Shown here piece by piece: positions 1-64,000 of a stretch of 64,000 nucleotides of DNA (position 1 is its first letter; each line of letters starts with the position of its first letter). The DNA comes from Bacteroidales bacterium (lineage in GTDB: Bacteria; Bacteroidota; Bacteroidia; Bacteroidales; FEN-979), in assembly GCA_030681475.1 (NCBI GenBank), contig JAUXWT010000049.1:7991-71990 (forward strand), read 5' to 3'. Below the pieces are notes generated by a model. It made no database searches. It saw only the letters and a list, made by a program, of their open reading frames with translations, and was not told the DNA's origin. The translations under genes and the position numbers were made by a program.

Positions 1-26
1 ATTGGATCATTTAACAACAGTGCGCA

Positions 27-824
27 GTGAACAACAGTTACCATTCCATTCTCCCATTCCTTCCCGACCGAACAACCAAACCCCGACTAAGCGGCATCGC
101 GATGGTTATGGACAAAGGTCTCAGCGTGCGCGAGGCCGAAGACTTTGTTGAATCAGCAGGTCACCTTGCTGATTTTGTAAAACTTGGCTTTGGAACATCC
201 CTGGTGGGGAACAAAGTCAGGGAAAAAGTGAAGGTATATCGGCAGGCAAACATCAAAGTATATGTTGGCGGAACCCTTTTCGAAGCTTTCCTGGTCAGGA
301 ACCGGTTTGATGATTACCTGAAGTACATTGATAACCTTGGCCTTGATACCATTGAAGTTTCCGATGGCTCGATCATCCTGGAACATGAAATAAAATGCGA
401 ATATATTCGCAAATTGTCGGAACAATATACCGTACTTTCTGAGGTGGGCTCCAAAGAATCAGGCATGATCATTGCCCCCGGACGTTGGATCGAGATGATG
501 CAAAACGAATTGCAGGCCGGCGCTTTCAAGGTGATCGGGGAGGCGAGGGAAGGTGGAAATGTCGGGATATACCGTCCAACCGGTAAGGCCCATACGGTTC
601 TGATCAATAAAATTTTAGCAAAAGTACCGGGTGACCTGATTCTGTGGGAGGCGCCGTTGAAATCTCAGCAGGTTTGGTTTATTCAACATTTCGGTGCAAA
701 CGTGAACCTTGGAAATATTGCACCTGCCGAGCTCATCCCGCTTGAAACACTGCGCCTTGGACTAAGGGGGGATACATTTTTCAGCTTTCTGCCGGCTGAT
801 TTCAGTAAATTCCAACCGAAATAG
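27..824 (+). CDS. comA: (2R)-phospho-3-sulfolactate synthase, ComA family
   Basis: 265-aa ORF with a GTG start and an in-frame stop at 12-14 upstream. End-to-end resemblance to the ComA/YitD family from memory (KPRxSGIxMVMDKG, DFVKLGFGTS, VYVGGTLFE, IEVSDG). Confidence 0.75.
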   Translation: MNNSYHSILPFLPDRTTKPRLSGIAMVMDKGLSVREAEDFVESAGHLADFVKLGFGTSLVGNKVREKVKVYRQANIKVYVGGTLFEAFLVRNRFDDYLKYIDNLGLDTIEVSDGSIILEHEIKCEYIRKLSEQYTVLSEVGSKESGMIIAPGRWIEMMQNELQAGAFKVIGEAREGGNVGIYRPTGKAHTVLINKILAKVPGDLILWEAPLKSQQVWFIQHFGANVNLGNIAPAELIPLETLRLGLRGDTFFSFLPADFSKFQPK

Positions 825-863
825 AAAAATGGTGAAATGGCGAAATAGCGAAATGGTGAAATG
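824..863 (+). repeat. Octamer tandem array, 5 units (GAAAAATG GTGAAATG GCGAAATA GCGAAATG GTGAAATG)
   Basis: Read directly from the sequence. The array fills the whole spacer from the comA stop (822-824) to the aroE ATG (861-863), and that ATG is the last 3 nt of the last unit. Confidence 0.9.
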
Positions 864-1637
864 GACCAGGTCAAATTAATATTCGGGTTGATCGGGTTTC
901 CGCTGGGTCATTCGCGGTCGCCGGAATGGTTTAATGAAAAATTCAGATCCGCCGGACAAAATGAATATGAATATCGCCTTTTTCCTTTGGCCAGGATTGA
1001 GGAAGTTGCAAGTCTGCTGATAAAATATCCGGAACTTGCCGGCTTGAATGTCACCATCCCCTATAAAGAGAAAATTATTCCTTACCTCGACGAATTGGAT
1101 GAAACAGCCCGGTTGATCGGTGCGGTTAACACAATCATTATCATCCGAACGAAGGGGAAGATCCTGACCAGGGGTTTCAATACGGATGCACCCGGATTTC
1201 TTCAAACGCTCTCGGCCAGAATACCCCATAGTCCTGCGCTGATCCTTGGAACCGGTGGCGCTGCCAGGGCGGTTGCACATGCTTTGACCCTGAAAAATAT
1301 CCGGTTTACATTTGTTTCCTCCATTAATAAGGGGCCCGGAATCTTATCTTACAACGACCTCACCCGGGAGGTGATCAGCCATCATCTGCTTATCATTAAT
1401 GCCACACCACTTGGGATGTTTCCGGATATTGAAAGATTTCCGCCAATACCATACCATTTTCTTTCCGGTGATCACTTTTTATATGATCTGATCTATAACC
1501 CTGAAGAGACCGAATTCATCAAACGGGGAAAAGCCATGAACACCAAAACCATGAATGGCGCACAGATGCTGATAAACCAGGCAGAGTTATCTCTCCTAAA
1601 ATTCCTGAATCCCGTATTTAGAAGCATTCTCAATTAA
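861..1637 (+). CDS. aroE: Shikimate 5-dehydrogenase
   Basis: 258 aa with motifs GLIGFPLGHSRSP, NVTIPYKE, GAVNT, NTD and GTGGAARAV typical of AroE. Confidence 0.85.
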   Translation: MDQVKLIFGLIGFPLGHSRSPEWFNEKFRSAGQNEYEYRLFPLARIEEVASLLIKYPELAGLNVTIPYKEKIIPYLDELDETARLIGAVNTIIIIRTKGKILTRGFNTDAPGFLQTLSARIPHSPALILGTGGAARAVAHALTLKNIRFTFVSSINKGPGILSYNDLTREVISHHLLIINATPLGMFPDIERFPPIPYHFLSGDHFLYDLIYNPEETEFIKRGKAMNTKTMNGAQMLINQAELSLLKFLNPVFRSILN

Positions 1638-1668
1638 TTGTATTTGCAAATTTATGCCCTCTTTTGCT

Positions 1669-1676
1669 TAATTTTG
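1669..1676 (+). promoter_or_regulatory. Bacteroidota-type -7 box TAATTTTG
   Basis: Exact match to TAnnTTTG, 55 nt upstream of the ATG at 1731. Confidence 0.45.
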
Positions 1677-1730
1677 GGTGCGACAAGTTAAATTAACCTT
1701 ATCTGTTTCGCTCTGCCAGTATTCACAGCA

Positions 1731-2600
1731 ATGTCAAAAATTGCCCATATCATATATATTTCAGTGTTGACGATCATCGTCATTGTTGTGGTTATTGCGG
1801 TTACCCGCATCGGATTATCATACTACACGGTTGGAATTGAAGAGCGGTTCTTTCATCCTGACCATATAAAATTGAAACCCAGCGGGACCTGGGGCCATGG
1901 CATGGGCATCATCGGATCATTGTTTATGATAACCGGTGTTTCCATCTATATGGCAAGGAAAAGATTCAGGATATTCAGCCGGGTAGGCATCCTGAAACAC
2001 TGGCTGGAGTTTCACATTTTCCTGTGTTCGATGGGGCCGATCCTGGTGCTTTTTCACACCTCTTTTAAATTTGGCGGGTTGGTTGCCATCAGTTTCTGGA
2101 GCATGGTGGCGGTTTTCGTGAGCGGTATCATCGGGAGGTTCATCTATATCCAGATCCCGAGAACAATAGAAGGAAGGGAATTGAGTTTAAATGAAGTTAG
2201 GGAAATGAAGAGTGATATCGGTGACCATATCCGGAATCTTGTTTCCCTGAATGATGAAAGCTACAACATTATTGTTGATTCAACCAGGAAGAGGGTTGAA
2301 CGAAGTCATAAAAATTTCCTTGTTCGCTATATCAGGAAGTACAGCGATGACAGGAAAACTATCCGCAACGTAAAAACGGTCCTCAGGCAAAACAAAATTA
2401 CCAAATCGCAGCATAAACAAGTTCTGGCCCTGGTGAAGAGTGATATTTCACTGAACAGAAGGATTGAAAGACTTGTGACCATGCAAAATTTATTCAAATA
2501 CTGGCATGTCGCACATCTGCCGTTTGCACTTGTGATGCTGATCATCATGATCATTCACATTGCTGTAACCATCATTTTTGGTTACCGCTGGATATTTTGA
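1731..2600 (+). CDS. Polytopic membrane protein with His residues in TM helices (possible haem-b or ferric-reductase-like subunit)
   Basis: 289 aa with about 4 N-terminal TM segments, a basic soluble region and a C-terminal TM segment. His-containing helices are HWLEFHIFL, LFHTSF and WHVAHLPF. It overlaps the next gene by 4 nt. I do not recognise the family. Confidence 0.5.
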   Translation: MSKIAHIIYISVLTIIVIVVVIAVTRIGLSYYTVGIEERFFHPDHIKLKPSGTWGHGMGIIGSLFMITGVSIYMARKRFRIFSRVGILKHWLEFHIFLCSMGPILVLFHTSFKFGGLVAISFWSMVAVFVSGIIGRFIYIQIPRTIEGRELSLNEVREMKSDIGDHIRNLVSLNDESYNIIVDSTRKRVERSHKNFLVRYIRKYSDDRKTIRNVKTVLRQNKITKSQHKQVLALVKSDISLNRRIERLVTMQNLFKYWHVAHLPFALVMLIIMIIHIAVTIIFGYRWIF

Positions 2601-3934
2601 AGATGGAATTAGTATTCGAGAAAGTGGCTGTCTACACTGTGGCGATCCTCTTCTGCCTGGTGGTGGTCGTTATATATCTTCGAAAACAAAAACGGGATTC
2701 GAATAAGGTTGAGGAAAAAATCGTCAAGGCAAAGCTTGAGGGGTTGTATGAACCTGTATCACTTCATCCCGTAGTTGATGTAGGAAGTTGTATTAAAACC
2801 GGAGCCTGCATTGCTGCCTGTCCTGAAAAGGATATCCTCGGGATCAGAAATGGAAAAGCAACTACAATCAATGCTTCTCAATGCATCGGGCATGGCGCCT
2901 GTTTTCATGCATGCCCTACAGAGGCAATAACATTATGTATCGGCACCGAGAAGAGAGGTGTTGAATTACCGCATGTCGACCAAAACTTTGAGACTAACAT
3001 TCCCGGGATTTTCATTGCCGGGGAATTGGGTGGCATGGGCCTGATCAAAAATGCTGTGGAACAAGGCAAACAGGCTGTGGAAAATATTGTGAAGTCGATC
3101 CCTAAAAGCCATCAAGGCGCCTACGATCTGATTATTGTGGGAGCAGGGCCGGCAGGTATTTCTGCTTCGCTGACCGCAAAAAAACATCAACTTAAATTCA
3201 TCACCTTAGACCAGGATACCCTGGGTGGAACAGTTTTCACCTTTCCACGTTCAAAGATCGTGATGACATCGGCCATGGACTTGCCTCTTCACGGAAAAGT
3301 GAAACTCTTCGAAACGAGCAAATCAGAATTGCTTTCATTGTGGAATGACGTATTGACAAAAAACGACATTATAATAAAGGAAAATTCAAAGGTTGAGTCC
3401 ATTACTTCTGAAAATGATTATTTCAATGTGGTAACGCTAAACGGTGATAAATATACTGGTAAAAAGGTGTTGCTTTCCATCGGCCGGCGGGGAACCCCGC
3501 GAAAATTAGGCATTCCCGGAGAAACACTCGAGAAAGTAGCCTATCGGCTTCTGGAGCCTGAACTTATCAGCAATAATGAGATCATGATCGTGGGGGGTGG
3601 CGACTCCGCAATTGAATCTGCCCTACTGCTTGCGGACCAGAACAAAGTAACCATATCTTATAGAAATGAAGTATTCAACAGGATCAAACCTAAGAACAAC
3701 GAAAAGATCAACTTAGCCATGGCTTCAGGTAAGATCCAGGTTCTCTTTAATACCAACCCGATCAGAATTGAGAAAGAGTCGGTCACGCTTGCAAGAAATA
3801 CCGAAGGAGATGAATTGGGAATTAAAAATGACCTGATTTACATATTTGCCGGAGGTGAACTTCCAACACAATTTTTGCAGAAGGTCGGCCTGCACATCAC
3901 AAAAAAATTCGGAGAGGCGATTTTGAAACATTGA
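2597..3934 (+). CDS. Membrane-anchored Fe-S / FAD-NAD(P) oxidoreductase (thioredoxin-reductase-like fold)
   Basis: 445 aa with an N-terminal TM segment followed by RKQKR. Two ferredoxin-like motifs (CIKTGACIAACP, CIGHGACFHACP) are followed by dinucleotide-binding motifs IIVGAGPAG and IVGGGDSA. Confidence 0.8.
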   Translation: MKMELVFEKVAVYTVAILFCLVVVVIYLRKQKRDSNKVEEKIVKAKLEGLYEPVSLHPVVDVGSCIKTGACIAACPEKDILGIRNGKATTINASQCIGHGACFHACPTEAITLCIGTEKRGVELPHVDQNFETNIPGIFIAGELGGMGLIKNAVEQGKQAVENIVKSIPKSHQGAYDLIIVGAGPAGISASLTAKKHQLKFITLDQDTLGGTVFTFPRSKIVMTSAMDLPLHGKVKLFETSKSELLSLWNDVLTKNDIIIKENSKVESITSENDYFNVVTLNGDKYTGKKVLLSIGRRGTPRKLGIPGETLEKVAYRLLEPELISNNEIMIVGGGDSAIESALLLADQNKVTISYRNEVFNRIKPKNNEKINLAMASGKIQVLFNTNPIRIEKESVTLARNTEGDELGIKNDLIYIFAGGELPTQFLQKVGLHITKKFGEAILKH

Positions 3935-3944
3935 TAATTTATCG

Positions 3945-4034
3945 ATGCAAGCAATGGAGACAATGCAAGCAAGGAAAACAATGCAAGTAATGAAGACAAT
4001 GCAGGCAATGAAGGCAATGCAAGTAATGGCGCGA
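3945..4034 (+). repeat. Nonamer tandem array, 10 units (consensus ATGCAAGCA / ATGAAGACA, alternating to give an 18-bp super-repeat)
   Basis: Read directly from the sequence. Nine of the ten units start with an ATG in frame with the downstream cytochrome ORF. The array ends exactly at the ATG at 4035. Confidence 0.9.
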
Positions 4035-5633
4035 ATGAAATTAATAATTAGTTTACTGGCTTTATTGGTTGGTTGTCAGGGGTATGCTCAAATCTCACCA
4101 GGGGAATTATCCAAGGTTCATGCTCATCTGGAGGGGATATCAAATTGCACACAATGCCATATCCTGGGAAAAAAGGTGTCCAATAAAAAATGCCTGGATT
4201 GCCATACAGAGATCAAAGAACGGATTGAACAAAAGACTGGATATCATTCATCTTCCGACATCAGGGGTAAGGAGTGTGTTGCCTGTCACAGCGACCATCA
4301 CGGGTTAAATTTTCAGATCATCCGGTTCAACACAGAACAATTCGATCACAACTTAACAGGATTCGGTTTGTCAGGCGCACACAGCAAGAAGCAATGTTCC
4401 GACTGCCATAAAAAGGAATTCATTAAAGATCAGAAGATCAAAGCGAAAAAATTCACTTACCTTGGCTTGGGTTCAGGTTGCCTGACATGCCATGCGGATT
4501 ATCACCAGCAAACAATGTCGGCAAAATGCACTGAATGTCATGAATTTACAGCCTTCAAACCTGCCTCAAAATTCAACCATGACAAAACTGAATTTAAATT
4601 AATCGGGAAACATATCCAGGTCGCATGCATTGGCTGTCATAAGACCGGAACTAAAAACGGACAAAGCTTCCAGGAATTCAAGGACATCAAATTCGATAAC
4701 TGCACAAGCTGCCATCAGGATGTACACAACAACAAGTTTGGACAGAATTGCACACAATGTCATACAGAACAGTCATTCGGGTACATCAAAGGCGTCCGGA
4801 ATTTCGACCACGATAAAACTGATTTCAGGCTGGAGGGAAAACATCAAACAGTCGGATGCAATGATTGTCATAAAACTAAATTAACCAATGCGCTGAAATT
4901 CGGTCGGTGCACCGACTGTCATGCCGATTATCATAAGAACCAATTTGCTGCGCAGGGAGTATCACCTGATTGTTCGCAATGTCATACCGTAAATGGGTTC
5001 TCTGAAAGTACTTATACCATGGAACGGCACAACCAAGGCGTCTTTCCGTTAAGGGGAGCTCATCTGGCAACGCCATGTTTTGCCTGTCATAATAAAAATG
5101 CCGGTCAGACGCAGAAAAACTGGCAGTTCACGAAGATCGGGATGCGTTGCATCGACTGTCACCAGAATATTCACCAACAATTTATCAGCGAGAGATATTA
5201 TCCCCAATCAAGTTGCGAGAGTTGTCATGACGAGACCCGTTGGAATTCAATCAACTTTGATCACAACAAAACGAATTTTGAACTTACCGGTACACATGCC
5301 CATAAAACCTGCAGGGATTGTCATTTCAACAAAGAAAAGGAAGGAACCACACAGCAGAAATTTATGGGTACGCCAGCCACCTGCTCAGGATGCCATATCG
5401 ACATTCATTTACAACAGTTTGATAACAATGGGGTTAACGATTGTTCAAGATGTCATGACCCTGTTTCATTTAAACCTGTGACGAAATTTGATCACAGTAA
5501 AACCTTATTCCCGTTGGATGGAAAACACAAAGATCTTGCCTGTAACAAATGTCACAAGGTAATGGAGAATAATGGAATTTATTATGTACTGTACAAAATA
5601 AAGGAGTTCAAATGCGAAAATTGTCATCATTGA
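4035..5633 (+). CDS. Multihaem c-type cytochrome, 20 CXXCH, lipoprotein
   Basis: I counted 20 CXXCH motifs. The signal peptide MKLIISLLALLVGC carries a lipobox. Repeated F-[DN]-H-x-K-T-x-F-x-L-x-G-x-H...CxxCH modules resemble c3/c7-type polymers. The ORF-track start at 3945 lies inside the repeat array, so 4035 is preferred. Confidence 0.9.
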   Translation: MKLIISLLALLVGCQGYAQISPGELSKVHAHLEGISNCTQCHILGKKVSNKKCLDCHTEIKERIEQKTGYHSSSDIRGKECVACHSDHHGLNFQIIRFNTEQFDHNLTGFGLSGAHSKKQCSDCHKKEFIKDQKIKAKKFTYLGLGSGCLTCHADYHQQTMSAKCTECHEFTAFKPASKFNHDKTEFKLIGKHIQVACIGCHKTGTKNGQSFQEFKDIKFDNCTSCHQDVHNNKFGQNCTQCHTEQSFGYIKGVRNFDHDKTDFRLEGKHQTVGCNDCHKTKLTNALKFGRCTDCHADYHKNQFAAQGVSPDCSQCHTVNGFSESTYTMERHNQGVFPLRGAHLATPCFACHNKNAGQTQKNWQFTKIGMRCIDCHQNIHQQFISERYYPQSSCESCHDETRWNSINFDHNKTNFELTGTHAHKTCRDCHFNKEKEGTTQQKFMGTPATCSGCHIDIHLQQFDNNGVNDCSRCHDPVSFKPVTKFDHSKTLFPLDGKHKDLACNKCHKVMENNGIYYVLYKIKEFKCENCHH

Positions 5634-7354
5634 TTTTGTCGTCTGTATTGTCTGTAAGTCTGATTGCACAGCCATCGCCACACGGAGCGGATTTTGCTGT
5701 TGCATGTTCGGAATGCCACAGTACCTCGGGTTGGACCATAAACATGAAAACCCTTTCGTTTAATCATGGCTCCACTCAGTTTCCGCTGATCGGGCAACAC
5801 CGGTCGGTGAACTGCAGGTTGTGCCATACTTCCCTTGAATTTGTTAAAACAGGGGCTGAATGCATTGATTGTCATACAGATATGCACAATCAGACTTTGG
5901 GGCATGACTGCGTAAGGTGCCATACTCCAAAGTCATGGGTTGTAAATAATATTACGGAGATCCATCAACGGAGTCGGTTCCCCCTTGTGGGAGCCCATGT
6001 GACTGCAGATTGCTTCGACTGTCATACAAATGCCTCGGCATCGAAGCTAAGTTTTTATCCGCTGGGGGTAGAATGTTTTGATTGCCATTTAAAAGATTAT
6101 GCAGGCACCACCAGACCGGATCACACGGCCGGAGCTTATTCGAAAAACTGTCTCGAATGTCATAATATGACCTCTGTTTCATGGTCAGGAGCTGGAATAA
6201 ATCACAATTTCTTCCCACTCACCCTGGGTCATAAAATCAATAATTGCCAGGAGTGCCATAAAACAGGCAATTTTACCGGTACATCCACTGTTTGTGTCTC
6301 CTGTCATCAGTCAAACTACAATTCAACTTCTAACCCAAACCACAACTCCATCGGTTTTTCGACAAACTGCACCGACTGCCACACGACAAACCCTGGCTGG
6401 AAACCTGCCGAATACCGGGAACATGATGCCAAATCATTTCCAATTTATTCCGGAAAACATAATGGCACATGGAGCATATGCAGCGAATGCCACACTAATC
6501 CTGCAAGCTATACACAATTCACCTGTATCGATTGCCATGACCACAACCAACCTGACATGGACAAAGAGCACGCTGAGGTTCAAGGCTACGCCTATAACAG
6601 TCCAGCGTGCTTTGCATGTCACCCGACCGGCTCAAAAGAAGGTGCCTTTAACCACATCAGTTATCCGCTTACAGGCGCACATGCGAATATCGCTGCCAAT
6701 TGCTTTACCTGCCATCAGGGAAACTACATCAACACTCCGAATACCTGCGAGGGGTGTCACTTACCGGCTTATAACTCATCAACAAATCCAAATCATGCCT
6801 CCCTAAGCATTCCGGCAACCTGCACTTCCTGTCATACCACCAATCCAAACTGGAAACCTGCCACTTTCGATATACACAACACTTTTTATGTTCTGGCCGG
6901 AGCTCATGTTGCCATAGCGAACAATTGTACCGACTGCCACCAGGGGAATTATAATTCCACGCCAAGTACCTGCGTTGGTTGTCACCAGCCGGATTATAAT
7001 CAAACAACCAATCCATCGCATGTTGCAGCACAGTTTCCGACCAGTTGTATCGATTGCCATACACAATCAGCTTGGATTCCTGCCAATTGGAATCATGACG
7101 GACAGTACTTCCCAATCTACTCGGGAAAACATAAAAATGAATGGAATACCTGTGCCGATTGCCATACTAATGGGGGGAATTATTCAGTGTTTACCTGTAT
7201 AACCGCTTGCCATCCTCAATCACAAACAGACAATGACCATCAGGGGGTAAGCGGATATTTTTATAACAGCGCTGCCTGCTATAACTGCCATCCCCAGGGG
7301 ACATCGGCAGGAAAAATGCTGGACAAGTTCAACAAGATCAATCGAAAAGAATAA
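5612..7354 (+). CDS. Multihaem c-type cytochrome, 21 CXXCH plus one CX3CH (CITACH)
   Basis: The signal peptide is MRKLSSLILSSVLSVSLIAQ. Haem motifs were counted by hand. There is an internal duplication of about 115 aa. The gene overlaps the upstream cytochrome by 22 nt. Confidence 0.9.
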   Translation: MRKLSSLILSSVLSVSLIAQPSPHGADFAVACSECHSTSGWTINMKTLSFNHGSTQFPLIGQHRSVNCRLCHTSLEFVKTGAECIDCHTDMHNQTLGHDCVRCHTPKSWVVNNITEIHQRSRFPLVGAHVTADCFDCHTNASASKLSFYPLGVECFDCHLKDYAGTTRPDHTAGAYSKNCLECHNMTSVSWSGAGINHNFFPLTLGHKINNCQECHKTGNFTGTSTVCVSCHQSNYNSTSNPNHNSIGFSTNCTDCHTTNPGWKPAEYREHDAKSFPIYSGKHNGTWSICSECHTNPASYTQFTCIDCHDHNQPDMDKEHAEVQGYAYNSPACFACHPTGSKEGAFNHISYPLTGAHANIAANCFTCHQGNYINTPNTCEGCHLPAYNSSTNPNHASLSIPATCTSCHTTNPNWKPATFDIHNTFYVLAGAHVAIANNCTDCHQGNYNSTPSTCVGCHQPDYNQTTNPSHVAAQFPTSCIDCHTQSAWIPANWNHDGQYFPIYSGKHKNEWNTCADCHTNGGNYSVFTCITACHPQSQTDNDHQGVSGYFYNSAACYNCHPQGTSAGKMLDKFNKINRKE

Positions 7355-7364
7355 AACTATTTCC

Positions 7365-9002
7365 ATGAAACAATTACTTCCGGCGATACTGTTATTTTTT
7401 TCCTTGTCCTCCTTGACAGGTCAAACCCTTTATGAAACCAAAGAAGGCAAGGTTTCATATGTAACCACACAGACCGTTTACGTTAAATTCCAATCCACTG
7501 AAAATATCGCCCCGGGGGATACGCTGTTTTCGAACCAGGATGGAACCCTGATTCCGTTACTTACAGTAAGGGAAAAATCATCTATTTCCTGTGTTTGCTT
7601 GGTGATTTCTGAAAAAAAAATATCTGTCGGAGATCAGGTTTTTTCAAAACAAAAACCAGTTCAGATACCCAAAACCGGGGATAAAAAAACAGTTCCGGAG
7701 TTACCGCCGCTAACCTCTGACCGCGATTCTGTAATTGTCAGGCAGGAGCAACCATCCAAACGGTTGCAGGTGGTTACAGGAAATATTTCTGTTGCTTCTT
7801 ATCTGAATTTTTCAAGTGTAAGCAAGAGTACGCAACGGATGAAATATAATTTCGCGATGGCAGTGGAGAATATAGGTAACTCAAGGTTATCTGCTGAAAC
7901 ATACATATCCTTCGCTCATAAATTGGGTGAATGGAATACGGTTCAACATGACATCTTCAATGGATTAAAAATCTACAGTCTATCGCTTAACTATATGTTC
8001 AATAAACACAATAAAATTTTGTTAGGCAGAAAAATCAACCCCCGGATCTCCAATGTCGGAGCAATAGATGGACTCCAGTATGAAACTAAAGCGGGTGCAT
8101 TTTCCGTTGGGTTGCTGGTGGGCTCCAGACCCGATTACAGGAACTACAGTTTCAACGCAAACCTGCTTCAGTTTGGCGGGTATGTCGGGCACGACCATAC
8201 CGGAAAAAATGGAAATATGCAAACAACGCTGGCTTTTTTTGAACAAAAGAATAACGGCATCACCGACCGCAGGTTTGCCTATCTGCAGCACACCAATCCA
8301 CTCGTTCGTAATTTGTACTTTTTCGGTTCACTCGAGGTGGATCTTTATAAAAAAACCATGAACCACCCGGATACGGCCGTTAGTAAAGACACAACATACA
8401 ATAAGGACTACTCACCTGCCCTATCCAACCTGTATTTATCGCTGAGATACAGACCGGTCAGGCAATTGTCACTTTCTTTGTCGTACAGCGCCAGGCAAAA
8501 TGTAATTTACTATGAAACATATAAATCTCTGGTTGAAAGGCTGCTTGAGGAGGCAACCGTGCAGGGGTTTACCTTTCAAATCAATTATCAGCCTGTTAAA
8601 TTATTATCCATTGGCATAAATGCCGGATACCGGAATAGCAAAACGGACCCAAGGCCATCGAAAAATATTTACGGGTATGTCTCATTCAGCAGGATTCCGG
8701 GCATCAATGTGACAAGTACTGTTTCAGCTACTATTCTGGAAACCGGTTATCTGTCGGGAAACATATACAGCCTGGGTGTCTCACGTGATGTGGTGGAAGG
8801 AAAGTTGACGGCAGGCATGAACTACCGGTATGTCAGCTACCGGTTTCAGGGCGGTGAAACCCAACTGGTTCAAAACATGGGTGAGATAAATTTCACCTGG
8901 CGGATATTAAGAAAACTTTCCTGCGGTTTGTATTATGAAGGCACGTTTGACAAATCATCAACATTCAATCGCATTTACGTTAACCTAACCCAACGATTTT
9001 AA
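7365..9002 (+). CDS. Putative outer-membrane beta-barrel protein
   Basis: 545 aa with signal peptide MKQLLPAILLFFSLSSLTGQ. It shows alternating beta-strand-like sequence rich in Y/G/N/S and a C-terminal ...YVNLTQRF aromatic terminus. It starts 10 nt after the cytochrome gene. Confidence 0.6.
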   Translation: MKQLLPAILLFFSLSSLTGQTLYETKEGKVSYVTTQTVYVKFQSTENIAPGDTLFSNQDGTLIPLLTVREKSSISCVCLVISEKKISVGDQVFSKQKPVQIPKTGDKKTVPELPPLTSDRDSVIVRQEQPSKRLQVVTGNISVASYLNFSSVSKSTQRMKYNFAMAVENIGNSRLSAETYISFAHKLGEWNTVQHDIFNGLKIYSLSLNYMFNKHNKILLGRKINPRISNVGAIDGLQYETKAGAFSVGLLVGSRPDYRNYSFNANLLQFGGYVGHDHTGKNGNMQTTLAFFEQKNNGITDRRFAYLQHTNPLVRNLYFFGSLEVDLYKKTMNHPDTAVSKDTTYNKDYSPALSNLYLSLRYRPVRQLSLSLSYSARQNVIYYETYKSLVERLLEEATVQGFTFQINYQPVKLLSIGINAGYRNSKTDPRPSKNIYGYVSFSRIPGINVTSTVSATILETGYLSGNIYSLGVSRDVVEGKLTAGMNYRYVSYRFQGGETQLVQNMGEINFTWRILRKLSCGLYYEGTFDKSSTFNRIYVNLTQRF

Positions 9003-9042
9003 CTTTCCTTGATTTCACGCCATCCCCTACCTGATTAATAAT

Positions 9043-9050
9043 TATCTTTG
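9043..9050 (+). promoter_or_regulatory. -7 box TATCTTTG
   Basis: Exact TAnnTTTG match, 42 nt upstream of the ATG at 9092. Confidence 0.45.
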
Positions 9051-9091
9051 TGCGCTTAAAACTATAAAAATCAAATTAACTCTTAACTGAC

Positions 9092-9817
9092 ATGAATAGA
9101 AATAAACTAACCTTTACAATAATTTTAGTACTCCTCGGAGTATTCTTTATCGTCACAATCTTTTACAAAGGCGGAGAGAAGAACAAAGTAAATTTACCTC
9201 CCGGCACACATGGTGTAATTGTGACCGAGGTTATTCAGACGACCAATTATACCTACCTTCACGGTGAAGAAAACGGCACAAAATTGTGGATAGCTGTTGA
9301 ACGTGGTGAATACAAAACAGGCGATTCGGTTTACTACAGTCAGGCATCAGAGATGAAAGATTTTGTCAGCAAAGAATTAAACCGTACATTTCCGTCCATC
9401 TTTTTTGTACAGAATCCCCACAACTCACTCGTTTCGGCCGAAAATCTGATGCAGCAACCGCTTACACCGCAAAAGGTGGCCATCAAAAGATGGACTGAAA
9501 TCGACGTTACGCCACCGGCAGGGGGGATCACAATTGCAGATCTTTATAAAAATCCGGGTAATTATGCAGGTAAAACAGTGATCATCCGGGGAGTTGTTGT
9601 AAGGTTCAATGACCAGATCATGAACAAAAACTGGGTACATATTCAGGATGGCACCGACTATTCCGATAAATTTGACCTGACCATCACGACCCTTGACAGC
9701 CTGATCGTTGGCAGTACCGCTACATTCAAAGGTATTATTGCCCTGGATAAAGATTTTGGTTCAGGATACAAGTATGATGTGATCATGGAGGAGGCCAGAA
9801 TCTCAGATATTAAATAG
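9092..9817 (+). CDS. Membrane-anchored hypothetical protein (possibly two OB-like beta domains)
   Basis: 241 aa with an N-terminal TM segment. The NWVHIQDGT...DLTITT...LDKDFGSGYKY segment recalls conserved Bacteroidota hypotheticals. Function is unknown. Confidence 0.45.
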   Translation: MNRNKLTFTIILVLLGVFFIVTIFYKGGEKNKVNLPPGTHGVIVTEVIQTTNYTYLHGEENGTKLWIAVERGEYKTGDSVYYSQASEMKDFVSKELNRTFPSIFFVQNPHNSLVSAENLMQQPLTPQKVAIKRWTEIDVTPPAGGITIADLYKNPGNYAGKTVIIRGVVVRFNDQIMNKNWVHIQDGTDYSDKFDLTITTLDSLIVGSTATFKGIIALDKDFGSGYKYDVIMEEARISDIK

Positions 9818-10085
9818 CATCTTTTTTCTCCGGAGTTGTCGGTTCCTCGTCTCTGATAACTTCCACTTTCAGTTTCGCCACCATTGCAGCAACTGCGCCA
9901 ACTGCTGCCAGCATCGGGGCAAACAGGGCGCCGATCAGGCCATAGGTGACCGGAATTTCCAGGTACACCTTGTCATCTTCGTCTTTGATGATCAACCTTC
10001 TCACGTTGCCCTCATGAATGAGTTGCTTTACCTTTTCAACCAACTCTTCACCCCTGACTTTGAATTCCTCTGAGAAATTTTCCAT
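9810..10085 (-). CDS. DUF4342-like small protein
   Basis: 91 aa. The pattern KVKQLIHEGNVRRLIIKDEDDKVYLEIPV followed by a G/A-rich hydrophobic segment matches my memory of DUF4342. Confidence 0.55.
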   Translation of the reverse strand: MENFSEEFKVRGEELVEKVKQLIHEGNVRRLIIKDEDDKVYLEIPVTYGLIGALFAPMLAAVGAVAAMVAKLKVEVIRDEEPTTPEKKDAI

Positions 10086-10211
10086 TTTGAGATATTTTAA
10101 CTTTTTAAGGAAGCCTAATTTCCATCTGATTGTTCAAAATTACAGTTTATTTCAGTTCCAGTGAATATTGTGACAGAATAAGAATTATTTGGTAGTATTA
10201 AAAGAAATGAG

Positions 10212-10219
10212 TATTTTTG
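10212..10219 (+). promoter_or_regulatory. -7 box TATTTTTG
   Basis: Exact TAnnTTTG match, 51 nt upstream of the rpsO ATG. Confidence 0.45.
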
Positions 10220-10269
10220 CATCTTGTTTAATAGGCCTTTTAAGTTAATCAAAAACAACAAGCAGAGCA

Positions 10270-10539
10270 ATGAATTTAGCGCCCGAAGTAAAGAAGAAAG
10301 CATTTAAAGAACATGGGAAATCAGAATTTGACAGCGGCTCAACTGAAGCCCAGATTGCGATGTTCACTATGAAAATTCAGCATCTTACCGAACATTTGAA
10401 GATCAACAAAAAAGACATGGTGACCGAAAGGTCGCTGGTCATCATGGTTGGTAAACGCAGGAAATTACTGGATTATCTGAAAAGCAAGGAAATTCAACGT
10501 TATCGTGACATCATCAAGAAGCTCGGTATCCGTAAATAA
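10270..10539 (+). CDS. rpsO: 30S ribosomal protein S15
   Basis: 89 aa with GSTEAQIA...LTEHLK..KKD..S.R.L..MVGKRRKLLDYL, and the conserved rpsO-pnp gene order. Confidence 0.95.
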   Translation: MNLAPEVKKKAFKEHGKSEFDSGSTEAQIAMFTMKIQHLTEHLKINKKDMVTERSLVIMVGKRRKLLDYLKSKEIQRYRDIIKKLGIRK

Positions 10540-10567
10540 ATTAACCATATTCTTAATAAATCAAGAC

Positions 10568-10592
10568 TGAGGCAATATGATATTGCCTCTTT
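10568..10592 (+). terminator. Stem-loop GAGGCAATA-TGA-TATTGCCTC followed by TTTT
   Basis: A perfect 9-bp stem, 3-nt loop and T-run lie between rpsO and pnp. Confidence 0.7.
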
Positions 10593-10615
10593 TAATATCT
10601 GAAAGAGACTAACAC

Positions 10616-12829
10616 ATGAATGGAATAACACAAACTTTTAACCTTCCCGATGGTCGGGAAATTTCAATTGAAACAGGCAAACTCGCCAAACAGGCCGATG
10701 GGTCTGTTGTTGTCAGGATGGGCGACACCATGATCCTTGCTACCGTTGTAGCCAATAAGGAAGCCAAAGAAAACGTTGACTTCATGCCACTATCTGTTGA
10801 ATATCGTGAAAAATATGCAGCAGCTGGCCGGTTCCCCGGTGGCTTTTTTAAACGCGAAGCGCGTCCCTCCGACTACGAAATTCTTATCTCAAGATTGATT
10901 GACCGGGCGCTCCGTCCACTTTTTCCGGATGATTATCACGCTGAAGTCCAGGTGATTGTAACCCTGATTTCAGCAGACACGAATTTTTTTCCCGACGCAC
11001 TTGCCGGTCTGGCAGCCTCTGCTGCGCTTGCTGTCAGCGATATCCCCTTCAACGGCCCCATCTCCGAAGTCAGAGTTTCTAGAATTAACGGTCAATTCGT
11101 AATCAATCCCACCATTGAAGCCATGGTCGATTCTGATATCGATATGATCGTGGCTGCCACCCTGGATAACATCCTGATGGTGGAAGGCGAAATGAAAGAG
11201 GTATCTGAGGCGGACATGGTGGAAGCCATCCGTGTAGCACATGAAGCCATCAAGGTGCAATGCCAAGCGCAGGTCGACCTTGCCGCAATGATCGAAAAAT
11301 CAAAAGTCAAGCGGGTCTATTGCCACGAAACAAATAACCCTGAATTTAAGGAAAGAATTAAAGCCGCAACCTATCAAAAGGTGTACGATATGGCATCCAG
11401 CGGAAATGCAAACAAGCATGAACGCAAAAGGATCATTGAAGAGATCAAGGCGGAATTTGTTGCCACATTGACTGATGAGGAAAAGGAGGAATTTAAAAAC
11501 CTGATCGGCCGTTACTACCACGATGTTGAAAAAGATGCCATCCGTAATGCAACTTTAGACTACCGGAAACGGTTAGACGGACGAAAACTTGACGAGATCC
11601 GCCCAATCTGGACCGAAATTGATTATTTACCTGCTGCCCACGGATCGGCCATATTTACCCGTGGCGAAACCCAATCGCTTACAACGGTAACACTTGGCAC
11701 AAAACTTGACCAGCAGTCAATCGATGGCGCCATTATCGAAGGAAAACTGAATTTTCTCCTGCATTATAACTTTCCGGCTTTTGCTACGGGCGAGGTAAAG
11801 CCAATTCGCAGTACAGGCCGTCGTGAGATCGGTCACGGAAATCTGGCGCTTCGTGCATTGAAAAACATGATCCCGCAGGGAGTGGATAACTTATACACCA
11901 TCCGCATTGTTTCCGATATCCTTGAATCGAACGGCAGTTCTTCCATGGCAACTGTTTGCGCTGGTACCATGGCCCTGATGGATGCCGGTATTAAAATAAC
12001 CAAGCCTGTTTCAGGCATCGCGATGGGACTGATCACAGACAATAAGCGTTATGTTATTTTATCTGATATTCTTGGTGACGAAGATCACCTTGGCGACATG
12101 GACTTCAAGGTTTGCGGCACTCGTGATGGAATTACGGCATGCCAGATGGATATCAAGGTCGACGGTCTCTCATTTGATGTTCTGCGCGAAGCATTGACCC
12201 AGGCCCGCGAGGGACGCATGCACATCCTTGGTGAAATGGAAAAAACCATCTCTGAGGCACGTCCCGATTTCAAACCATTTGTACCCCGTATCTTCCAGAT
12301 GAAAGTTGCCAAGGAATTCATCGGTGCGATCATTGGCCCCGGAGGCAAAGTCATCCAGGAGATGCAGCGCGAAACCGGTACCACTATTGTTATTGAAGAG
12401 GTTGGAGAGTTTGGAATTGTTGACATTGTTGCCAACAATATGGAAGCGCGTGATAAAGTGATTGAAAAGATTAAACGAATTGCCTCTGTGGCTGAGGTTG
12501 GTGAAATTTACAAGGGGAAAGTCAAAAATATTCAATCATTTGGCGCTTTCATTGAAATTCTACCCAATCAGGATGGCCTACTCCATATTTCTGAAATTGA
12601 CTGGAAAAGATTGGAAAAGGTAGAAGATGCGCTGCAGGTTGGCGATGAGGTTGAAGTCAAACTGATCGAGGTTGATCAGAAAACCGGTAAACTGAAGCTA
12701 TCACGAAGAGCATTACTCCCGAAGCCGGAAGGCTATGTTGAAAGGAAACCCGAACCACGTTCAGACCGCCCCGATCGCGGAAATGACCGAGGAAATGACC
12801 GCGGATATGATCGTGGTCACAGAAGGTAA
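10616..12829 (+). CDS. pnp: Polyribonucleotide nucleotidyltransferase (PNPase)
   Basis: 737 aa with two RNase PH domains, a KH domain (GPGGKVIQE) and an S1 domain ([15 protein letters not shown]), plus a basic RGNDRG tail. Confidence 0.97.
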
Positions 12830-12898
12830 CATGATGTAACCTTTAGTTATTTTGTTCGTAAACCGACCTGTATCTATGGTCATAACAAATTGGTTCGC

Positions 12899-13762
12899 AT
12901 GAGGCAGTTAAAAATTACCAAACAGGTTACCAATCGCGAAACCGCATCACTGGATAAATACCTTCAGGAGATCGGTAAAGTTGAACTGATCACTGCTGAT
13001 GAAGAGGTTTCTCTGGCCCAGCGGATCAAACAGGGTGACATGGCTGCACTCGAAAAACTGACAAAAGCAAACCTTCGTTTCGTAGTCTCTGTCTCTAAAC
13101 AATATCAAAATCAAGGACTTAGCCTTCCAGATCTGATCAACGAGGGCAACCTCGGACTGATCAAAGCAGCGCAACGCTTTGACGAAACCCGAGGTTTCAA
13201 GTTCATCTCCTACGCAGTATGGTGGATCCGTCAGTCTATCCTTCAGGCGCTGGCAGAACAGTCGCGGATTGTACGTTTACCGCTGAATAAAATCGGATCG
13301 ATCAACAAAATCAACAAGGCATACGCCCAACTTGAGCAGAAGTATGAACGCGAACCAAATGCCGGAGAGATCGCCTTCCTTCTGGAAGTTTCCGAAAATG
13401 AAGTAAAAGAGTCGATGCGTAATTCCGGCCGGCATGTTTCCATGGATGCACCCCTGATCCAGGATGAGGATAACACCATGTACGATGTATTGCGCAGTGA
13501 GGAAAATACCACACCGGATACCGGACTGTTATATGAATCCCTGAAAAAGGAAATTGAACGGGCCGTGTCAACGCTGACGCAGCGTGAAGCTGACGTAGTC
13601 CGCCTCTATTTCGGCCTCAACGGAAGCCATCCGATGACCCTGGAGGAGATCGGCGAGAAATTCGACCTGACGCGTGAACGTGTACGCCAGATCAAAGAAA
13701 AGGCCATACGCCGACTGAAGCACACCTCAAGGAGTAAAATTCTAAAGACCTACCTTGGTTAA
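12899..13762 (+). CDS. rpoD: Primary RNA polymerase sigma factor (short Bacteroidota RpoD/SigA)
   Basis: Regions 2-4 are present ([52 protein letters not shown]). The ATG at 12899 is preferred over the TTG at 12890. Confidence 0.92.
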
Positions 13763-13769
13763 ATAAATA

Positions 13770-13801
13770 GTGAAATGGCGAGATGGCGAAAAGGTGAAAT
13801 C
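13770..13801 (+). repeat. Octamer tandem array, 4 units (GTGAAATG GCGAGATG GCGAAAAG GTGAAATC)
   Basis: Read directly from the sequence. The array lies in the rpoD-rpe spacer and ends 26 nt before the rpe ATG. Confidence 0.85.
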
Positions 13802-13826
13802 GTTACTCCTAATTCGTAATTTATCA

Positions 13827-14480
13827 ATGGCACATCTTGTTGCTCCATCTCTCCTTTCTGCCAATTTTCTGAACCTGGAAAAAGATATCGGGATGCTCAA
13901 TCAAAGTGAGGCCGATTGGTTTCACCTCGATGTGATGGATGGCCTGTTTGTTCCCAATATTTCCTTCGGATTCGCCATCATTGAAAAGATCAGGCAAGCG
14001 ACCCATAAAATCCTCGATGTTCATTTAATGATCGTAGAGCCTGAACGGTATCTCGAACGGTTTAAAAGGGCAGGGGCCGATATCATCAGCATTCATCAGG
14101 AAGCCTGCAAAAATCCGATTGAAGCCATCAAGACAATAAAGAACCTGAATGCAAAAGCAGGTATCGTGATCAACCCCGCAACACCGGTCAGCACTTTGTC
14201 AGCGGTGATCAATCATATTGACATGGTTCTGCTTATGTCAGTAAATCCGGGATTTGGCGGGCAATCGTTTATGCCTGGTACGTTTGGGAAGATTGCTGAA
14301 ATAAGACAAATGATAAAGTCACGCCAACTCAATGTGATGGTTGAAGTGGATGGTGGCATCGACCTCAATAACGCACCAAAACTTGTTCAATCTGGCGTTG
14401 ATATTCTGGTGGCAGGCAATACCATTTTTTCATCCCCCGATCCGGTGCAGACGATACATCAGTTAAAAACCATCTGCTGA
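13827..14480 (+). CDS. rpe: Ribulose-phosphate 3-epimerase
   Basis: Motifs are PSLLSANF, HLDVMDG.FVPN, MSVNPGFGGQ and VDGG. The ORF-track GTG at 13770 is inside the repeat array, so the ATG at 13827 is preferred. Confidence 0.93.
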   Translation: MAHLVAPSLLSANFLNLEKDIGMLNQSEADWFHLDVMDGLFVPNISFGFAIIEKIRQATHKILDVHLMIVEPERYLERFKRAGADIISIHQEACKNPIEAIKTIKNLNAKAGIVINPATPVSTLSAVINHIDMVLLMSVNPGFGGQSFMPGTFGKIAEIRQMIKSRQLNVMVEVDGGIDLNNAPKLVQSGVDILVAGNTIFSSPDPVQTIHQLKTIC

Positions 14481-14555
14481 ATTTCTGTTTCCGGGTTACA
14501 TGTTCCCCTGCGGGTCTAGGAATTTTTCCTATTTTTACAAAAAAAAGATCACTAC

Positions 14556-15161
14556 ATGGATTTTCATGCAGCCAGCAGGGACATCATTCAACGTTTACGA
14601 CGGGAGTTAAATCCCTCACTGACATATCATTCCGTTGAACACACCCTTGATGTACTTGAAGCAGCCCGATGGCTCTCTAATGCGGAAAAAATCGGTTCAC
14701 ACGCTAAAATATTGATAGAAACGGCATCACTTTACCATGATGCAGGAATGATTATTCAATATAAAGATCACGAATCTGCTTCAGTGATCCTTGCTAAACA
14801 AACATTACCGGGATTTGGTTTTCCAGATTCAGATATCGATGAAATCGCCAGATTGATCATGGTCACAAAGTTACCTCAACGACCTTATGATCATTTAGAA
14901 CAGATTATCTGTGATGCTGACCTGGATTATCTTGGACGCGATGATTTTTTCATACATTCTTTCAATTTAAAGCTTGAGTGGCAGGTCAATGAAGTCAGGG
15001 TTACAACATTGGCTGAATGGTGTGAAATTCAGATTAACTTTCTGACCGAACACCAATATTTTACAAAATCAGCCTCTTTGCTCAGAAATGAGAAAAAACT
15101 GAAACATCTGGCAGAGATACAACAATTATGTCGGCGGGAGGAATCAATTCATAAATTGTAA
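14556..15161 (+). CDS. HD-domain phosphohydrolase
   Basis: 201 aa carrying H...HD metal motifs (HSVEHT, YHDAG, DADLDYLG). Confidence 0.7.
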   Translation: MDFHAASRDIIQRLRRELNPSLTYHSVEHTLDVLEAARWLSNAEKIGSHAKILIETASLYHDAGMIIQYKDHESASVILAKQTLPGFGFPDSDIDEIARLIMVTKLPQRPYDHLEQIICDADLDYLGRDDFFIHSFNLKLEWQVNEVRVTTLAEWCEIQINFLTEHQYFTKSASLLRNEKKLKHLAEIQQLCRREESIHKL

Positions 15162-15185
15162 AACCATTATAAAAACTGTAATATT

Positions 15186-16067
15186 ATGGCAAAAGCAAAA
15201 CAGGAAGCAAAGTACAACAACATAGTACTGATCCCTACAGATTTTTCTGAAGTATGCGGCAACGCCATATCTCATGGCGTAAAACTGGCAAAATTTCTCG
15301 GATATAATGTTTTTATCCTGCATATTATAAACAAGGAAACCAAGGCAGAGTTAAGAAAGAAAAAGGTAGGCGTTGAGTATGTGAATACCCGGCTGAAGGA
15401 ATATAAAAAATATTATGCCAGAAAATATTCTGTTGATATCGAGACCATGGCGGTGGAGGGATCAATTTTTTCAACCATCAACACTGTTTCCAAAGAGATT
15501 AAAGCGAACCTGATGGTGCTTGGTACCCATGGAAAAAAGGGGTTGCAACACGTTTTTGGCAGTTATGTCATGAAAGTTGTAGAAGAGTCGACAGTTCCCG
15601 TTGTCGTGGTTCAGAAACGAGCGTTCAAATCAGGCTACCAAAACATTGTTTTCCCCGTAAGCTTTGATATTGAGCCTCGGCAGGCTGTTCAATGGGCAAA
15701 ACTGATCGCAAAATTGTTCAACGCAAAGATCCATATCTATATCTCTCCTGAAAAAGAGACTGCACGGCGCACATCACTGGCAATTATCACAAAGCAGATC
15801 ACCTCAATATTTGATGCTGAAAACATAACCTATAGCATTACGACTGCAGATAAGCCCACAGGTTTTGCCCATCAGGTCATTTCGTACAGTGTTATCAACC
15901 AGGCAGATCTGATCATGATCATGACAAGGCCAAATATTGATGTGGTCGGGTTCAGCCTCTCCGCATGGGATGAACGCCTGATGTTCAATGAGGCGCAGAT
16001 TCCGGTAATGGGAATCAATCCAATTGAATACGGTTACCATTATTATGAATGGTCAATGCTGGCGTAA
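15186..16067 (+). CDS. Universal stress protein, tandem Usp domains
   Basis: 293 aa with two Usp-like halves, including LMVLGTHGKKG and PVVVV in the first half. Confidence 0.65.
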   Translation: MAKAKQEAKYNNIVLIPTDFSEVCGNAISHGVKLAKFLGYNVFILHIINKETKAELRKKKVGVEYVNTRLKEYKKYYARKYSVDIETMAVEGSIFSTINTVSKEIKANLMVLGTHGKKGLQHVFGSYVMKVVEESTVPVVVVQKRAFKSGYQNIVFPVSFDIEPRQAVQWAKLIAKLFNAKIHIYISPEKETARRTSLAIITKQITSIFDAENITYSITTADKPTGFAHQVISYSVINQADLIMIMTRPNIDVVGFSLSAWDERLMFNEAQIPVMGINPIEYGYHYYEWSMLA

Positions 16068-16076
16068 ATTAAAATA

Positions 16077-18981
<2,905 letters not shown>

Positions 18982-19031
18982 AAATACAAATTTTTATTCT
19001 AATTTAGAATAAATATTCATAAATATGTTTT

Positions 19032-19766
19032 TCAGTTTACTCTTTTAATGGATCCCGCACCTGACACATGCTGATCAATCTCGCTTGGAGATCCTTTGTA
19101 CTTTACACTGCCTGCTCCGGAAATTCCGGCACGAATCCTTTTGGAAACATTGATCTGTGCATTGCCTGCTCCGCTGATGTCGATGTCGTAGGATTCGGCA
19201 AGCAAGTCATATCCGAATATGTCGGAAGCGCCGGATAGATCCATTTTAACATTTACCGCAGACCCGGAAAACTTCATTTTGCTGGCGCCACTACAGTCAA
19301 GCTTCAGATTTTGTACTTCAATATTCAATTTCGAATCAGATGCGCCAGATGCTTCAATCCTGAGTTCAGGTACTGCCAACATCCCATCGGTATCGATATC
19401 AACTGCCCCGCTCACATCAATTATTTTCAGGTCTTTCACTGTCACATATACTTTCATGACCGTGACCTTGCGAACCGGCTTTTTAGTTTCAATTCTAAGT
19501 ATCCCACCCACAACATCTGTACGGATAACTGGCAGCAGGTTGGCATCTGCTTCCACGGTAACCTCTTCTACGGCGCCTTGTTTTAGTATAATATCAAAAG
19601 CGCCAGAAACCTCTATTCCATCGAATGCGGTAACCTTGCGGGTCTCTTTCAACACATTTCCATCTCCCTGCATCCCTCCGATCATGGTGCAACCCGCGAA
19701 AAGAGTCGATATCCCCAGGAACAGGCTACCGAAAATTAACATTGAAAAAAATCTCGTTGTTTTCAT
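19032..19766 (-). CDS. DUF2807 / head-GIN-domain putative adhesin, lipoprotein-like
   Basis: 244 aa with signal peptide plus Cys (LFAGC). It contains repeated SGA(G/S).. beta-helix-like units (VSGAFDI, ASGASDS, CSGASKM, LSGASDI, ISGAGNA, ISGAGSV, VSGAGSI). Confidence 0.65.
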   Translation of the reverse strand: MKTTRFFSMLIFGSLFLGISTLFAGCTMIGGMQGDGNVLKETRKVTAFDGIEVSGAFDIILKQGAVEEVTVEADANLLPVIRTDVVGGILRIETKKPVRKVTVMKVYVTVKDLKIIDVSGAVDIDTDGMLAVPELRIEASGASDSKLNIEVQNLKLDCSGASKMKFSGSAVNVKMDLSGASDIFGYDLLAESYDIDISGAGNAQINVSKRIRAGISGAGSVKYKGSPSEIDQHVSGAGSIKRVN

Positions 19767-19824
19767 AGGATTTGAATTTAATTGATTAGACGTTTTTTTT
19801 GGATTTGGTTACAAATGGTAAGGT

Positions 19825-19860
19825 GGACAAGGGGACAAGGGGACAAGGGGACAAGGGGAC
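19825..19860 (+). repeat. Perfect octamer array (GGACAAGG) x4.5
   Basis: Read directly from the sequence. It contains four GGGG runs separated by ACAA (19831-19858). Confidence 0.95.
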
Positions 19861-19897
19861 TTTTGCAATTTGATTTTGCATTTTGGTTTTTGCATTT
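19861..19897 (+). repeat. 13-bp T-rich repeat x3 (TTTTGCAATTTGA TTTTGCATTTTGG TTTTTGCATTTC)
   Basis: Read directly from the sequence. It abuts the GGACAAGG array and ends at the stop codon of the 19898-20950 gene on the minus strand. Confidence 0.75.
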
Positions 19898-20950
19898 CTA
19901 TTTCAGTCTGACATTCCCATATTCACTCCGTACGATCACCGTTCCTGAAGGAGACTCGCTGCCCCCTATCGTTCCCTTGTAGCTTTTTTCGGTCGGTGAA
20001 GTTGACCGATAGGAGAATTTTGCTTTTTCCTCCGGAAAATCCAGGTCACAAAATTTCAGAAGGGCTTCAATTCGATATTTTGCCTGTTTACTAAGACCAA
20101 TTGAGACATCACCAAACTTGTTCCTGATATTGACCGAAGTAAAATCGGCCGGCATTTCACGAATCTTGCAACTACCGTATTGAATATCAAGGCTCAGGCT
20201 TTGTTCAATCCTTTGAATGTCAATGTCGGTAAATTTCGACTTGCTATCAACCGCCGACGAGTTCTCCATATTCAGTTTGCCACCTTCGAATACAACACTG
20301 AGCGCGATTATTTTCTCTGCATCAAGGTTGGAGAATTTAGAGTCCAGTCTTAAACTGCCGGCATAGTCAAGGTTCATATCAGAATATTTCAGGGACAACA
20401 CTGCTCCTTTGATCCAATTCACCCTTGCTTTGCTGAATTTTATATCTAAAAGGTTATCTGAGTTCCCGAGTTTATTTACGTCAAGGTTACCATAACCCAG
20501 GTTGATCCGTGCTTTACCCTGTAATTCATTGATAAAAATATTACCAAATTTATTGGTAACATCCAGATTGATGTTCGTTGGCATGTTTATCATATAATCG
20601 ATCGAAAAACGTCCTTTTCCTGAATTTTTTAATTCCTGGATAGTCGTAGTCGCGGTTATTGATGATGGAGTGTCGGTAAAATCGATTGAAATGCGTTTAA
20701 ACTTTTTTTCTGCTTCCTCCTGATTTGCCGCTGTAACAGTGATGGTAACATCGAAGGAAACCGATTTTTTTTCCCAGTTTGTACAGTGGACTTTCCCAAA
20801 ACGGTTGTTTACCGTCAACTGTGCATCAGGGTTCACCGGAAATTCCCTTTTAATAACCCTGGTGAACTCTTCACCTGCCGTTGCTCCCTTTATCCCCAGC
20901 AGGAAAATCATCATTAAAATGAATAGCGCTATTTTTATTATTGTTTTCAT
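19898..20950 (-). CDS. DUF4097-like putative adhesin (beta-helix repeats)
   Basis: 350 aa with a signal peptide and repeated short beta units (..FG.V.I.., ..GN.D...). It sits in an operon with an ECF sigma/anti-sigma pair, as is typical for this family. Confidence 0.55.
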   Translation of the reverse strand: MKTIIKIALFILMMIFLLGIKGATAGEEFTRVIKREFPVNPDAQLTVNNRFGKVHCTNWEKKSVSFDVTITVTAANQEEAEKKFKRISIDFTDTPSSITATTTIQELKNSGKGRFSIDYMINMPTNINLDVTNKFGNIFINELQGKARINLGYGNLDVNKLGNSDNLLDIKFSKARVNWIKGAVLSLKYSDMNLDYAGSLRLDSKFSNLDAEKIIALSVVFEGGKLNMENSSAVDSKSKFTDIDIQRIEQSLSLDIQYGSCKIREMPADFTSVNIRNKFGDVSIGLSKQAKYRIEALLKFCDLDFPEEKAKFSYRSTSPTEKSYKGTIGGSESPSGTVIVRSEYGNVRLK

Positions 20951-20965
20951 GGTTTTATATTTTAA

Positions 20966-21511
20966 CTATTTCCTGGCCAGAGACAATTGAGTCAGAATTG
21001 TATTCAGCATTGTTTCTTTCATTTGTTGATTCTGAATGATCGCATCAAGGATATGTTCATTGCCGGGATTTTTGGCCAATGACCTTTTCAACTCTTCGGT
21101 GGTAGCATCGAGGTTCTGAATTTCCGAAATGGCTGAATTTTTAAGCACATCTGCATCCTGTTGATTGACAGATAGTTTTTGGATGGCGGCAATTTTTATA
21201 GTTGCCTGATTGTCATAATACCTGACAGCTTCCCTTATTTCCAACGGTAATTCTGACCCCTGGTTTTCAGCAAAAATCCTTACCCTTAATTCGCTGGTTG
21301 CAAAATCGAACACAATAACGCTGACACTGATCATGACAAGGATCAAAGCTGCAACCTTAAGCATCACAGCGCGGTTAAACCGAAATGGACTTAATACCGG
21401 CACTGCCCCCACCCGATCTTCAAATCGTTTAAAATGGCCCGGATCCGGCTCAAACGCGTCGAATTCGTCAAGGTGGTCTTTAATATATTTTTCGAGTTTT
21501 GGCATGGTCAA
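20966..21511 (-). CDS. Putative anti-sigma factor, single-pass membrane protein
   Basis: 181 aa with one central TM segment (AVMLKVAALILVMISVSVIVF). It overlaps the upstream ECF sigma gene by 4 nt. Confidence 0.5.
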   Translation of the reverse strand: MTMPKLEKYIKDHLDEFDAFEPDPGHFKRFEDRVGAVPVLSPFRFNRAVMLKVAALILVMISVSVIVFDFATSELRVRIFAENQGSELPLEIREAVRYYDNQATIKIAAIQKLSVNQQDADVLKNSAISEIQNLDATTEELKRSLAKNPGNEHILDAIIQNQQMKETMLNTILTQLSLARK

Positions 21512-22080
21512 TTCGTACTAAACATTTTGTTATAACTATTTTGCTTCAGGAGGCCAATCAACTTCTGACGTGCCCTTGAGTATCGGGTTCGTGAAAGTTG
21601 GTTTGAAATGTTCAGGATCTGCGCGATCTCTTCATGATCATATCCTTCGAGTAAAAACAGGGACAAAACAACCCTGTACTCATCAGAAAGTTGTGTAATC
21701 GCCATTCTGATTTCTGCAACCCGGCATTGGATCTCTTCCTCTCTGTCCTCCTCAACGTTATCAAGTAATTCGTATGCCACTTCATCAATATACACAGTTT
21801 CTTTACACTTACGCAGGTAATCCAGGGAACGGTTGATAACGATCCGCTTAAGCCATGAACCAAAACTACCTTCGCCGGTATAGCTATGCAGGCGCTCAAA
21901 GGCATCCAGAAACGATTCCTGCATGATATCCTCAGCCTCGGCGGTATCGTTCACTATTCTCAGGCTTGTGTTGTACATGGCTTTATAATAAAGTTTATAA
22001 ATTCTGAACTGAGCATTTCTGTCACCGTTCAGACAGGCATTGATCAGGTCTTGATGAACGTTGATGTATTTACCTTCCAA
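21508..22080 (-). CDS. ECF-type RNA polymerase sigma-70 factor
   Basis: 190 aa with region 2 (AEDIMQESFLDAFERL..., SWLKRIVINRSLD) and region 4 (EIAQILNISNQLSRTRYSRARQKL). The start is a TTG. Confidence 0.85.
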   Translation of the reverse strand: MEGKYINVHQDLINACLNGDRNAQFRIYKLYYKAMYNTSLRIVNDTAEAEDIMQESFLDAFERLHSYTGEGSFGSWLKRIVINRSLDYLRKCKETVYIDEVAYELLDNVEEDREEEIQCRVAEIRMAITQLSDEYRVVLSLFLLEGYDHEEIAQILNISNQLSRTRYSRARQKLIGLLKQNSYNKMFSTN

Positions 22081-22155
22081 CTATCCGGATTTTTTATAAA
22101 TGACTCACTCTTTTTTGAAATGTTACAGGTCGAAGGTATTTTTTTTCTTAAATGT

Positions 22156-22187
22156 GGACAGGGGGACAAGGGGACGGGGGGACGGGT
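22156..22187 (+). repeat. Octamer array x4 (GGACAGGG GGACAAGG GGACGGGG GGACGGGT)
   Basis: Read directly from the sequence. It is related to the 19825 array and carries G-runs at 22161-22186. Confidence 0.9.
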
Positions 22188-22193
22188 GAAATT

Positions 22194-22228
22194 GTTTGCA
22201 TTGTCTGCATTGTTTTCATTATTTCATT
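22194..22228 (+). repeat. Nonamer array x3.5 (GTTTGCATT GTCTGCATT GTTTTCATT ATTTCATT)
   Basis: Read directly from the sequence. The reverse complement AATGCARAC matches the unit of the 3945-4034 array. Confidence 0.85.
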
Positions 22229-22263
22229 TTTTGTAACTATCTACAAACGATTAACTTTGCACC

Positions 22264-23154
22264 TTGTTAAAAAAACTCCGCATACCAGTCTATTTTTATC
22301 CGGTGGCCGCCATGCTTTTCTGGGGTCTTTCGTTCATATGGAGTTCAATGCTTCTGCAACATTACCAGCCTGTCACCATCATCTTTATCCGTTTGATCAT
22401 TTCTTCGGCATTCCTGTTCACACTGATCTATTTTTTAGGCAGAAATGAAAAAGTGGACCGGAAGGATTACAAGTTGATCTTATTAAGTGCCCTGTTCAAT
22501 CCATTCTTCTATTTCCTGGGTGAAAATTACGGTTTGAAATACTCATCCCCAACAATTGCAGCTGTTGTAATAGCTACCATTCCTGTTTTTGCTCCATTGG
22601 TCGGTTATCTGAGTTTCAGGGAAAAGCTGACACCAGTCAATTTCATTGGTATTGCTGTCTCATTTGCTGGCGTCATACTTATGCTGGTCACCCGTGATCT
22701 TTCGCTGGCTGCAGATATCAAAGGTATCCTTTTTCTCTTTTGTGCGGTATTTTCCGCATTATTATACTCTGTCACACTCCGGAAACTGACCTTGAAATAC
22801 TCTGCCATCTTGTTGGTTGCCTTACAAAACCTGATCGGGATTTTTCTTTTTCTCCCATTTTTTCTTTTTTACGAAGCAAAGTTGGCCATTGCTGTACCAA
22901 TTACTTCTGAGATAATTGTATCCATGTTTCTCCTTGCCATTCTTGCCTCCTCCCTGGCATTTGTATTTTTCGCCCATTCGGTGAAGTTACTTGGGATCAG
23001 CAAATCGAATATTTTTTCCAATTTAATCCCTGTATTTACGGCATTTTTTTCGTATCTCATTCTTGCTGAACTTTTTAACATTCAAAAAATCACAGGAATT
23101 GCATTGGTCATCTTCGGAGTGTATCTGTCGGAAAGGACAAAGAAAAGAGTTTAA
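22264..23154 (+). CDS. DMT-superfamily (EamA) transporter
   Basis: 296 aa with about 10 TM segments arranged as two EamA-like halves. The start is uncertain (TTG). Confidence 0.8.
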   Translation: MLKKLRIPVYFYPVAAMLFWGLSFIWSSMLLQHYQPVTIIFIRLIISSAFLFTLIYFLGRNEKVDRKDYKLILLSALFNPFFYFLGENYGLKYSSPTIAAVVIATIPVFAPLVGYLSFREKLTPVNFIGIAVSFAGVILMLVTRDLSLAADIKGILFLFCAVFSALLYSVTLRKLTLKYSAILLVALQNLIGIFLFLPFFLFYEAKLAIAVPITSEIIVSMFLLAILASSLAFVFFAHSVKLLGISKSNIFSNLIPVFTAFFSYLILAELFNIQKITGIALVIFGVYLSERTKKRV

Positions 23155-23170
23155 TTTACCGCAATTGTCC

Positions 23171-23178
23171 TATCTTTG
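23171..23178 (+). promoter_or_regulatory. -7 box TATCTTTG
   Basis: Exact TAnnTTTG match, 18 nt upstream of the hydG ATG. Confidence 0.45.
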
Positions 23179-23195
23179 CTAACAATGCATTAAAT

Positions 23196-24626
23196 ATGAT
23201 TTTCAGTCCCGAGAAATTAATGATCAGGGATCAGCGAATGAAACCCTTTATTGATGCCAGGGAGCTATGGGGTTTTATCAACACCACCCCTGCTACAAAG
23301 GAGAAGGTGAGGGAAGTTATTGCCAAATCGTTGGATAAAAACCGGTTGACACTTGCTGAAACGGCCATACTGATCAACGCCTCGGATCCCGAACTGATCG
23401 AAGAGATCAAACAAGGAGCCCGGACACTCAAGGAAAAAGTTTACGGACAGCGCATTGTGCTGTTTGCTCCATTATACATTGGCAACCTTTGTACCAACAA
23501 CTGTGCTTACTGTGGATTCAAGGCCTCGAACAAGAAGATAACCAGGGTTACGCTTGATCATGATGACTTGATCTCTCAGGTTAAGGCATTGGAGGACTCA
23601 GGTCAGAAACGGCTGATCCTGGTGTTTGGTGAACATCCGAAATATGATGCTAAATTCATTGCAGATTCAGTCAGGACTGTTTACTCGGTCAAAAGCGGTA
23701 ACGGCGAGATCAGACGGGTAAATATCAATGCCGCGCCCATGGAAATTGATGGTTTCCGGATCATAAAAGATGCCAGGATCGGAACTTATCAGATCTTCCA
23801 GGAAACTTATCATCAGGAAACCTATGCAAAGGTCCATCTCGGCGGACAAAAAAGGAACTATGACTGGAGACTTACGGGACTTGACCGTGCACAGGAGGCG
23901 GGGATCGACGATATTGGAATCGGAGCCCTGTTCGGACTTTACGACTGGCGGTTCGAAGTACTTGGGCTGGTAAGGCACACGAACCACTTCGAAGCCGTTT
24001 ACAATGTAGGCCCGCATACGATCTCATTTCCACGGATCCAATATGCCTCTGAACTGAACCTGGACAAGAGTCACCTGGTAAGCGATGAAGAATTTACCCG
24101 GCTGGTTGCTATTTTACGTCTGGCAGTCCCATATACCGGACTCATACTCACCGCAAGGGAAACAGCCGCCATTCGTGATGAGATCATGCAATTCGGTGTT
24201 TCACAGATCGATGGCGGCACGAACATCGAAATGGGCGGTTATTCAAAACGAAAGGAGAATGAAGAGCAGGACATAGACCTCGAACAGTTCCAGATCAACG
24301 ATAACCGCAGCCTGAACGAGATCATGGACGACCTGATCGAACATAAGTATATCCCTTCATTTTGTACCGCCTGTTACCGTTTGGGCAGAACAGGTGAACA
24401 CTTTATGGAATTTTCTGTTCCGGGATTTATTAAGCGGTTTTGTCAGCCAAATGCTTTAATGACCCTGGTGGAATACCTTGAAGACTATGCGCCGGAAGAT
24501 ACCAAAGTAAAAGGCTATCAGTTGGTCCGGGAGAAATTGGATGAAATTGAAGATGAAACATTCAAAGCCAGGTTGACTGACAAGATCAGCATGATCAAAG
24601 AAGGTAAACGCGACTTGTATTTTTGA
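23196..24626 (+). CDS. hydG: [FeFe]-hydrogenase H-cluster maturase HydG (radical SAM tyrosine lyase)
   Basis: 476 aa with the radical-SAM motif CTNNCAYC. The C-terminal CTAC-X22-C motif (spacing counted by hand) distinguishes HydG from ThiH. Confidence 0.85.
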   Translation: MIFSPEKLMIRDQRMKPFIDARELWGFINTTPATKEKVREVIAKSLDKNRLTLAETAILINASDPELIEEIKQGARTLKEKVYGQRIVLFAPLYIGNLCTNNCAYCGFKASNKKITRVTLDHDDLISQVKALEDSGQKRLILVFGEHPKYDAKFIADSVRTVYSVKSGNGEIRRVNINAAPMEIDGFRIIKDARIGTYQIFQETYHQETYAKVHLGGQKRNYDWRLTGLDRAQEAGIDDIGIGALFGLYDWRFEVLGLVRHTNHFEAVYNVGPHTISFPRIQYASELNLDKSHLVSDEEFTRLVAILRLAVPYTGLILTARETAAIRDEIMQFGVSQIDGGTNIEMGGYSKRKENEEQDIDLEQFQINDNRSLNEIMDDLIEHKYIPSFCTACYRLGRTGEHFMEFSVPGFIKRFCQPNALMTLVEYLEDYAPEDTKVKGYQLVREKLDEIEDETFKARLTDKISMIKEGKRDLYF

Positions 24627-24632
24627 AACCTA

Positions 24633-24896
24633 TTGAGCATGAAAGAACTCAGGATTATCGGTTTGCTGATCACCGACCGCATTAAGGAAGCCGGAAGAAT
24701 GCAGCAAACACTTACAAAACATGCCCACGTTATCAAATCAAGGCTCGGATTTCATGAAGTTTCTGAAGATGTATGCAGCCGGGTAGGTGTCGTCATTCTT
24801 CAGCTTGCAGGCAGCGCTGAAGCTTGCAATAAACTTGAAGATGAACTTGGTGAAATTGACGGACTCGAGATTCAGCGGATGGTTTTCAGCTATTAA
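24633..24896 (+). CDS. TM1266-like small ACT-fold protein (putative iron-only hydrogenase system regulator)
   Basis: 87 aa. The size, the pattern (..I..I.I.DR......V...L.......R.G.......C....I.L.L.G......L...L..I.G..V....F) and the adjacency to hydG match my memory of the family. Confidence 0.55.
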   Translation: MSMKELRIIGLLITDRIKEAGRMQQTLTKHAHVIKSRLGFHEVSEDVCSRVGVVILQLAGSAEACNKLEDELGEIDGLEIQRMVFSY

Positions 24897-24906
24897 AATC
24901 TTTTGA

Positions 24907-26580
24907 ATGAACTTTCATTCTAAGAAAAAATTACGCAGGGAGTTTCAGGATTTCTATATGATTTCCTCGTTACCCACCATGCGCATCGGTCTCTTTCTTA
25001 CCCTTGTCCTGTTCACATGTTTTGTCATTTTCAATTACATATTCTTTCCCGATTCACCGGAACAATTTTACTATCAACGGTTTGGAATCATCTCCCCTGT
25101 GTTGGTCATTTCGATCCTCGTTACCTATTTCAGGCCATTGTATAAATGGCTTCACTTGATCTATATATTCCTGAACTTGCTGGTTTGCGTTGCAATATTC
25201 AATGTAGGCATCCATTCTGACTTTTCCCAGCCGGGTTCTGAGTATTATTATACGTGGGTGATGCTTGTTGTGATCGGGTTGTTTGTTTTCTACAGGATGC
25301 CATTCTATACGAACGTCATCATCGGCCTGATCCAGATCACCGCCTTCATTGCAGCAACGATTTTCAATCATACGCTGGCACAAAAACCATTTTTCTTTTA
25401 CAACAACCTGTTTTTTGTTTTTGCCATCTATTCAATCGGATTCATATTGGCGTTTATGTTCAGAACACTGAACTGGAAAAACTTTCTGCACCAGAAAGCC
25501 ATTTCCAAAAACAACCTGCAACTCCAGGAAGAGATCAATGAACGGAAACAAGCCGTTGTAGCTTTACAGCTATCCGAGACCCAGTATCATAACACAATTG
25601 ATTCTATACCTGACTGGATTTTTGTTGTTGACAGGAATTTCCACGTTATCATCTTAAATTCTTCCTTGAAATACGGGCACATTGGATCTGGTCAGGTAGC
25701 AAATACATCCGGAAAGAGCATTGATGAGATATTGCCATTTATGCCGTCTGATACCATTGATGAGCTTAATTATGTATTTGATCAAGGCAAGATTCTGGTC
25801 ACAGAAGAGAAAATATCATTTATTGACACGGATGTCCATATGGAGATCCGTAAGGTACCCATATTTAATGACCGTGATGTAATTCAGGTGATGACAATTC
25901 TCCGCGACCGGTCCAAAGAAAAGGAGGTTGAGGCGTTGAAACAAAAAAATGCTGAACAAAAGGAGATCATGCTGCGTGAGATCCATCATCGCGTTAAGAA
26001 CAATCTTGCAATCGTGATCAGCCTTTTGAACCTTCAACTCCGCAACAATACGGACCAGGGGTTAGTCCGCATCATTCGTGATATTGAAATGCGCATCCGT
26101 TCCATGGCACTGATCCATGAGCATTTATACAGAGGGGAAAACCTCGACCGTATTCCATTGGCGACATATCTGCATTCCCTGGCTACAATTATAACAAGTA
26201 CCTTCAGCGGCCACCGGGTAAATCTTGTGACTTCACTTGATGTTACCGATGTGAGCATTGAAATTGCCTTACCGATAGGTTTGATCACCAATGAATTGCT
26301 GACAAATGCCTATAAATATGCTTTCCCGCGGCATCAGGATGGGGAAATTCAAATCCATTTAAACAAAGCAGCTGACGATCAGTTGACCCTCATGATCAAA
26401 GACAATGGTGTTGGATTACCTGATTCATTTTCGATGGATTCGGAAAAATCACTGGGTATGTTTATCGTAAAGTTATTGGTTCAGCAATTGGATGGTAATA
26501 TTGATTATTCCGGGCGAAACGGGACCTCCTTTACCATTCAATTCCGTAACCTTCTGGTAAAACGACAAGTGTTCTTATGA
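24907..26580 (+). CDS. Sensor histidine kinase (polytopic N-terminus, PAS, HisKA_2-type H-box, HATPase)
   Basis: 557 aa with about 6 TM segments. It has the H-box EIHHRVKNNLAIVISLL and N/G boxes (LLTNAYKYAF, DNGVGLP, GMFIV). Confidence 0.85.
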   Translation: MNFHSKKKLRREFQDFYMISSLPTMRIGLFLTLVLFTCFVIFNYIFFPDSPEQFYYQRFGIISPVLVISILVTYFRPLYKWLHLIYIFLNLLVCVAIFNVGIHSDFSQPGSEYYYTWVMLVVIGLFVFYRMPFYTNVIIGLIQITAFIAATIFNHTLAQKPFFFYNNLFFVFAIYSIGFILAFMFRTLNWKNFLHQKAISKNNLQLQEEINERKQAVVALQLSETQYHNTIDSIPDWIFVVDRNFHVIILNSSLKYGHIGSGQVANTSGKSIDEILPFMPSDTIDELNYVFDQGKILVTEEKISFIDTDVHMEIRKVPIFNDRDVIQVMTILRDRSKEKEVEALKQKNAEQKEIMLREIHHRVKNNLAIVISLLNLQLRNNTDQGLVRIIRDIEMRIRSMALIHEHLYRGENLDRIPLATYLHSLATIITSTFSGHRVNLVTSLDVTDVSIEIALPIGLITNELLTNAYKYAFPRHQDGEIQIHLNKAADDQLTLMIKDNGVGLPDSFSMDSEKSLGMFIVKLLVQQLDGNIDYSGRNGTSFTIQFRNLLVKRQVFL

Positions 26581-26590
26581 ATTATTCAAG

Positions 26591-26848
26591 ATGAAAGAGA
26601 TTTGGATTCTCGGTGTACACATCACCGACAGAGTGCCGGAAGTTTCAGTCGTTCAGGCAGTCCTGACAAAGTTCGGATGTACCATCAAGACCCGTCTGGG
26701 CCTGCACGAAGTAAAAGACGACTTCTGCGCACGCTCCGGGCTGATCATACTTGAGCTTACCGGCAACAGGGAAGAGTTTTTTAAACTGGAGAACGAATTG
26801 CTGAAGATTGATGGGTTGGAGGTGAAGAAGATGGTTTTTGAAGAATAA
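26591..26848 (+). CDS. TM1266-like small ACT-fold protein, paralogue of 24633-24896
   Basis: 85 aa, with 44 of 85 positions identical to the upstream paralogue in a hand alignment. Confidence 0.55.
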   Translation: MKEIWILGVHITDRVPEVSVVQAVLTKFGCTIKTRLGLHEVKDDFCARSGLIILELTGNREEFFKLENELLKIDGLEVKKMVFEE

Positions 26849-26855
26849 TTCGTCA

Positions 26856-27800
26856 TTATACAAGCGTTACCCTTGTTCCACCGTCATCAATTCCCAGCAT
26901 GGTCGTTTGGGTAATGATGGTATCTTTGCCGGAGCGCTCAACAAAGTGTATCGCAGCGCGTACTTTGGGGCCCATGCTGCCTTCAGGGAACTGGCCCTCG
27001 TCAAGGTAGCGTTTGGCTTCGGCAATGGTCATCCGGTCAAGTGCTTTTTCCTGGGGAGTATTGTAATTGATGCACACCTTTGGAACATCGGTGAGTATGA
27101 AAAGTTTATCCGCATTGATCTGTGAGGCAAGGAGCGCTGACGCCAGATCCTTATCAATCACGGCATCGATGCCCTGTAATTTATTTGGTTCAACATAATA
27201 GACCGGAATTCCGCCTCCACCCACTGCAATGGCAATTTGTCCGCCACGGGCGATCGATTCAATGGTTTTTTTGTTGATAATAACGAGCGGTATGGGAGAT
27301 GCAACTACTTTTCTCCAGCCCCGGCCGCGGGGATCCTCCTTGAACACCGATTTTGTTTCTTTAGTCAATGTATCAGCCTCCTCTTTTGTATAATAAGGAC
27401 CGACTGGCTTCGTTGGTTTCTGAAAAGCCGGATCGTCCTTATTGACAAGCACCTGGGTGGTGATGGTGATGATGTCGCGTTCCATGTCATGGATCTCCAG
27501 TACGTTTTTCAGTTGCTGTTCAATGATATAGCCAATAAATCCCTGGGAATAGGCAACACAGATATCCAGTGGCATCTCCGGGATCCCAAACATTTTAAAC
27601 CCGGCCGAGTTGGCCAGCATGATGTTACCCACCTGGGGCCCATTCCCATGGGTTATCACGATGTTGTACTCGCGTTTGATCAGCTTGATAAGACTTTCGG
27701 CCGTTGCGTTTGCATTTGCCTCCTGTTCATCGATGGTTCCTTTCTGATCTCCCCGTAACAGAGCATTTCCCCCAAGGGCAACAACAGCAAGCTTTTTCAT
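26856..27800 (-). CDS. arcC: Carbamate kinase
   Basis: 314 aa with MKKLAVVALGGNALL, ITHGNGPQVG and a typical C-terminal half. Confidence 0.9.
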   Translation of the reverse strand: MKKLAVVALGGNALLRGDQKGTIDEQEANANATAESLIKLIKREYNIVITHGNGPQVGNIMLANSAGFKMFGIPEMPLDICVAYSQGFIGYIIEQQLKNVLEIHDMERDIITITTQVLVNKDDPAFQKPTKPVGPYYTKEEADTLTKETKSVFKEDPRGRGWRKVVASPIPLVIINKKTIESIARGGQIAIAVGGGGIPVYYVEPNKLQGIDAVIDKDLASALLASQINADKLFILTDVPKVCINYNTPQEKALDRMTIAEAKRYLDEGQFPEGSMGPKVRAAIHFVERSGKDTIITQTTMLGIDDGGTRVTLV

Positions 27801-27849
27801 GGTTTCAATGGTTTAGACGGCAAAATTAGAAATATTTTCCGACAATTGG

Positions 27850-27857
27850 TACCTTCG
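27850..27857 (+). promoter_or_regulatory. Near-consensus -7 box TACCTTCG
   Basis: One mismatch to TAnnTTTG, 8 nt upstream of the ATG at 27865. Confidence 0.3.
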
Positions 27858-27864
27858 CAACGCC

Positions 27865-28764
27865 ATGAAACTTCAGAAAAAAGCCTATTTGTTTGCCTTC
27901 GCTGCCATTGCCTGCTGGTCAACCATTGGTTCTGCATTTAAAATAACCTTGCGGTATCTTGACCCGGTGCAATTGCTTCTCATTTCTTCGCTGGTTGCTT
28001 GCGTTGCTTTGTTTTTTATCCTGCTGCTTCAGGGAAAGATATACTTGCTATTCAAAATAACGCGTAAAGAGATCTTGCTTTCGGCATTCCTGGGGTTGAT
28101 GAATCCGTTTCTCTACTATTCAGTATTGCTGAAAGCTTATGATTTGCTGCAGGCACAGGAGGCAGGGACACTCAACTATATCTGGCCGCTTGTCCTGGTA
28201 CTCCTTTCGATACCGATGTTACGTCAGAAAATAAGTTTCGTCAGCATCGTCGCCATCGTAATCAGTTTCTTCGGAATTATCACCATTTCCAGTCACGGGA
28301 ATTTCTTTATCGGAGCCGAATCAACCAAACAGGACACCGTCGGACACACTTTGGGCGTATTTCTGGCTGTGGGCAGCGCCTTTTTGTGGGCGCTATACTG
28401 GATATTCAACCTCAAAGACCGGCGGGAGGCCGTAAGCAAACTCTTTCTGAATTTCTGCTTCGGTTTTCTATATACTGTCATTTTATCAGGCCTTACCGGC
28501 AACCTTACCCTTCCAGTATGGCAGGGTTTGGCCGGTGGTATTTATATTGGTTTGTTTGAGATGGGAATCACCTTTGTGCTGTGGCTAAATGCTTTGAAAT
28601 ATTCGTCAACAACGGCCAAAGTTTCAAACCTGATCTACCTGTCCCCTTTCATCTCCCTGATCATCATCTATTTCGCTGTTGGCGAAACCATCCTGCCTTC
28701 AACGGTCACCGGACTTGCGCTAATCATCGGAGGAATCGGGTTGCAGCAATATCTGAAACGCTGA
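27865..28764 (+). CDS. DMT-superfamily (EamA) transporter
   Basis: 299 aa with 10 predicted TM segments arranged as two EamA-like halves. Confidence 0.8.
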   Translation: MKLQKKAYLFAFAAIACWSTIGSAFKITLRYLDPVQLLLISSLVACVALFFILLLQGKIYLLFKITRKEILLSAFLGLMNPFLYYSVLLKAYDLLQAQEAGTLNYIWPLVLVLLSIPMLRQKISFVSIVAIVISFFGIITISSHGNFFIGAESTKQDTVGHTLGVFLAVGSAFLWALYWIFNLKDRREAVSKLFLNFCFGFLYTVILSGLTGNLTLPVWQGLAGGIYIGLFEMGITFVLWLNALKYSSTTAKVSNLIYLSPFISLIIIYFAVGETILPSTVTGLALIIGGIGLQQYLKR

Positions 28765-28865
28765 TGACCGGAATGTTTGTTATGATTCAAAAATCTTAAA
28801 TACCACGGATCAGATAAAAATCGTAATTTAGTTGTTTGATTAAAATTGACCGAAACTGAACGAAC

Positions 28866-30524
28866 ATGAAATATTTCAAGAATAAAGGAAATATACGAAG
28901 GCTATTCTCTGCCAAAACCGGCCTCCTGGCCTTTGGTCTGATGTTTATCATTGCCTTGTCTGGGTGCAGAAAGGATTTCGAATTCGATAAGGTTAAAAAC
29001 CTCTCCTGGAATCCCGATTTTGCACTTCCGCTGGTCAATGATACCATCACCCTTAGAAAAATATTGACACAGGGGGGCGTTGAAGACCACCTATTCATTG
29101 ATGAAAGCGGAGATATTTCGATACTGTACTATTTTAATAATGACGCATTCAGGATCAGGCCGAATGACCTGATCAGACTTTCGCCGGTCAGTTTTTCCTA
29201 TCTGCACCAGATTACCCAAGCTGAACAGGGCATATTGAGCATCACCGATCTCACCATCAATCCGGTAACTATCTCATTCAATCTTTCGGGAAACAATCCA
29301 GACACCAGGGTGGATAAACTGATGATCAAGAAGGGAGTGATCAAAGTGCTGACAAATAACACCTTCAGCAATGACGGATATCTGACCATCAGGCTGCTCA
29401 ATGCCACAAAAAACGGTGTTCCATTCTCATTTACCTTACAACCTGTTGTATCCGGGCAAACACAAACAAATGTTGACCTCACAGATGTTTTGCTCAACCT
29501 CTCCTCCTCGCCAAATATAGTAACGGCAGAGGTTGAAGGTTTTTTAAAGAAATCGGGAAGTCCCGTCGCCGGTGATCAAATCCGGGCTGAATTTCAGGTT
29601 GCCATTGATACGATCGGTGTGTTTGAAGGATACCTGGGTCATTATACCTTGACACAATTAACCGATACGGTCAGGGTAAATGTTTTTAACAATGCTTATA
29701 CCCTGGGCGAGGTCTTTTTCATGGACCCGCAGATCGCCATCACCATGGTAAATTCCATAGGATTTCCATCCGAGGTCACGATCGAAAATCTTATCGCCAT
29801 CAATAACGCTACCGGCAACACCCTTGACATTGCTGACAGATTGGGAGCAGGAGCTTTTTTACCCGTTCCCGCCCCACCTTTCCCTGTGCTTCAACCTGCC
29901 ACAACAAGGATGAACTATTCCAATGAGAATACGGGGAACGCCATGTACGATTTCTTCAATCTGAAGCCAGATAATGTAGCTTTTCAGGTCAAGACAGTGA
30001 TCAACCCGGTCGGAACCCCTTTTAATTTTTTCACTGACACCAGCTCCTTTTATGCCGACCTTCGGGTGAAACTTCCCCTGTGGGGTCATGTTGACCACCT
30101 TACTTATCAGGATACCTTTGACCTGAAAATTGACAAACCTGAAGAAATTGAGTATCTTGAATTCAGGACGAATATAATAAACGGGCTCCCCCTGACCGGA
30201 CTGATGCAAGTTTACTTTACCGATGATAATTTCATCAGGAAAGATTCTCTGGCCGGTAGCGACATGATCCTGATCAGGGAAGCCCCGGTTGACCCGGTCA
30301 CCTATCTGCCATATCCTGGAATGTTTGGGATCAAGGACACAACATATATCCTGAATTCAGGAAGAATGAAGAATCTTGAAAATGTAAAAAAAATGCTTGT
30401 CAAGGCAGTGCTTTTTTCTGCCAACGAGGGCCAGTCGGTTGTAAAACTTCGGGTAAGTCAGGCAATCAAACTCAACTTTTCAGCCAGAGCTAAACTGCGG
30501 AAAACGATCGAAACCAGCAAGTAA
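28866..30524 (+). CDS. Hypothetical lipoprotein
   Basis: 552 aa with a signal peptide and lipobox (IIALSGC). I do not recognise the family. Confidence 0.45.
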   Translation: MKYFKNKGNIRRLFSAKTGLLAFGLMFIIALSGCRKDFEFDKVKNLSWNPDFALPLVNDTITLRKILTQGGVEDHLFIDESGDISILYYFNNDAFRIRPNDLIRLSPVSFSYLHQITQAEQGILSITDLTINPVTISFNLSGNNPDTRVDKLMIKKGVIKVLTNNTFSNDGYLTIRLLNATKNGVPFSFTLQPVVSGQTQTNVDLTDVLLNLSSSPNIVTAEVEGFLKKSGSPVAGDQIRAEFQVAIDTIGVFEGYLGHYTLTQLTDTVRVNVFNNAYTLGEVFFMDPQIAITMVNSIGFPSEVTIENLIAINNATGNTLDIADRLGAGAFLPVPAPPFPVLQPATTRMNYSNENTGNAMYDFFNLKPDNVAFQVKTVINPVGTPFNFFTDTSSFYADLRVKLPLWGHVDHLTYQDTFDLKIDKPEEIEYLEFRTNIINGLPLTGLMQVYFTDDNFIRKDSLAGSDMILIREAPVDPVTYLPYPGMFGIKDTTYILNSGRMKNLENVKKMLVKAVLFSANEGQSVVKLRVSQAIKLNFSARAKLRKTIETSK

Positions 30525-30546
30525 CAACAAACTAAAACTGAAGAAC

Positions 30547-31962
30547 ATGAAAAGAAAGGCAGTTTGTTTCACGATCATCTGTTTTTTGCTGGGTCATAGC
30601 ACGATAAACATTTTTGCACAACATGACCTGGGTTTGTATAACATGCAGATGGTACCACAACGTATATTTCAGAATCCGGCATTTATCCCCGATCAGAGTT
30701 TTTTTATTGGGATCCCACTGCTTTCGGGCGTGCAAACGGCTTACGCACATCCCTTTTCCTATAACGACCTCATCGAAAGGGACGGTTATGATTCGGTTAC
30801 TTTCAGGGTGGAGAATTTTCTTGGAAAAATTGCCAAGAACAATCAACTGCGATTATATACCAACCTCGAGATTTTATCCCTTGGCGCCCGGATATCGAAA
30901 GACCGGTTTTTCTTTGGTTTCAGTGTTCGTGAACGGCTCGTTCAGCACATTATGATCCCCGGGAACCTGGGAACCCTGCTCTGGTATGGCAATGCAGCGC
31001 CTCAGATTTTTGGCCAGCATGCCAATATTGCGCCTTCAATAGACTTCACTGTTTTTGATGAATGGGGCGCCTCCTTTTCAGGCTATGCCCTGCAACGGAA
31101 GATGACCTGGGGAGGTCGGTTGAAGTATCTTTCAGGAAGGATCAATGCCACGACAGTCAAGTCGGAATTCGATGTGTACACCGATAAAAACAGTTACCAG
31201 CTGAATATGCGGTCAGATTTCGAGATCAGGACATCCGGCATCGACGACATTGAAAATTACCTGGATCAGCGTGTATCTTCATTGGTTTTTCCAGGTAACA
31301 ACGGCATTGGGATCGACCTTGGCGCAAGTTATCAGTTGACCGACCAGATCGGCCTGAGCGCCAGCATTCTCGATATCGGGTTCATCACCTGGAAATCCCG
31401 TAACATGACCATCGTAAGCCATAATCCGGGAGAGGAATTCGCATTTAAGGGATTCACCTTGCAAAATTTTATCGATATGATCGGTAACCTCGATACCTTC
31501 GGAACAAAACTGGCAGACAGCGTTCTGGATCTGGTGCAAATAGATACGGTATATGGCAAAAAATACACCTCCTGGTTACCTGTCAGATACAACATTGGCG
31601 GATCATATAAAATCAGTCCCAATCAGCAAGTTAATCTCCTGTTAAACGGAATTTCGTGGCGTCAGCGTTTTTATCCGGCCTTGTCAGTATCCTATCATTA
31701 CCAGCTTCCCGGGATATTGGGGCTGATGGTATCCTATAATATATTCAATCGCCAGTTCACCAACTTCGGGGCAGGCCTGAGCGTAAGTGCCGGCCCTGTA
31801 CAACTCTATGTCATTTCCGATAACGTAACCGGATTGATCTTTTACCATGGAACAAACAGTTCCTCCATCCAGTTCGGGATTAATATTGCGATCAATAAAA
31901 AAAGGATAACACAACAGGAGCAGCCAACTCCGGAAGTTGTGCCCGCCACCGGTGCAGAGTAG
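30547..31962 (+). CDS. Putative outer-membrane beta-barrel protein (PorP/SprF- or DUF5723-like)
   Basis: 471 aa with a signal peptide ending FAQ. The N-terminal LGLYNMQMVPQRIFQNPAF recalls the PorP/SprF-type motif. The assignment is from memory only. Confidence 0.4.
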   Translation: MKRKAVCFTIICFLLGHSTINIFAQHDLGLYNMQMVPQRIFQNPAFIPDQSFFIGIPLLSGVQTAYAHPFSYNDLIERDGYDSVTFRVENFLGKIAKNNQLRLYTNLEILSLGARISKDRFFFGFSVRERLVQHIMIPGNLGTLLWYGNAAPQIFGQHANIAPSIDFTVFDEWGASFSGYALQRKMTWGGRLKYLSGRINATTVKSEFDVYTDKNSYQLNMRSDFEIRTSGIDDIENYLDQRVSSLVFPGNNGIGIDLGASYQLTDQIGLSASILDIGFITWKSRNMTIVSHNPGEEFAFKGFTLQNFIDMIGNLDTFGTKLADSVLDLVQIDTVYGKKYTSWLPVRYNIGGSYKISPNQQVNLLLNGISWRQRFYPALSVSYHYQLPGILGLMVSYNIFNRQFTNFGAGLSVSAGPVQLYVISDNVTGLIFYHGTNSSSIQFGINIAINKKRITQQEQPTPEVVPATGAE

Positions 31963-31985
31963 GTAAAAACTCGTATTTTTGCGGG

Positions 31986-33335
31986 ATGATACCAAAATCC
32001 ATCGCATTCCATCATTTTGGCTGCAAGGTTAATTTCGCGGAAGCCTCGGCATTATCGCGGCAATTTCAGGAAAAAGGATTTGAGATCAAAGATTTCCACC
32101 ACCCGGCTGATGTTTATGTGATCAGCACTTGTGTTGTGACGACCGTTGCAGAGAAAAAATGCAGGGCTGCGATCAGGCAGGCTCACAAGATAAATCCAAA
32201 CGCCAGGATCGCCGTGATCGGCTGTTTTTCGGAATTGAAACCCGGCGAACTCTCTCAGATGGAGGGTGTTGACCTTGTGCTGGGACATACCGGCAAATTC
32301 GGCCTCCTCGAAGAAATTACCAGACTTTATCAACCGGTCGGTGTCCCAAAGGCTGAATCCGACGACCATGATTATCATGGCGGAGTTGCTCATCCGGCTA
32401 AGGCCGGCCGCGATGCTTTTATCCCTTCATTCTCCTACGGCGACCGGACACGCTCATTTTTGAAGATCCAGGATGGCTGCGATTATTATTGTACCTATTG
32501 CACCATCCCGCTTGCAAGGGGACGAAGCAGGAGCGATACGATCGAGAATGCCGTGAAGAGCGCCAGGGAATTAATTGCCAACGACATCAGGGAGATCGTG
32601 TTGACCGGGGTGAACATCGGCGATTTTGGTAAAACCACCGGAGAATCATTCATCGGTCTGATACGCGCCCTTGATGCAGTTGAAGGGATGAATCGCATCC
32701 GGATTTCATCTATTGAACCTGATCTGCTTACCAATGACATCATTGAGTTTGTCGCAGCATCTGAACATTTTCTGCCCCATTTTCACCTTCCTTTACAATC
32801 GGGATGCAATAAAATTCTCAAGGCCATGCATCGCAAATATGACCGGGAACTTTATACTTCCAGGGTTCAGAAGATCAGGCAACTTATCCCTGGCGCATGC
32901 ATAGCGGCCGATGTAATTGTTGGATTCCCCGGAGAGACGGATGAAGATTTTACGGATACCTGTGAATTTCTTGAAAAACTTGAGATATCATATATGCATG
33001 TGTTCACCTATTCAAAGCGCGACAACACCCTGGCCGCTAAAATGGATACTCCGGTTCCTGACAAGGTCAAGAAAGAACGGAGTAAGGCATTGCATAAGCT
33101 CTCCGACCACAAGAAACAACAATTCTACCTTCAAAACATGGGCAGGGAGGTAAAGGTCCTGTTTGAATCCGACAATTCTCAGGGGTTCATGCATGGTTTT
33201 ACCGAGAATTATATCAGGGTAAAAACTGAATACCAGCAAGAATATGTGAACCAGTTGATCCATGGGAAACTTACAAATCTGGACGCAGATGGCATTTATC
33301 AAATTGCGTCTTTGCGCCTTCGCGGTAAAAAATAA
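31986..33335 (+). CDS. mtaB: tRNA (t6A37) methylthiotransferase MtaB (radical SAM MTTase)
   Basis: 449 aa with an N-terminal UPF0004 Cys triad (FGCKVN...C...C), the radical-SAM motif CDYYCTYC and a TRAM-like C-terminus. Confidence 0.85.
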   Translation: MIPKSIAFHHFGCKVNFAEASALSRQFQEKGFEIKDFHHPADVYVISTCVVTTVAEKKCRAAIRQAHKINPNARIAVIGCFSELKPGELSQMEGVDLVLGHTGKFGLLEEITRLYQPVGVPKAESDDHDYHGGVAHPAKAGRDAFIPSFSYGDRTRSFLKIQDGCDYYCTYCTIPLARGRSRSDTIENAVKSARELIANDIREIVLTGVNIGDFGKTTGESFIGLIRALDAVEGMNRIRISSIEPDLLTNDIIEFVAASEHFLPHFHLPLQSGCNKILKAMHRKYDRELYTSRVQKIRQLIPGACIAADVIVGFPGETDEDFTDTCEFLEKLEISYMHVFTYSKRDNTLAAKMDTPVPDKVKKERSKALHKLSDHKKQQFYLQNMGREVKVLFESDNSQGFMHGFTENYIRVKTEYQQEYVNQLIHGKLTNLDADGIYQIASLRLRGKK

Positions 33336-33340
33336 CAACA

Positions 33341-34144
33341 ATGAAACTGAACCTTGAAAACCTGACATATAAGGTTTGCGACCTCGCCTCGGAGGTTGGT
33401 GAATTCTTAAAACTGGAGGTCTCAAAACTAAATACGACCGACATACAATCGAAGGGACTTCACAATTACGTAACCTGGGTTGATAAGGAATCAGAGCGGC
33501 GTATCGTGGAACAACTATCGAAGTTACTTCCGGGAAGCGGGTTTATCGCCGAGGAGAATCCGGCGCTGAAAACGGGCGAGTTCACCTGGGTCATCGATCC
33601 GCTGGACGGAACTACAAATTTCATCCATGGCGTACCGCTCTATTGCATCAGTATCGGTTTGATGCATCATGACGAGACCATCCTGGCCATGGTTTATGAA
33701 CCTAACCTGAATGAATGCTTTTTTACCTGGCAGTCGGCGCCGGCATACTTGAACGGAAAGACCATCCATGTTACGCAAACTGCAACGATCAACGAATCTC
33801 TTTTTGCCACAGGATTTCCATATTATGATTACACCCGGCTCGACGATTACCTCGACATCTTCAAACACCTCTTGCAAAACAGCCGTGGTGTCCGTCGCCT
33901 TGGTTCAGCCGCCGCCGATCTGGCATATACCGCCTGCGGAAGGTATGATGGTTTCTTCGAGTATGGCCTGAGTCCTTGGGACGTAAATGCCGGCGCATTG
34001 CTTGTTAAAAATGCCGGAGGGGTCGTATCTGATTTCCTGGGAACCCAGGACTATATTTTCGGTAAGCAGATCATCGCAACAAACAGTTCGATCTATACGG
34101 AATTTTTAAAGTTATTTGGCGCGTGGAAAACAGATTTGAAATAA
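33341..34144 (+). CDS. Inositol monophosphatase family protein
   Basis: 267 aa with motifs WVIDPLDGTTNF, EENP and the RRLGSAAADLAYTACGRYDGFFE region. Confidence 0.88.
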   Translation: MKLNLENLTYKVCDLASEVGEFLKLEVSKLNTTDIQSKGLHNYVTWVDKESERRIVEQLSKLLPGSGFIAEENPALKTGEFTWVIDPLDGTTNFIHGVPLYCISIGLMHHDETILAMVYEPNLNECFFTWQSAPAYLNGKTIHVTQTATINESLFATGFPYYDYTRLDDYLDIFKHLLQNSRGVRRLGSAAADLAYTACGRYDGFFEYGLSPWDVNAGALLVKNAGGVVSDFLGTQDYIFGKQIIATNSSIYTEFLKLFGAWKTDLK

Positions 34145-34166
34145 TTTTTGATCGTCTGTTGAATTC

Positions 34167-34834
34167 ATGAAAAACACCCTGCTCCTGTTCTTACTTTTCC
34201 TCGCCTGGAATAGTGCTTTCACCCAAACGGAAAAAAAAAGTGTTACAGCCATCCAGGTAGCCGATGCACCAAAAATTGACGGGATACTCGACGAACCTGC
34301 ATGGAAATCTATTCCTTCGGCCAGCGGTTTTGTGCAGCGCGAACCTTACAACGGAAAACCGGGTACATTGACCAAACCAAAGGTTCGTATGACAGCCTCA
34401 AAATATTTTTCGGACGACGCGACAGGCAGATCGTTACCAACGTGGTGGAGGCAAAATACATGATCACAAGCGCCATGAGTATAGACCTGAGAGCACGTCA
34501 TTATTGGGTCTCCGCCCCATATTACGATTTTTCGATACTCCTGCGTGATGGGTCCCTCCTGCCGGCCGGTTATTCCGGAGATCCGGATATCAATTACAAC
34601 CTCTTTAACCTCGATCTCACATATATCTTGAACTTTGCCCCGGGAAGTCAGCTATCGATCGTGTGGAAGAATGCGATCAGCACGTTTGATCATGATATTC
34701 AACCTGGTTTCTTTAAGGATATAAAAAATACTATTTCCGCTCCATCATCGAACAGCTTCTCTGTTAGGGTGCTCTATTATCTGGATGCGCTGTATTTTAA
34801 GATGAAGCGAGGTAGCGAGGTAGCGAAATGGTGA
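34167..34834 (+). pseudogene. Remnant of a DUF5916 / CBM9-like outer-membrane protein gene (N-terminus plus C-terminus, interior missing, frame change)
   Basis: Frame 0 gives a signal peptide plus APKIDGILDEPAWKSIPSASGFVQREPYNGKPG, the N-terminal motif of proteins of about 700 aa. Frame 2 (from about 34440) gives the family C-terminus (...FNLDLTYILNFAPGSQLSIVWKN...VRVLYYLD). The total is only about 220 codons. Confidence 0.6.
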
Positions 34835-34846
34835 AATGGTGAAATT
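34807..34846 (+). repeat. Octamer tandem array, 5 units (GCGAGGTA GCGAGGTA GCGAAATG GTGAAATG GTGAAATT)
   Basis: Read directly from the sequence. It lies between convergent genes, and the last unit overlaps the TAA stop (34845-34847) of the minus-strand kinase gene. Confidence 0.9.
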
Positions 34847-35792
34847 AAGAAAGAGAGACGTTGATGATGGGAACCTTTTTGTTATGAAAATATTCAGTCG
34901 TCGTTTCTTCATTTCGCGTAAAACACAGCAGAAAACCGCCACCCCCGGAGCCACATAGTTTCATGGTGAACAATCCCGACTCCAGTCCTTCAGCCCATAA
35001 AGGTCTTAATTTCTCCGGGATCAGATGCTTCAAATGTGTCAGTTGAAACAGTGAAAGCCTGTTGATTTCATGCAGCATGCCATGAATATCTCCGGAAATT
35101 AACTTCTCAATAGCTGAATTGACCATGTTACACATTTCAAATCCGCTTGAGGTAACTTTTCCATCTGGTACAAAATCGGTTAAAAAGTTTTTTACCAGTG
35201 GGCCCGTGGTGCATTGCCGGCCCGAATCGACCAACAGCGCCGCAACCCCATGATCGGCCAAAATCTGTCTGTTAAATTCTGCCACTGACACGTTACCATA
35301 CCTGTCCTGCATCAATGGCCTGTTAAACCAGGAAACCAGCGGATCAAAACCAGAACTCTTCCCATGAAAAAAAGATTCCATTATGACGAACGAACTCCTG
35401 AGGGGAACAAGTGTTTCCGGATTCAACTGGCGGGAGGAGGCACGATCCGTTGACGGGTAACCGCTGTAAATGGCAGCACAAAGCGCCCCCGAACTACCCA
35501 TGCCATAGCGCTGGGGGATGGTCGATGCGAGGTACAGTCCCTGGCTGATGTCGCGGGCTAAACGGTCAAGGTCAAGAAATTTTTCAACCGCAAAGCGGCT
35601 GGACATTAAATATTCACTCAACCCCTTGATCTGACGGTTACTCTGTTGCGTCTGTGAAAGTAAATGTTCCGGTTCCTGATTCGAAAACATCAGTGCGGCT
35701 CCAAAATAATTGAAAGGTAAACTTAACGCCGATGATCCCAACAGGATGGTGTATTCGCCAAACAGAAGCAGTTTTGCCGGAAAATGGTTCAT
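34845..35792 (-). CDS. GHMP-family kinase, mevalonate-kinase-like
   Basis: It has N-terminal FPAKLLLFGEYTILLGSSALSLPF and the GHMP ATP motif GMGSSGALCAA. The ATG at 35792 forms an ATGA overlap with the upstream stop, so it is preferred over 35834. Confidence 0.65.
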   Translation of the reverse strand: MNHFPAKLLLFGEYTILLGSSALSLPFNYFGAALMFSNQEPEHLLSQTQQSNRQIKGLSEYLMSSRFAVEKFLDLDRLARDISQGLYLASTIPQRYGMGSSGALCAAIYSGYPSTDRASSRQLNPETLVPLRSSFVIMESFFHGKSSGFDPLVSWFNRPLMQDRYGNVSVAEFNRQILADHGVAALLVDSGRQCTTGPLVKNFLTDFVPDGKVTSSGFEMCNMVNSAIEKLISGDIHGMLHEINRLSLFQLTHLKHLIPEKLRPLWAEGLESGLFTMKLCGSGGGGFLLCFTRNEETTTEYFHNKKVPIINVSLS

Positions 35793-36895
35793 AAACCAGG
35801 AATTGAAGTGATATTCACCGGCCCTTTGCCGCACCGGTCAAATATCACCCGGTTATCTTCACAGAGCGGCTGCAAGACATCCCTGATAAAATTTTCTACG
35901 ATCGCGGCAGATGCATCCGGGTACATCACGTGGACGTTGGCCCCGGCATCGAGGGTGAAAAACAGGGGAATACCTTTATTTCTGGCTTCACGCACACGAT
36001 GTATAACTTCAACCGTAGCCGGTTTCATCAGCAATGAACCCGGGTTCGCGCTCATGATCAGCGCATGGAGGGTCAACGCCTCGCACTCGGCAACCGCGCT
36101 AAGTTTTTCAAAATCATTGGCAGACATCGCTTGCAACGCCTCTTCAAGATTTTTATTCGACTGCCCGATACGTCCGCTGAAAAACGGATGACCTTGCATT
36201 GATTCGTGTCCCAATGTGCTGGATAAAATCTTTGGGTCAGCAGAGATGACCAGAATGGCATCACGCATTGAATACATGGCAGGATGTATATGTCCGGTGA
36301 CAGGTGTGGCGTATTCATCCGCCGCCTCTTCAATGCAACCGGATCGTCCCCAAACGGCAAACCCGCCATACATTGACCGGCACGCACTGCCTGACCCGAT
36401 GCGCGCACATCCCGAGGCCATGTGCAGGAATTCATCCATCGATGGTTCTGCACTCATTATTTTGCCTGCAATGCTAAGCAAACACAACGCGAATGCACTG
36501 ATGCCGGAAGCTGACGATGCGATCCCGGTAGAATGGGGGAAGGTATTCCTGGTGGAAACCGAGAGTGAGATACTGTTTAATACTGGTAAGTCCGCTGCCA
36601 TCCAATCATAGAGCCTCTGCATCTTCGGTAAAAAAAGGTGGTCAGGGTCGCCATTGATGGCCATAATTCCTTTGACACGTTTCTTCGTAAAAACATTGAC
36701 ATGGGTTTCCGTGACGGCCTGATCAAGGGTCATGCTCAATGACGGAGAGGCTGGCAACTGGCCATATTTTTTACCCCAATATTTTATAATGGCGATATTC
36801 GCAGGACTCTGCCAGGCAACACTGAAGTCTTCATCTGATTTAGGTTGCTCTTGAGGTGCAATCTCTTTAAGCCGTAAAAATGGAGAGATACTCAT
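35789..36895 (-). CDS. mvaD: Diphosphomevalonate decarboxylase family
   Basis: 368 aa with PANIAIIKYWGKK, GIASSASG and FTLDAGANVHV motifs. Confidence 0.88.
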   Translation of the reverse strand: MSISPFLRLKEIAPQEQPKSDEDFSVAWQSPANIAIIKYWGKKYGQLPASPSLSMTLDQAVTETHVNVFTKKRVKGIMAINGDPDHLFLPKMQRLYDWMAADLPVLNSISLSVSTRNTFPHSTGIASSASGISAFALCLLSIAGKIMSAEPSMDEFLHMASGCARIGSGSACRSMYGGFAVWGRSGCIEEAADEYATPVTGHIHPAMYSMRDAILVISADPKILSSTLGHESMQGHPFFSGRIGQSNKNLEEALQAMSANDFEKLSAVAECEALTLHALIMSANPGSLLMKPATVEVIHRVREARNKGIPLFFTLDAGANVHVMYPDASAAIVENFIRDVLQPLCEDNRVIFDRCGKGPVNITSIPGL

Positions 36896-37836
36896 GCGGC
36901 AATTTCCAATTCCTGGTAGGAAAATAAATGATAAAATCCCATCTCATGAAGGCGCTTTACAACATCTTCCTTTCTCTTGCTGCTGACAAACATGGCAAAG
37001 TCACCGCCCCAGGCGCCCAGTGATTTTACTGTCCCCGGAAAAGAGGGAAGACTTCCGGAGATCGGTTCCCGTCCGAGGATAGCGCTTAGAATGGCTTCAT
37101 GTTCATTCACAAACGCTATCAGTTCGTCAGGCGAACCGGCGTTGCAAATGGCCGAAGACAAACGTGATACCTCTTCCAGATCAATGCCTGAATACTTTTT
37201 ACCCTGCAAAAATGAGGCAACCTCACTGGCGCTGTCCTGCTTGTTTCCGATGTAAGCAAACCAGGTATTTTCGCGTAAAGCTTTACCTGCCACCGCTGGC
37301 GTGATCTCCGGCTGGCCTTTAATCAACCGGTAGTATAACAAGCTTTGCCGTGTGGCACAAGCTATATCGTAGCCCGATCCCTGAGATATCATGCGAAACA
37401 GATCAAAAGCAGGAACTTCTGCCCACCTGGCAACCAGTGAACAGAGGGTGGAACTGCTTCCGAAACCCCACGCCAGGGGAAAGGTGGCTGTTACCCTGAC
37501 ATTCCATCCTGTTGAATCAGGCAGGAAATCAGGGTTCATACTTCGGGCAGCGCCAAGGAGTGTTGCAAGCCCGGTGGCTACGGGGTGATTGTCGGTGGAA
37601 ATGACCCTGAATGTTGCAGTATCAAACCTCGACCTGAACCATGTTCCGTCAGGAGCAACACTTTCCCATTCAATGATGCCCCCGGATATTTCGTGAATAA
37701 AGATATGCTGACCGAAACGCACAGGCAAAGCAAGCGCCCTGGCACCGGCCAGTACAAGGTATTCACCTGTCAGGAGAAGTTTTCCGTTGGCATGAAACTC
37801 AATGGGTAATTTCATGCAAAAAATGTTTAACGGCAT
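36892..37836 (-). CDS. GHMP-family kinase, phosphomevalonate-kinase-like
   Basis: It has ANGKLLLTGEYLVLAGARALALPV and GFGSSSTLCSLVA. An alternative ATG at 37815 (MKLPIEF...) would shorten the overlap with the upstream gene to 17 nt. Confidence 0.6.
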   Translation of the reverse strand: MPLNIFCMKLPIEFHANGKLLLTGEYLVLAGARALALPVRFGQHIFIHEISGGIIEWESVAPDGTWFRSRFDTATFRVISTDNHPVATGLATLLGAARSMNPDFLPDSTGWNVRVTATFPLAWGFGSSSTLCSLVARWAEVPAFDLFRMISQGSGYDIACATRQSLLYYRLIKGQPEITPAVAGKALRENTWFAYIGNKQDSASEVASFLQGKKYSGIDLEEVSRLSSAICNAGSPDELIAFVNEHEAILSAILGREPISGSLPSFPGTVKSLGAWGGDFAMFVSSKRKEDVVKRLHEMGFYHLFSYQELEIAA

Positions 37837-39115
37837 TAAAACTCACTGTCCGGTTATTGAAATACAATTCGGCTTCTTCACGTTGACCGTTGGTAACGTT
37901 CAACATGTTAAGGATATTCGAAAGATGCAACCTCATGTGACCCTTTTGAATCCCTGTCGTCACCAGGCTGCGAACGGCGGCAAAATTACTTGCCAGCCCA
38001 ACGGAAGCCACCACACCCATCAACTCTTTTGCTGTTGGATTGCCAAGAATCTCAAGCGACAGACGTGCCAGCGGATGCAGATTGGTAATGCCCCCAACGG
38101 TTCCCAGGGCAATTGGAATGGTAAGGCCAATGGAAAGCCTGTTACCATTTACAGAACAATGGCTTAAGGCACGATACTGGCCATCGCGGGCCGCAAAGGC
38201 ATGAGCTGCTGCTTCTGCTGCCCGGGAATCGTTGCCGGTAGCCATCAGAACTGCATCCACCCCATTCATGATCCCCTTATTGTGCGTTACTGCACGGTAA
38301 GGATCATGATGTGCGATCTGGTATGCCAGACGAAGTTTATCGGTAAAAACTTCAACCGGCAACCACCCGGAAATCGGTTTAAGATCGTCAATTTCACAGG
38401 AAGCTTCGATGGTTACCGTGCATTCGGGCGTATAGTTGCTCAGGATGGCCATGGCCACCTGAAGTTTCCTTCCTTCCTGGCCGTTATCAAGGTTAAAGAA
38501 CATATCCAGCGCCTCGGCCATATCCTCAAGGCAGGTGTTCACAAAGTTGGCGCCCATTGAATTGACAGTTTCCACCTTCAGTTCGATCTTGAACAAATTA
38601 TCGATCATTAACGTCTCATCCTGAAGCTCGAGGCTGAGGATACCTCCTCCGCGACCAACCATATTGGTGGTTATTTTTTTGAGACGCTCCAACAGAAATA
38701 ATTTAAGCTGGCGCCAATGTTCACGGATATAGGATGGGTTGCCAAACCATCGAAAATAAACGTGCCCGAGTTTAACAGTCGATAGTCCGGTTACAGTAAA
38801 ACCACCATGTTCGGCCCAAAAACGGGCGCTATGGGAAACTGCCGCGACCACAGAACTCTCTTCAATGGCAAGCGGGACATGATATACTTTCCCATTCACA
38901 CGTAAGTTCGGCGCAATTCCATACGGGGTATGAAAGCTACTGATGGTATTCTCACTCAACTCCAGAAATTGGGTGCGTTCGTTCTCATCAGCCACTAAAA
39001 AATGTTCCAGCCGGTCTTCGGCCTGGGCCGGATCAATGCAAAGACCGGCGATAAAATTTCGTTTTTCCTCTTCGGTAAGTTTGGAAAAACCGCGAATAAC
39101 ATTATTAATTATCAT
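37799..39115 (-). CDS. mvaA: Hydroxymethylglutaryl-CoA reductase
   Basis: 438 aa with EESSVVAA, NTCLEDMAE-like, DAMGANFVN-like (SMGANFVN), THNKGIMNG and GTVGG motifs. Confidence 0.9.
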   Translation of the reverse strand: MIINNVIRGFSKLTEEEKRNFIAGLCIDPAQAEDRLEHFLVADENERTQFLELSENTISSFHTPYGIAPNLRVNGKVYHVPLAIEESSVVAAVSHSARFWAEHGGFTVTGLSTVKLGHVYFRWFGNPSYIREHWRQLKLFLLERLKKITTNMVGRGGGILSLELQDETLMIDNLFKIELKVETVNSMGANFVNTCLEDMAEALDMFFNLDNGQEGRKLQVAMAILSNYTPECTVTIEASCEIDDLKPISGWLPVEVFTDKLRLAYQIAHHDPYRAVTHNKGIMNGVDAVLMATGNDSRAAEAAAHAFAARDGQYRALSHCSVNGNRLSIGLTIPIALGTVGGITNLHPLARLSLEILGNPTAKELMGVVASVGLASNFAAVRSLVTTGIQKGHMRLHLSNILNMLNVTNGQREEAELYFNNRTVSFNAVKHFLHEITH

Positions 39116-40116
39116 CAGTTTCTGATTCGGAGATATGCCTTTGCGAATTTCAACCCGTTGATTTGTCCATTTACGTATTCGTGAAGCTCATGATAATCGC
39201 CCCGGGCAAAACGGAGAAATCCTGATGCTTGTCCATAAATAGCGGGAAGTAAACTCTTTGAAATAAAATAATAGCCGTCGAGGAATGAATGAATTCCTCC
39301 GGAAATAATAATTTGCCTGCATGCCAAAGGTCTGGCGCTGTTCACCAGTGAGTTTACCACTTCCAGCATCTCCCCGGCAGAATGGCCGAGCATAGCCAGC
39401 GGTCCGTAAAGTTCCTGATTTTGAAGCGTACTGCGGGCCAATTCTACTTTGGCAAAATTTGTACCCCCGAAAGCTGCAAAATCCAATGCTTCGATCGGAA
39501 GTTCCATGAGCCGTTTGATGCTCTCCGGGCCCATCCCCTGGCCTACCTCCTTAACAATGACTTTCAGGTTCGTTAAAGCCAGAAAAGCTTCAAGAGTCTC
39601 AACCGGAGGCTGTTTTAACACATCGCCATCCTTTTGAAGCCATTCCTGAACCGGGTTCACATGGATGACCAAACCATCGGCTTTTAACCGTGCAACAAGT
39701 TCGACAAGCCTCTCATGGCTTTTATTCAACAACATCTCCTCAACCTGTACGATGCCTATGTTAGCGTACAATGGCAAGTCATCCCCAATAATTTCCCGCA
39801 TGTAAAAATCCTCAAAAAGATCAGCGTTTTCGAGCAATATCCTGCAAGAGCCCAGCCCCATTCCCATGCCGAATTCATTACAGGCGCGGGCAAGGTTGCG
39901 GTTGATCGTTTTCGCCTCTTTGCTGCCGCCTGTCATGCTTGACACCCAGATGGGTACTTGCAGCGTCTTTCCTAAAAATGAAATTGGTGTCAATTGGTTA
40001 TGCAGGTGTGATTCAAGCATTGGTTCGTAGGTAAACCTTGTATCGGCAAGCGCCGGTTCAACCTGCGAAGAAAAAACCATGGCGATATGATCGTTTTTAC
40101 GTTGTTCCATCATCAA
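39115..40116 (-). CDS. fni: Type 2 (FMN-dependent) isopentenyl-diphosphate delta-isomerase
   Basis: 333 aa with RKNDHI, SSMTGG, VKEVGQGM and ISGGI motifs. It overlaps the next gene by 1 nt (TGATG). Confidence 0.9.
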   Translation of the reverse strand: MMMEQRKNDHIAMVFSSQVEPALADTRFTYEPMLESHLHNQLTPISFLGKTLQVPIWVSSMTGGSKEAKTINRNLARACNEFGMGMGLGSCRILLENADLFEDFYMREIIGDDLPLYANIGIVQVEEMLLNKSHERLVELVARLKADGLVIHVNPVQEWLQKDGDVLKQPPVETLEAFLALTNLKVIVKEVGQGMGPESIKRLMELPIEALDFAAFGGTNFAKVELARSTLQNQELYGPLAMLGHSAGEMLEVVNSLVNSARPLACRQIIISGGIHSFLDGYYFISKSLLPAIYGQASGFLRFARGDYHELHEYVNGQINGLKFAKAYLRIRN

Positions 40117-40217
40117 TTATTGGAGGACTGATCTTGAAATTATCCTGCGTCTTTTCACCTACGTGGTCAGAGATTGGCTGAATGACGTTTAATTTATTTT
40201 ACAAAATAAATCCGGAG

Positions 40218-40225
40218 CAAAAGTA
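40218..40225 (-). promoter_or_regulatory. -7 box TACTTTTG (minus strand)
   Basis: Exact TAnnTTTG match, about 100 nt upstream of the fni ATG (40116). Confidence 0.4.
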
Positions 40226-40358
40226 GGCAAAAAAAATGATTGAGTTAACAGGTATTACTATTCCTGAATAGATATCAATACCACTCACCATTCTCACAAC
40301 CAGAATACTCTCCTCCTATATTTTGTACCGGGTTTCGGATATTATAATGAAAAAGAGT

Positions 40359-40366
40359 TACCTTTG
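40359..40366 (+). promoter_or_regulatory. -7 box TACCTTTG
   Basis: Exact TAnnTTTG match, 43 nt upstream of the ATG at 40409. Confidence 0.45.
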
Positions 40367-40408
40367 AAGTGACTAGAACCTGACTAAGGTACAAATACAA
40401 TTTTTTAG

Positions 40409-42604
40409 ATGGCAAAAAAGAGTAATACCATTACCGTAGAAAGAAAGATAAGAGTGGCATTAAAAAAAAGCGAAGAGAAGTACAGGATGTTGCTTGACCT
40501 GGCGGTGGATGCAGTTTTCCATGGTGACGGTACTGGCAAGTTTATCACAGTAAACGATAAAGCTGTCGAATTAACCGGATATTCAAAGAAAGAACTGTTG
40601 AAGATGAATATCCGGGACTTGTTCCCCAATTACGCTCCGGACAGTAATCCATTGAATTATGATCTGCTTTCGGGTGGGATAACCATAAAAACAGTCAGGG
40701 AGATCATCCGTAAGGACGACAAGCGACTTCTTATTGAAATGACTTCAAAGGCGATGCCCGATGATACCTACCAGTCGCTGTTCAGAGACATCACTGAGAG
40801 CAGAAATGCAGAATTAGCCGCCCTTGATACAGCGCTTAAATACCGAAACCTCCATATGAGTATGATGGACGGGTACGTTTTTGTGGATATGAACGGAAAA
40901 ATAATAGACAGTAACAGCGCCTATCAGCGGATGCTCGGATACAATGCCATTGAACTTAACGCCCTTACTTATGAAGACCTGACCCCTTCGAAATGGCATG
41001 ATTTTGAGCATAATATCGTTGACCAGGAAATATTACCCAACGGCCACTCAGGTGTTTACCAGAAAGAATACCTTAAAAAGGATGGCACTGTTTTCCCGGT
41101 TGAGTTGCGTACCTTCCTTGTCAGGAATACCTCCGGGAGGAATGAAGGGATGTGGGCAATCGTGCGCGACATCACCAAGCGGAAACAGGCAGAAGACGAC
41201 CTTATGAAATCGGAAGAGAAGTTCAGGAGTATCGTGGAATCCTCTCCGACTGGTATGCTCTTTTACCAACTCGATAACAGCGACAACCTGATCCTTACTG
41301 GCGCCAACCCTGCTGCCGACAATATTCTGGGTATATCGCACAAAACACTGATTGGGAGTACGATCCTGGAGGCATTTCCAAACCTGGCATCTACCGGTAT
41401 TCCTGAATTGTACAAGAAAGTGGCCACCGGTGATACCGGTTCTCAATATTTCGAGATTCCTTATGAGGACGAAAGGTTTTCGGGATATTATACTGTTCAT
41501 GTGTTCAGAACAGGTTCACGTACAATCGCGGTCGATTTTTCCGACATTACCAGGAGAAGACAGATGGAAGAAGCCCTTCGCCACTCGGAGATCGAATACC
41601 GTGACACATTGAATTCAATGCCTGACTGGATTTATGTTGTCGACGAACATTATAAGATTGCCCTGGTCAACTCAGCGTTAACACAGGAGCTGATCCGACA
41701 GGGGTTTAAACCGGACTGCCTGGGCATGGAAATCGGGCATAAATTTCCATTTATTACCGGTAAAGCAATTAAGACAGTAAAACTCGTGTTCAGTACCGGA
41801 AACGTATCGGTCAGTGAGCAAAAAGTTGACCTGGCTGGCAGCAAGCATCACGTTGAAATCACCTGTGCACCTATTTTAAAGAATGACAAAGTTGTCAAAG
41901 TGATCCTGATGATCCGTGACCGGTCGAAGGAGAAAGAGATCGAGGAGTTGAAGCGTCGAAATGCAGAACAAAAGGAGGTATTGCTCAGGGAGATACACCA
42001 CCGTGTAAAGAACAACCTGGCGATCGTGATCAGTCTGTTGAACTTTCAGCTCAGGAATAATACCAACGGAGAACTTGCCCGGATTATCATTGATATTCAG
42101 ATGCGCATTCGCTCGATGGCCCTCATCCATGAAAATCTGTACCGGTCCGAAAATATCGACCGCATCCCGCTAACAAACTATATCGATGCACTTGTCTATA
42201 TGATCATTAATACCTATAGTGGGCAACACATAAAGCTGGAGAGACATCTTGATCCCATGGAAGTCTGCATCGAAACTGCCCTGCCAATCGGATTGATCGT
42301 GAATGAACTTTTAACCAATTCATTCAAGTACGCCTTCCCGGCCGGAGGACAGGGAGTCATCCATATCCGGCTTAAAAAAGAAGATGACCAGATGTGTACC
42401 CTTGTCGTTGAAGATAATGGCGTGGGTCTTCCCGAATCCATATCCATGGACTCGGAAAAGTCGATCGGGCTTTATATTGTTCATCTGCTCGTTGAACAAC
42501 TCGAAGGTACTTTAAAAATTGACCGTAATAACGGTACCTCCTTTGAGATCCGTTTCAGGAATATTGTCAGGAAGAAAAAGCCGCAATTACAGGATAGTGA
42601 ATAA
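40409..42604 (+). CDS. Soluble multi-PAS sensor histidine kinase (HisKA_2-type)
   Basis: 731 aa with about four PAS-like repeats, the H-box EIHHRVKNNLAIVISLL and a HATPase domain. The C-terminal ~330 aa are paralogous to the 24907-26580 kinase. Confidence 0.85.
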   Translation: MAKKSNTITVERKIRVALKKSEEKYRMLLDLAVDAVFHGDGTGKFITVNDKAVELTGYSKKELLKMNIRDLFPNYAPDSNPLNYDLLSGGITIKTVREIIRKDDKRLLIEMTSKAMPDDTYQSLFRDITESRNAELAALDTALKYRNLHMSMMDGYVFVDMNGKIIDSNSAYQRMLGYNAIELNALTYEDLTPSKWHDFEHNIVDQEILPNGHSGVYQKEYLKKDGTVFPVELRTFLVRNTSGRNEGMWAIVRDITKRKQAEDDLMKSEEKFRSIVESSPTGMLFYQLDNSDNLILTGANPAADNILGISHKTLIGSTILEAFPNLASTGIPELYKKVATGDTGSQYFEIPYEDERFSGYYTVHVFRTGSRTIAVDFSDITRRRQMEEALRHSEIEYRDTLNSMPDWIYVVDEHYKIALVNSALTQELIRQGFKPDCLGMEIGHKFPFITGKAIKTVKLVFSTGNVSVSEQKVDLAGSKHHVEITCAPILKNDKVVKVILMIRDRSKEKEIEELKRRNAEQKEVLLREIHHRVKNNLAIVISLLNFQLRNNTNGELARIIIDIQMRIRSMALIHENLYRSENIDRIPLTNYIDALVYMIINTYSGQHIKLERHLDPMEVCIETALPIGLIVNELLTNSFKYAFPAGGQGVIHIRLKKEDDQMCTLVVEDNGVGLPESISMDSEKSIGLYIVHLLVEQLEGTLKIDRNNGTSFEIRFRNIVRKKKPQLQDSE

Positions 42605-42834
42605 CGGGGAAATTAATTTTCGCTGAAAAGCATCGTGATTTTTCCCGGGAAAGTCTTACCATAGCATAAGACATTGGTAACCATTGCCAATCCGGAATTT
42701 CAGTTTTGACCACCTTTGGTCAACTTCCTTTGTGATATTTCTGGCTCATTCAATCTTTTCGGAGTGGCTTCAATAATCTATTTTTAAGATTTAACATTGT
42801 GTATTAGTAAGATTTTTGAAATATGAATAGAGAG

Positions 42835-42863
42835 ACCACCAAAATTTATTTATATTTGGTGGT
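42835..42863 (+). promoter_or_regulatory. 9-bp perfect inverted repeat ACCACCAAA-N11-TTTGGTGGT overlapping the -7 box TATATTTG (42851-42858)
   Basis: Read directly from the sequence, 48 nt upstream of the ATG at 42911. A third half-site, TCACCAAAA, is at 42870-42878. Confidence 0.5.
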
Positions 42864-42910
42864 TCTAATCACCAAAATAATCATAATCATTTATAATACG
42901 CTGATAAATA

Positions 42911-44104
42911 ATGGAAAACCTACGTGAAAAATCTAATAAAAGCATTCAGTCTGTACACTTTGCTTATCAACGTGATGTGATTGGTAAAATTAACTGGGCA
43001 TGGACGATGAACGGCATCGTTGGGGCCAGGGGAACAGGAAAAACTACCCTGCTGCTTCAAAAATTACAGCAATTTCAAAATGAAGGGCGTGAAGTATTGT
43101 ATGTCCGCCTTGACGATCTCTATTTTGCCGATCATCACATTTATGATCTGGCTGACACATTCAGGAAAAAAGGCGGCGAATATCTTTATCTGGATGAAGT
43201 CCATAAATACGAAGGTTGGGCAAGGGAATTGAAAAACATCTATGATTCAATTCCGGGGTTGAAATTGGTTTTCTCAGGATCTTCCATCCTCGAACTGACT
43301 ACACAAGACGCCGATTTAAGTCGAAGGGCGTTAATTTACGAAATGACAGGACTCTCATTCAGGGAATATCTGCTTATGTCAGGTATCCTTTCAAAACCGG
43401 TATACCCTTTAATTGAAATTTTCAGGGATCATATGGAGACAGCGATAGCGATTGTTAAAGAAATTCCTGTTCTAAAACATTTTTCATCCTACCTGAAAAG
43501 TGGATTCTATCCATATTTTCTTGAACCGGAGCGAGATTATTTTACGACGCTTGAACAAATAATACGTACGGTTATGGAAACCGACCTGAGGTTTATTGAA
43601 CATTTCGACATCGCACAGAGTAAAAAGATGTTAACGCTTTTAAAAGTGATAGCAGCATCTGTGCCGTTTAAGCCCAATATTTCAAAAATCAGTCAAAAAA
43701 CAGGTTTACACCGACAGACAATATTACAATATTTTCAATATTTGGAAAAGGCAAGAATGATTAAAACTATCAATCAGCCTGACAGGTATATCAGCCGTTT
43801 GCAAAAACCCGATAAAATATTCCTTGATAACCCTAACCTTTTTTATGCGCTGAACCACGATATGGTGAATATTGGTAACCTTAGGGAAACATTTGCGATG
43901 AATCAGCTATCTGCACATCATGACGTGTCTCTTCACGAACAGGCCGATTTTCTGGTAGATCATAAATATGCAATCGAAATCGGGGGTAAAAACAAAGATA
44001 ACAGGCAGGTCAGGGATTTTGATAATTCATATATTTTCGTTGACGACATTGAAATAGGGCACCATAACAGGATTCCTTTGTGGTTACTGGGGTTTCTGTA
44101 CTGA
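42911..44104 (+). CDS. AAA-family ATPase with DUF4143-like C-terminus
   Basis: 397 aa with Walker A GARGTGKTT and Walker B LYLDEV. The overall layout fits the common ATP-binding protein (AAA_14 + DUF4143) family. Confidence 0.75.
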   Translation: MENLREKSNKSIQSVHFAYQRDVIGKINWAWTMNGIVGARGTGKTTLLLQKLQQFQNEGREVLYVRLDDLYFADHHIYDLADTFRKKGGEYLYLDEVHKYEGWARELKNIYDSIPGLKLVFSGSSILELTTQDADLSRRALIYEMTGLSFREYLLMSGILSKPVYPLIEIFRDHMETAIAIVKEIPVLKHFSSYLKSGFYPYFLEPERDYFTTLEQIIRTVMETDLRFIEHFDIAQSKKMLTLLKVIAASVPFKPNISKISQKTGLHRQTILQYFQYLEKARMIKTINQPDRYISRLQKPDKIFLDNPNLFYALNHDMVNIGNLRETFAMNQLSAHHDVSLHEQADFLVDHKYAIEIGGKNKDNRQVRDFDNSYIFVDDIEIGHHNRIPLWLLGFLY

Positions 44105-44192
44105 TATTTCCCGATGTCTCCACATTAAAGAACCATTCACGACATACCATAAAATAGGCCTCCAGAATTCCTGAAAGCCTTTATTAACTTTG

Positions 44193-44265
44193 AGCGGTAA
44201 ATGGGATTCGGACCCACGACCCTCAGCTTGGGAAGCTGATGCTCTACCAACTGAGCTACTACCGC
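44193..44265 (-). tRNA. tRNA-Gly (anticodon CCC)
   Basis: I folded the cloverleaf by hand: acceptor GCGGTAG/TTACCGC, D arm GCTC-AGTTGGTA-GAGC, anticodon arm TCAGC-TTCCCAA-GCTGA, T arm GTGGG-TCCGAAT-CCCAT. It is 73 nt with no encoded CCA. Confidence 0.88.
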
Positions 44266-44309
44266 ATATGTGAATAAACCATTGCTTTTGACCTTGCTAT
44301 TTTACAATA

Positions 44310-44317
44310 CAAATATA
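44310..44317 (-). promoter_or_regulatory. -7 box TATATTTG (minus strand)
   Basis: Exact TAnnTTTG match, about 45 nt upstream of the tRNA 5' end. Confidence 0.4.
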
Positions 44318-44485
44318 ATAGTTTTTTGGATACCCGGTCAAGGGATTAGGAAAAAAATGATTCTCCTTCCTGATGCTTTTTTCAATTAAATCACGTAACT
44401 TTATATTGCCAAATTCGAGAAATGACCTGTTTTTTTCATCAACATCCTGTGCAAGATGCTGATCTGTTAAATAAAACCAAAAACC

Positions 44486-45028
44486 ATGAACATTGAAACA
44501 CTTACGCTGATCATCACCATCGCAGGAATCGTTTTCTTTCTCATCTGTCTTTCCATCATCATCATGGGGAAAAAAATTGATGATCCGGGTGCAAAACAAC
44601 AAAGGATTAAAATCGGACAGTATGTTGAAGTAAGCGGTAATTCAATCATCCTGCTGACCGTCATCTCCGCATTTCTGATCATCGCCCCGCTGGGATTGTA
44701 CTACTGGAAAAGAAATTATATCCCGGCCGAAGAGGTGTCGGAGAATTTTATCGCAAAAAAGGACCTGAAGCTGGAACTTTACATTCCGTTGATGCTCGAC
44801 AACAGCAGGACAGCCGACAGTGTCACTGTCCAGGTGATCACCGTCAAGGGAGACGATACAACGATCGTGAATGAAAAAGGCTTTCATAACAATTACTACG
44901 AGTTTAACCGGAATATCGAGCCTGATGTTGATTACACCCTTAACTTTATCAGGAAAGGCTCCCCGATGAACAAGTTTCATTACAAGTTCAACAAGATCAC
45001 CTCACCCATGACGTTAACCCAAAATTGA
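44486..45028 (+). CDS. Hypothetical two-TM membrane protein
   Basis: 180 aa with two TM segments followed by a beta-rich domain. It overlaps the next gene by 4 nt. Confidence 0.45.
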   Translation: MNIETLTLIITIAGIVFFLICLSIIIMGKKIDDPGAKQQRIKIGQYVEVSGNSIILLTVISAFLIIAPLGLYYWKRNYIPAEEVSENFIAKKDLKLELYIPLMLDNSRTADSVTVQVITVKGDDTTIVNEKGFHNNYYEFNRNIEPDVDYTLNFIRKGSPMNKFHYKFNKITSPMTLTQN

Positions 45029-45915
45029 TATCCACCATGTTATCACTTAAATCATTGTTAACCGCGATAGGCTTTCTGTTGATTTTTAGCCTGTTTTTCT
45101 TTTTTAACCAATCGTGTTCGATGCAGGGAGATAAACAAAGTCAGCCTTCCGACAGTGTTTCCATGCAAGGTGATACCGTTGCAGCAATTTCAGGGGGGAA
45201 ACTGCCGGAAAAATTCATTTCAGGGATTGACAGTTCCGAAATGATCCTGATCCCCTATGGCAACTTTATCTATGGGATCAGAAAAAAAAGCCGGGACAGC
45301 ATTCTTAAAGTACTTTCAAACGCGAACCTGGATATTTTTGAAGAGGAACTCCCATTGCAAAACAAATTCCTCCCATCATACTACATTGATAAAACGGAGG
45401 TAACCAATGCCCAATATGATAAATTCGTTGCCGCCACCGGCCACAAACCTTCAAGGCTCAGGGATTCAAGGATCTTCGGATCACCTGACAAACCGGTCGT
45501 TGGTATCGGATGGGCAGATGCCTTAGCTTATGCAAAATGGGCAGGCAAAAGGCTTCCGACCGAAGAAGAATGGGAAAAAGCAGCCAGAGGGACGGATGGC
45601 AGGATGTGGCCATGGGGCAATACACCTGCTCCTGATAACTATAATGGGAAAACACAGGGGTACTATGCCCCGGTCAAGGTTGGTACATTTAAAAACGGGG
45701 CCAGCCCATACGGTGTTCTTGACATGGCAGGAAATGTATATGAAATGACCACCGGGAAATGGCAGGTCACCTCGCATACCATGAGAGGGGGTTGTTATTT
45801 AAACAGCGGGGCATACGTGCGGACGATGTTCCGTTGGGCAACAGAGGATGAAATAAACGGCGCTGAATGGCTGGGGTTCAGGTGTGTGATGGATACTATG
45901 AAAATAACCCAATGA
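45025..45915 (+). CDS. Formylglycine-generating-enzyme (SUMF1/FGE-sulfatase) domain protein, membrane- or lipid-anchored
   Basis: 296 aa with YYIDKTEVTNAQYDKF, PVVGIGWADALAYAKWAGKRLPTEEEWEKAARG, PYGVLDMAGNVYEM and RGG. Confidence 0.8.
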   Translation: MISTMLSLKSLLTAIGFLLIFSLFFFFNQSCSMQGDKQSQPSDSVSMQGDTVAAISGGKLPEKFISGIDSSEMILIPYGNFIYGIRKKSRDSILKVLSNANLDIFEEELPLQNKFLPSYYIDKTEVTNAQYDKFVAATGHKPSRLRDSRIFGSPDKPVVGIGWADALAYAKWAGKRLPTEEEWEKAARGTDGRMWPWGNTPAPDNYNGKTQGYYAPVKVGTFKNGASPYGVLDMAGNVYEMTTGKWQVTSHTMRGGCYLNSGAYVRTMFRWATEDEINGAEWLGFRCVMDTMKITQ

Positions 45916-45965
45916 ATGTAAAGGTACAATTCACCCTGCCACCTTAATAAATTGGTTTTAGAGAT

Positions 45966-46199
45966 ATGTCTGAACTCGAGTTCTTCATGCCCAGCCGGGA
46001 AGGCCAGCCATTTTTTACGCGTGAATGGTCCCATGACAGGAGGTCCAATCATACCATCCTACTAACCTCTTTTACCGCTACCAGGGAATTGTCAGAAGAT
46101 ATGCTCACCGATCATACCTTCAAGGCCTGGGAAGGATTGTTCCATGAACTTCACAACGAAATTGTCCGGAAGAAAATCCTGGGCTATCTAAAAGAGTAG
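45966..46199 (+). pseudogene. Possible alpha/beta-hydrolase (lysophospholipase-like) remnant: N-terminus fused in frame to C-terminus
   Basis: 77 aa. EFFMPSREGQPFFTREW....HTILL resembles the N-terminal strand region. FKAWEGLFHELHNEIVRKKILGYL resembles the C-terminal catalytic-His region (..G..HE..NE.......I..WL). The nucleophile elbow and core are absent. Confidence 0.4.
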
Positions 46200-46533
46200 A
46201 TTGATTCAACATTATCCAAGTAACATCCCTTTCAATAGCTCAACAACCGGAAATATTCAAATCCGTTAATGTATTTTTATAACCGGAAAATTCCATTCGC
46301 TTAAACTATAAAACCTGAATCCCCTCCGAAAAGTATTTGTAACCAGAATTATCACAAATCTACCCACCCCCAACCGCTCCCTGCAAGCAGCTACTCTTTA
46401 TACACATCTTTGTGGTCAACATATGCCGAGGTCTGATCTATATGTGTGGATGCCTGTAAGACGAATCCACCTATAAATGTCGGAATGTCAATATTTATAA
46501 ATGATTGCAGGTCATCCATTTCTGAAAGGGAAT

Positions 46534-46561
46534 GATCCCGTAGGGATCAGATATTGGTAGC
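46534..46561 (+). repeat. Hairpin unit H1: GATCCC-GTA-GGGATC + AGATATTGGTAGC
   Basis: Read directly from the sequence. It is the inverted counterpart of H4. Confidence 0.8.
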
Positions 46562-46584
46562 TTTGGGAGGACAAACAAGATTAT

Positions 46585-46610
46585 CGGCCCCGTAGGGGTC
46601 GGATATTGTC
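46585..46610 (+). repeat. Hairpin unit H2: CGGCCCC-GTA-GGGGTCG + GATATTGTC
   Basis: Read directly from the sequence. It is the inverted counterpart of H3. Confidence 0.75.
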
Positions 46611-46680
46611 AAAAATCACCATCAGAATCCATCGTCACCATCATATGTGTGATCATACGACAATTATCTGCTAAACAATA

Positions 46681-46707
46681 ACCGATAATTCGACCCCTAA
46701 GGGGTCG
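46681..46707 (-). repeat. Hairpin unit H3: ACCGATAATT + CGACCCC-TAA-GGGGTCG
   Basis: Read directly from the sequence. Confidence 0.75.
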
Positions 46708-46731
46708 CGGATTACATACGGGGACACTTTT

Positions 46732-46760
46732 GCTACCAATATTCGACCCCACTGGGGTCG
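46732..46760 (-). repeat. Hairpin unit H4: GCTACCAATATT + CGACCCC-ACT-GGGGTCG
   Basis: Read directly from the sequence. The flank GCTACCAATAT is the exact complement of the H1 flank ATATTGGTAGC. Confidence 0.8.
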
Positions 46761-47055
46761 AGGTTAATGACCAAAATACCCACAGTACCTTTATAAGAGA
46801 ATACCAAACATTGCTAATTTGCAGATATAAAAAAGATGTGTATAAAGAGTAGCTGTGAGCAAGGATGGGAGTCCGTATACTATAGCATAATCCTTTCAAT
46901 CATGACATTAGGTGTAGTAGCGGTGTGCCCCTCCCTTTTCAAGGGAGGGGTTGGGGGTGGGTAGATTCACAAAGAAACCACTTTTTGTAGTGGACTCAAA
47001 CTTTAAGTTTTTATAAAAAAGTCATAAAAATAGGTTAATTTAGACTAAATTTAAT

Positions 47056-47063
47056 TATATTTG
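47056..47063 (+). promoter_or_regulatory. -7 box TATATTTG
   Basis: Exact TAnnTTTG match, 75 nt upstream of the ATG at 47138. Confidence 0.35.
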
Positions 47064-47137
47064 TATAATAATACACTGTTTCATCTCAGGAACAGATTAT
47101 TTCAATTAATAATTTTAACCAGATAAGGAGAACGAAT

Positions 47138-47448
47138 ATGAAATACATCATGAAAGTAAATATACCGGTCGAAAAAGGGAATGTAGCCTTAAAGGACCCA
47201 CAATTTGGACAAAAAATGAAAGCGTTGCTCTCGAAATTAAGGCAGAAGCAGCTTATTTTACGACCATGTGCGGCGAAAGAGGCGCCCATATCATTGTAAA
47301 CATTGATGATCCCTCTCAAATCCCCGCCATCTCGGAACCGTTTTTTTTATGGCTGAATGCTGGGATCACTTTTCTACCAGTGATGGAGTTAAAGGATCTC
47401 GAGAAAGCCGGTCCGGCAATCGGCGCAGCCGTATCGAAATGGGGATAG
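47138..47448 (+). pseudogene. Small conserved hypothetical (~103 aa if repaired) interrupted by a 1-nt frameshift near 47232
   Basis: Frame A (47138-47233) reads MKYIMKVNIPVEKGNVALKDPQFGQKMKALLS. Frame B (from 47233) reads EIKAEAAYFTTMCGERGAHIIVNIDDPSQIPAISEPFFLWLNAGITFLPVMELKDLEKAGPAIGAAVSKWG. Joined, they read as one continuous protein resembling a small family I recall but cannot name. AAGGAG lies 7 nt upstream of the ATG. Confidence 0.5.
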
Positions 47449-47455
47449 GATAAGA

Positions 47456-49324
47456 TCATTTCCGTTCGCTGAGTTCCATCCAGCGTTCGGTGCGTGCATC
47501 AATTTCGGGCATGATCGCGGCCCAGCGCTCAGATCGTTGCTTTAACACTTCAGTATCCAGGCTGCCGGACTGGAGATCATGCTCGATTTTCAGTTTTTCC
47601 TTCTCCAGCATCGCGATCTCTTTCTCTAGAGTTTCAAGATCACGTTTCTCCTTGAATGACAGCTTGTTGGTTGGAGGCGCCACTGGCTTTTGCGCTTCGC
47701 TGTTCCGTACGGCTATGCGTTTTACCAGTTGCTCCTTTCTTTTTCGCTCATCCAGCCATTCCTTGTATTGCGTATAGTTTCCGGGGAAATCCCTGATAAC
47801 GCCATCTCCCTCAAAGACAAACAGGTGATCAACGATCTTGTCGAGAAAATACCGGTCGTGGGTAACTACCACCACACAGCCATTGAATGAGGCCAGATAC
47901 TCCTCTAGTACATTGAGCGTAAGGATGTCGAGGTCGTTGGTTGGTTCGTCAAGGATCAGGAAATTGGGACTTCGCATAAGTACCGTCACAAGGTACAACC
48001 TTCGCTTCTCTCCCCCACTCAGCTTGTAAACCTGCTGAAAATGTGAAGGGTATGGAAACATAAAATAGTTGAGGAAGGCAGCAGCGGTGATGGTATCGCC
48101 GTTTCCCAATTTAACCACTTCGGCGATTTCCTTTACCACGTCGATGACCTTGGTATCCTCATTGAAAACCAGCCCCTGTTGCTTGTAATAACCATACCGG
48201 ATCGTCTCGCCGGTTTGTATATGACCTTTTTGCGGCCGGATCTTTCCGGTGATGACATCAAGAAATGTTGATTTGCCGGATCCATTTTTCCCAACGATAC
48301 CAACCTTTTCCCTGCGTTTGAAGGTGTAAGTGAATCCCTTTAGAATGGCCAGTTCACCCCAGCTGAACGAAACATCGTTGATCTCAAGGATCTTATTACC
48401 CATGCGGGCCCCTTCAATGTTAAGGTTCATTCGCTCTTCATATACTTTTTGCGAAGCCGTTTCCTGCAATTCATAAAAACTATCGATCCGGGCTTTGGCC
48501 TTGGTGGTACGCGCTTTAGGCATGCGACGCATCCATTCCTGCTCGGTGCGCATGAGGTTTTGTGCCCTTTCAACCTCTTTATTCTGGTTATCAATGCGTT
48601 CGGCCTGCTTTTCAATAAAATAGGAATAATTTCCCCGGTACCTGTAAACGGCTGCATTTTCCATCTCAAGCACCTCGTCGCACACCCTGTCGAGGAAATA
48701 CCTGTCATGGGTCACCATCAGCAGGGTGAGACTGGTTTTCGACAAGTACTCTTCCAGCCATTCGATCATCTCAACATCCAGGTGGTTGGTAGGTTCGTCG
48801 AGGATAAGGAAAGCGGGTTCGGTGATGAGAACCTTGGCCAGCGCCACTCTTTTACGCTGACCCCCGGAGAGTTCTTTGATGTGCTGGTCAAGATCGGGCA
48901 GCCTGAGCTGTGTCAGGATCTGCTTCACCCGTGTTTCATACTCCCATCCCTGGATGGCATCCATCTGTTCGATGGCATGTTGGATCTCCTCTTTGTCGTC
49001 GCCCTTGATCACATGCTCATAGTTCAGAATAGTTTTCTGAATATCATTGGAATGAGAATATACCTCCTCAAACACGGTGTTGGAAGGTTTAAGGTCGGGT
49101 TCCTGCCTGAGATATTCAATTGAATCGGGGCAAAATAGGTTGACGGTTCCGTCATCGCAGGGTTCGAGTCCCGCAATGATGTTCAGCAGACTGGTTTTCC
49201 CGGCACCGTTCCTGGCAATAAGGGCTACTTTTTGAGATTGGCTCAGAACAAATGAAATATTTTCAAACAAATTCTTTTCACCATATGAACGGGCCAGATT
49301 TTCAACTTGAAGAATTGTCGACAT
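47456..49324 (-). CDS. ABC-F family ATPase (Uup/YbiT-like, no TM domain)
   Basis: 622 aa with two ABC cassettes (Walker A GRNGAGKTS and GKNGSGKST; signatures LSGGQRKR and LSGGEKRR) and a C-terminal coiled coil. Confidence 0.9.
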   Translation of the reverse strand: MSTILQVENLARSYGEKNLFENISFVLSQSQKVALIARNGAGKTSLLNIIAGLEPCDDGTVNLFCPDSIEYLRQEPDLKPSNTVFEEVYSHSNDIQKTILNYEHVIKGDDKEEIQHAIEQMDAIQGWEYETRVKQILTQLRLPDLDQHIKELSGGQRKRVALAKVLITEPAFLILDEPTNHLDVEMIEWLEEYLSKTSLTLLMVTHDRYFLDRVCDEVLEMENAAVYRYRGNYSYFIEKQAERIDNQNKEVERAQNLMRTEQEWMRRMPKARTTKAKARIDSFYELQETASQKVYEERMNLNIEGARMGNKILEINDVSFSWGELAILKGFTYTFKRREKVGIVGKNGSGKSTFLDVITGKIRPQKGHIQTGETIRYGYYKQQGLVFNEDTKVIDVVKEIAEVVKLGNGDTITAAAFLNYFMFPYPSHFQQVYKLSGGEKRRLYLVTVLMRSPNFLILDEPTNDLDILTLNVLEEYLASFNGCVVVVTHDRYFLDKIVDHLFVFEGDGVIRDFPGNYTQYKEWLDERKRKEQLVKRIAVRNSEAQKPVAPPTNKLSFKEKRDLETLEKEIAMLEKEKLKIEHDLQSGSLDTEVLKQRSERWAAIMPEIDARTERWMELSERK

Positions 49325-49343
49325 GCATGAAATAAGTGATTGG

Positions 49344-49351
49344 CAAAGGTA
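49344..49351 (-). promoter_or_regulatory. -7 box TACCTTTG (minus strand)
   Basis: Exact TAnnTTTG match, 20 nt upstream of the ABC-F ATG (49324). Confidence 0.45.
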
Positions 49352-49426
49352 GTCAATATCGACATGAAAAATATGTCCTCAAAGATCAATGGAAAACAGA
49401 AATTTATCTAAATTTACCAAAAAAAA

Positions 49427-49990
49427 ATGCCGCTCCACAGTTACTTTGCATTGACAGCATTTTCTTTTCTGTTGATGTTTTTCACCTTTCAATACCTCAG
49501 GTTGAAACATTCCGGGTCTGATGTTATTGGAATTCCAACTATTGAAAAACTACATTTCTATTCAGGCAAAATTGCAATTATTACATCATGGACACTGTTT
49601 GTTTTAAAAGCCATCAGTCCGGGACTTGGATATGTTAATATTCCCACTGGTCTTTCATGGGTGGCCGTCGGATTGCTCTATTTTGGCGTGATCATCCTCA
49701 CCATGGCATTATTGAAGCTTGGGAAATCGCTTAGAGTCGGGTTGCCCGGCAAAGGAACAAAGTTGTGTACCACTGGGATTTATCGCATAAGCCGCAACCC
49801 TATATACCTTGGAGTCCATATCATCGCGGTGGCCTCGTGTATCTATTTTCCTGATTTGATTAATGTTACGTTCACTATTTATGGTATTTTCATGCATCAC
49901 AGGATCATCAAACAGGAGGAACGCTTTCTGGCAGAACGATTTGGCACTGACTGGTTGATTTACAGTGCAAAAGTGAGCAGATATGTTTAA
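49427..49990 (+). CDS. Isoprenylcysteine carboxyl / phospholipid methyltransferase-family membrane protein
   Basis: 187 aa with TM segments plus RNPIYLG...HHRIIKQEERFLAERFG, typical of the ICMT/PEMT family. Confidence 0.7.
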   Translation: MPLHSYFALTAFSFLLMFFTFQYLRLKHSGSDVIGIPTIEKLHFYSGKIAIITSWTLFVLKAISPGLGYVNIPTGLSWVAVGLLYFGVIILTMALLKLGKSLRVGLPGKGTKLCTTGIYRISRNPIYLGVHIIAVASCIYFPDLINVTFTIYGIFMHHRIIKQEERFLAERFGTDWLIYSAKVSRYV

Positions 49991-50321
49991 AAGTTTCGGA
50001 TTTGCGGTCAAAGGGCTAAAGCTGGCAATAAGCAGCCAGCAAAATTTCCGGATTCATGTCCTGGTGGCTGTCCTTGTAGTTGCAGCCGGAATATTTGCAA
50101 GGTTAAGCGCCGGCGAATGGTGCATCATCATGATAACCATATCTATGGTACTTGCCATGGAGGCGGTGAATACGGCCATCGAAAAGTTGGTGGATTTTGT
50201 GTCACCAGGATTTCATGAGCAGGCCGGAACGGTTAAGGATATTTCTGCCGGTGCAGTCCTGATCACTGCAATCGGCGCGGTAATTGTCGGACTTGTAATT
50301 TTTTTGCCGAAGATGGTGTAA
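49983..50321 (+). CDS. dgkA: Diacylglycerol/undecaprenol kinase
   Basis: 112 aa with three TM segments, NFRIH and EAVNTAIEKLVD motifs. Confidence 0.85.
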   Translation: MFKSFGFAVKGLKLAISSQQNFRIHVLVAVLVVAAGIFARLSAGEWCIIMITISMVLAMEAVNTAIEKLVDFVSPGFHEQAGTVKDISAGAVLITAIGAVIVGLVIFLPKMV

Positions 50322-50328
50322 TAAGACC

Positions 50329-50349
50329 CCACCCTGAATCCCACCCCAA
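50329..50349 (-). repeat. C-run tract CCCCACCCTGAATCCCACCCC (G-run tract on the minus strand), related to the arms of the 46357 element
   Basis: Read directly from the sequence. AATCCCACCCCAAC (50339-50352) compares with AATCTACCCACCCCCAACC at 46357. Confidence 0.6.
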
Positions 50350-50433
50350 CAAGGGTAGGACTTTTGAGACACCCTCTCTGGGGGATAGGGTAATAAAACA
50401 TAATGCAATTGTAGAAACCTTAATAACGACAAA

Positions 50434-52524
50434 ATGAAAAATCTATTCCTATTACTGTCAATGGCCCTGATTGCCGGGCTATATTCTTGCAAGCCGGCTG
50501 AGAAGAAAAGTGAAGATGCTCCGTTGATTGAAAAACAGGCCATTACGCTAAACAGCGACCTGATGACCCCTGAAGTGCTGTGGAGTTTCGGCAGGTTGAG
50601 TGAACCTGAGCTATCGCCGGATAAACAGACAATTGTTTATGGAGTAACTTATTATGACGTCGCTCAGAACAAAGGCAACCGTGAATTGTACACGATCGGA
50701 ACCGACGGACAAAATCCCAAACGGATCACCTCGACAAAATTCAGCGAATACCAGGCGATGTGGACCCCGGATGGAAAAAAGATCGTGTTCATGTCGGCGG
50801 AAAGTGGTTCCATGCAAATATGGGAAATGAGTCCGGACGGAAAGAACCGGAAGCAGGTGACCGACATCGAAAACGGCATCAATGGTTTTAAATATGCACC
50901 GGATATGACGAAGGTGCTTTTTACCGCTGAAGTTCAACAAGAAAAACAACACCAGGATCTATATGCCGGCCTTCCGAAGGCAACAGGTAGGATTTATAAT
51001 GACCTGATGTACCGTCACTGGGATACATGGGTTCAGTCATACAGCCATATTTTTATTGCTGATCTTACCTCCGTAAAGATTACCGGCGGAACCGATATCA
51101 TGGTGAATGAACCATACGAATCCCCTCTGATGCCATTCGGAGGCATGGAGCAGATCAACTGGAGTCCCGACAGTAAAATTATAGCATACACCTGCCGTAA
51201 GAAAAAGGGCGTAGAATATGCTAAGTCAACCAATTCTGACATTTTTCTTTATGAACCGGAAGGAGCAAAAACCACCAATATCACCGAAGGGATGATGGGG
51301 TATGATGTTGCTCCGGTATTTTCGCCCGATGGAAAAAAGATCGCCTGGCAAAGCATGGAACGTGATGGATATGAATCGGATAAAAACCGTCTGTTTGTCT
51401 ATGATATTGAATCAAAGACAAAAACGGATTTTACCCGGGATTTTGATCAGAATGCTGAAAGCCCTGCCTGGGCTGATGATAACAAATCTGTCTATTTCAT
51501 CAGTGATTATCACGCAACTGATGAGATCTACCGGCTTGACATTTCTGACGGGAAGATCACTAAGATCACAGAAGGGATTCATAATTATACCGGTGTAATC
51601 CCTGCAGGCGACCGGTTGATTGCCACCCGCATGTCAATGTCGATGCCTGTTGAACTTTATTCGGTCGATCCGGTTACCGGGAAAGATACGCAGATCACCA
51701 CAACCAATAAGGATATTTTAGACCAACTTGCCATAGCACGCGTTGAACAGCGGTGGATCAAGACCACTGATAACAAGGACATGCATTCGTGGATCATCTA
51801 TCCGCCCCATTTTGATCCGGCGAAAAAATACCCGACCCTTCTTTTCTGTGAAGGGGGGCCACAAAGCACAGTCAGTCAGTTCTGGTCGTATCGTTGGAAC
51901 TTTCAGATGATGGCTGCCAACGGATATATTATCGTGGCGCCGAACCGCAGGGGTTTACCCGGGTTCGGACAGGCATGGAACGAACAGATCAGCGGTGATT
52001 ATGGCGGACAGAATATGCTGGATTACCTCAGCGCCATTGATGCCATGACCAAAGAGCCTTACGTGAACAAGGATAAGCTTGGTTGCATCGGGGCCAGCTA
52101 TGGCGGATTCTCGGTGTACTGGCTTGCCGGCAACCATAACAAGCGATTCAAAGCGTTCATCTCACATGATGGCATGTTCAACCTTGAAGCGCAGTATCTC
52201 GAAACCGAAGAGATGTGGTTTGTCAATTGGGATCTTGGCGGGCCTTTCTGGGATAAAAACAATAAAGTTGCCCAGCGGTCATATGCCAGTTCACCGCACC
52301 GGTTTGTACAAAACTGGGACACCCCAATCCTTTGCATCCATGGAGAAAACGACTACCGGATTGTTGCCACACAGGGGATGCAGGCATTCAATGCCGCTAT
52401 TTTGAGAGGCATCCCTGCCGAGCTGCTATATTTCCCGGATGAGAACCACTGGGTACTGAAACCGCAAAACGGGATCCTGTGGCAACGCACTTTCTTTAAC
52501 TGGCTGGATAGGTGGTTGAAGTAA
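50434..52524 (+). CDS. S9-family serine peptidase (beta-propeller + prolyl-oligopeptidase/DPP domain), lipoprotein
   Basis: 696 aa with lipobox AGLYSC and TolB-like WSPDG repeats. It has the nucleophile elbow GASYGG and C-terminal D/H residues (GENDYR, ENHW). Confidence 0.85.
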   Translation: MKNLFLLLSMALIAGLYSCKPAEKKSEDAPLIEKQAITLNSDLMTPEVLWSFGRLSEPELSPDKQTIVYGVTYYDVAQNKGNRELYTIGTDGQNPKRITSTKFSEYQAMWTPDGKKIVFMSAESGSMQIWEMSPDGKNRKQVTDIENGINGFKYAPDMTKVLFTAEVQQEKQHQDLYAGLPKATGRIYNDLMYRHWDTWVQSYSHIFIADLTSVKITGGTDIMVNEPYESPLMPFGGMEQINWSPDSKIIAYTCRKKKGVEYAKSTNSDIFLYEPEGAKTTNITEGMMGYDVAPVFSPDGKKIAWQSMERDGYESDKNRLFVYDIESKTKTDFTRDFDQNAESPAWADDNKSVYFISDYHATDEIYRLDISDGKITKITEGIHNYTGVIPAGDRLIATRMSMSMPVELYSVDPVTGKDTQITTTNKDILDQLAIARVEQRWIKTTDNKDMHSWIIYPPHFDPAKKYPTLLFCEGGPQSTVSQFWSYRWNFQMMAANGYIIVAPNRRGLPGFGQAWNEQISGDYGGQNMLDYLSAIDAMTKEPYVNKDKLGCIGASYGGFSVYWLAGNHNKRFKAFISHDGMFNLEAQYLETEEMWFVNWDLGGPFWDKNNKVAQRSYASSPHRFVQNWDTPILCIHGENDYRIVATQGMQAFNAAILRGIPAELLYFPDENHWVLKPQNGILWQRTFFNWLDRWLK

Positions 52525-53300
52525 TGACTTCTGATTCTATAATAACCGCCACGCTGGCCCTAAAACGATCAAGATTCACTACCGCTTTCACCGGAGCAGG
52601 AATCTCCGTTGAAAGCGGGATCCCTTCATTCCGCGGAAGCGATGGTTTATGGGAGCGGTATGACCCTCGAGCGCTCGATCTGCATTATTTCATGAGAGAT
52701 CCCGCAGAATCATGGATCGTGATCAAGGAGATCTTTTATGATTTCTTCGGCAGGGCAAAACCCAATGCCGCGCACCGTGTCCTGGCCAGGATGGAAAAAG
52801 AAGGGATGCTGGGAAGGACCATCACTCAGAATATTGATAACCTTCATCAGGCAGCCGGGTCGGTCATCATCTCGGAATTCCATGGCAATTCACAAAAACT
52901 AAGGTGTATTCAATGTTATCAGGAATACCATGCCAGGGAGATCAACCTTGACCAATTACCTCCCACTTGCGCGAAATGTAGTGGAGTTCTTAAACCCGAT
53001 TTTGTCTTTTTCGGTGAGGCCATTCCGCAACTACCACTGTCAGAGGCCTATGAGGCAGCCTCGTTGTCGGATGTTTTCCTGATCATCGGGACCACCGGAG
53101 AGGTAATGCCTGCCAACCAGATACCTGTTATGGCCAAAGAATATGGGGCAACCATCATCGAAGTCAACCCTGAACCATCAAATTATACGGAAAGGATTAC
53201 TGATATTTACTTGCAGGGAAGGGCAACAGAAGTGATGCAAAAACTTGAAACACTGTTATTTTCCCCTGCCCTGGATGATAATAAGGATGGTGTAGATTAA
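52524..53300 (+). CDS. cobB: NAD-dependent protein deacylase (Sir2 family)
   Basis: It has GAGISVESGIPSFRG, TQNIDNLH and a Zn ribbon (CIQC...CAKC). The ATG at 52524 overlaps the upstream stop (TAATG). Confidence 0.88.
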   Translation: MTSDSIITATLALKRSRFTTAFTGAGISVESGIPSFRGSDGLWERYDPRALDLHYFMRDPAESWIVIKEIFYDFFGRAKPNAAHRVLARMEKEGMLGRTITQNIDNLHQAAGSVIISEFHGNSQKLRCIQCYQEYHAREINLDQLPPTCAKCSGVLKPDFVFFGEAIPQLPLSEAYEAASLSDVFLIIGTTGEVMPANQIPVMAKEYGATIIEVNPEPSNYTERITDIYLQGRATEVMQKLETLLFSPALDDNKDGVD

Positions 53301-54701
53301 GATTTTAAAATCCATCGCGAGCGACATATTCTCGATGTAGAGAATATCAAATTTCAAGCGCTCCACCATTTGGTCCAGATTTTCGGCATAGCCGTATTTA
53401 ACCTGTCCCCATGAGGTAATTCCGGGTTTGACTTTATGCAGCAGCCTGTAATGAGGCGCCCGCTGCGTGATGAGGTCAATATAATACTGGCGTTCGGGCC
53501 TGGGGCCTACAAGGCTCATGTCACCCTTGAGAACAGTAAAAAATTGAGGAATCTCATCAACCCTGAATTGGCGGAGAAATTTTCCGAAGCGGGTGATCCG
53601 GGGATCATTTTTTGATGACAACTGAGGTCCGCTCTCTTCTGCATCCCGGTACATGGTCCTGAATTTGTGCATGGTGAAAGGCTTTCCTTTAATACCGATC
53701 CGTTCCTGCGAAAAGAAAACAGGGCCCGGTGAGGTAACCTTAATGATGATGGCTGTAATGATCATTACCGGTGAAAGGATGATCAGACAGATGATCGAGA
53801 TCACAAGGTCAAGGATACGTTTCAGCGACATTTGCCAGTCGGGCATCAGGTCGGGGTAAATCTGAATGAGCGGAGCATGGAAAATGGAAGTTGTCTTGAC
53901 CGAACCCATAAGAATGTCCTGCATGGCCGGAATAATTTTTATCACCACATCTGTATCTTCAAGCTGGGTGATAATATTTTCAATTGTATGGTTTTCTGAG
54001 TGTTCGATCGCAATGATAACCTCCTCGATGTTCAATTCCTTCGCCAACCTGTTCAAATCCTGCAGGCCGCCAAGGTGGGGGATGGACTCTGCAAGCTTAT
54101 AGGCGCTGTATCCTTCGACATTGATGAAGCCGACAAATTTATTTCCGGATGATTTCTCCTGGTTTTCAATCTCATGGTAAATAGATACGGCATTCCCGTT
54201 GCTACCGATGATTATCGTGTTGAACCCGATGATTTTATGATGGATCTTATATGCAGCACGTGAAGTAAGGAAGAACCGGGCAGCGCCGGTAAAAAAGAGA
54301 TGAAGGGTAAAGAGGATGAAAAAGAATTCAACATAAGTATGCTTATTGTTGATAATGTCATCGAGGATCAGGGTAAAGAACAGGATGGTAACCCCGATAA
54401 AGGTGATCAGGATGGTTTGTGCAAATTCACGGAGCCTGGCTTTTCTGAATATCTTGCGGTAAGTTCCGATAAGCGTATAAAGGATCAGCCAGAATATCGG
54501 GATAATGGTAAGGCCGTAATAAAGTTTTTCATCGAGCAGGACGTCATTGAGATGGCTGAATACCTGATGATCAACAGCATATTTCCGGTAAATGAAAAAT
54601 AAAGTCCAGGCGATGAAAGCCGTAAAAAAATCGGTAACAATATATTTGATAACCTGTAACCGTTTATTCATATTTTCCTTGTTCTGGTTGTATCCGGCCA
54701 T
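53256..54701 (-). CDS. Polyprenyl-phosphate sugar phosphotransferase (WbaP/exopolysaccharide initiating type)
   Basis: 481 aa with N-terminal TM segments and a central Rossmann-like region. The C-terminal bacterial sugar-transferase domain carries SPGPVFFSQERIG, DEIPQF, GDMSLVGPRP and KPGITSWGQV. Confidence 0.85.
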   Translation of the reverse strand: MAGYNQNKENMNKRLQVIKYIVTDFFTAFIAWTLFFIYRKYAVDHQVFSHLNDVLLDEKLYYGLTIIPIFWLILYTLIGTYRKIFRKARLREFAQTILITFIGVTILFFTLILDDIINNKHTYVEFFFILFTLHLFFTGAARFFLTSRAAYKIHHKIIGFNTIIIGSNGNAVSIYHEIENQEKSSGNKFVGFINVEGYSAYKLAESIPHLGGLQDLNRLAKELNIEEVIIAIEHSENHTIENIITQLEDTDVVIKIIPAMQDILMGSVKTTSIFHAPLIQIYPDLMPDWQMSLKRILDLVISIICLIILSPVMIITAIIIKVTSPGPVFFSQERIGIKGKPFTMHKFRTMYRDAEESGPQLSSKNDPRITRFGKFLRQFRVDEIPQFFTVLKGDMSLVGPRPERQYYIDLITQRAPHYRLLHKVKPGITSWGQVKYGYAENLDQMVERLKFDILYIENMSLAMDFKILIYTILIIIQGRGK

Positions 54702-54705
54702 TTAT

Positions 54706-55626
54706 TTACTTCGATTTCCGCGTTACCACCTTGAAATTATCGAACAGGATCCTTGATTGATTCAATCCGGTATCTTTAAGTGCCCGGAAATATACACGGT
54801 AGGAACTCATTCCGTTATACGCGTTCAGTGTGGTCGTTAGATCGATATATATTTTTTTCCACTGACCATTCGTAGGGTTCAGGGTGACTACGGGTGTTTG
54901 ATACAGGAGTGTGGTTCCATAGGTAAAAAGACCCACGGTTAAGGGATTGGATGTGTTGAAATCCATCTCAAGAAAAACTGCTGCAAAAGGGATCGAATAT
55001 TCCGTATGTGTCTGACATTCAAAATAATCATGCAGTGAATCCAGCACGACCATCCCGGAATGGCTTCCTTCAAAAGTAAGCGCCGATCCTGCAGATGTAC
55101 GCTGGATGTAAGCTGTACTTCCACTCGTCGTGTCAAGCGACTGCGCCACATCCTCGAAATCCTCTTTCCACACAAAAATCGTTGTTGTCTGATAGGTTGT
55201 ACCCAAAACACCGGTACGGGTTGTACTGTCAGGCACAAAATCTACCTCCCGGGTAATCGGATTATAGAATTCATAACCAACGCGTGTCGCTGCTATGCCA
55301 TTTTTCTTTATCCCGGGCCATATTCTCAGTTTGTGTTTTCCGGATTTTAATACAGGCAGCCGGGAAGGCAGTTCATAAACGCCAAGAAATTCATCATCCA
55401 CATATACCCATGCATCGGTGATCCGCTGTGAAGATGTTCCATGCAGATAATAATCGGTGCTGAGGTAGATGGAATCTATACTAAGATATGCAGGAATGGT
55501 TTGATCGCCGGAAAATTTTTCACAGGAAGATGTAGTGACAAACAGGATGCATAACAAACAGAAATAGCGTAGAGATCTCCTGAAAATCATATTGTCATAA
55601 TAGGTTGAAATCACTGATTCCTGCAA
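54706..55626 (-). CDS. Hypothetical lipoprotein
   Basis: 306 aa with a lipobox (VTTSSC). The likely start is MIFRR at 55590. I do not recognise the family. Confidence 0.45.
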   Translation of the reverse strand: MQESVISTYYDNMIFRRSLRYFCLLCILFVTTSSCEKFSGDQTIPAYLSIDSIYLSTDYYLHGTSSQRITDAWVYVDDEFLGVYELPSRLPVLKSGKHKLRIWPGIKKNGIAATRVGYEFYNPITREVDFVPDSTTRTGVLGTTYQTTTIFVWKEDFEDVAQSLDTTSGSTAYIQRTSAGSALTFEGSHSGMVVLDSLHDYFECQTHTEYSIPFAAVFLEMDFNTSNPLTVGLFTYGTTLLYQTPVVTLNPTNGQWKKIYIDLTTTLNAYNGMSSYRVYFRALKDTGLNQSRILFDNFKVVTRKSK

Positions 55627-55699
55627 TGGATAACGGTTGGATTTTACTGATATTGTTCAGTTGTAAACAAAAGTAATGAACAGCCAGTCAAATTAATTT

Positions 55700-56686
55700 T
55701 CAGGCTATATTTACCGCGTTCGAATTGATCTTTTCAATGATCTTGTAGGCTACCTCCAGCGCGCTGTACCCATCATTGATCGTGACCATGGGAATGGTGT
55801 TGTTTGTTATGGCAGCATGAAAACTCTCAAGTTCCGCTCTGATGGCGTTCAATGGTTTTATTTCAGGTTTATCAAAATTGATCTGTTTCGTACCACGACC
55901 CGGTCCGAGTTCCAGAATAAATCCAACAGGGGGAGAATCGCTATTCACATCGTTGATCTTTACAACTTCGAGTTCCTTTTTCAGGAAATCCACAGAAATG
56001 TAAGCATCCCTTTGAAAAAACCTGGATTTCCGCATATTCTTTAATGAGATACGGCTTGCCGTGAGGTTTGCTACACAACCGTTATCGAACTCGATCCGCG
56101 CATTGGCGATATCCGGTGTATCTGATACAACTGCCACCCCGCTGGCGCTGATTTTTTTTATATTGCTCTTCACCACGCTCAACACGATGTCAATGTCATG
56201 GATCATCAGGTCGAGGATAACGGGAACATCGGTTCCCCGCGGGTTGAATTGTGCCAGCCGGTGACTTTCAATGAACATGGGGCGGTCGAAAGTTGCCTCG
56301 GCTGCCAGAAAGGCAGGGTTGAACCGTTCAACATGACCGACCTGCACTTTCACATTGGCCTCATGGGCGATTTTCATCAATTCGCGGGCCTCATCCAAAC
56401 TGGTAACAATCGGTTTTTCAATAAATACATGCCGACACTTTTTCAGCGCCTTGGCTGCGCACTCAAAATGGGAAATTGTAGGAGTAACAATATCAACAAC
56501 ATCAACAGCATCAATCAGGTCATCTAATGAACTCCATTTTTTAATACCATATTCCTGTTCCGTTTTTTCAGCGTTGGTTTCATCCGGATCGTAAAATCCA
56601 ACCAGGTCAAAATCAGGGATCTCTTTGATACATTTCAGGTGAATCTTTCCAAGATGCCCGGCTCCCAGTACTCCGATTTTCAGCAT
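55700..56686 (-). CDS. Gfo/Idh/MocA-family NAD(P) oxidoreductase
   Basis: MLKIGVLGAGHLGKIH forms a Rossmann start, followed by EKP. The ATG at 56686 is preferred because the ORF-track start at 56794 would run through the divergent promoter region. Confidence 0.85.
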   Translation of the reverse strand: MLKIGVLGAGHLGKIHLKCIKEIPDFDLVGFYDPDETNAEKTEQEYGIKKWSSLDDLIDAVDVVDIVTPTISHFECAAKALKKCRHVFIEKPIVTSLDEARELMKIAHEANVKVQVGHVERFNPAFLAAEATFDRPMFIESHRLAQFNPRGTDVPVILDLMIHDIDIVLSVVKSNIKKISASGVAVVSDTPDIANARIEFDNGCVANLTASRISLKNMRKSRFFQRDAYISVDFLKKELEVVKINDVNSDSPPVGFILELGPGRGTKQINFDKPEIKPLNAIRAELESFHAAITNNTIPMVTINDGYSALEVAYKIIEKINSNAVNIA

Positions 56687-56701
56687 TTTATTTTTTTTTT
56701 G

Positions 56702-56709
56702 CAAAGGTA
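56702..56709 (-). promoter_or_regulatory. -7 box TACCTTTG (minus strand)
   Basis: Exact TAnnTTTG match, 16 nt upstream of the ATG at 56686. Confidence 0.5.
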
Positions 56710-56766
56710 GGTTTTTACCCTGAGTGAATTTAGTATTTTCGTGAAAAATTAAACAAAGCAAAGCAC

Positions 56767-57435
56767 ATGACAACCGTAAGGCCGGCCGACACATACCGGC
56801 ATCAGGGACTGAGGAAGTTACTGGTACAAAAAATAAAACAAAAGGGAATTACTGACCAGCAGGTGCTTGCCGCCATGGAAGCAGTGCCCCGCCATTACTT
56901 CTTTGATTCTTCCTTTTTGGAATACGCATATGAAGACAAGCCTTTTCCGATCGGCGCCGGTCAAACCATTTCCCAGCCATATACCGTAGCGTTTCAGACA
57001 GAATTGCTGAGTATCCGGAAAAACGAAAAAGTTCTTGAAATCGGCACAGGCTCAGGATACCAGGCTTGTATTCTTGCCGAAATGGGCGCTAAGGTCTTTA
57101 CCATTGAACGCCAGAAAACACTGTTTGACCGCACCAGTAAATTCCTGTCGGTTGTTGGTTATCCAACGATCAAGACTTTTTTTGGCGATGGATATAAAGG
57201 GCTGAAGGCATTTGCCCCTTTTGATAAAATGATCGTAACTGCAGCAGCGCCATATATCCCAGACGCATTGCTGGAGCAACTAAAGCCCGGAGGCATTCTT
57301 GTCATCCCTGTCGGCGCCAACGATGTTCAGACCATGACCACCATCACTAAAAACTCAGATGGAACATTCGAAAAAAAGGAATTTGGCGCATTCCGGTTCG
57401 TGCCGATGCTGGAGGATAAGGCCAAGGAGACCTGA
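56767..57435 (+). CDS. pcm: Protein-L-isoaspartate O-methyltransferase
   Basis: 222 aa with QTISQPY, VLEIGTGSGYQ and GG.LV.PVG motifs. Confidence 0.9.
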   Translation: MTTVRPADTYRHQGLRKLLVQKIKQKGITDQQVLAAMEAVPRHYFFDSSFLEYAYEDKPFPIGAGQTISQPYTVAFQTELLSIRKNEKVLEIGTGSGYQACILAEMGAKVFTIERQKTLFDRTSKFLSVVGYPTIKTFFGDGYKGLKAFAPFDKMIVTAAAPYIPDALLEQLKPGGILVIPVGANDVQTMTTITKNSDGTFEKKEFGAFRFVPMLEDKAKET

Positions 57436-57442
57436 TGCGGGG

Positions 57443-59500
57443 TCAGGAATTGCCAAGCCACCGTTTCCGGGCCCGCCTGACAAATGCAATGCCTAAACCC
57501 ACCACCAGCAGGACTGACCCTAACCACAAAACATTTATGTACGGGTTCAAGATGGCTTTGATGACAATATAATCAGGCTCCTTTGATACAATGGCAATAT
57601 AGGTATAATAGTCGCGACCCAAAAAGTGCCGGGTGTCGGGATTATATACCGCACCCATGCGGGGATGAACGTTGACCGATGGGTGCAGGGTGAATTCAAG
57701 ATTGAACTTTCCATTCGTTTTTGTCAGAAAATCAACCTGGTAATCTGTTGTATTCCCTTTTGGCTTGTTGTTGACATAGGTTACATAAAATCCTGTCATG
57801 GCTAAGGTGTCGTTCTTCATCAATACCAGATTTTCAGTATTGGCCTGCCGGTTTCCCAAGTCAAATTCTGACGTGTTGGTTGATATAACTTGCGAATTGG
57901 AAAATGTCAGGATTGCGCCCAGCACGAAAATCACAAAACCAATATGAGTGATGATGGCTCCCGTATTCCTTGGCTTACTTGAAAGGAATAGCATATTGTA
58001 AATGGATGACAGCAGGGCAAAGAGTGTAAAAACAACCACCAATATGAAATTCATTCGAGTAATAACCCCTGTCAATACCAACGGGATACACAGGATGATG
58101 GCGGCTAACAACGGATAAAACAATTTCTTAAGGAACTGTCCTGCATCATTGGCGCTATAAGTTAAAAACTGGCTGAACGCGATGAAACCGGCAATCAGCA
58201 ATGCGAACGGCATTTGCCAGCGGTTATAAAAGCCAACTCGGTCAACTGGTGGGGCAACATCAGTGTGAAACAGGCTGTTGAATACAGGGATTGACGTGGT
58301 GACAATGATCTGAAAGGCTGCCAGAACCACGATTATGGCTCCGATGAACATCCAGAATTCACGGGAAAGGAGTATATCCTGTTTGGCCGTGTGGAACTTT
58401 CGGAAATTGATCCCGATCATCACGACCATCATCACGAAAAACACCAACATGAAAACAAGCAGTTGCAAGGTCATGCCATTGTCTCCGAAAGAATGGGCGG
58501 AAGAATCCCCTAAAACACCGCTCCTGGTGAGGAAACTGGCATATAATATCAGAACATACGACAGCGTGATAAGGATATAAGCTCCAAGCAAAGCAAAATT
58601 CTGCCGTCTGGTTATCAGCATAAAATGCAGTCCTGCCACCAGGGTCATCCAGGGAACAAGCGACGAATTTTCGACCGGATCCCATGACCAGAAACCACCG
58701 AAGGTCAGCGAAACATAGGCCCATGCTCCTCCCAGGAGTATTCCCGCCCCGAGCATCAGTAAGGAAATCAATGTCCAGGGCAGCGCCCTGTTGATCCATG
58801 TATGGTAGTCCTTTTTTAAAAAGGAGGCTATGGCATAACTGAACGGAACCAGCGCAAGTGCATAGCCCAGAAACAATATCGGGGGATGGATCGTCATCCA
58901 GATGTTCTCAAGCAGCGGGTTTAAGCCGTTCCCGTCACCGACCGCGCTCAGGTAGTCGGGCATGGTAAATATGGTTCCCTCAATCGTTTCGACTGTATTT
59001 CTGAGCAGGTCAAATGGTGTTGCCCCGATTTTTGCACCCAAAAAGGTTACGCCGAGCAGCATGGAGGTCACAAAGGCCTGGGAAAGTGAAAATATAATCA
59101 TGACCGCGGATTCCCATTTACGTGCAAGGATCAGCAAAACAACCCCAATCAATGCCTGAAACAGCGCCCACACAAGAAAACTTCCCTCCTGCCCTGCCCA
59201 GAAACATGAAACGATATACTTCATCGGCAACTCTTTGGAAGAATATTGCCAGACATAGGAATATTCAAAATAGTGGTTGAAAATGAGGAAATATAACACG
59301 GAGGCAACCGCAACGACCGATAGTGCATGTGCGAGGTATAATCCGCGGGCGCTGATCAACAATACTCTGCGTTTATCTTTACGGTAAAAGGCCAGCAGGT
59401 AAAAAACGGAAGCCAGGATCGCTGTTCCAAATCCCAGCCAGACAAAAAATTTCCCCATCTCACCGGGGAATAAATGCTCACCTATATATTGAATGTTCAT
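57443..59500 (-). CDS. ccmF: CcmF/NrfE-family haem lyase (cytochrome c maturation)
   Basis: A polytopic protein with the Trp-rich haem-handling motif GGFWSWDPVENSSLVPW. The N-terminal region (FEYSYVWQYSS..LP..Y....FWAGQEGSFLVW) parallels E. coli CcmF. The ATG at 59500 (MNIQYIGEH) is preferred. Confidence 0.8.
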   Translation of the reverse strand: MNIQYIGEHLFPGEMGKFFVWLGFGTAILASVFYLLAFYRKDKRRVLLISARGLYLAHALSVVAVASVLYFLIFNHYFEYSYVWQYSSKELPMKYIVSCFWAGQEGSFLVWALFQALIGVVLLILARKWESAVMIIFSLSQAFVTSMLLGVTFLGAKIGATPFDLLRNTVETIEGTIFTMPDYLSAVGDGNGLNPLLENIWMTIHPPILFLGYALALVPFSYAIASFLKKDYHTWINRALPWTLISLLMLGAGILLGGAWAYVSLTFGGFWSWDPVENSSLVPWMTLVAGLHFMLITRRQNFALLGAYILITLSYVLILYASFLTRSGVLGDSSAHSFGDNGMTLQLLVFMLVFFVMMVVMIGINFRKFHTAKQDILLSREFWMFIGAIIVVLAAFQIIVTTSIPVFNSLFHTDVAPPVDRVGFYNRWQMPFALLIAGFIAFSQFLTYSANDAGQFLKKLFYPLLAAIILCIPLVLTGVITRMNFILVVVFTLFALLSSIYNMLFLSSKPRNTGAIITHIGFVIFVLGAILTFSNSQVISTNTSEFDLGNRQANTENLVLMKNDTLAMTGFYVTYVNNKPKGNTTDYQVDFLTKTNGKFNLEFTLHPSVNVHPRMGAVYNPDTRHFLGRDYYTYIAIVSKEPDYIVIKAILNPYINVLWLGSVLLVVGLGIAFVRRARKRWLGNS

Positions 59501-59521
59501 GATTGAATTTTTATTTGCCGG

Positions 59522-59529
59522 CAAAATTA
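59522..59529 (-). promoter_or_regulatory. -7 box TAATTTTG (minus strand) overlapping the palindrome TTTGCCGGCAAA (59514-59525)
   Basis: Exact TAnnTTTG match, 22 nt upstream of the ATG at 59500. The 12-bp perfect palindrome was read directly. Confidence 0.45.
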
Positions 59530-59644
59530 CGCTTTTCAATCATATGCAGACTGCTTCATTCGTTTATTTATAATGTATCCAGCCATAAACAAGTTAGAAT
59601 CCCACGAGGTGTCATATGCGTTAGGGTGGTGCCAATATTTTCTC

Positions 59645-59652
59645 TAATTTTG
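59645..59652 (+). promoter_or_regulatory. -7 box TAATTTTG
   Basis: Exact TAnnTTTG match, 22 nt upstream of the ATG at 59674. Confidence 0.5.
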
Positions 59653-59673
59653 CATTTCCAAATCTTTTCCCGG

Positions 59674-61764
59674 ATGAAAAAAATTCTGATCGGCCTGCTT
59701 GTTTTAGTGTTATTACCATTATTCTCCTTATCCCAGATACTTGATCCAGTAAAATGGACATTCAAGGTTGAACAGACCAAGCCGGAAGAAGCTACTCTGC
59801 TGTTGATTGCAACAGCCGATAAAGGGTGGCATGTCTATTCACAGGATATTCCCCCGAAGGGTCCCATTCCAACAACATTCACCTTCGAGAAAAGTCAGCG
59901 CTATTCACTGGTTGGGAAAGTGTTGGAAGGGAAACCGATTGTGGAAAACGATCCGAACTTTGACATGGTATTGAAGTCCTTTATAGACAAAGCCGTTTTC
60001 AAGCAAAAGATCAAGATAACCAGCCGGAAGGACTTTGTGGTGAAGGGTGTTGTAAATTTCATGTGCTGTGATGACAAGCAATGTATCCCCCCGAATGACG
60101 TCGATTTTGAGTTTCATGTCAAGGGTAACCCCAATGCAACTGAACAAGTGGCCGAAGTTCCGGTTCCGGATACCGCAGGCGGAATATCACAGGATTCCTT
60201 GAACTCGGCTGCAGTGGCCGCCGCGAAAGCAGATTCGGGGGCTAAAGTTATTGAACAGGCCGCTTTTGGCAAAACAGATGCTGACAAGGCTGCTGACCAG
60301 TCCCTGCTGTGGTTTTTTCTGATCTCATTTGTTGCCGGACTGGCCGCCATCATCACACCTTGTGTCTTCCCGATGATCCCGATGACGGTGACCTTTTTCA
60401 TGCATGATACGACCAGCAAGCGGAAAGCGCGGCTCGAGGCCATCGTATATGGTTTATCCATCATCGTAATATATACTGTGATCGGCACCCTGGTGGCAGT
60501 GACCCTGGGCGCAAACTTTGCCAATTTTCTCAGCACACACTGGATCCCCAATGTTTTCTTCTTCCTGATATTTGTTGTCTTTGCAGCATCTTTCCTTGGC
60601 ATGTTCGAGATTACCATGCCGAGTTGGATCGTTAATAAAGCCGACAAGCAGGCTGATAAAGGTGGATATGGCGGCGCCTTTTTCATGGCTTTTACATTGG
60701 TGCTGGTGTCGTTTTCATGCACCGGGCCTATCGTCGGCGCCATCCTGGTAAAATCAGCCGGGGGAGACATCCTCCTGCCGATCATCGGGATGCTTGGTTT
60801 TTCGCTGGCCTTTGCGCTCCCATTCGGGCTGTTTGCCTTTTTCCCATCATGGCTTTCAGGCCTTCCCAAATCCGGAGGGTGGCTAAATGCCGTGAAGGTG
60901 GTTCTCGGATTCCTGGAGCTGGCGCTTGGTCTGAAATTTCTGAGCATCGCTGACCAGACCTACCACTGGCACATCCTTGACCGTGAAGTTTACCTTGCCA
61001 TCTGGATCGTTATCTTTTTCCTCATGGGGATGTATCTGATCGGCAAGCTAAAGTTCAACCACGACTCCGACCTGCCATATATCAGCGTACCGAGGATCAT
61101 CCTGGCCATCATTGTTTTCAGCTTTGTAGTGTACATGATCCCCGGCATGTGGGGCGCTCCGCTGAAAAAGCTATCGGGTTACCTCCCTCCCACAACCTAC
61201 CAGGATTTCGACATGAATGCCATCGTCCAAAAGGAGGTTGCAATGATAAATGCCGGTGGGGGTGGGCAATCCGCCTCCGGGTTGTGTGATAAACCAAAAT
61301 ATGCCGATTTTCTCAAGCTCCCCCATGGTTTGGATGGTTATTATGATTATGAGCAGGCGCTGGCCTGTGCGAAAAAGCAAAACAAACCCATATTCATTGA
61401 TTTTACCGGCCACGGATGCGTGAACTGCCGGGAAATGGAGGCCAATGTGTGGTCTGATCCAAAGGTATTGAAGCGGTTGAGGGAGAATTATATCGTCACA
61501 GCGCTTTATGTTGATGACAAAACCGGACTGCCTGAAAACGAATGGATCACTTCGAAGTATGACAAAAAGGTGAAAAAGACCATCGGGAAAATATTTGCTG
61601 ATTTTCAGATCACACGGTTTAATGTTAATTCCCAGCCTTATTATGTCTTACTCGACACCAGCGGCCATCTGCTTACCTCTCCCCGCGCTTACGACCTCGA
61701 CATCGATGCCTTTGTGGAGTTTCTGGATACAGGTATTGAGAATTTCAACAAACAGCAAAAATAG
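59674..61764 (+). CDS. dsbD: Thiol:disulfide interchange protein DsbD-like (N-terminal domain + CcdA-type membrane core + thioredoxin domain)
   Basis: The signal peptide is MKKILIGLLVLVLLPLFSLSQ. Membrane-core Cys residues are ITPCVFPMIP and SFSCTGP. The C-terminal thioredoxin motif is GHGCVNC. The ORF-track start at 59503 is rejected. Confidence 0.85.
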   Translation: MKKILIGLLVLVLLPLFSLSQILDPVKWTFKVEQTKPEEATLLLIATADKGWHVYSQDIPPKGPIPTTFTFEKSQRYSLVGKVLEGKPIVENDPNFDMVLKSFIDKAVFKQKIKITSRKDFVVKGVVNFMCCDDKQCIPPNDVDFEFHVKGNPNATEQVAEVPVPDTAGGISQDSLNSAAVAAAKADSGAKVIEQAAFGKTDADKAADQSLLWFFLISFVAGLAAIITPCVFPMIPMTVTFFMHDTTSKRKARLEAIVYGLSIIVIYTVIGTLVAVTLGANFANFLSTHWIPNVFFFLIFVVFAASFLGMFEITMPSWIVNKADKQADKGGYGGAFFMAFTLVLVSFSCTGPIVGAILVKSAGGDILLPIIGMLGFSLAFALPFGLFAFFPSWLSGLPKSGGWLNAVKVVLGFLELALGLKFLSIADQTYHWHILDREVYLAIWIVIFFLMGMYLIGKLKFNHDSDLPYISVPRIILAIIVFSFVVYMIPGMWGAPLKKLSGYLPPTTYQDFDMNAIVQKEVAMINAGGGGQSASGLCDKPKYADFLKLPHGLDGYYDYEQALACAKKQNKPIFIDFTGHGCVNCREMEANVWSDPKVLKRLRENYIVTALYVDDKTGLPENEWITSKYDKKVKKTIGKIFADFQITRFNVNSQPYYVLLDTSGHLLTSPRAYDLDIDAFVEFLDTGIENFNKQQK

Positions 61765-61769
61765 AAGAT

Positions 61770-63109
61770 ATGATGAGCGCATTTCCTGTTATTATCTTGT
61801 TGCTGTTTGCCATCCAAATGACTTCACCAGCACAGCAGATGCCGTTTTCGCAGGCAATCGTCACACTCCCTCAACTGGCATACAGCGCCTGCGCCTGGGG
61901 TGATTTCGACCATGACGGAGATCTCGACCTTGCGCTTACCGGCGCTGAAGGGAACAACCCGCTGACCAAAATATTCCGTAACGATAACGGCGTTTTCAAT
62001 GATACCCAGTCTAACCTGCTTGCCCTCCACTTTGGGTCGGCCGAATGGGGTGATTATGACAACGATGGGGATCTTGACTTATTGGTAACAGGCATCGAAA
62101 ACCAGGGAAATCCACACACGATCATCTATACGAACAACAACGGTTCATTCAGCGATTCCGGTATCGCTTTGCCGGGTATCATGGATGGAGAAGCAAGCTG
62201 GGGAGATGTTAACAACGACGGTTATCTTGATATTTTATTGGCCGGAAGTTCCATGGCACGGGTTTACGAAAACGATGGTAATGGTTACTTTATCATCATC
62301 AGCGCACCACTCCCCGACATGGTATCCACCATGTGCAGTTGGAGCGATTACAGGAACGACGGCAACGACCATTTCACCAGGTTCGATCAAAATGCAGCCA
62401 ACCTGCTTAATCCATCGTTTGATCTGGGTGATTATAACGGCGACGGGCTTATTGACATCATTCTGATCGGTACGACCGCGGGTTGTGGTGGTCCGGCAGT
62501 GACCATGCTTCTACAGAATATGGGAGCCATGAGCTTTTCAATTGTCAGTTCCCTGATACCCGGTTACAAACTGGGTGGGGTAACCTGGGGAGATTACAAT
62601 AACGATGGGTACACCGACCTTCTGTTTACCGGACTGGATGTTTTTGAAATCCCTCAAACAGATTTGTATCTCAATAACCTTGGTGATACTACGTTTTTCG
62701 ATTTGAACACACCGCCGACACAACCTGGATCATCTCAGGTATTCCTTCCGGAACATATTATTTCAGCGTCCAGGCCATTGACAACGGTTTTATGCCCGGC
62801 GCATTTTCTGAACCTGCCATGTTTTCATATCAAACGGTTGGAATGGGCGAACCGGATAGCGAGAATTTCAGCATCTACCCCAATCCGTGCACGAATAAAG
62901 TATTTATCAGAACTTCCGGATTACGAGACGGCTCTTTCGGGAACAGCAAACCGGATTATACCTTATCCGTTTTAAATACCTTGGGTAATGAAATCTTCCA
63001 GGGAAGTAACTGTAAAGAAATAGATATTTTCACCTGGTCTTCAGGACTTTACCTTATTCGATATCAATCGGGTGACACGGTTGTATTGAGAAAATTACTC
63101 AAACTGTAA
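61770..63109 (+). pseudogene. FG-GAP/VCBS-repeat protein with a T9SS C-terminal sorting domain, disrupted by a frame change near 62690-62740
   Basis: Frame 0 gives a signal peptide plus WGDFDHDGDLDL, WGDYDNDGDLDL, WGDVNNDGYLDI and WGDYNNDGYTDL repeats, then reads as junk after about 62720. Frame 2 (open from 62687) gives WIISGIPSGTYYFSVQAIDNGFMPGAFS and a Por-secretion-tail-like end (FSIYPNPCTNKVFI...GLYLIRYQSGDTVVLRKLLKL). Confidence 0.55.
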
Positions 63110-63122
63110 TCATCAGTTGATA

Positions 63123-63584
63123 TTACATCAATCCCGCATTTTTCAGAATTTCCCTCAATTTCGGCTGATGTTCAGCATAGTCACGAAGGGCATTGAGCAT
63201 CTTAAGGTTATCTTTTTTGATTGGATGCAGTGATAGTTTTCGATCCCAGAAGGCAAAGCCGAATACGCTCACCATCATGGCCGTGAAGATACCAATAAAA
63301 GCCCAAAGAAAGTTGAACAACTGATCAAAACGCTTGTCAATGGCATCGAAGCGTTGATTGACCGATTCAAAACGTTGATCAACAGATTCGAAGCGGGCAT
63401 TCATTTCTGCCCTCAGGCCATCCAATTTCGTATCTATTTTTGAATCGACTGACTCCAACTTCTGCTCAGTCCGGACCATACGGTCACGGTCCTCCAGGGT
63501 AAAGGGAATTTCTCCGGCTATCGCGTTCAGCCTGCAGGAGATCAGCATCAATGTTATGCAAAGAAATCTTGGAATTGGTTTCAT
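63123..63584 (-). CDS. Hypothetical coiled-coil protein with a C-proximal TM segment
   Basis: 153 aa with a signal-like N-terminus and repeated RFESVDQRF / RFESVNQRF / RFDAIDKRF heptad-like units, then a TM segment FLWAFIGIFTAMMVSVFGFAF. Confidence 0.45.
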   Translation of the reverse strand: MKPIPRFLCITLMLISCRLNAIAGEIPFTLEDRDRMVRTEQKLESVDSKIDTKLDGLRAEMNARFESVDQRFESVNQRFDAIDKRFDQLFNFLWAFIGIFTAMMVSVFGFAFWDRKLSLHPIKKDNLKMLNALRDYAEHQPKLREILKNAGLM

Positions 63585-63669
63585 TTTCGTTTCGGATTAA
63601 TTTTTTATGGTTAATCCGGATAATGAACCAAAGTTAATATATAAAATCCAAAAAGTTTTTAACAAACGC

Positions 63670-64000
63670 TTATTTTTTCGTCTGCCACATCTCGGAAAAA
63701 TACTTGTAGAAATACGGAATAGTCTCAATCCCCATGTAGAAATTATCCAGCGGATAATTCTCATTAGGCGAATGGATGGCATCGGTTTCCAGTCCGAATC
63801 CCAGCAGAATGGTCTTAACGCCAAGTATCTCCTCGAATTGAGTTATAATCGGAATGCTGCCCCCACTGCGAACCGGGATGGGTTTCGATCCCATTGTTTT
63901 TTCAGCCGCCTTGCTGGCAGCCATATATCCTATGGTATCGATGGGTGATACATAGGCTTGTCCGCCATGGAGCGCCTGCACTTTCACCTTGACACTTTTC
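63670..64000 (-). CDS. M20-family metallopeptidase/dipeptidase, C-terminal part (gene continues past the window end)
   Basis: The C-terminal sequence ...GGSIPI...LGFGLETDAIHSPNE... is typical of the M20 family. The ORF stays open to the window edge. Confidence 0.7.
   Translation of the reverse strand, partial: KSVKVKVQALHGGQAYVSPIDTIGYMAASKAAEKTMGSKPIPVRSGGSIPIITQFEEILGVKTILLGFGLETDAIHSPNENYPLDNFYMGIETIPYFYKYFSEMWQTKK

Follow-up and report, generated by a model that had tools for sequence, protein, structure and literature searches.

Several insertion sequences are known to target extragenic palindromes, among them IS1397/ISKpn1, IS621 and the IS4-family element ISRm22, for which ten of ten copies lie inside REPs, and the targets of Tn5 are palindromic in character (Tobes & Pareja 2006, PMC1525189). 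RAYT homologues were not found outside Proteobacteria in a 2010 survey (Nunvar et al. 2010, PMC2817692). Here we describe a strongly palindromic locus in a Bacteroidales genome (G000) and compare it with REP-targeting insertion sequences, with the REP/REPIN-RAYT system, and with the MITEs of the IS4 (IS50/Tn5) and IS1182 families. The locus lies within a 64-kb stretch of DNA, positions 7991-71990 of contig C38, which we refer to as the window; positions given with no contig name are those of the window. We consider it very probable that non-autonomous transposons are nested at the locus, and that the manner of their insertion gave rise to its symmetry as a by-product.

Anatomy of the palindromic locus

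The stretch from 46200 to 47137 contains only short ORFs, none of which has a Pfam match, and it carries two perfect inverted repeats, one nested within the other. The outer repeat is 19 nt long (AATCTACCCACCCCCAACC at 46357-46375, with its complement at 46949-46967), and in a repeat search its arms lengthen to 26 nt (96%, one mismatch; 46357-46382 and 46942-46967). The inner repeat is 23 nt long (CAGCTACTCTTTATACACATCTT at 46388-46410, with its complement at 46833-46855), and its arms lengthen to 34 nt at 88% around a 24-nt perfect core (46378-46411 and 46832-46865). There is also a hairpin at 46928-46950 (CCCCTCCC-TTTTCAA-GGGAGGGG), and the tetranucleotide CACA is present directly outside both of the 19-bp arms (46353-46356 and 46968-46971). 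Every sequence feature listed in the original prediction is thus present in the DNA. We estimate that a 19-mer inverted repeat would be expected by chance about 2e-4 times per window, and across the whole window the only other perfect inverted repeat of at least 15 nt within a span of 1 kb is a 16-nt palindrome at position 396.

The sequence shared with other copies spans 46317-46997, a 681-bp composite of two elements, the component parts of which are listed in Table 1. No second copy of the composite was found in a search of the whole G000 genome, and the inner and outer parts occur separately: the inner element is present alone at C29:4201-4664 (464 bp, 91% identity), and uninterrupted copies of the outer element are present at C63:34830-35038 (~82% identity) and at C65:148051-148178. 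The presence of the inner part alone at C29 and of an uninterrupted outer part at C63 and C65 is the pattern left when an element inserts into another. Both parts are multi-copy, contrary to the single-copy sequence without relatives that had been considered as a possible outcome.

Table 1. Features of the nested elements at the palindromic locus, in window coordinates.
Feature	Position	Strand	Basis
Outer MITE, left 6-bp target-site duplication AAACCT	46311-46316		5/6 match to AAACTT
Outer MITE, left terminal inverted repeat GAATCCCCTCCGAAAAGT	46317-46334	+	16/18 match to IS1182-like ends
Outer MITE, left small hairpin unit: G-tail and one stem half	46357-46382	-	Loop split by the inner insertion
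Inner MITE, left 9-bp target duplication CTGCAAGCA	46381-46389		7/9 match to CTGTGAGCA
Inner MITE, 462 bp, with Tn5-like (IS4-family) ends CTACTCTTTATACACATCTTT and AAAGATGTGTATAAAGAGTAG	46391-46852	+	91% copy at C29
Double-hairpin REP-like unit X1 in the inner MITE	46531-46607	+	Covariance model R1, 76 bits
Double-hairpin unit X2, inverted relative to X1	46685-46762	-	Covariance model R1, 73 bits
Inner MITE, right 9-bp target duplication CTGTGAGCA	46853-46861		7/9 match to CTGCAAGCA
Split hairpin, right half of the stem: AGGATGGGAGTCCG, a decayed form of GGGAGGGGAG	46862-46875	+	Alignment with uninterrupted copies
Outer MITE, right small hairpin unit CCCCTCCC-ttttcaa-GGGAGGGG, then G-tail TTGGGGGTGGGTAGATT	46928-46967	+	Kept in 27/27 aligned copies
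Outer MITE, right terminal inverted repeat ACTTTTTGTAGTGGACTC	46980-46997	-	Similarity among copies stops exactly there
Outer MITE, right 6-bp target-site duplication AAACTT	46998-47003		5/6 match to AAACCT

The outer MITE and an IS1182-like insertion sequence

Without its insert the outer MITE is ~209 bp long. We aligned 27 copies from G000 and seven other species of the genus, and similarity among them begins at GAG(N)CCACTCCGAAAAGT and ends at the complement ACTTTTCGGAGNNNCTC (GAG...CTC), such that the element reaches ~40 bp beyond the left 19-bp arm and ~30 bp beyond the right one. Matches to the outer MITE number up to 32 per genome, with dozens of copies in other species of the genus. 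The core is composed of two inverted units, each of the form CCCCTCCC-loop-GGGAGGGG-(T/C)TGGGGGTGGGTAGATT, and in the uninterrupted copies a minus-strand unit (C63:34910 and C65:148165) reads CCCCTCCC-tgcgagca-GGGAGGGG-CTGGGGGTGGGTAGATT; the small hairpin at the right of the window copy belongs to a dispersed G/C-run family with ~35 loci in G000. The 19-bp repeat corresponds to the G-tails of the two facing hairpin units and not to the ends of an element.

These observations bear directly on the boundaries originally proposed, according to which the locus would be one foldback MITE of 611 bp, with the 19-bp repeat as its ends and CACA as a 4-bp target duplication. Such an element would account for the perfect 19-bp inverted repeats with CACA immediately beyond each of them, but similarity to the other copies extends past both arms to 46317 and 46997, placing CACA inside the shared sequence, and the right CACA is CGCA in the C63 copy. 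It is also difficult to reconcile with a single element that the inner 462 bp is found alone at C29 and the outer part alone at C63 and C65, and that the genome has no second composite copy. These comparisons refute the single-element arrangement, and with it the CACA target duplication. A MITE-like foldback object with terminal inverted repeats and no transposase was nonetheless the correct type of object, and what does not hold is the anatomy of one element, there being two nested and unrelated MITE families. The notion of head-to-head repeat units also survives, at a lower level, in the two small hairpin units of the outer core and the two double-hairpin units of the inner core.

In ten copies of the outer MITE, the ends are immediately flanked by a perfect 6-bp repeat in direct orientation, of the type AAnnTT (AAGTTT, AACAAT, AATATT, AAGAAT, AAATTT, AATGTT, AATTTT, AATATT, AATAAT and ATTATT). 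In the copies with the variants ATTATT, AACAAT and AAGAAT, the same variant stands at both ends, and we therefore favor a genuine duplication of 6 bp over an extended end repeat with duplication of 2 bp. At the window locus the duplication is imperfect (5/6). We searched 39 other genomes of the genus with the left-flanking DNA for an orthologous empty site of the outer MITE and obtained no match at E <= 1e-20, the DNA of the species in this genus having diverged too far.

The ends of the outer MITE are shared with a full insertion sequence of 1864 bp located at C66:39437-41300 of the same genome, with ends GAGTCCACTCCGAAAAGT and CCTTTTCGGAGGGGACTC. This has a single ORF coding for a 558-aa, DDE-type protein with a DUF772 N-terminal domain (3e-8), which matches the IS1182 profile NF033551 (2e-26) over profile positions 9-486 of 488. 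The score of 92.7 bits is below the curated NCBIfam cut-off of 270, and we therefore refer to the element as IS1182-like. There are ~7 copies in G000, where its end sequence also lies ~60-140 bp from 13 contig ends, and it is present in seven of 40 genomes of the genus. Flanks of seven left ends all pair with right-end flanks as perfect 6-bp duplications (AATATT, AATCTT twice, AAATAA, AAGATT, AATAAT and AAATTT), and complete copies in relatives have clean duplications of AATTTT (L211) and AATATT (L209).

The outer MITE and the IS1182-like element thus have 18-bp ends in common, identical at 16-18 of 18 positions, and both duplicate 6 bp. Given these common ends, the common duplication length and the ~7 copies of the insertion sequence in G000, mobilization in trans is likely, and we suggest that the outer MITE was most likely moved by the IS1182-like transposase, with only the ends shared between the two.

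The inner MITE, a Tn5-like family and its hairpin targets

The inner MITE (46391-46852) is adjoined by an extra G at 46390, and is overlapped solely by ORFs of 96 aa or fewer, none of which has a Pfam match. G000 contains two full copies and one deleted copy. An empty site can be seen in the uninterrupted copies of the outer MITE, with a single CTGCnnGCA at C63, at C65 and in 24 copies in relatives; relative to these, the window locus contains ~9 bp in addition to the inner element. The empty site sought in the original prediction is therefore present for the inner element, and not in the form of a single CACA, which is internal. The 23-bp inverted repeat is composed of the 20-22-bp end of the inner MITE together with 3 nt of its palindromic target.

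Sequences of the inner-MITE type are widespread as element ends in Bacteroidia (in Prevotella, Tannerellaceae, Paludibacter and Prolixibacteraceae among others), where they bound short elements with no ORF (128-970 bp) as well as full-length ones (1557-1626 bp). One full-length element (L134:4180-5805) codes for a 481-aa transposase that scores 338 bits on NCBIfam transpos_IS4_3 (cut-off 160) and aligns over its full length with the Tn5 transposase 1muh (PDB; residues 24-478, 2.8e-22). Homologues of this transposase that are only 46% identical have the same ends, and in seven elements of 1.3-1.63 kb (L134, L069, L122, L155, L171, L177 and L105) 19-24 bp of the inner-MITE ends are identical. 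Comparison of the repeat CTACTCTTTATACACATCT with CTGTCTCTTATACACATCT, which we take to be the Tn5 mosaic end, gives identity at 14 of 19 positions, with a run of 12. The interior of the inner MITE has nothing in common with the full-length insertion sequences, and we reject the idea that it is a deletion derivative of them, only the ends being common. We propose that the inner MITE was mobilized by a Tn5-like, IS4-family transposase acting on these shared ends.

Within this Tn5-like family, 22 of 45 end pairs have perfect direct repeats of 8-12 bp, and the duplication in these 22 clean pairs is 9 bp in 12 cases, 8 bp in two, and 10-12 bp in eight. The clean pairs favor a duplication of 9 bp with ends CTACTC...GAGTAG over one of 8 bp with ends GCTACTC...GAGTAGC. 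A 5-kb stretch at G023:C59 that we considered as a composite transposon has only housekeeping genes between its two end matches, and these are two solo ends. In several copies the two sides of the duplication carry its center in opposite orientations (CCTTCAGG/CCTGAAGG at C29, CA/TG in the window and AA/TT in L069).

An alternative explanation for the inner element is that it arose by recombination or template-switching between hairpin repeats, and that the apparent duplication is a chance likeness between the halves of a palindromic target. The window duplication is indeed imperfect (7/9, plus the extra G), at C29 the two flanks repeat each other perfectly in inverted and not in direct orientation (CCTTCAGG and CCTGAAGG), and about 10 of the 45 pairs elsewhere have no perfect direct repeat longer than 3 bp at the element ends. 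Against this explanation stand the 8-12-bp perfect repeats of the 22 clean pairs, the ~9 bp gained along with the element at the window locus, and the intact Tn5-like transposase encoded by full-length members that share these ends. We regard an origin by recombination or template-switching as highly improbable, and interpret the inner element as a transposed MITE.

We searched for the Tn5-like transposase in 40 genomes of the genus (G000 and 39 others) and found it in none, and as these assemblies are fragmented this is weak evidence of absence; as a positive control, the same search found the transposase in all three other genomes tested. The inner MITE therefore looks orphaned in this lineage, and the window copy is probably immobile now.

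The flanking sequences point to a particular type of target. We oriented 153 non-redundant flanks of the Tn5-like family from the outside towards the element end; on both sides C makes up 56-69% of the bases at positions -8 to -17, and -1 to -4 are rich in purines. With a C-rich block on both oriented flanks, the target therefore has a C-rich left side and a G-rich right side. A perfect stem of at least 5 bp, and of up to 13 bp, is centered on the duplication in 11 of 22 reconstructed empty sites, versus 4.8% of 2000 random sites drawn from the same loci; the window, C29 and G015 copies all lie in loops of the G/C-run hairpin family. We conclude that the Tn5-like family inserts preferentially at CCCC..GGGG hairpin centers, and that this preference is the reason for a palindromic element being found inside a palindrome. 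Either a hairpin structure or the C/G-run sequence itself may be recognized, and the data are compatible with both.

With this target rule, in a Tn5-type family that is widespread in Bacteroidia, insertion directed to REPs is extended beyond the few insertion sequences of Proteobacteria for which it was known to another phylum, and the origin of layered palindromic islands is explained. A bolder proposal, which we put forward tentatively and with considerable doubt, is that this family of insertion sequences and MITEs selects its targets by recognizing a dispersed G/C-run hairpin repeat in its extruded form, as a hairpin or cruciform; that such repeats serve as landing pads free of genes, with 'Russian-doll' repeat islands being built in this way; that these islands also carry a REPIN/RAYT-type system, apparently undescribed for Bacteroidales as far as we have checked; and that the inverted central dinucleotides in some duplications are marks of quasi-palindrome correction.

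Double-hairpin units, order of events and comparison with known systems

The core of the inner MITE contains two double-hairpin units of ~76 nt in inverted orientation, forming a REPIN-like doublet. Each unit has the layout hairpin, nATATTGGTAGC, ~22 nt, second hairpin, AATTAT, with X1 reading hairpin, ATATTGGTAGC, ~22 nt, hairpin. The stems vary between copies yet stay paired (GATCCC/GGGATC, GACCCC/GGGGTC, GGCCCC/GGGGCC and GCGCTCC/GGAGCGC), and GTAG, one form of the GT(A/G)G head that is characteristic of REPs, is present in many of the hairpin loops and not as a 5' head. A covariance-model search identified 14 strong units in G000, units in 21 of 40 genomes of the genus, and at least 80 in one relative, where REPs characteristically exceed 100 per genome; the units are often arranged as inverted pairs ~100 bp apart.

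Some of the units lie next to genes for Y1/HUH transposases. At G000:C60 there are two units on each side of a 153-aa Y1/HUH transposase gene, and at G004:C44 a Y1 gene (8358-8702) is flanked by units at 7937, 8176, 8771 and 8868. Units also adjoin Y1 genes at G061:C33 and G061:C38, as do weaker unit matches at G000:C44 and G000:C65. The units and the Y1 genes, the latter identified solely by a Pfam Y1_Tnp match, together show what by analogy is the REP/REPIN-RAYT pattern, and they may deserve study in their own right as a Bacteroidales system of REPIN-like type. Copies of the inner MITE in G015 have the same core between the same ends with duplications of their own, from which we infer that the module was captured before the MITE spread.

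The conservation of pairing raises the question of whether the locus was selected as a structure, either as a long structured RNA, as the original prediction had also suggested, or as a regulatory DNA structure such as a cruciform or G-quadruplex, with the transposon-like features being secondary. Besides the compensatory stem changes in the double-hairpin units, the DNA folds at -124 kcal/mol (z = -9.5), far better than shuffled sequence, and a G-quadruplex motif is matched by the G-tails GGGAGGGGTTGGGGGTGGG. A z-score of this size is to be expected of any nested inverted repeat, however, and the composite is unique to the window locus, whereas copies of each layer are present in unrelated contexts with target duplications. 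Rfam has no match between 45500 and 47800, either at the gathering threshold or at E <= 1, the sole above-threshold match in the whole window being a tRNA at 44193-44265. Matches resembling promoters (3 versus 4.4 in shuffled sequence) and terminators (3 versus 1.1) are few and near the shuffled level. As nested insertion fully explains the symmetry, we consider a selected RNA or DNA structure to be very unlikely. Searches of the region for coding or RNA-family signals gave nothing in Pfam (for ORFs inside the element) or Rfam, and there is no sign of a cellular function at the locus, which on these sequence comparisons appears to be ordinary mobile-DNA debris.

The nest of non-autonomous transposons was assembled in two insertions. 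In the first, a MITE of ~209 bp entered an AT-rich site and duplicated 6 bp, as the direct repeats at the ends of its copies attest, with a transposase supplied most likely by the multi-copy 1864-bp IS1182-like element. The two facing hairpin units of its core, each comprising a C-rich stem, a loop, a G-rich stem and a G-tail, give the outer repeat of 19-26 bp. In the second, the 462-bp MITE with Tn5-like ends entered the loop of the left hairpin and duplicated ~9 bp, as comparison with the uninterrupted copies attests, with a transposase presumably supplied by a Tn5-like insertion sequence of the IS4 family; its palindromic ends together with the palindromic target give the inner repeat of 23-34 bp. 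The REPIN-like double-hairpin pair would have been captured before the inner MITE amplified. What had been a candidate novel foldback element or structured RNA can accordingly be described as two MITE families with defined partners, ends and duplication lengths, and these family definitions can serve for masking or annotation in many genomes of the Bacteroidales and can account for contig breaks.

The outer MITE resembles the MITEs of the IS1182 family (IS5 supergroup) in that it carries the terminal inverted repeats and the duplication length of its probable partner, itself an 1864-bp element with terminal inverted repeats and one DDE ORF with a DUF772 domain. The partner differs from described IS1182 elements in scoring under the curated cut-off and in its fixed 6-bp AAnnTT duplication. 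The inner MITE is similarly like the MITEs of the IS4 family (IS50/Tn5), being a 462-bp element with no ORF, present in several copies, with terminal inverted repeats of 20-22 bp that start 5'-CT, a family duplication of ~9 bp like that of Tn5, and ends that bound insertion sequences with a 481-aa transposase alignable to that of Tn5. It differs from them in that no cognate transposase was found in the genome or genus, in having as its interior a captured REPIN-like module unrelated to the insertion sequence, and in the strong preference of its family for CCCC..GGGG hairpin centers.

The likeness of this module to the REP/REPIN-RAYT system (PMC2817692) lies in the inverted pair of hairpin-bearing units that forms the inner-MITE core, in the location of double-hairpin units on both sides of single-copy Y1/HUH genes of ~150-170 aa, and in the compensatory nature of the stem changes. 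The differences are that the unit here comprises two hairpins in ~76 nt, with the conserved motif TGGTAGC in the spacer, that the copy number is low (14 units), and that the host belongs to the Bacteroidales. As with the REP-targeting insertion sequences, the Tn5-like family enters the loop or center of a dispersed extragenic hairpin repeat; the host is a member of the Bacteroidia rather than of the Proteobacteria, the target is a G/C-run hairpin family rather than a classical REP, and the target hairpin at this locus is itself part of another MITE.

Contig breaks at element ends

The genome that holds the window (G000) carries about 7–8 copies of an IS1182-like insertion sequence of 1864 bp with a 558-aa ORF, one of them complete (Table). 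Ends of this element lie near the ends of many contigs of the assembly, and many of the contig breaks are attributable to its copies; the contig from which the window is taken (C38) itself starts inside one. The two flanks of the complete copy on contig C66 match flanks on C73 and C100 and do not match each other, and C66 may thus have been joined through the repeat.

Many metagenome contigs likewise terminate at the Tn5-like end sequence or only a few bases away from it; repeat collapse is the obvious cause. This sequence and the Nextera/Tn5 mosaic end have a 12-nt run in common (TTATACACATCT), and over-zealous adapter trimming might contribute to the breaks.

Altered copies and a solo end

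Several copies of the Tn5-like MITE, including the inner MITE of the window, have a duplication centre that is inverted rather than direct between the two flanks, as in the pair CCTTCAGG / CCTGAAGG. A template-switch 'quasi-palindrome correction' within the long hairpin of ends and target could be responsible. Another copy of the inner MITE, on contig C94, has a deletion such that the first hairpin is joined to the last, with the right end retained at 88–97% identity; this looks like the product of recombination between the internal hairpins.

Elsewhere in the window, the DNA upstream of an AAA_14/DUF4143 gene contains a solo end of the type common to the outer MITE and the IS1182-like element (TCTTTTCGGAGTGGCTTC, 16/18 match, followed by AATAAT), probably a remnant.

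Small hairpins and double-hairpin units

A family of small hairpins is dispersed over about 35 loci in G000, with the layout CCCC(C)TCTCC, loop, GGAGAGGGG(G), a few nt, and then GGGGGTGAGGT. On contig C60 the right repeat module contains a small hairpin but the left module, which matches it otherwise, does not, and the family therefore appears to be insertion-prone itself. We also observed a C-run tract following a gene in the window (CCCCACCCTGAATCCCACCCCAAC ... CACCCTCTCTGGGGGATAGGGTAA) that is similar to a degenerate copy from the small hairpin / G-tail family.

Double-hairpin units belonging to the same family as those within the inner MITE flank Y1/HUH (PF01797) transposase genes of about 150–170 aa. 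The units are present in 21 of the 40 genomes of the genus, with at least 80 in one genome, and together with the Y1 genes they constitute a REPIN/RAYT-like system in this Bacteroidales genus.

Table. Locations of the features (G004, another genome of the genus; C, contigs, in G000 unless indicated; L, loci elsewhere in Bacteroidia)
Feature	Location
IS1182-like element, complete	C66:39437-41300
IS1182-like ends near contig ends	C4, C26, C33, C35, C36, C38 (position 58), C45, C70, C73, C100, C106, C107, C111
Tn5-like end sequence at contig ends	L089:1-18; L098:3975-3992; L065:13-30; L072:35-52; others
Inverted duplication centre	C29:4186-4679; window 46381-46389 / 46853-46861; L069; L096; L155
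Deleted inner MITE	C94:29515-29641
Solo end	window 42754-42771
Small hairpins	C60:68722-68766; C3:294; C8:115979; C14:12019; C27:7919; C82:5304; C86:14209; others
C-run tract	window 50322-50400
Y1/HUH genes with flanking double-hairpin units	C60:67948-68866; G004:C44:7937-8943; C44:9083-9780; C65:36674-36750
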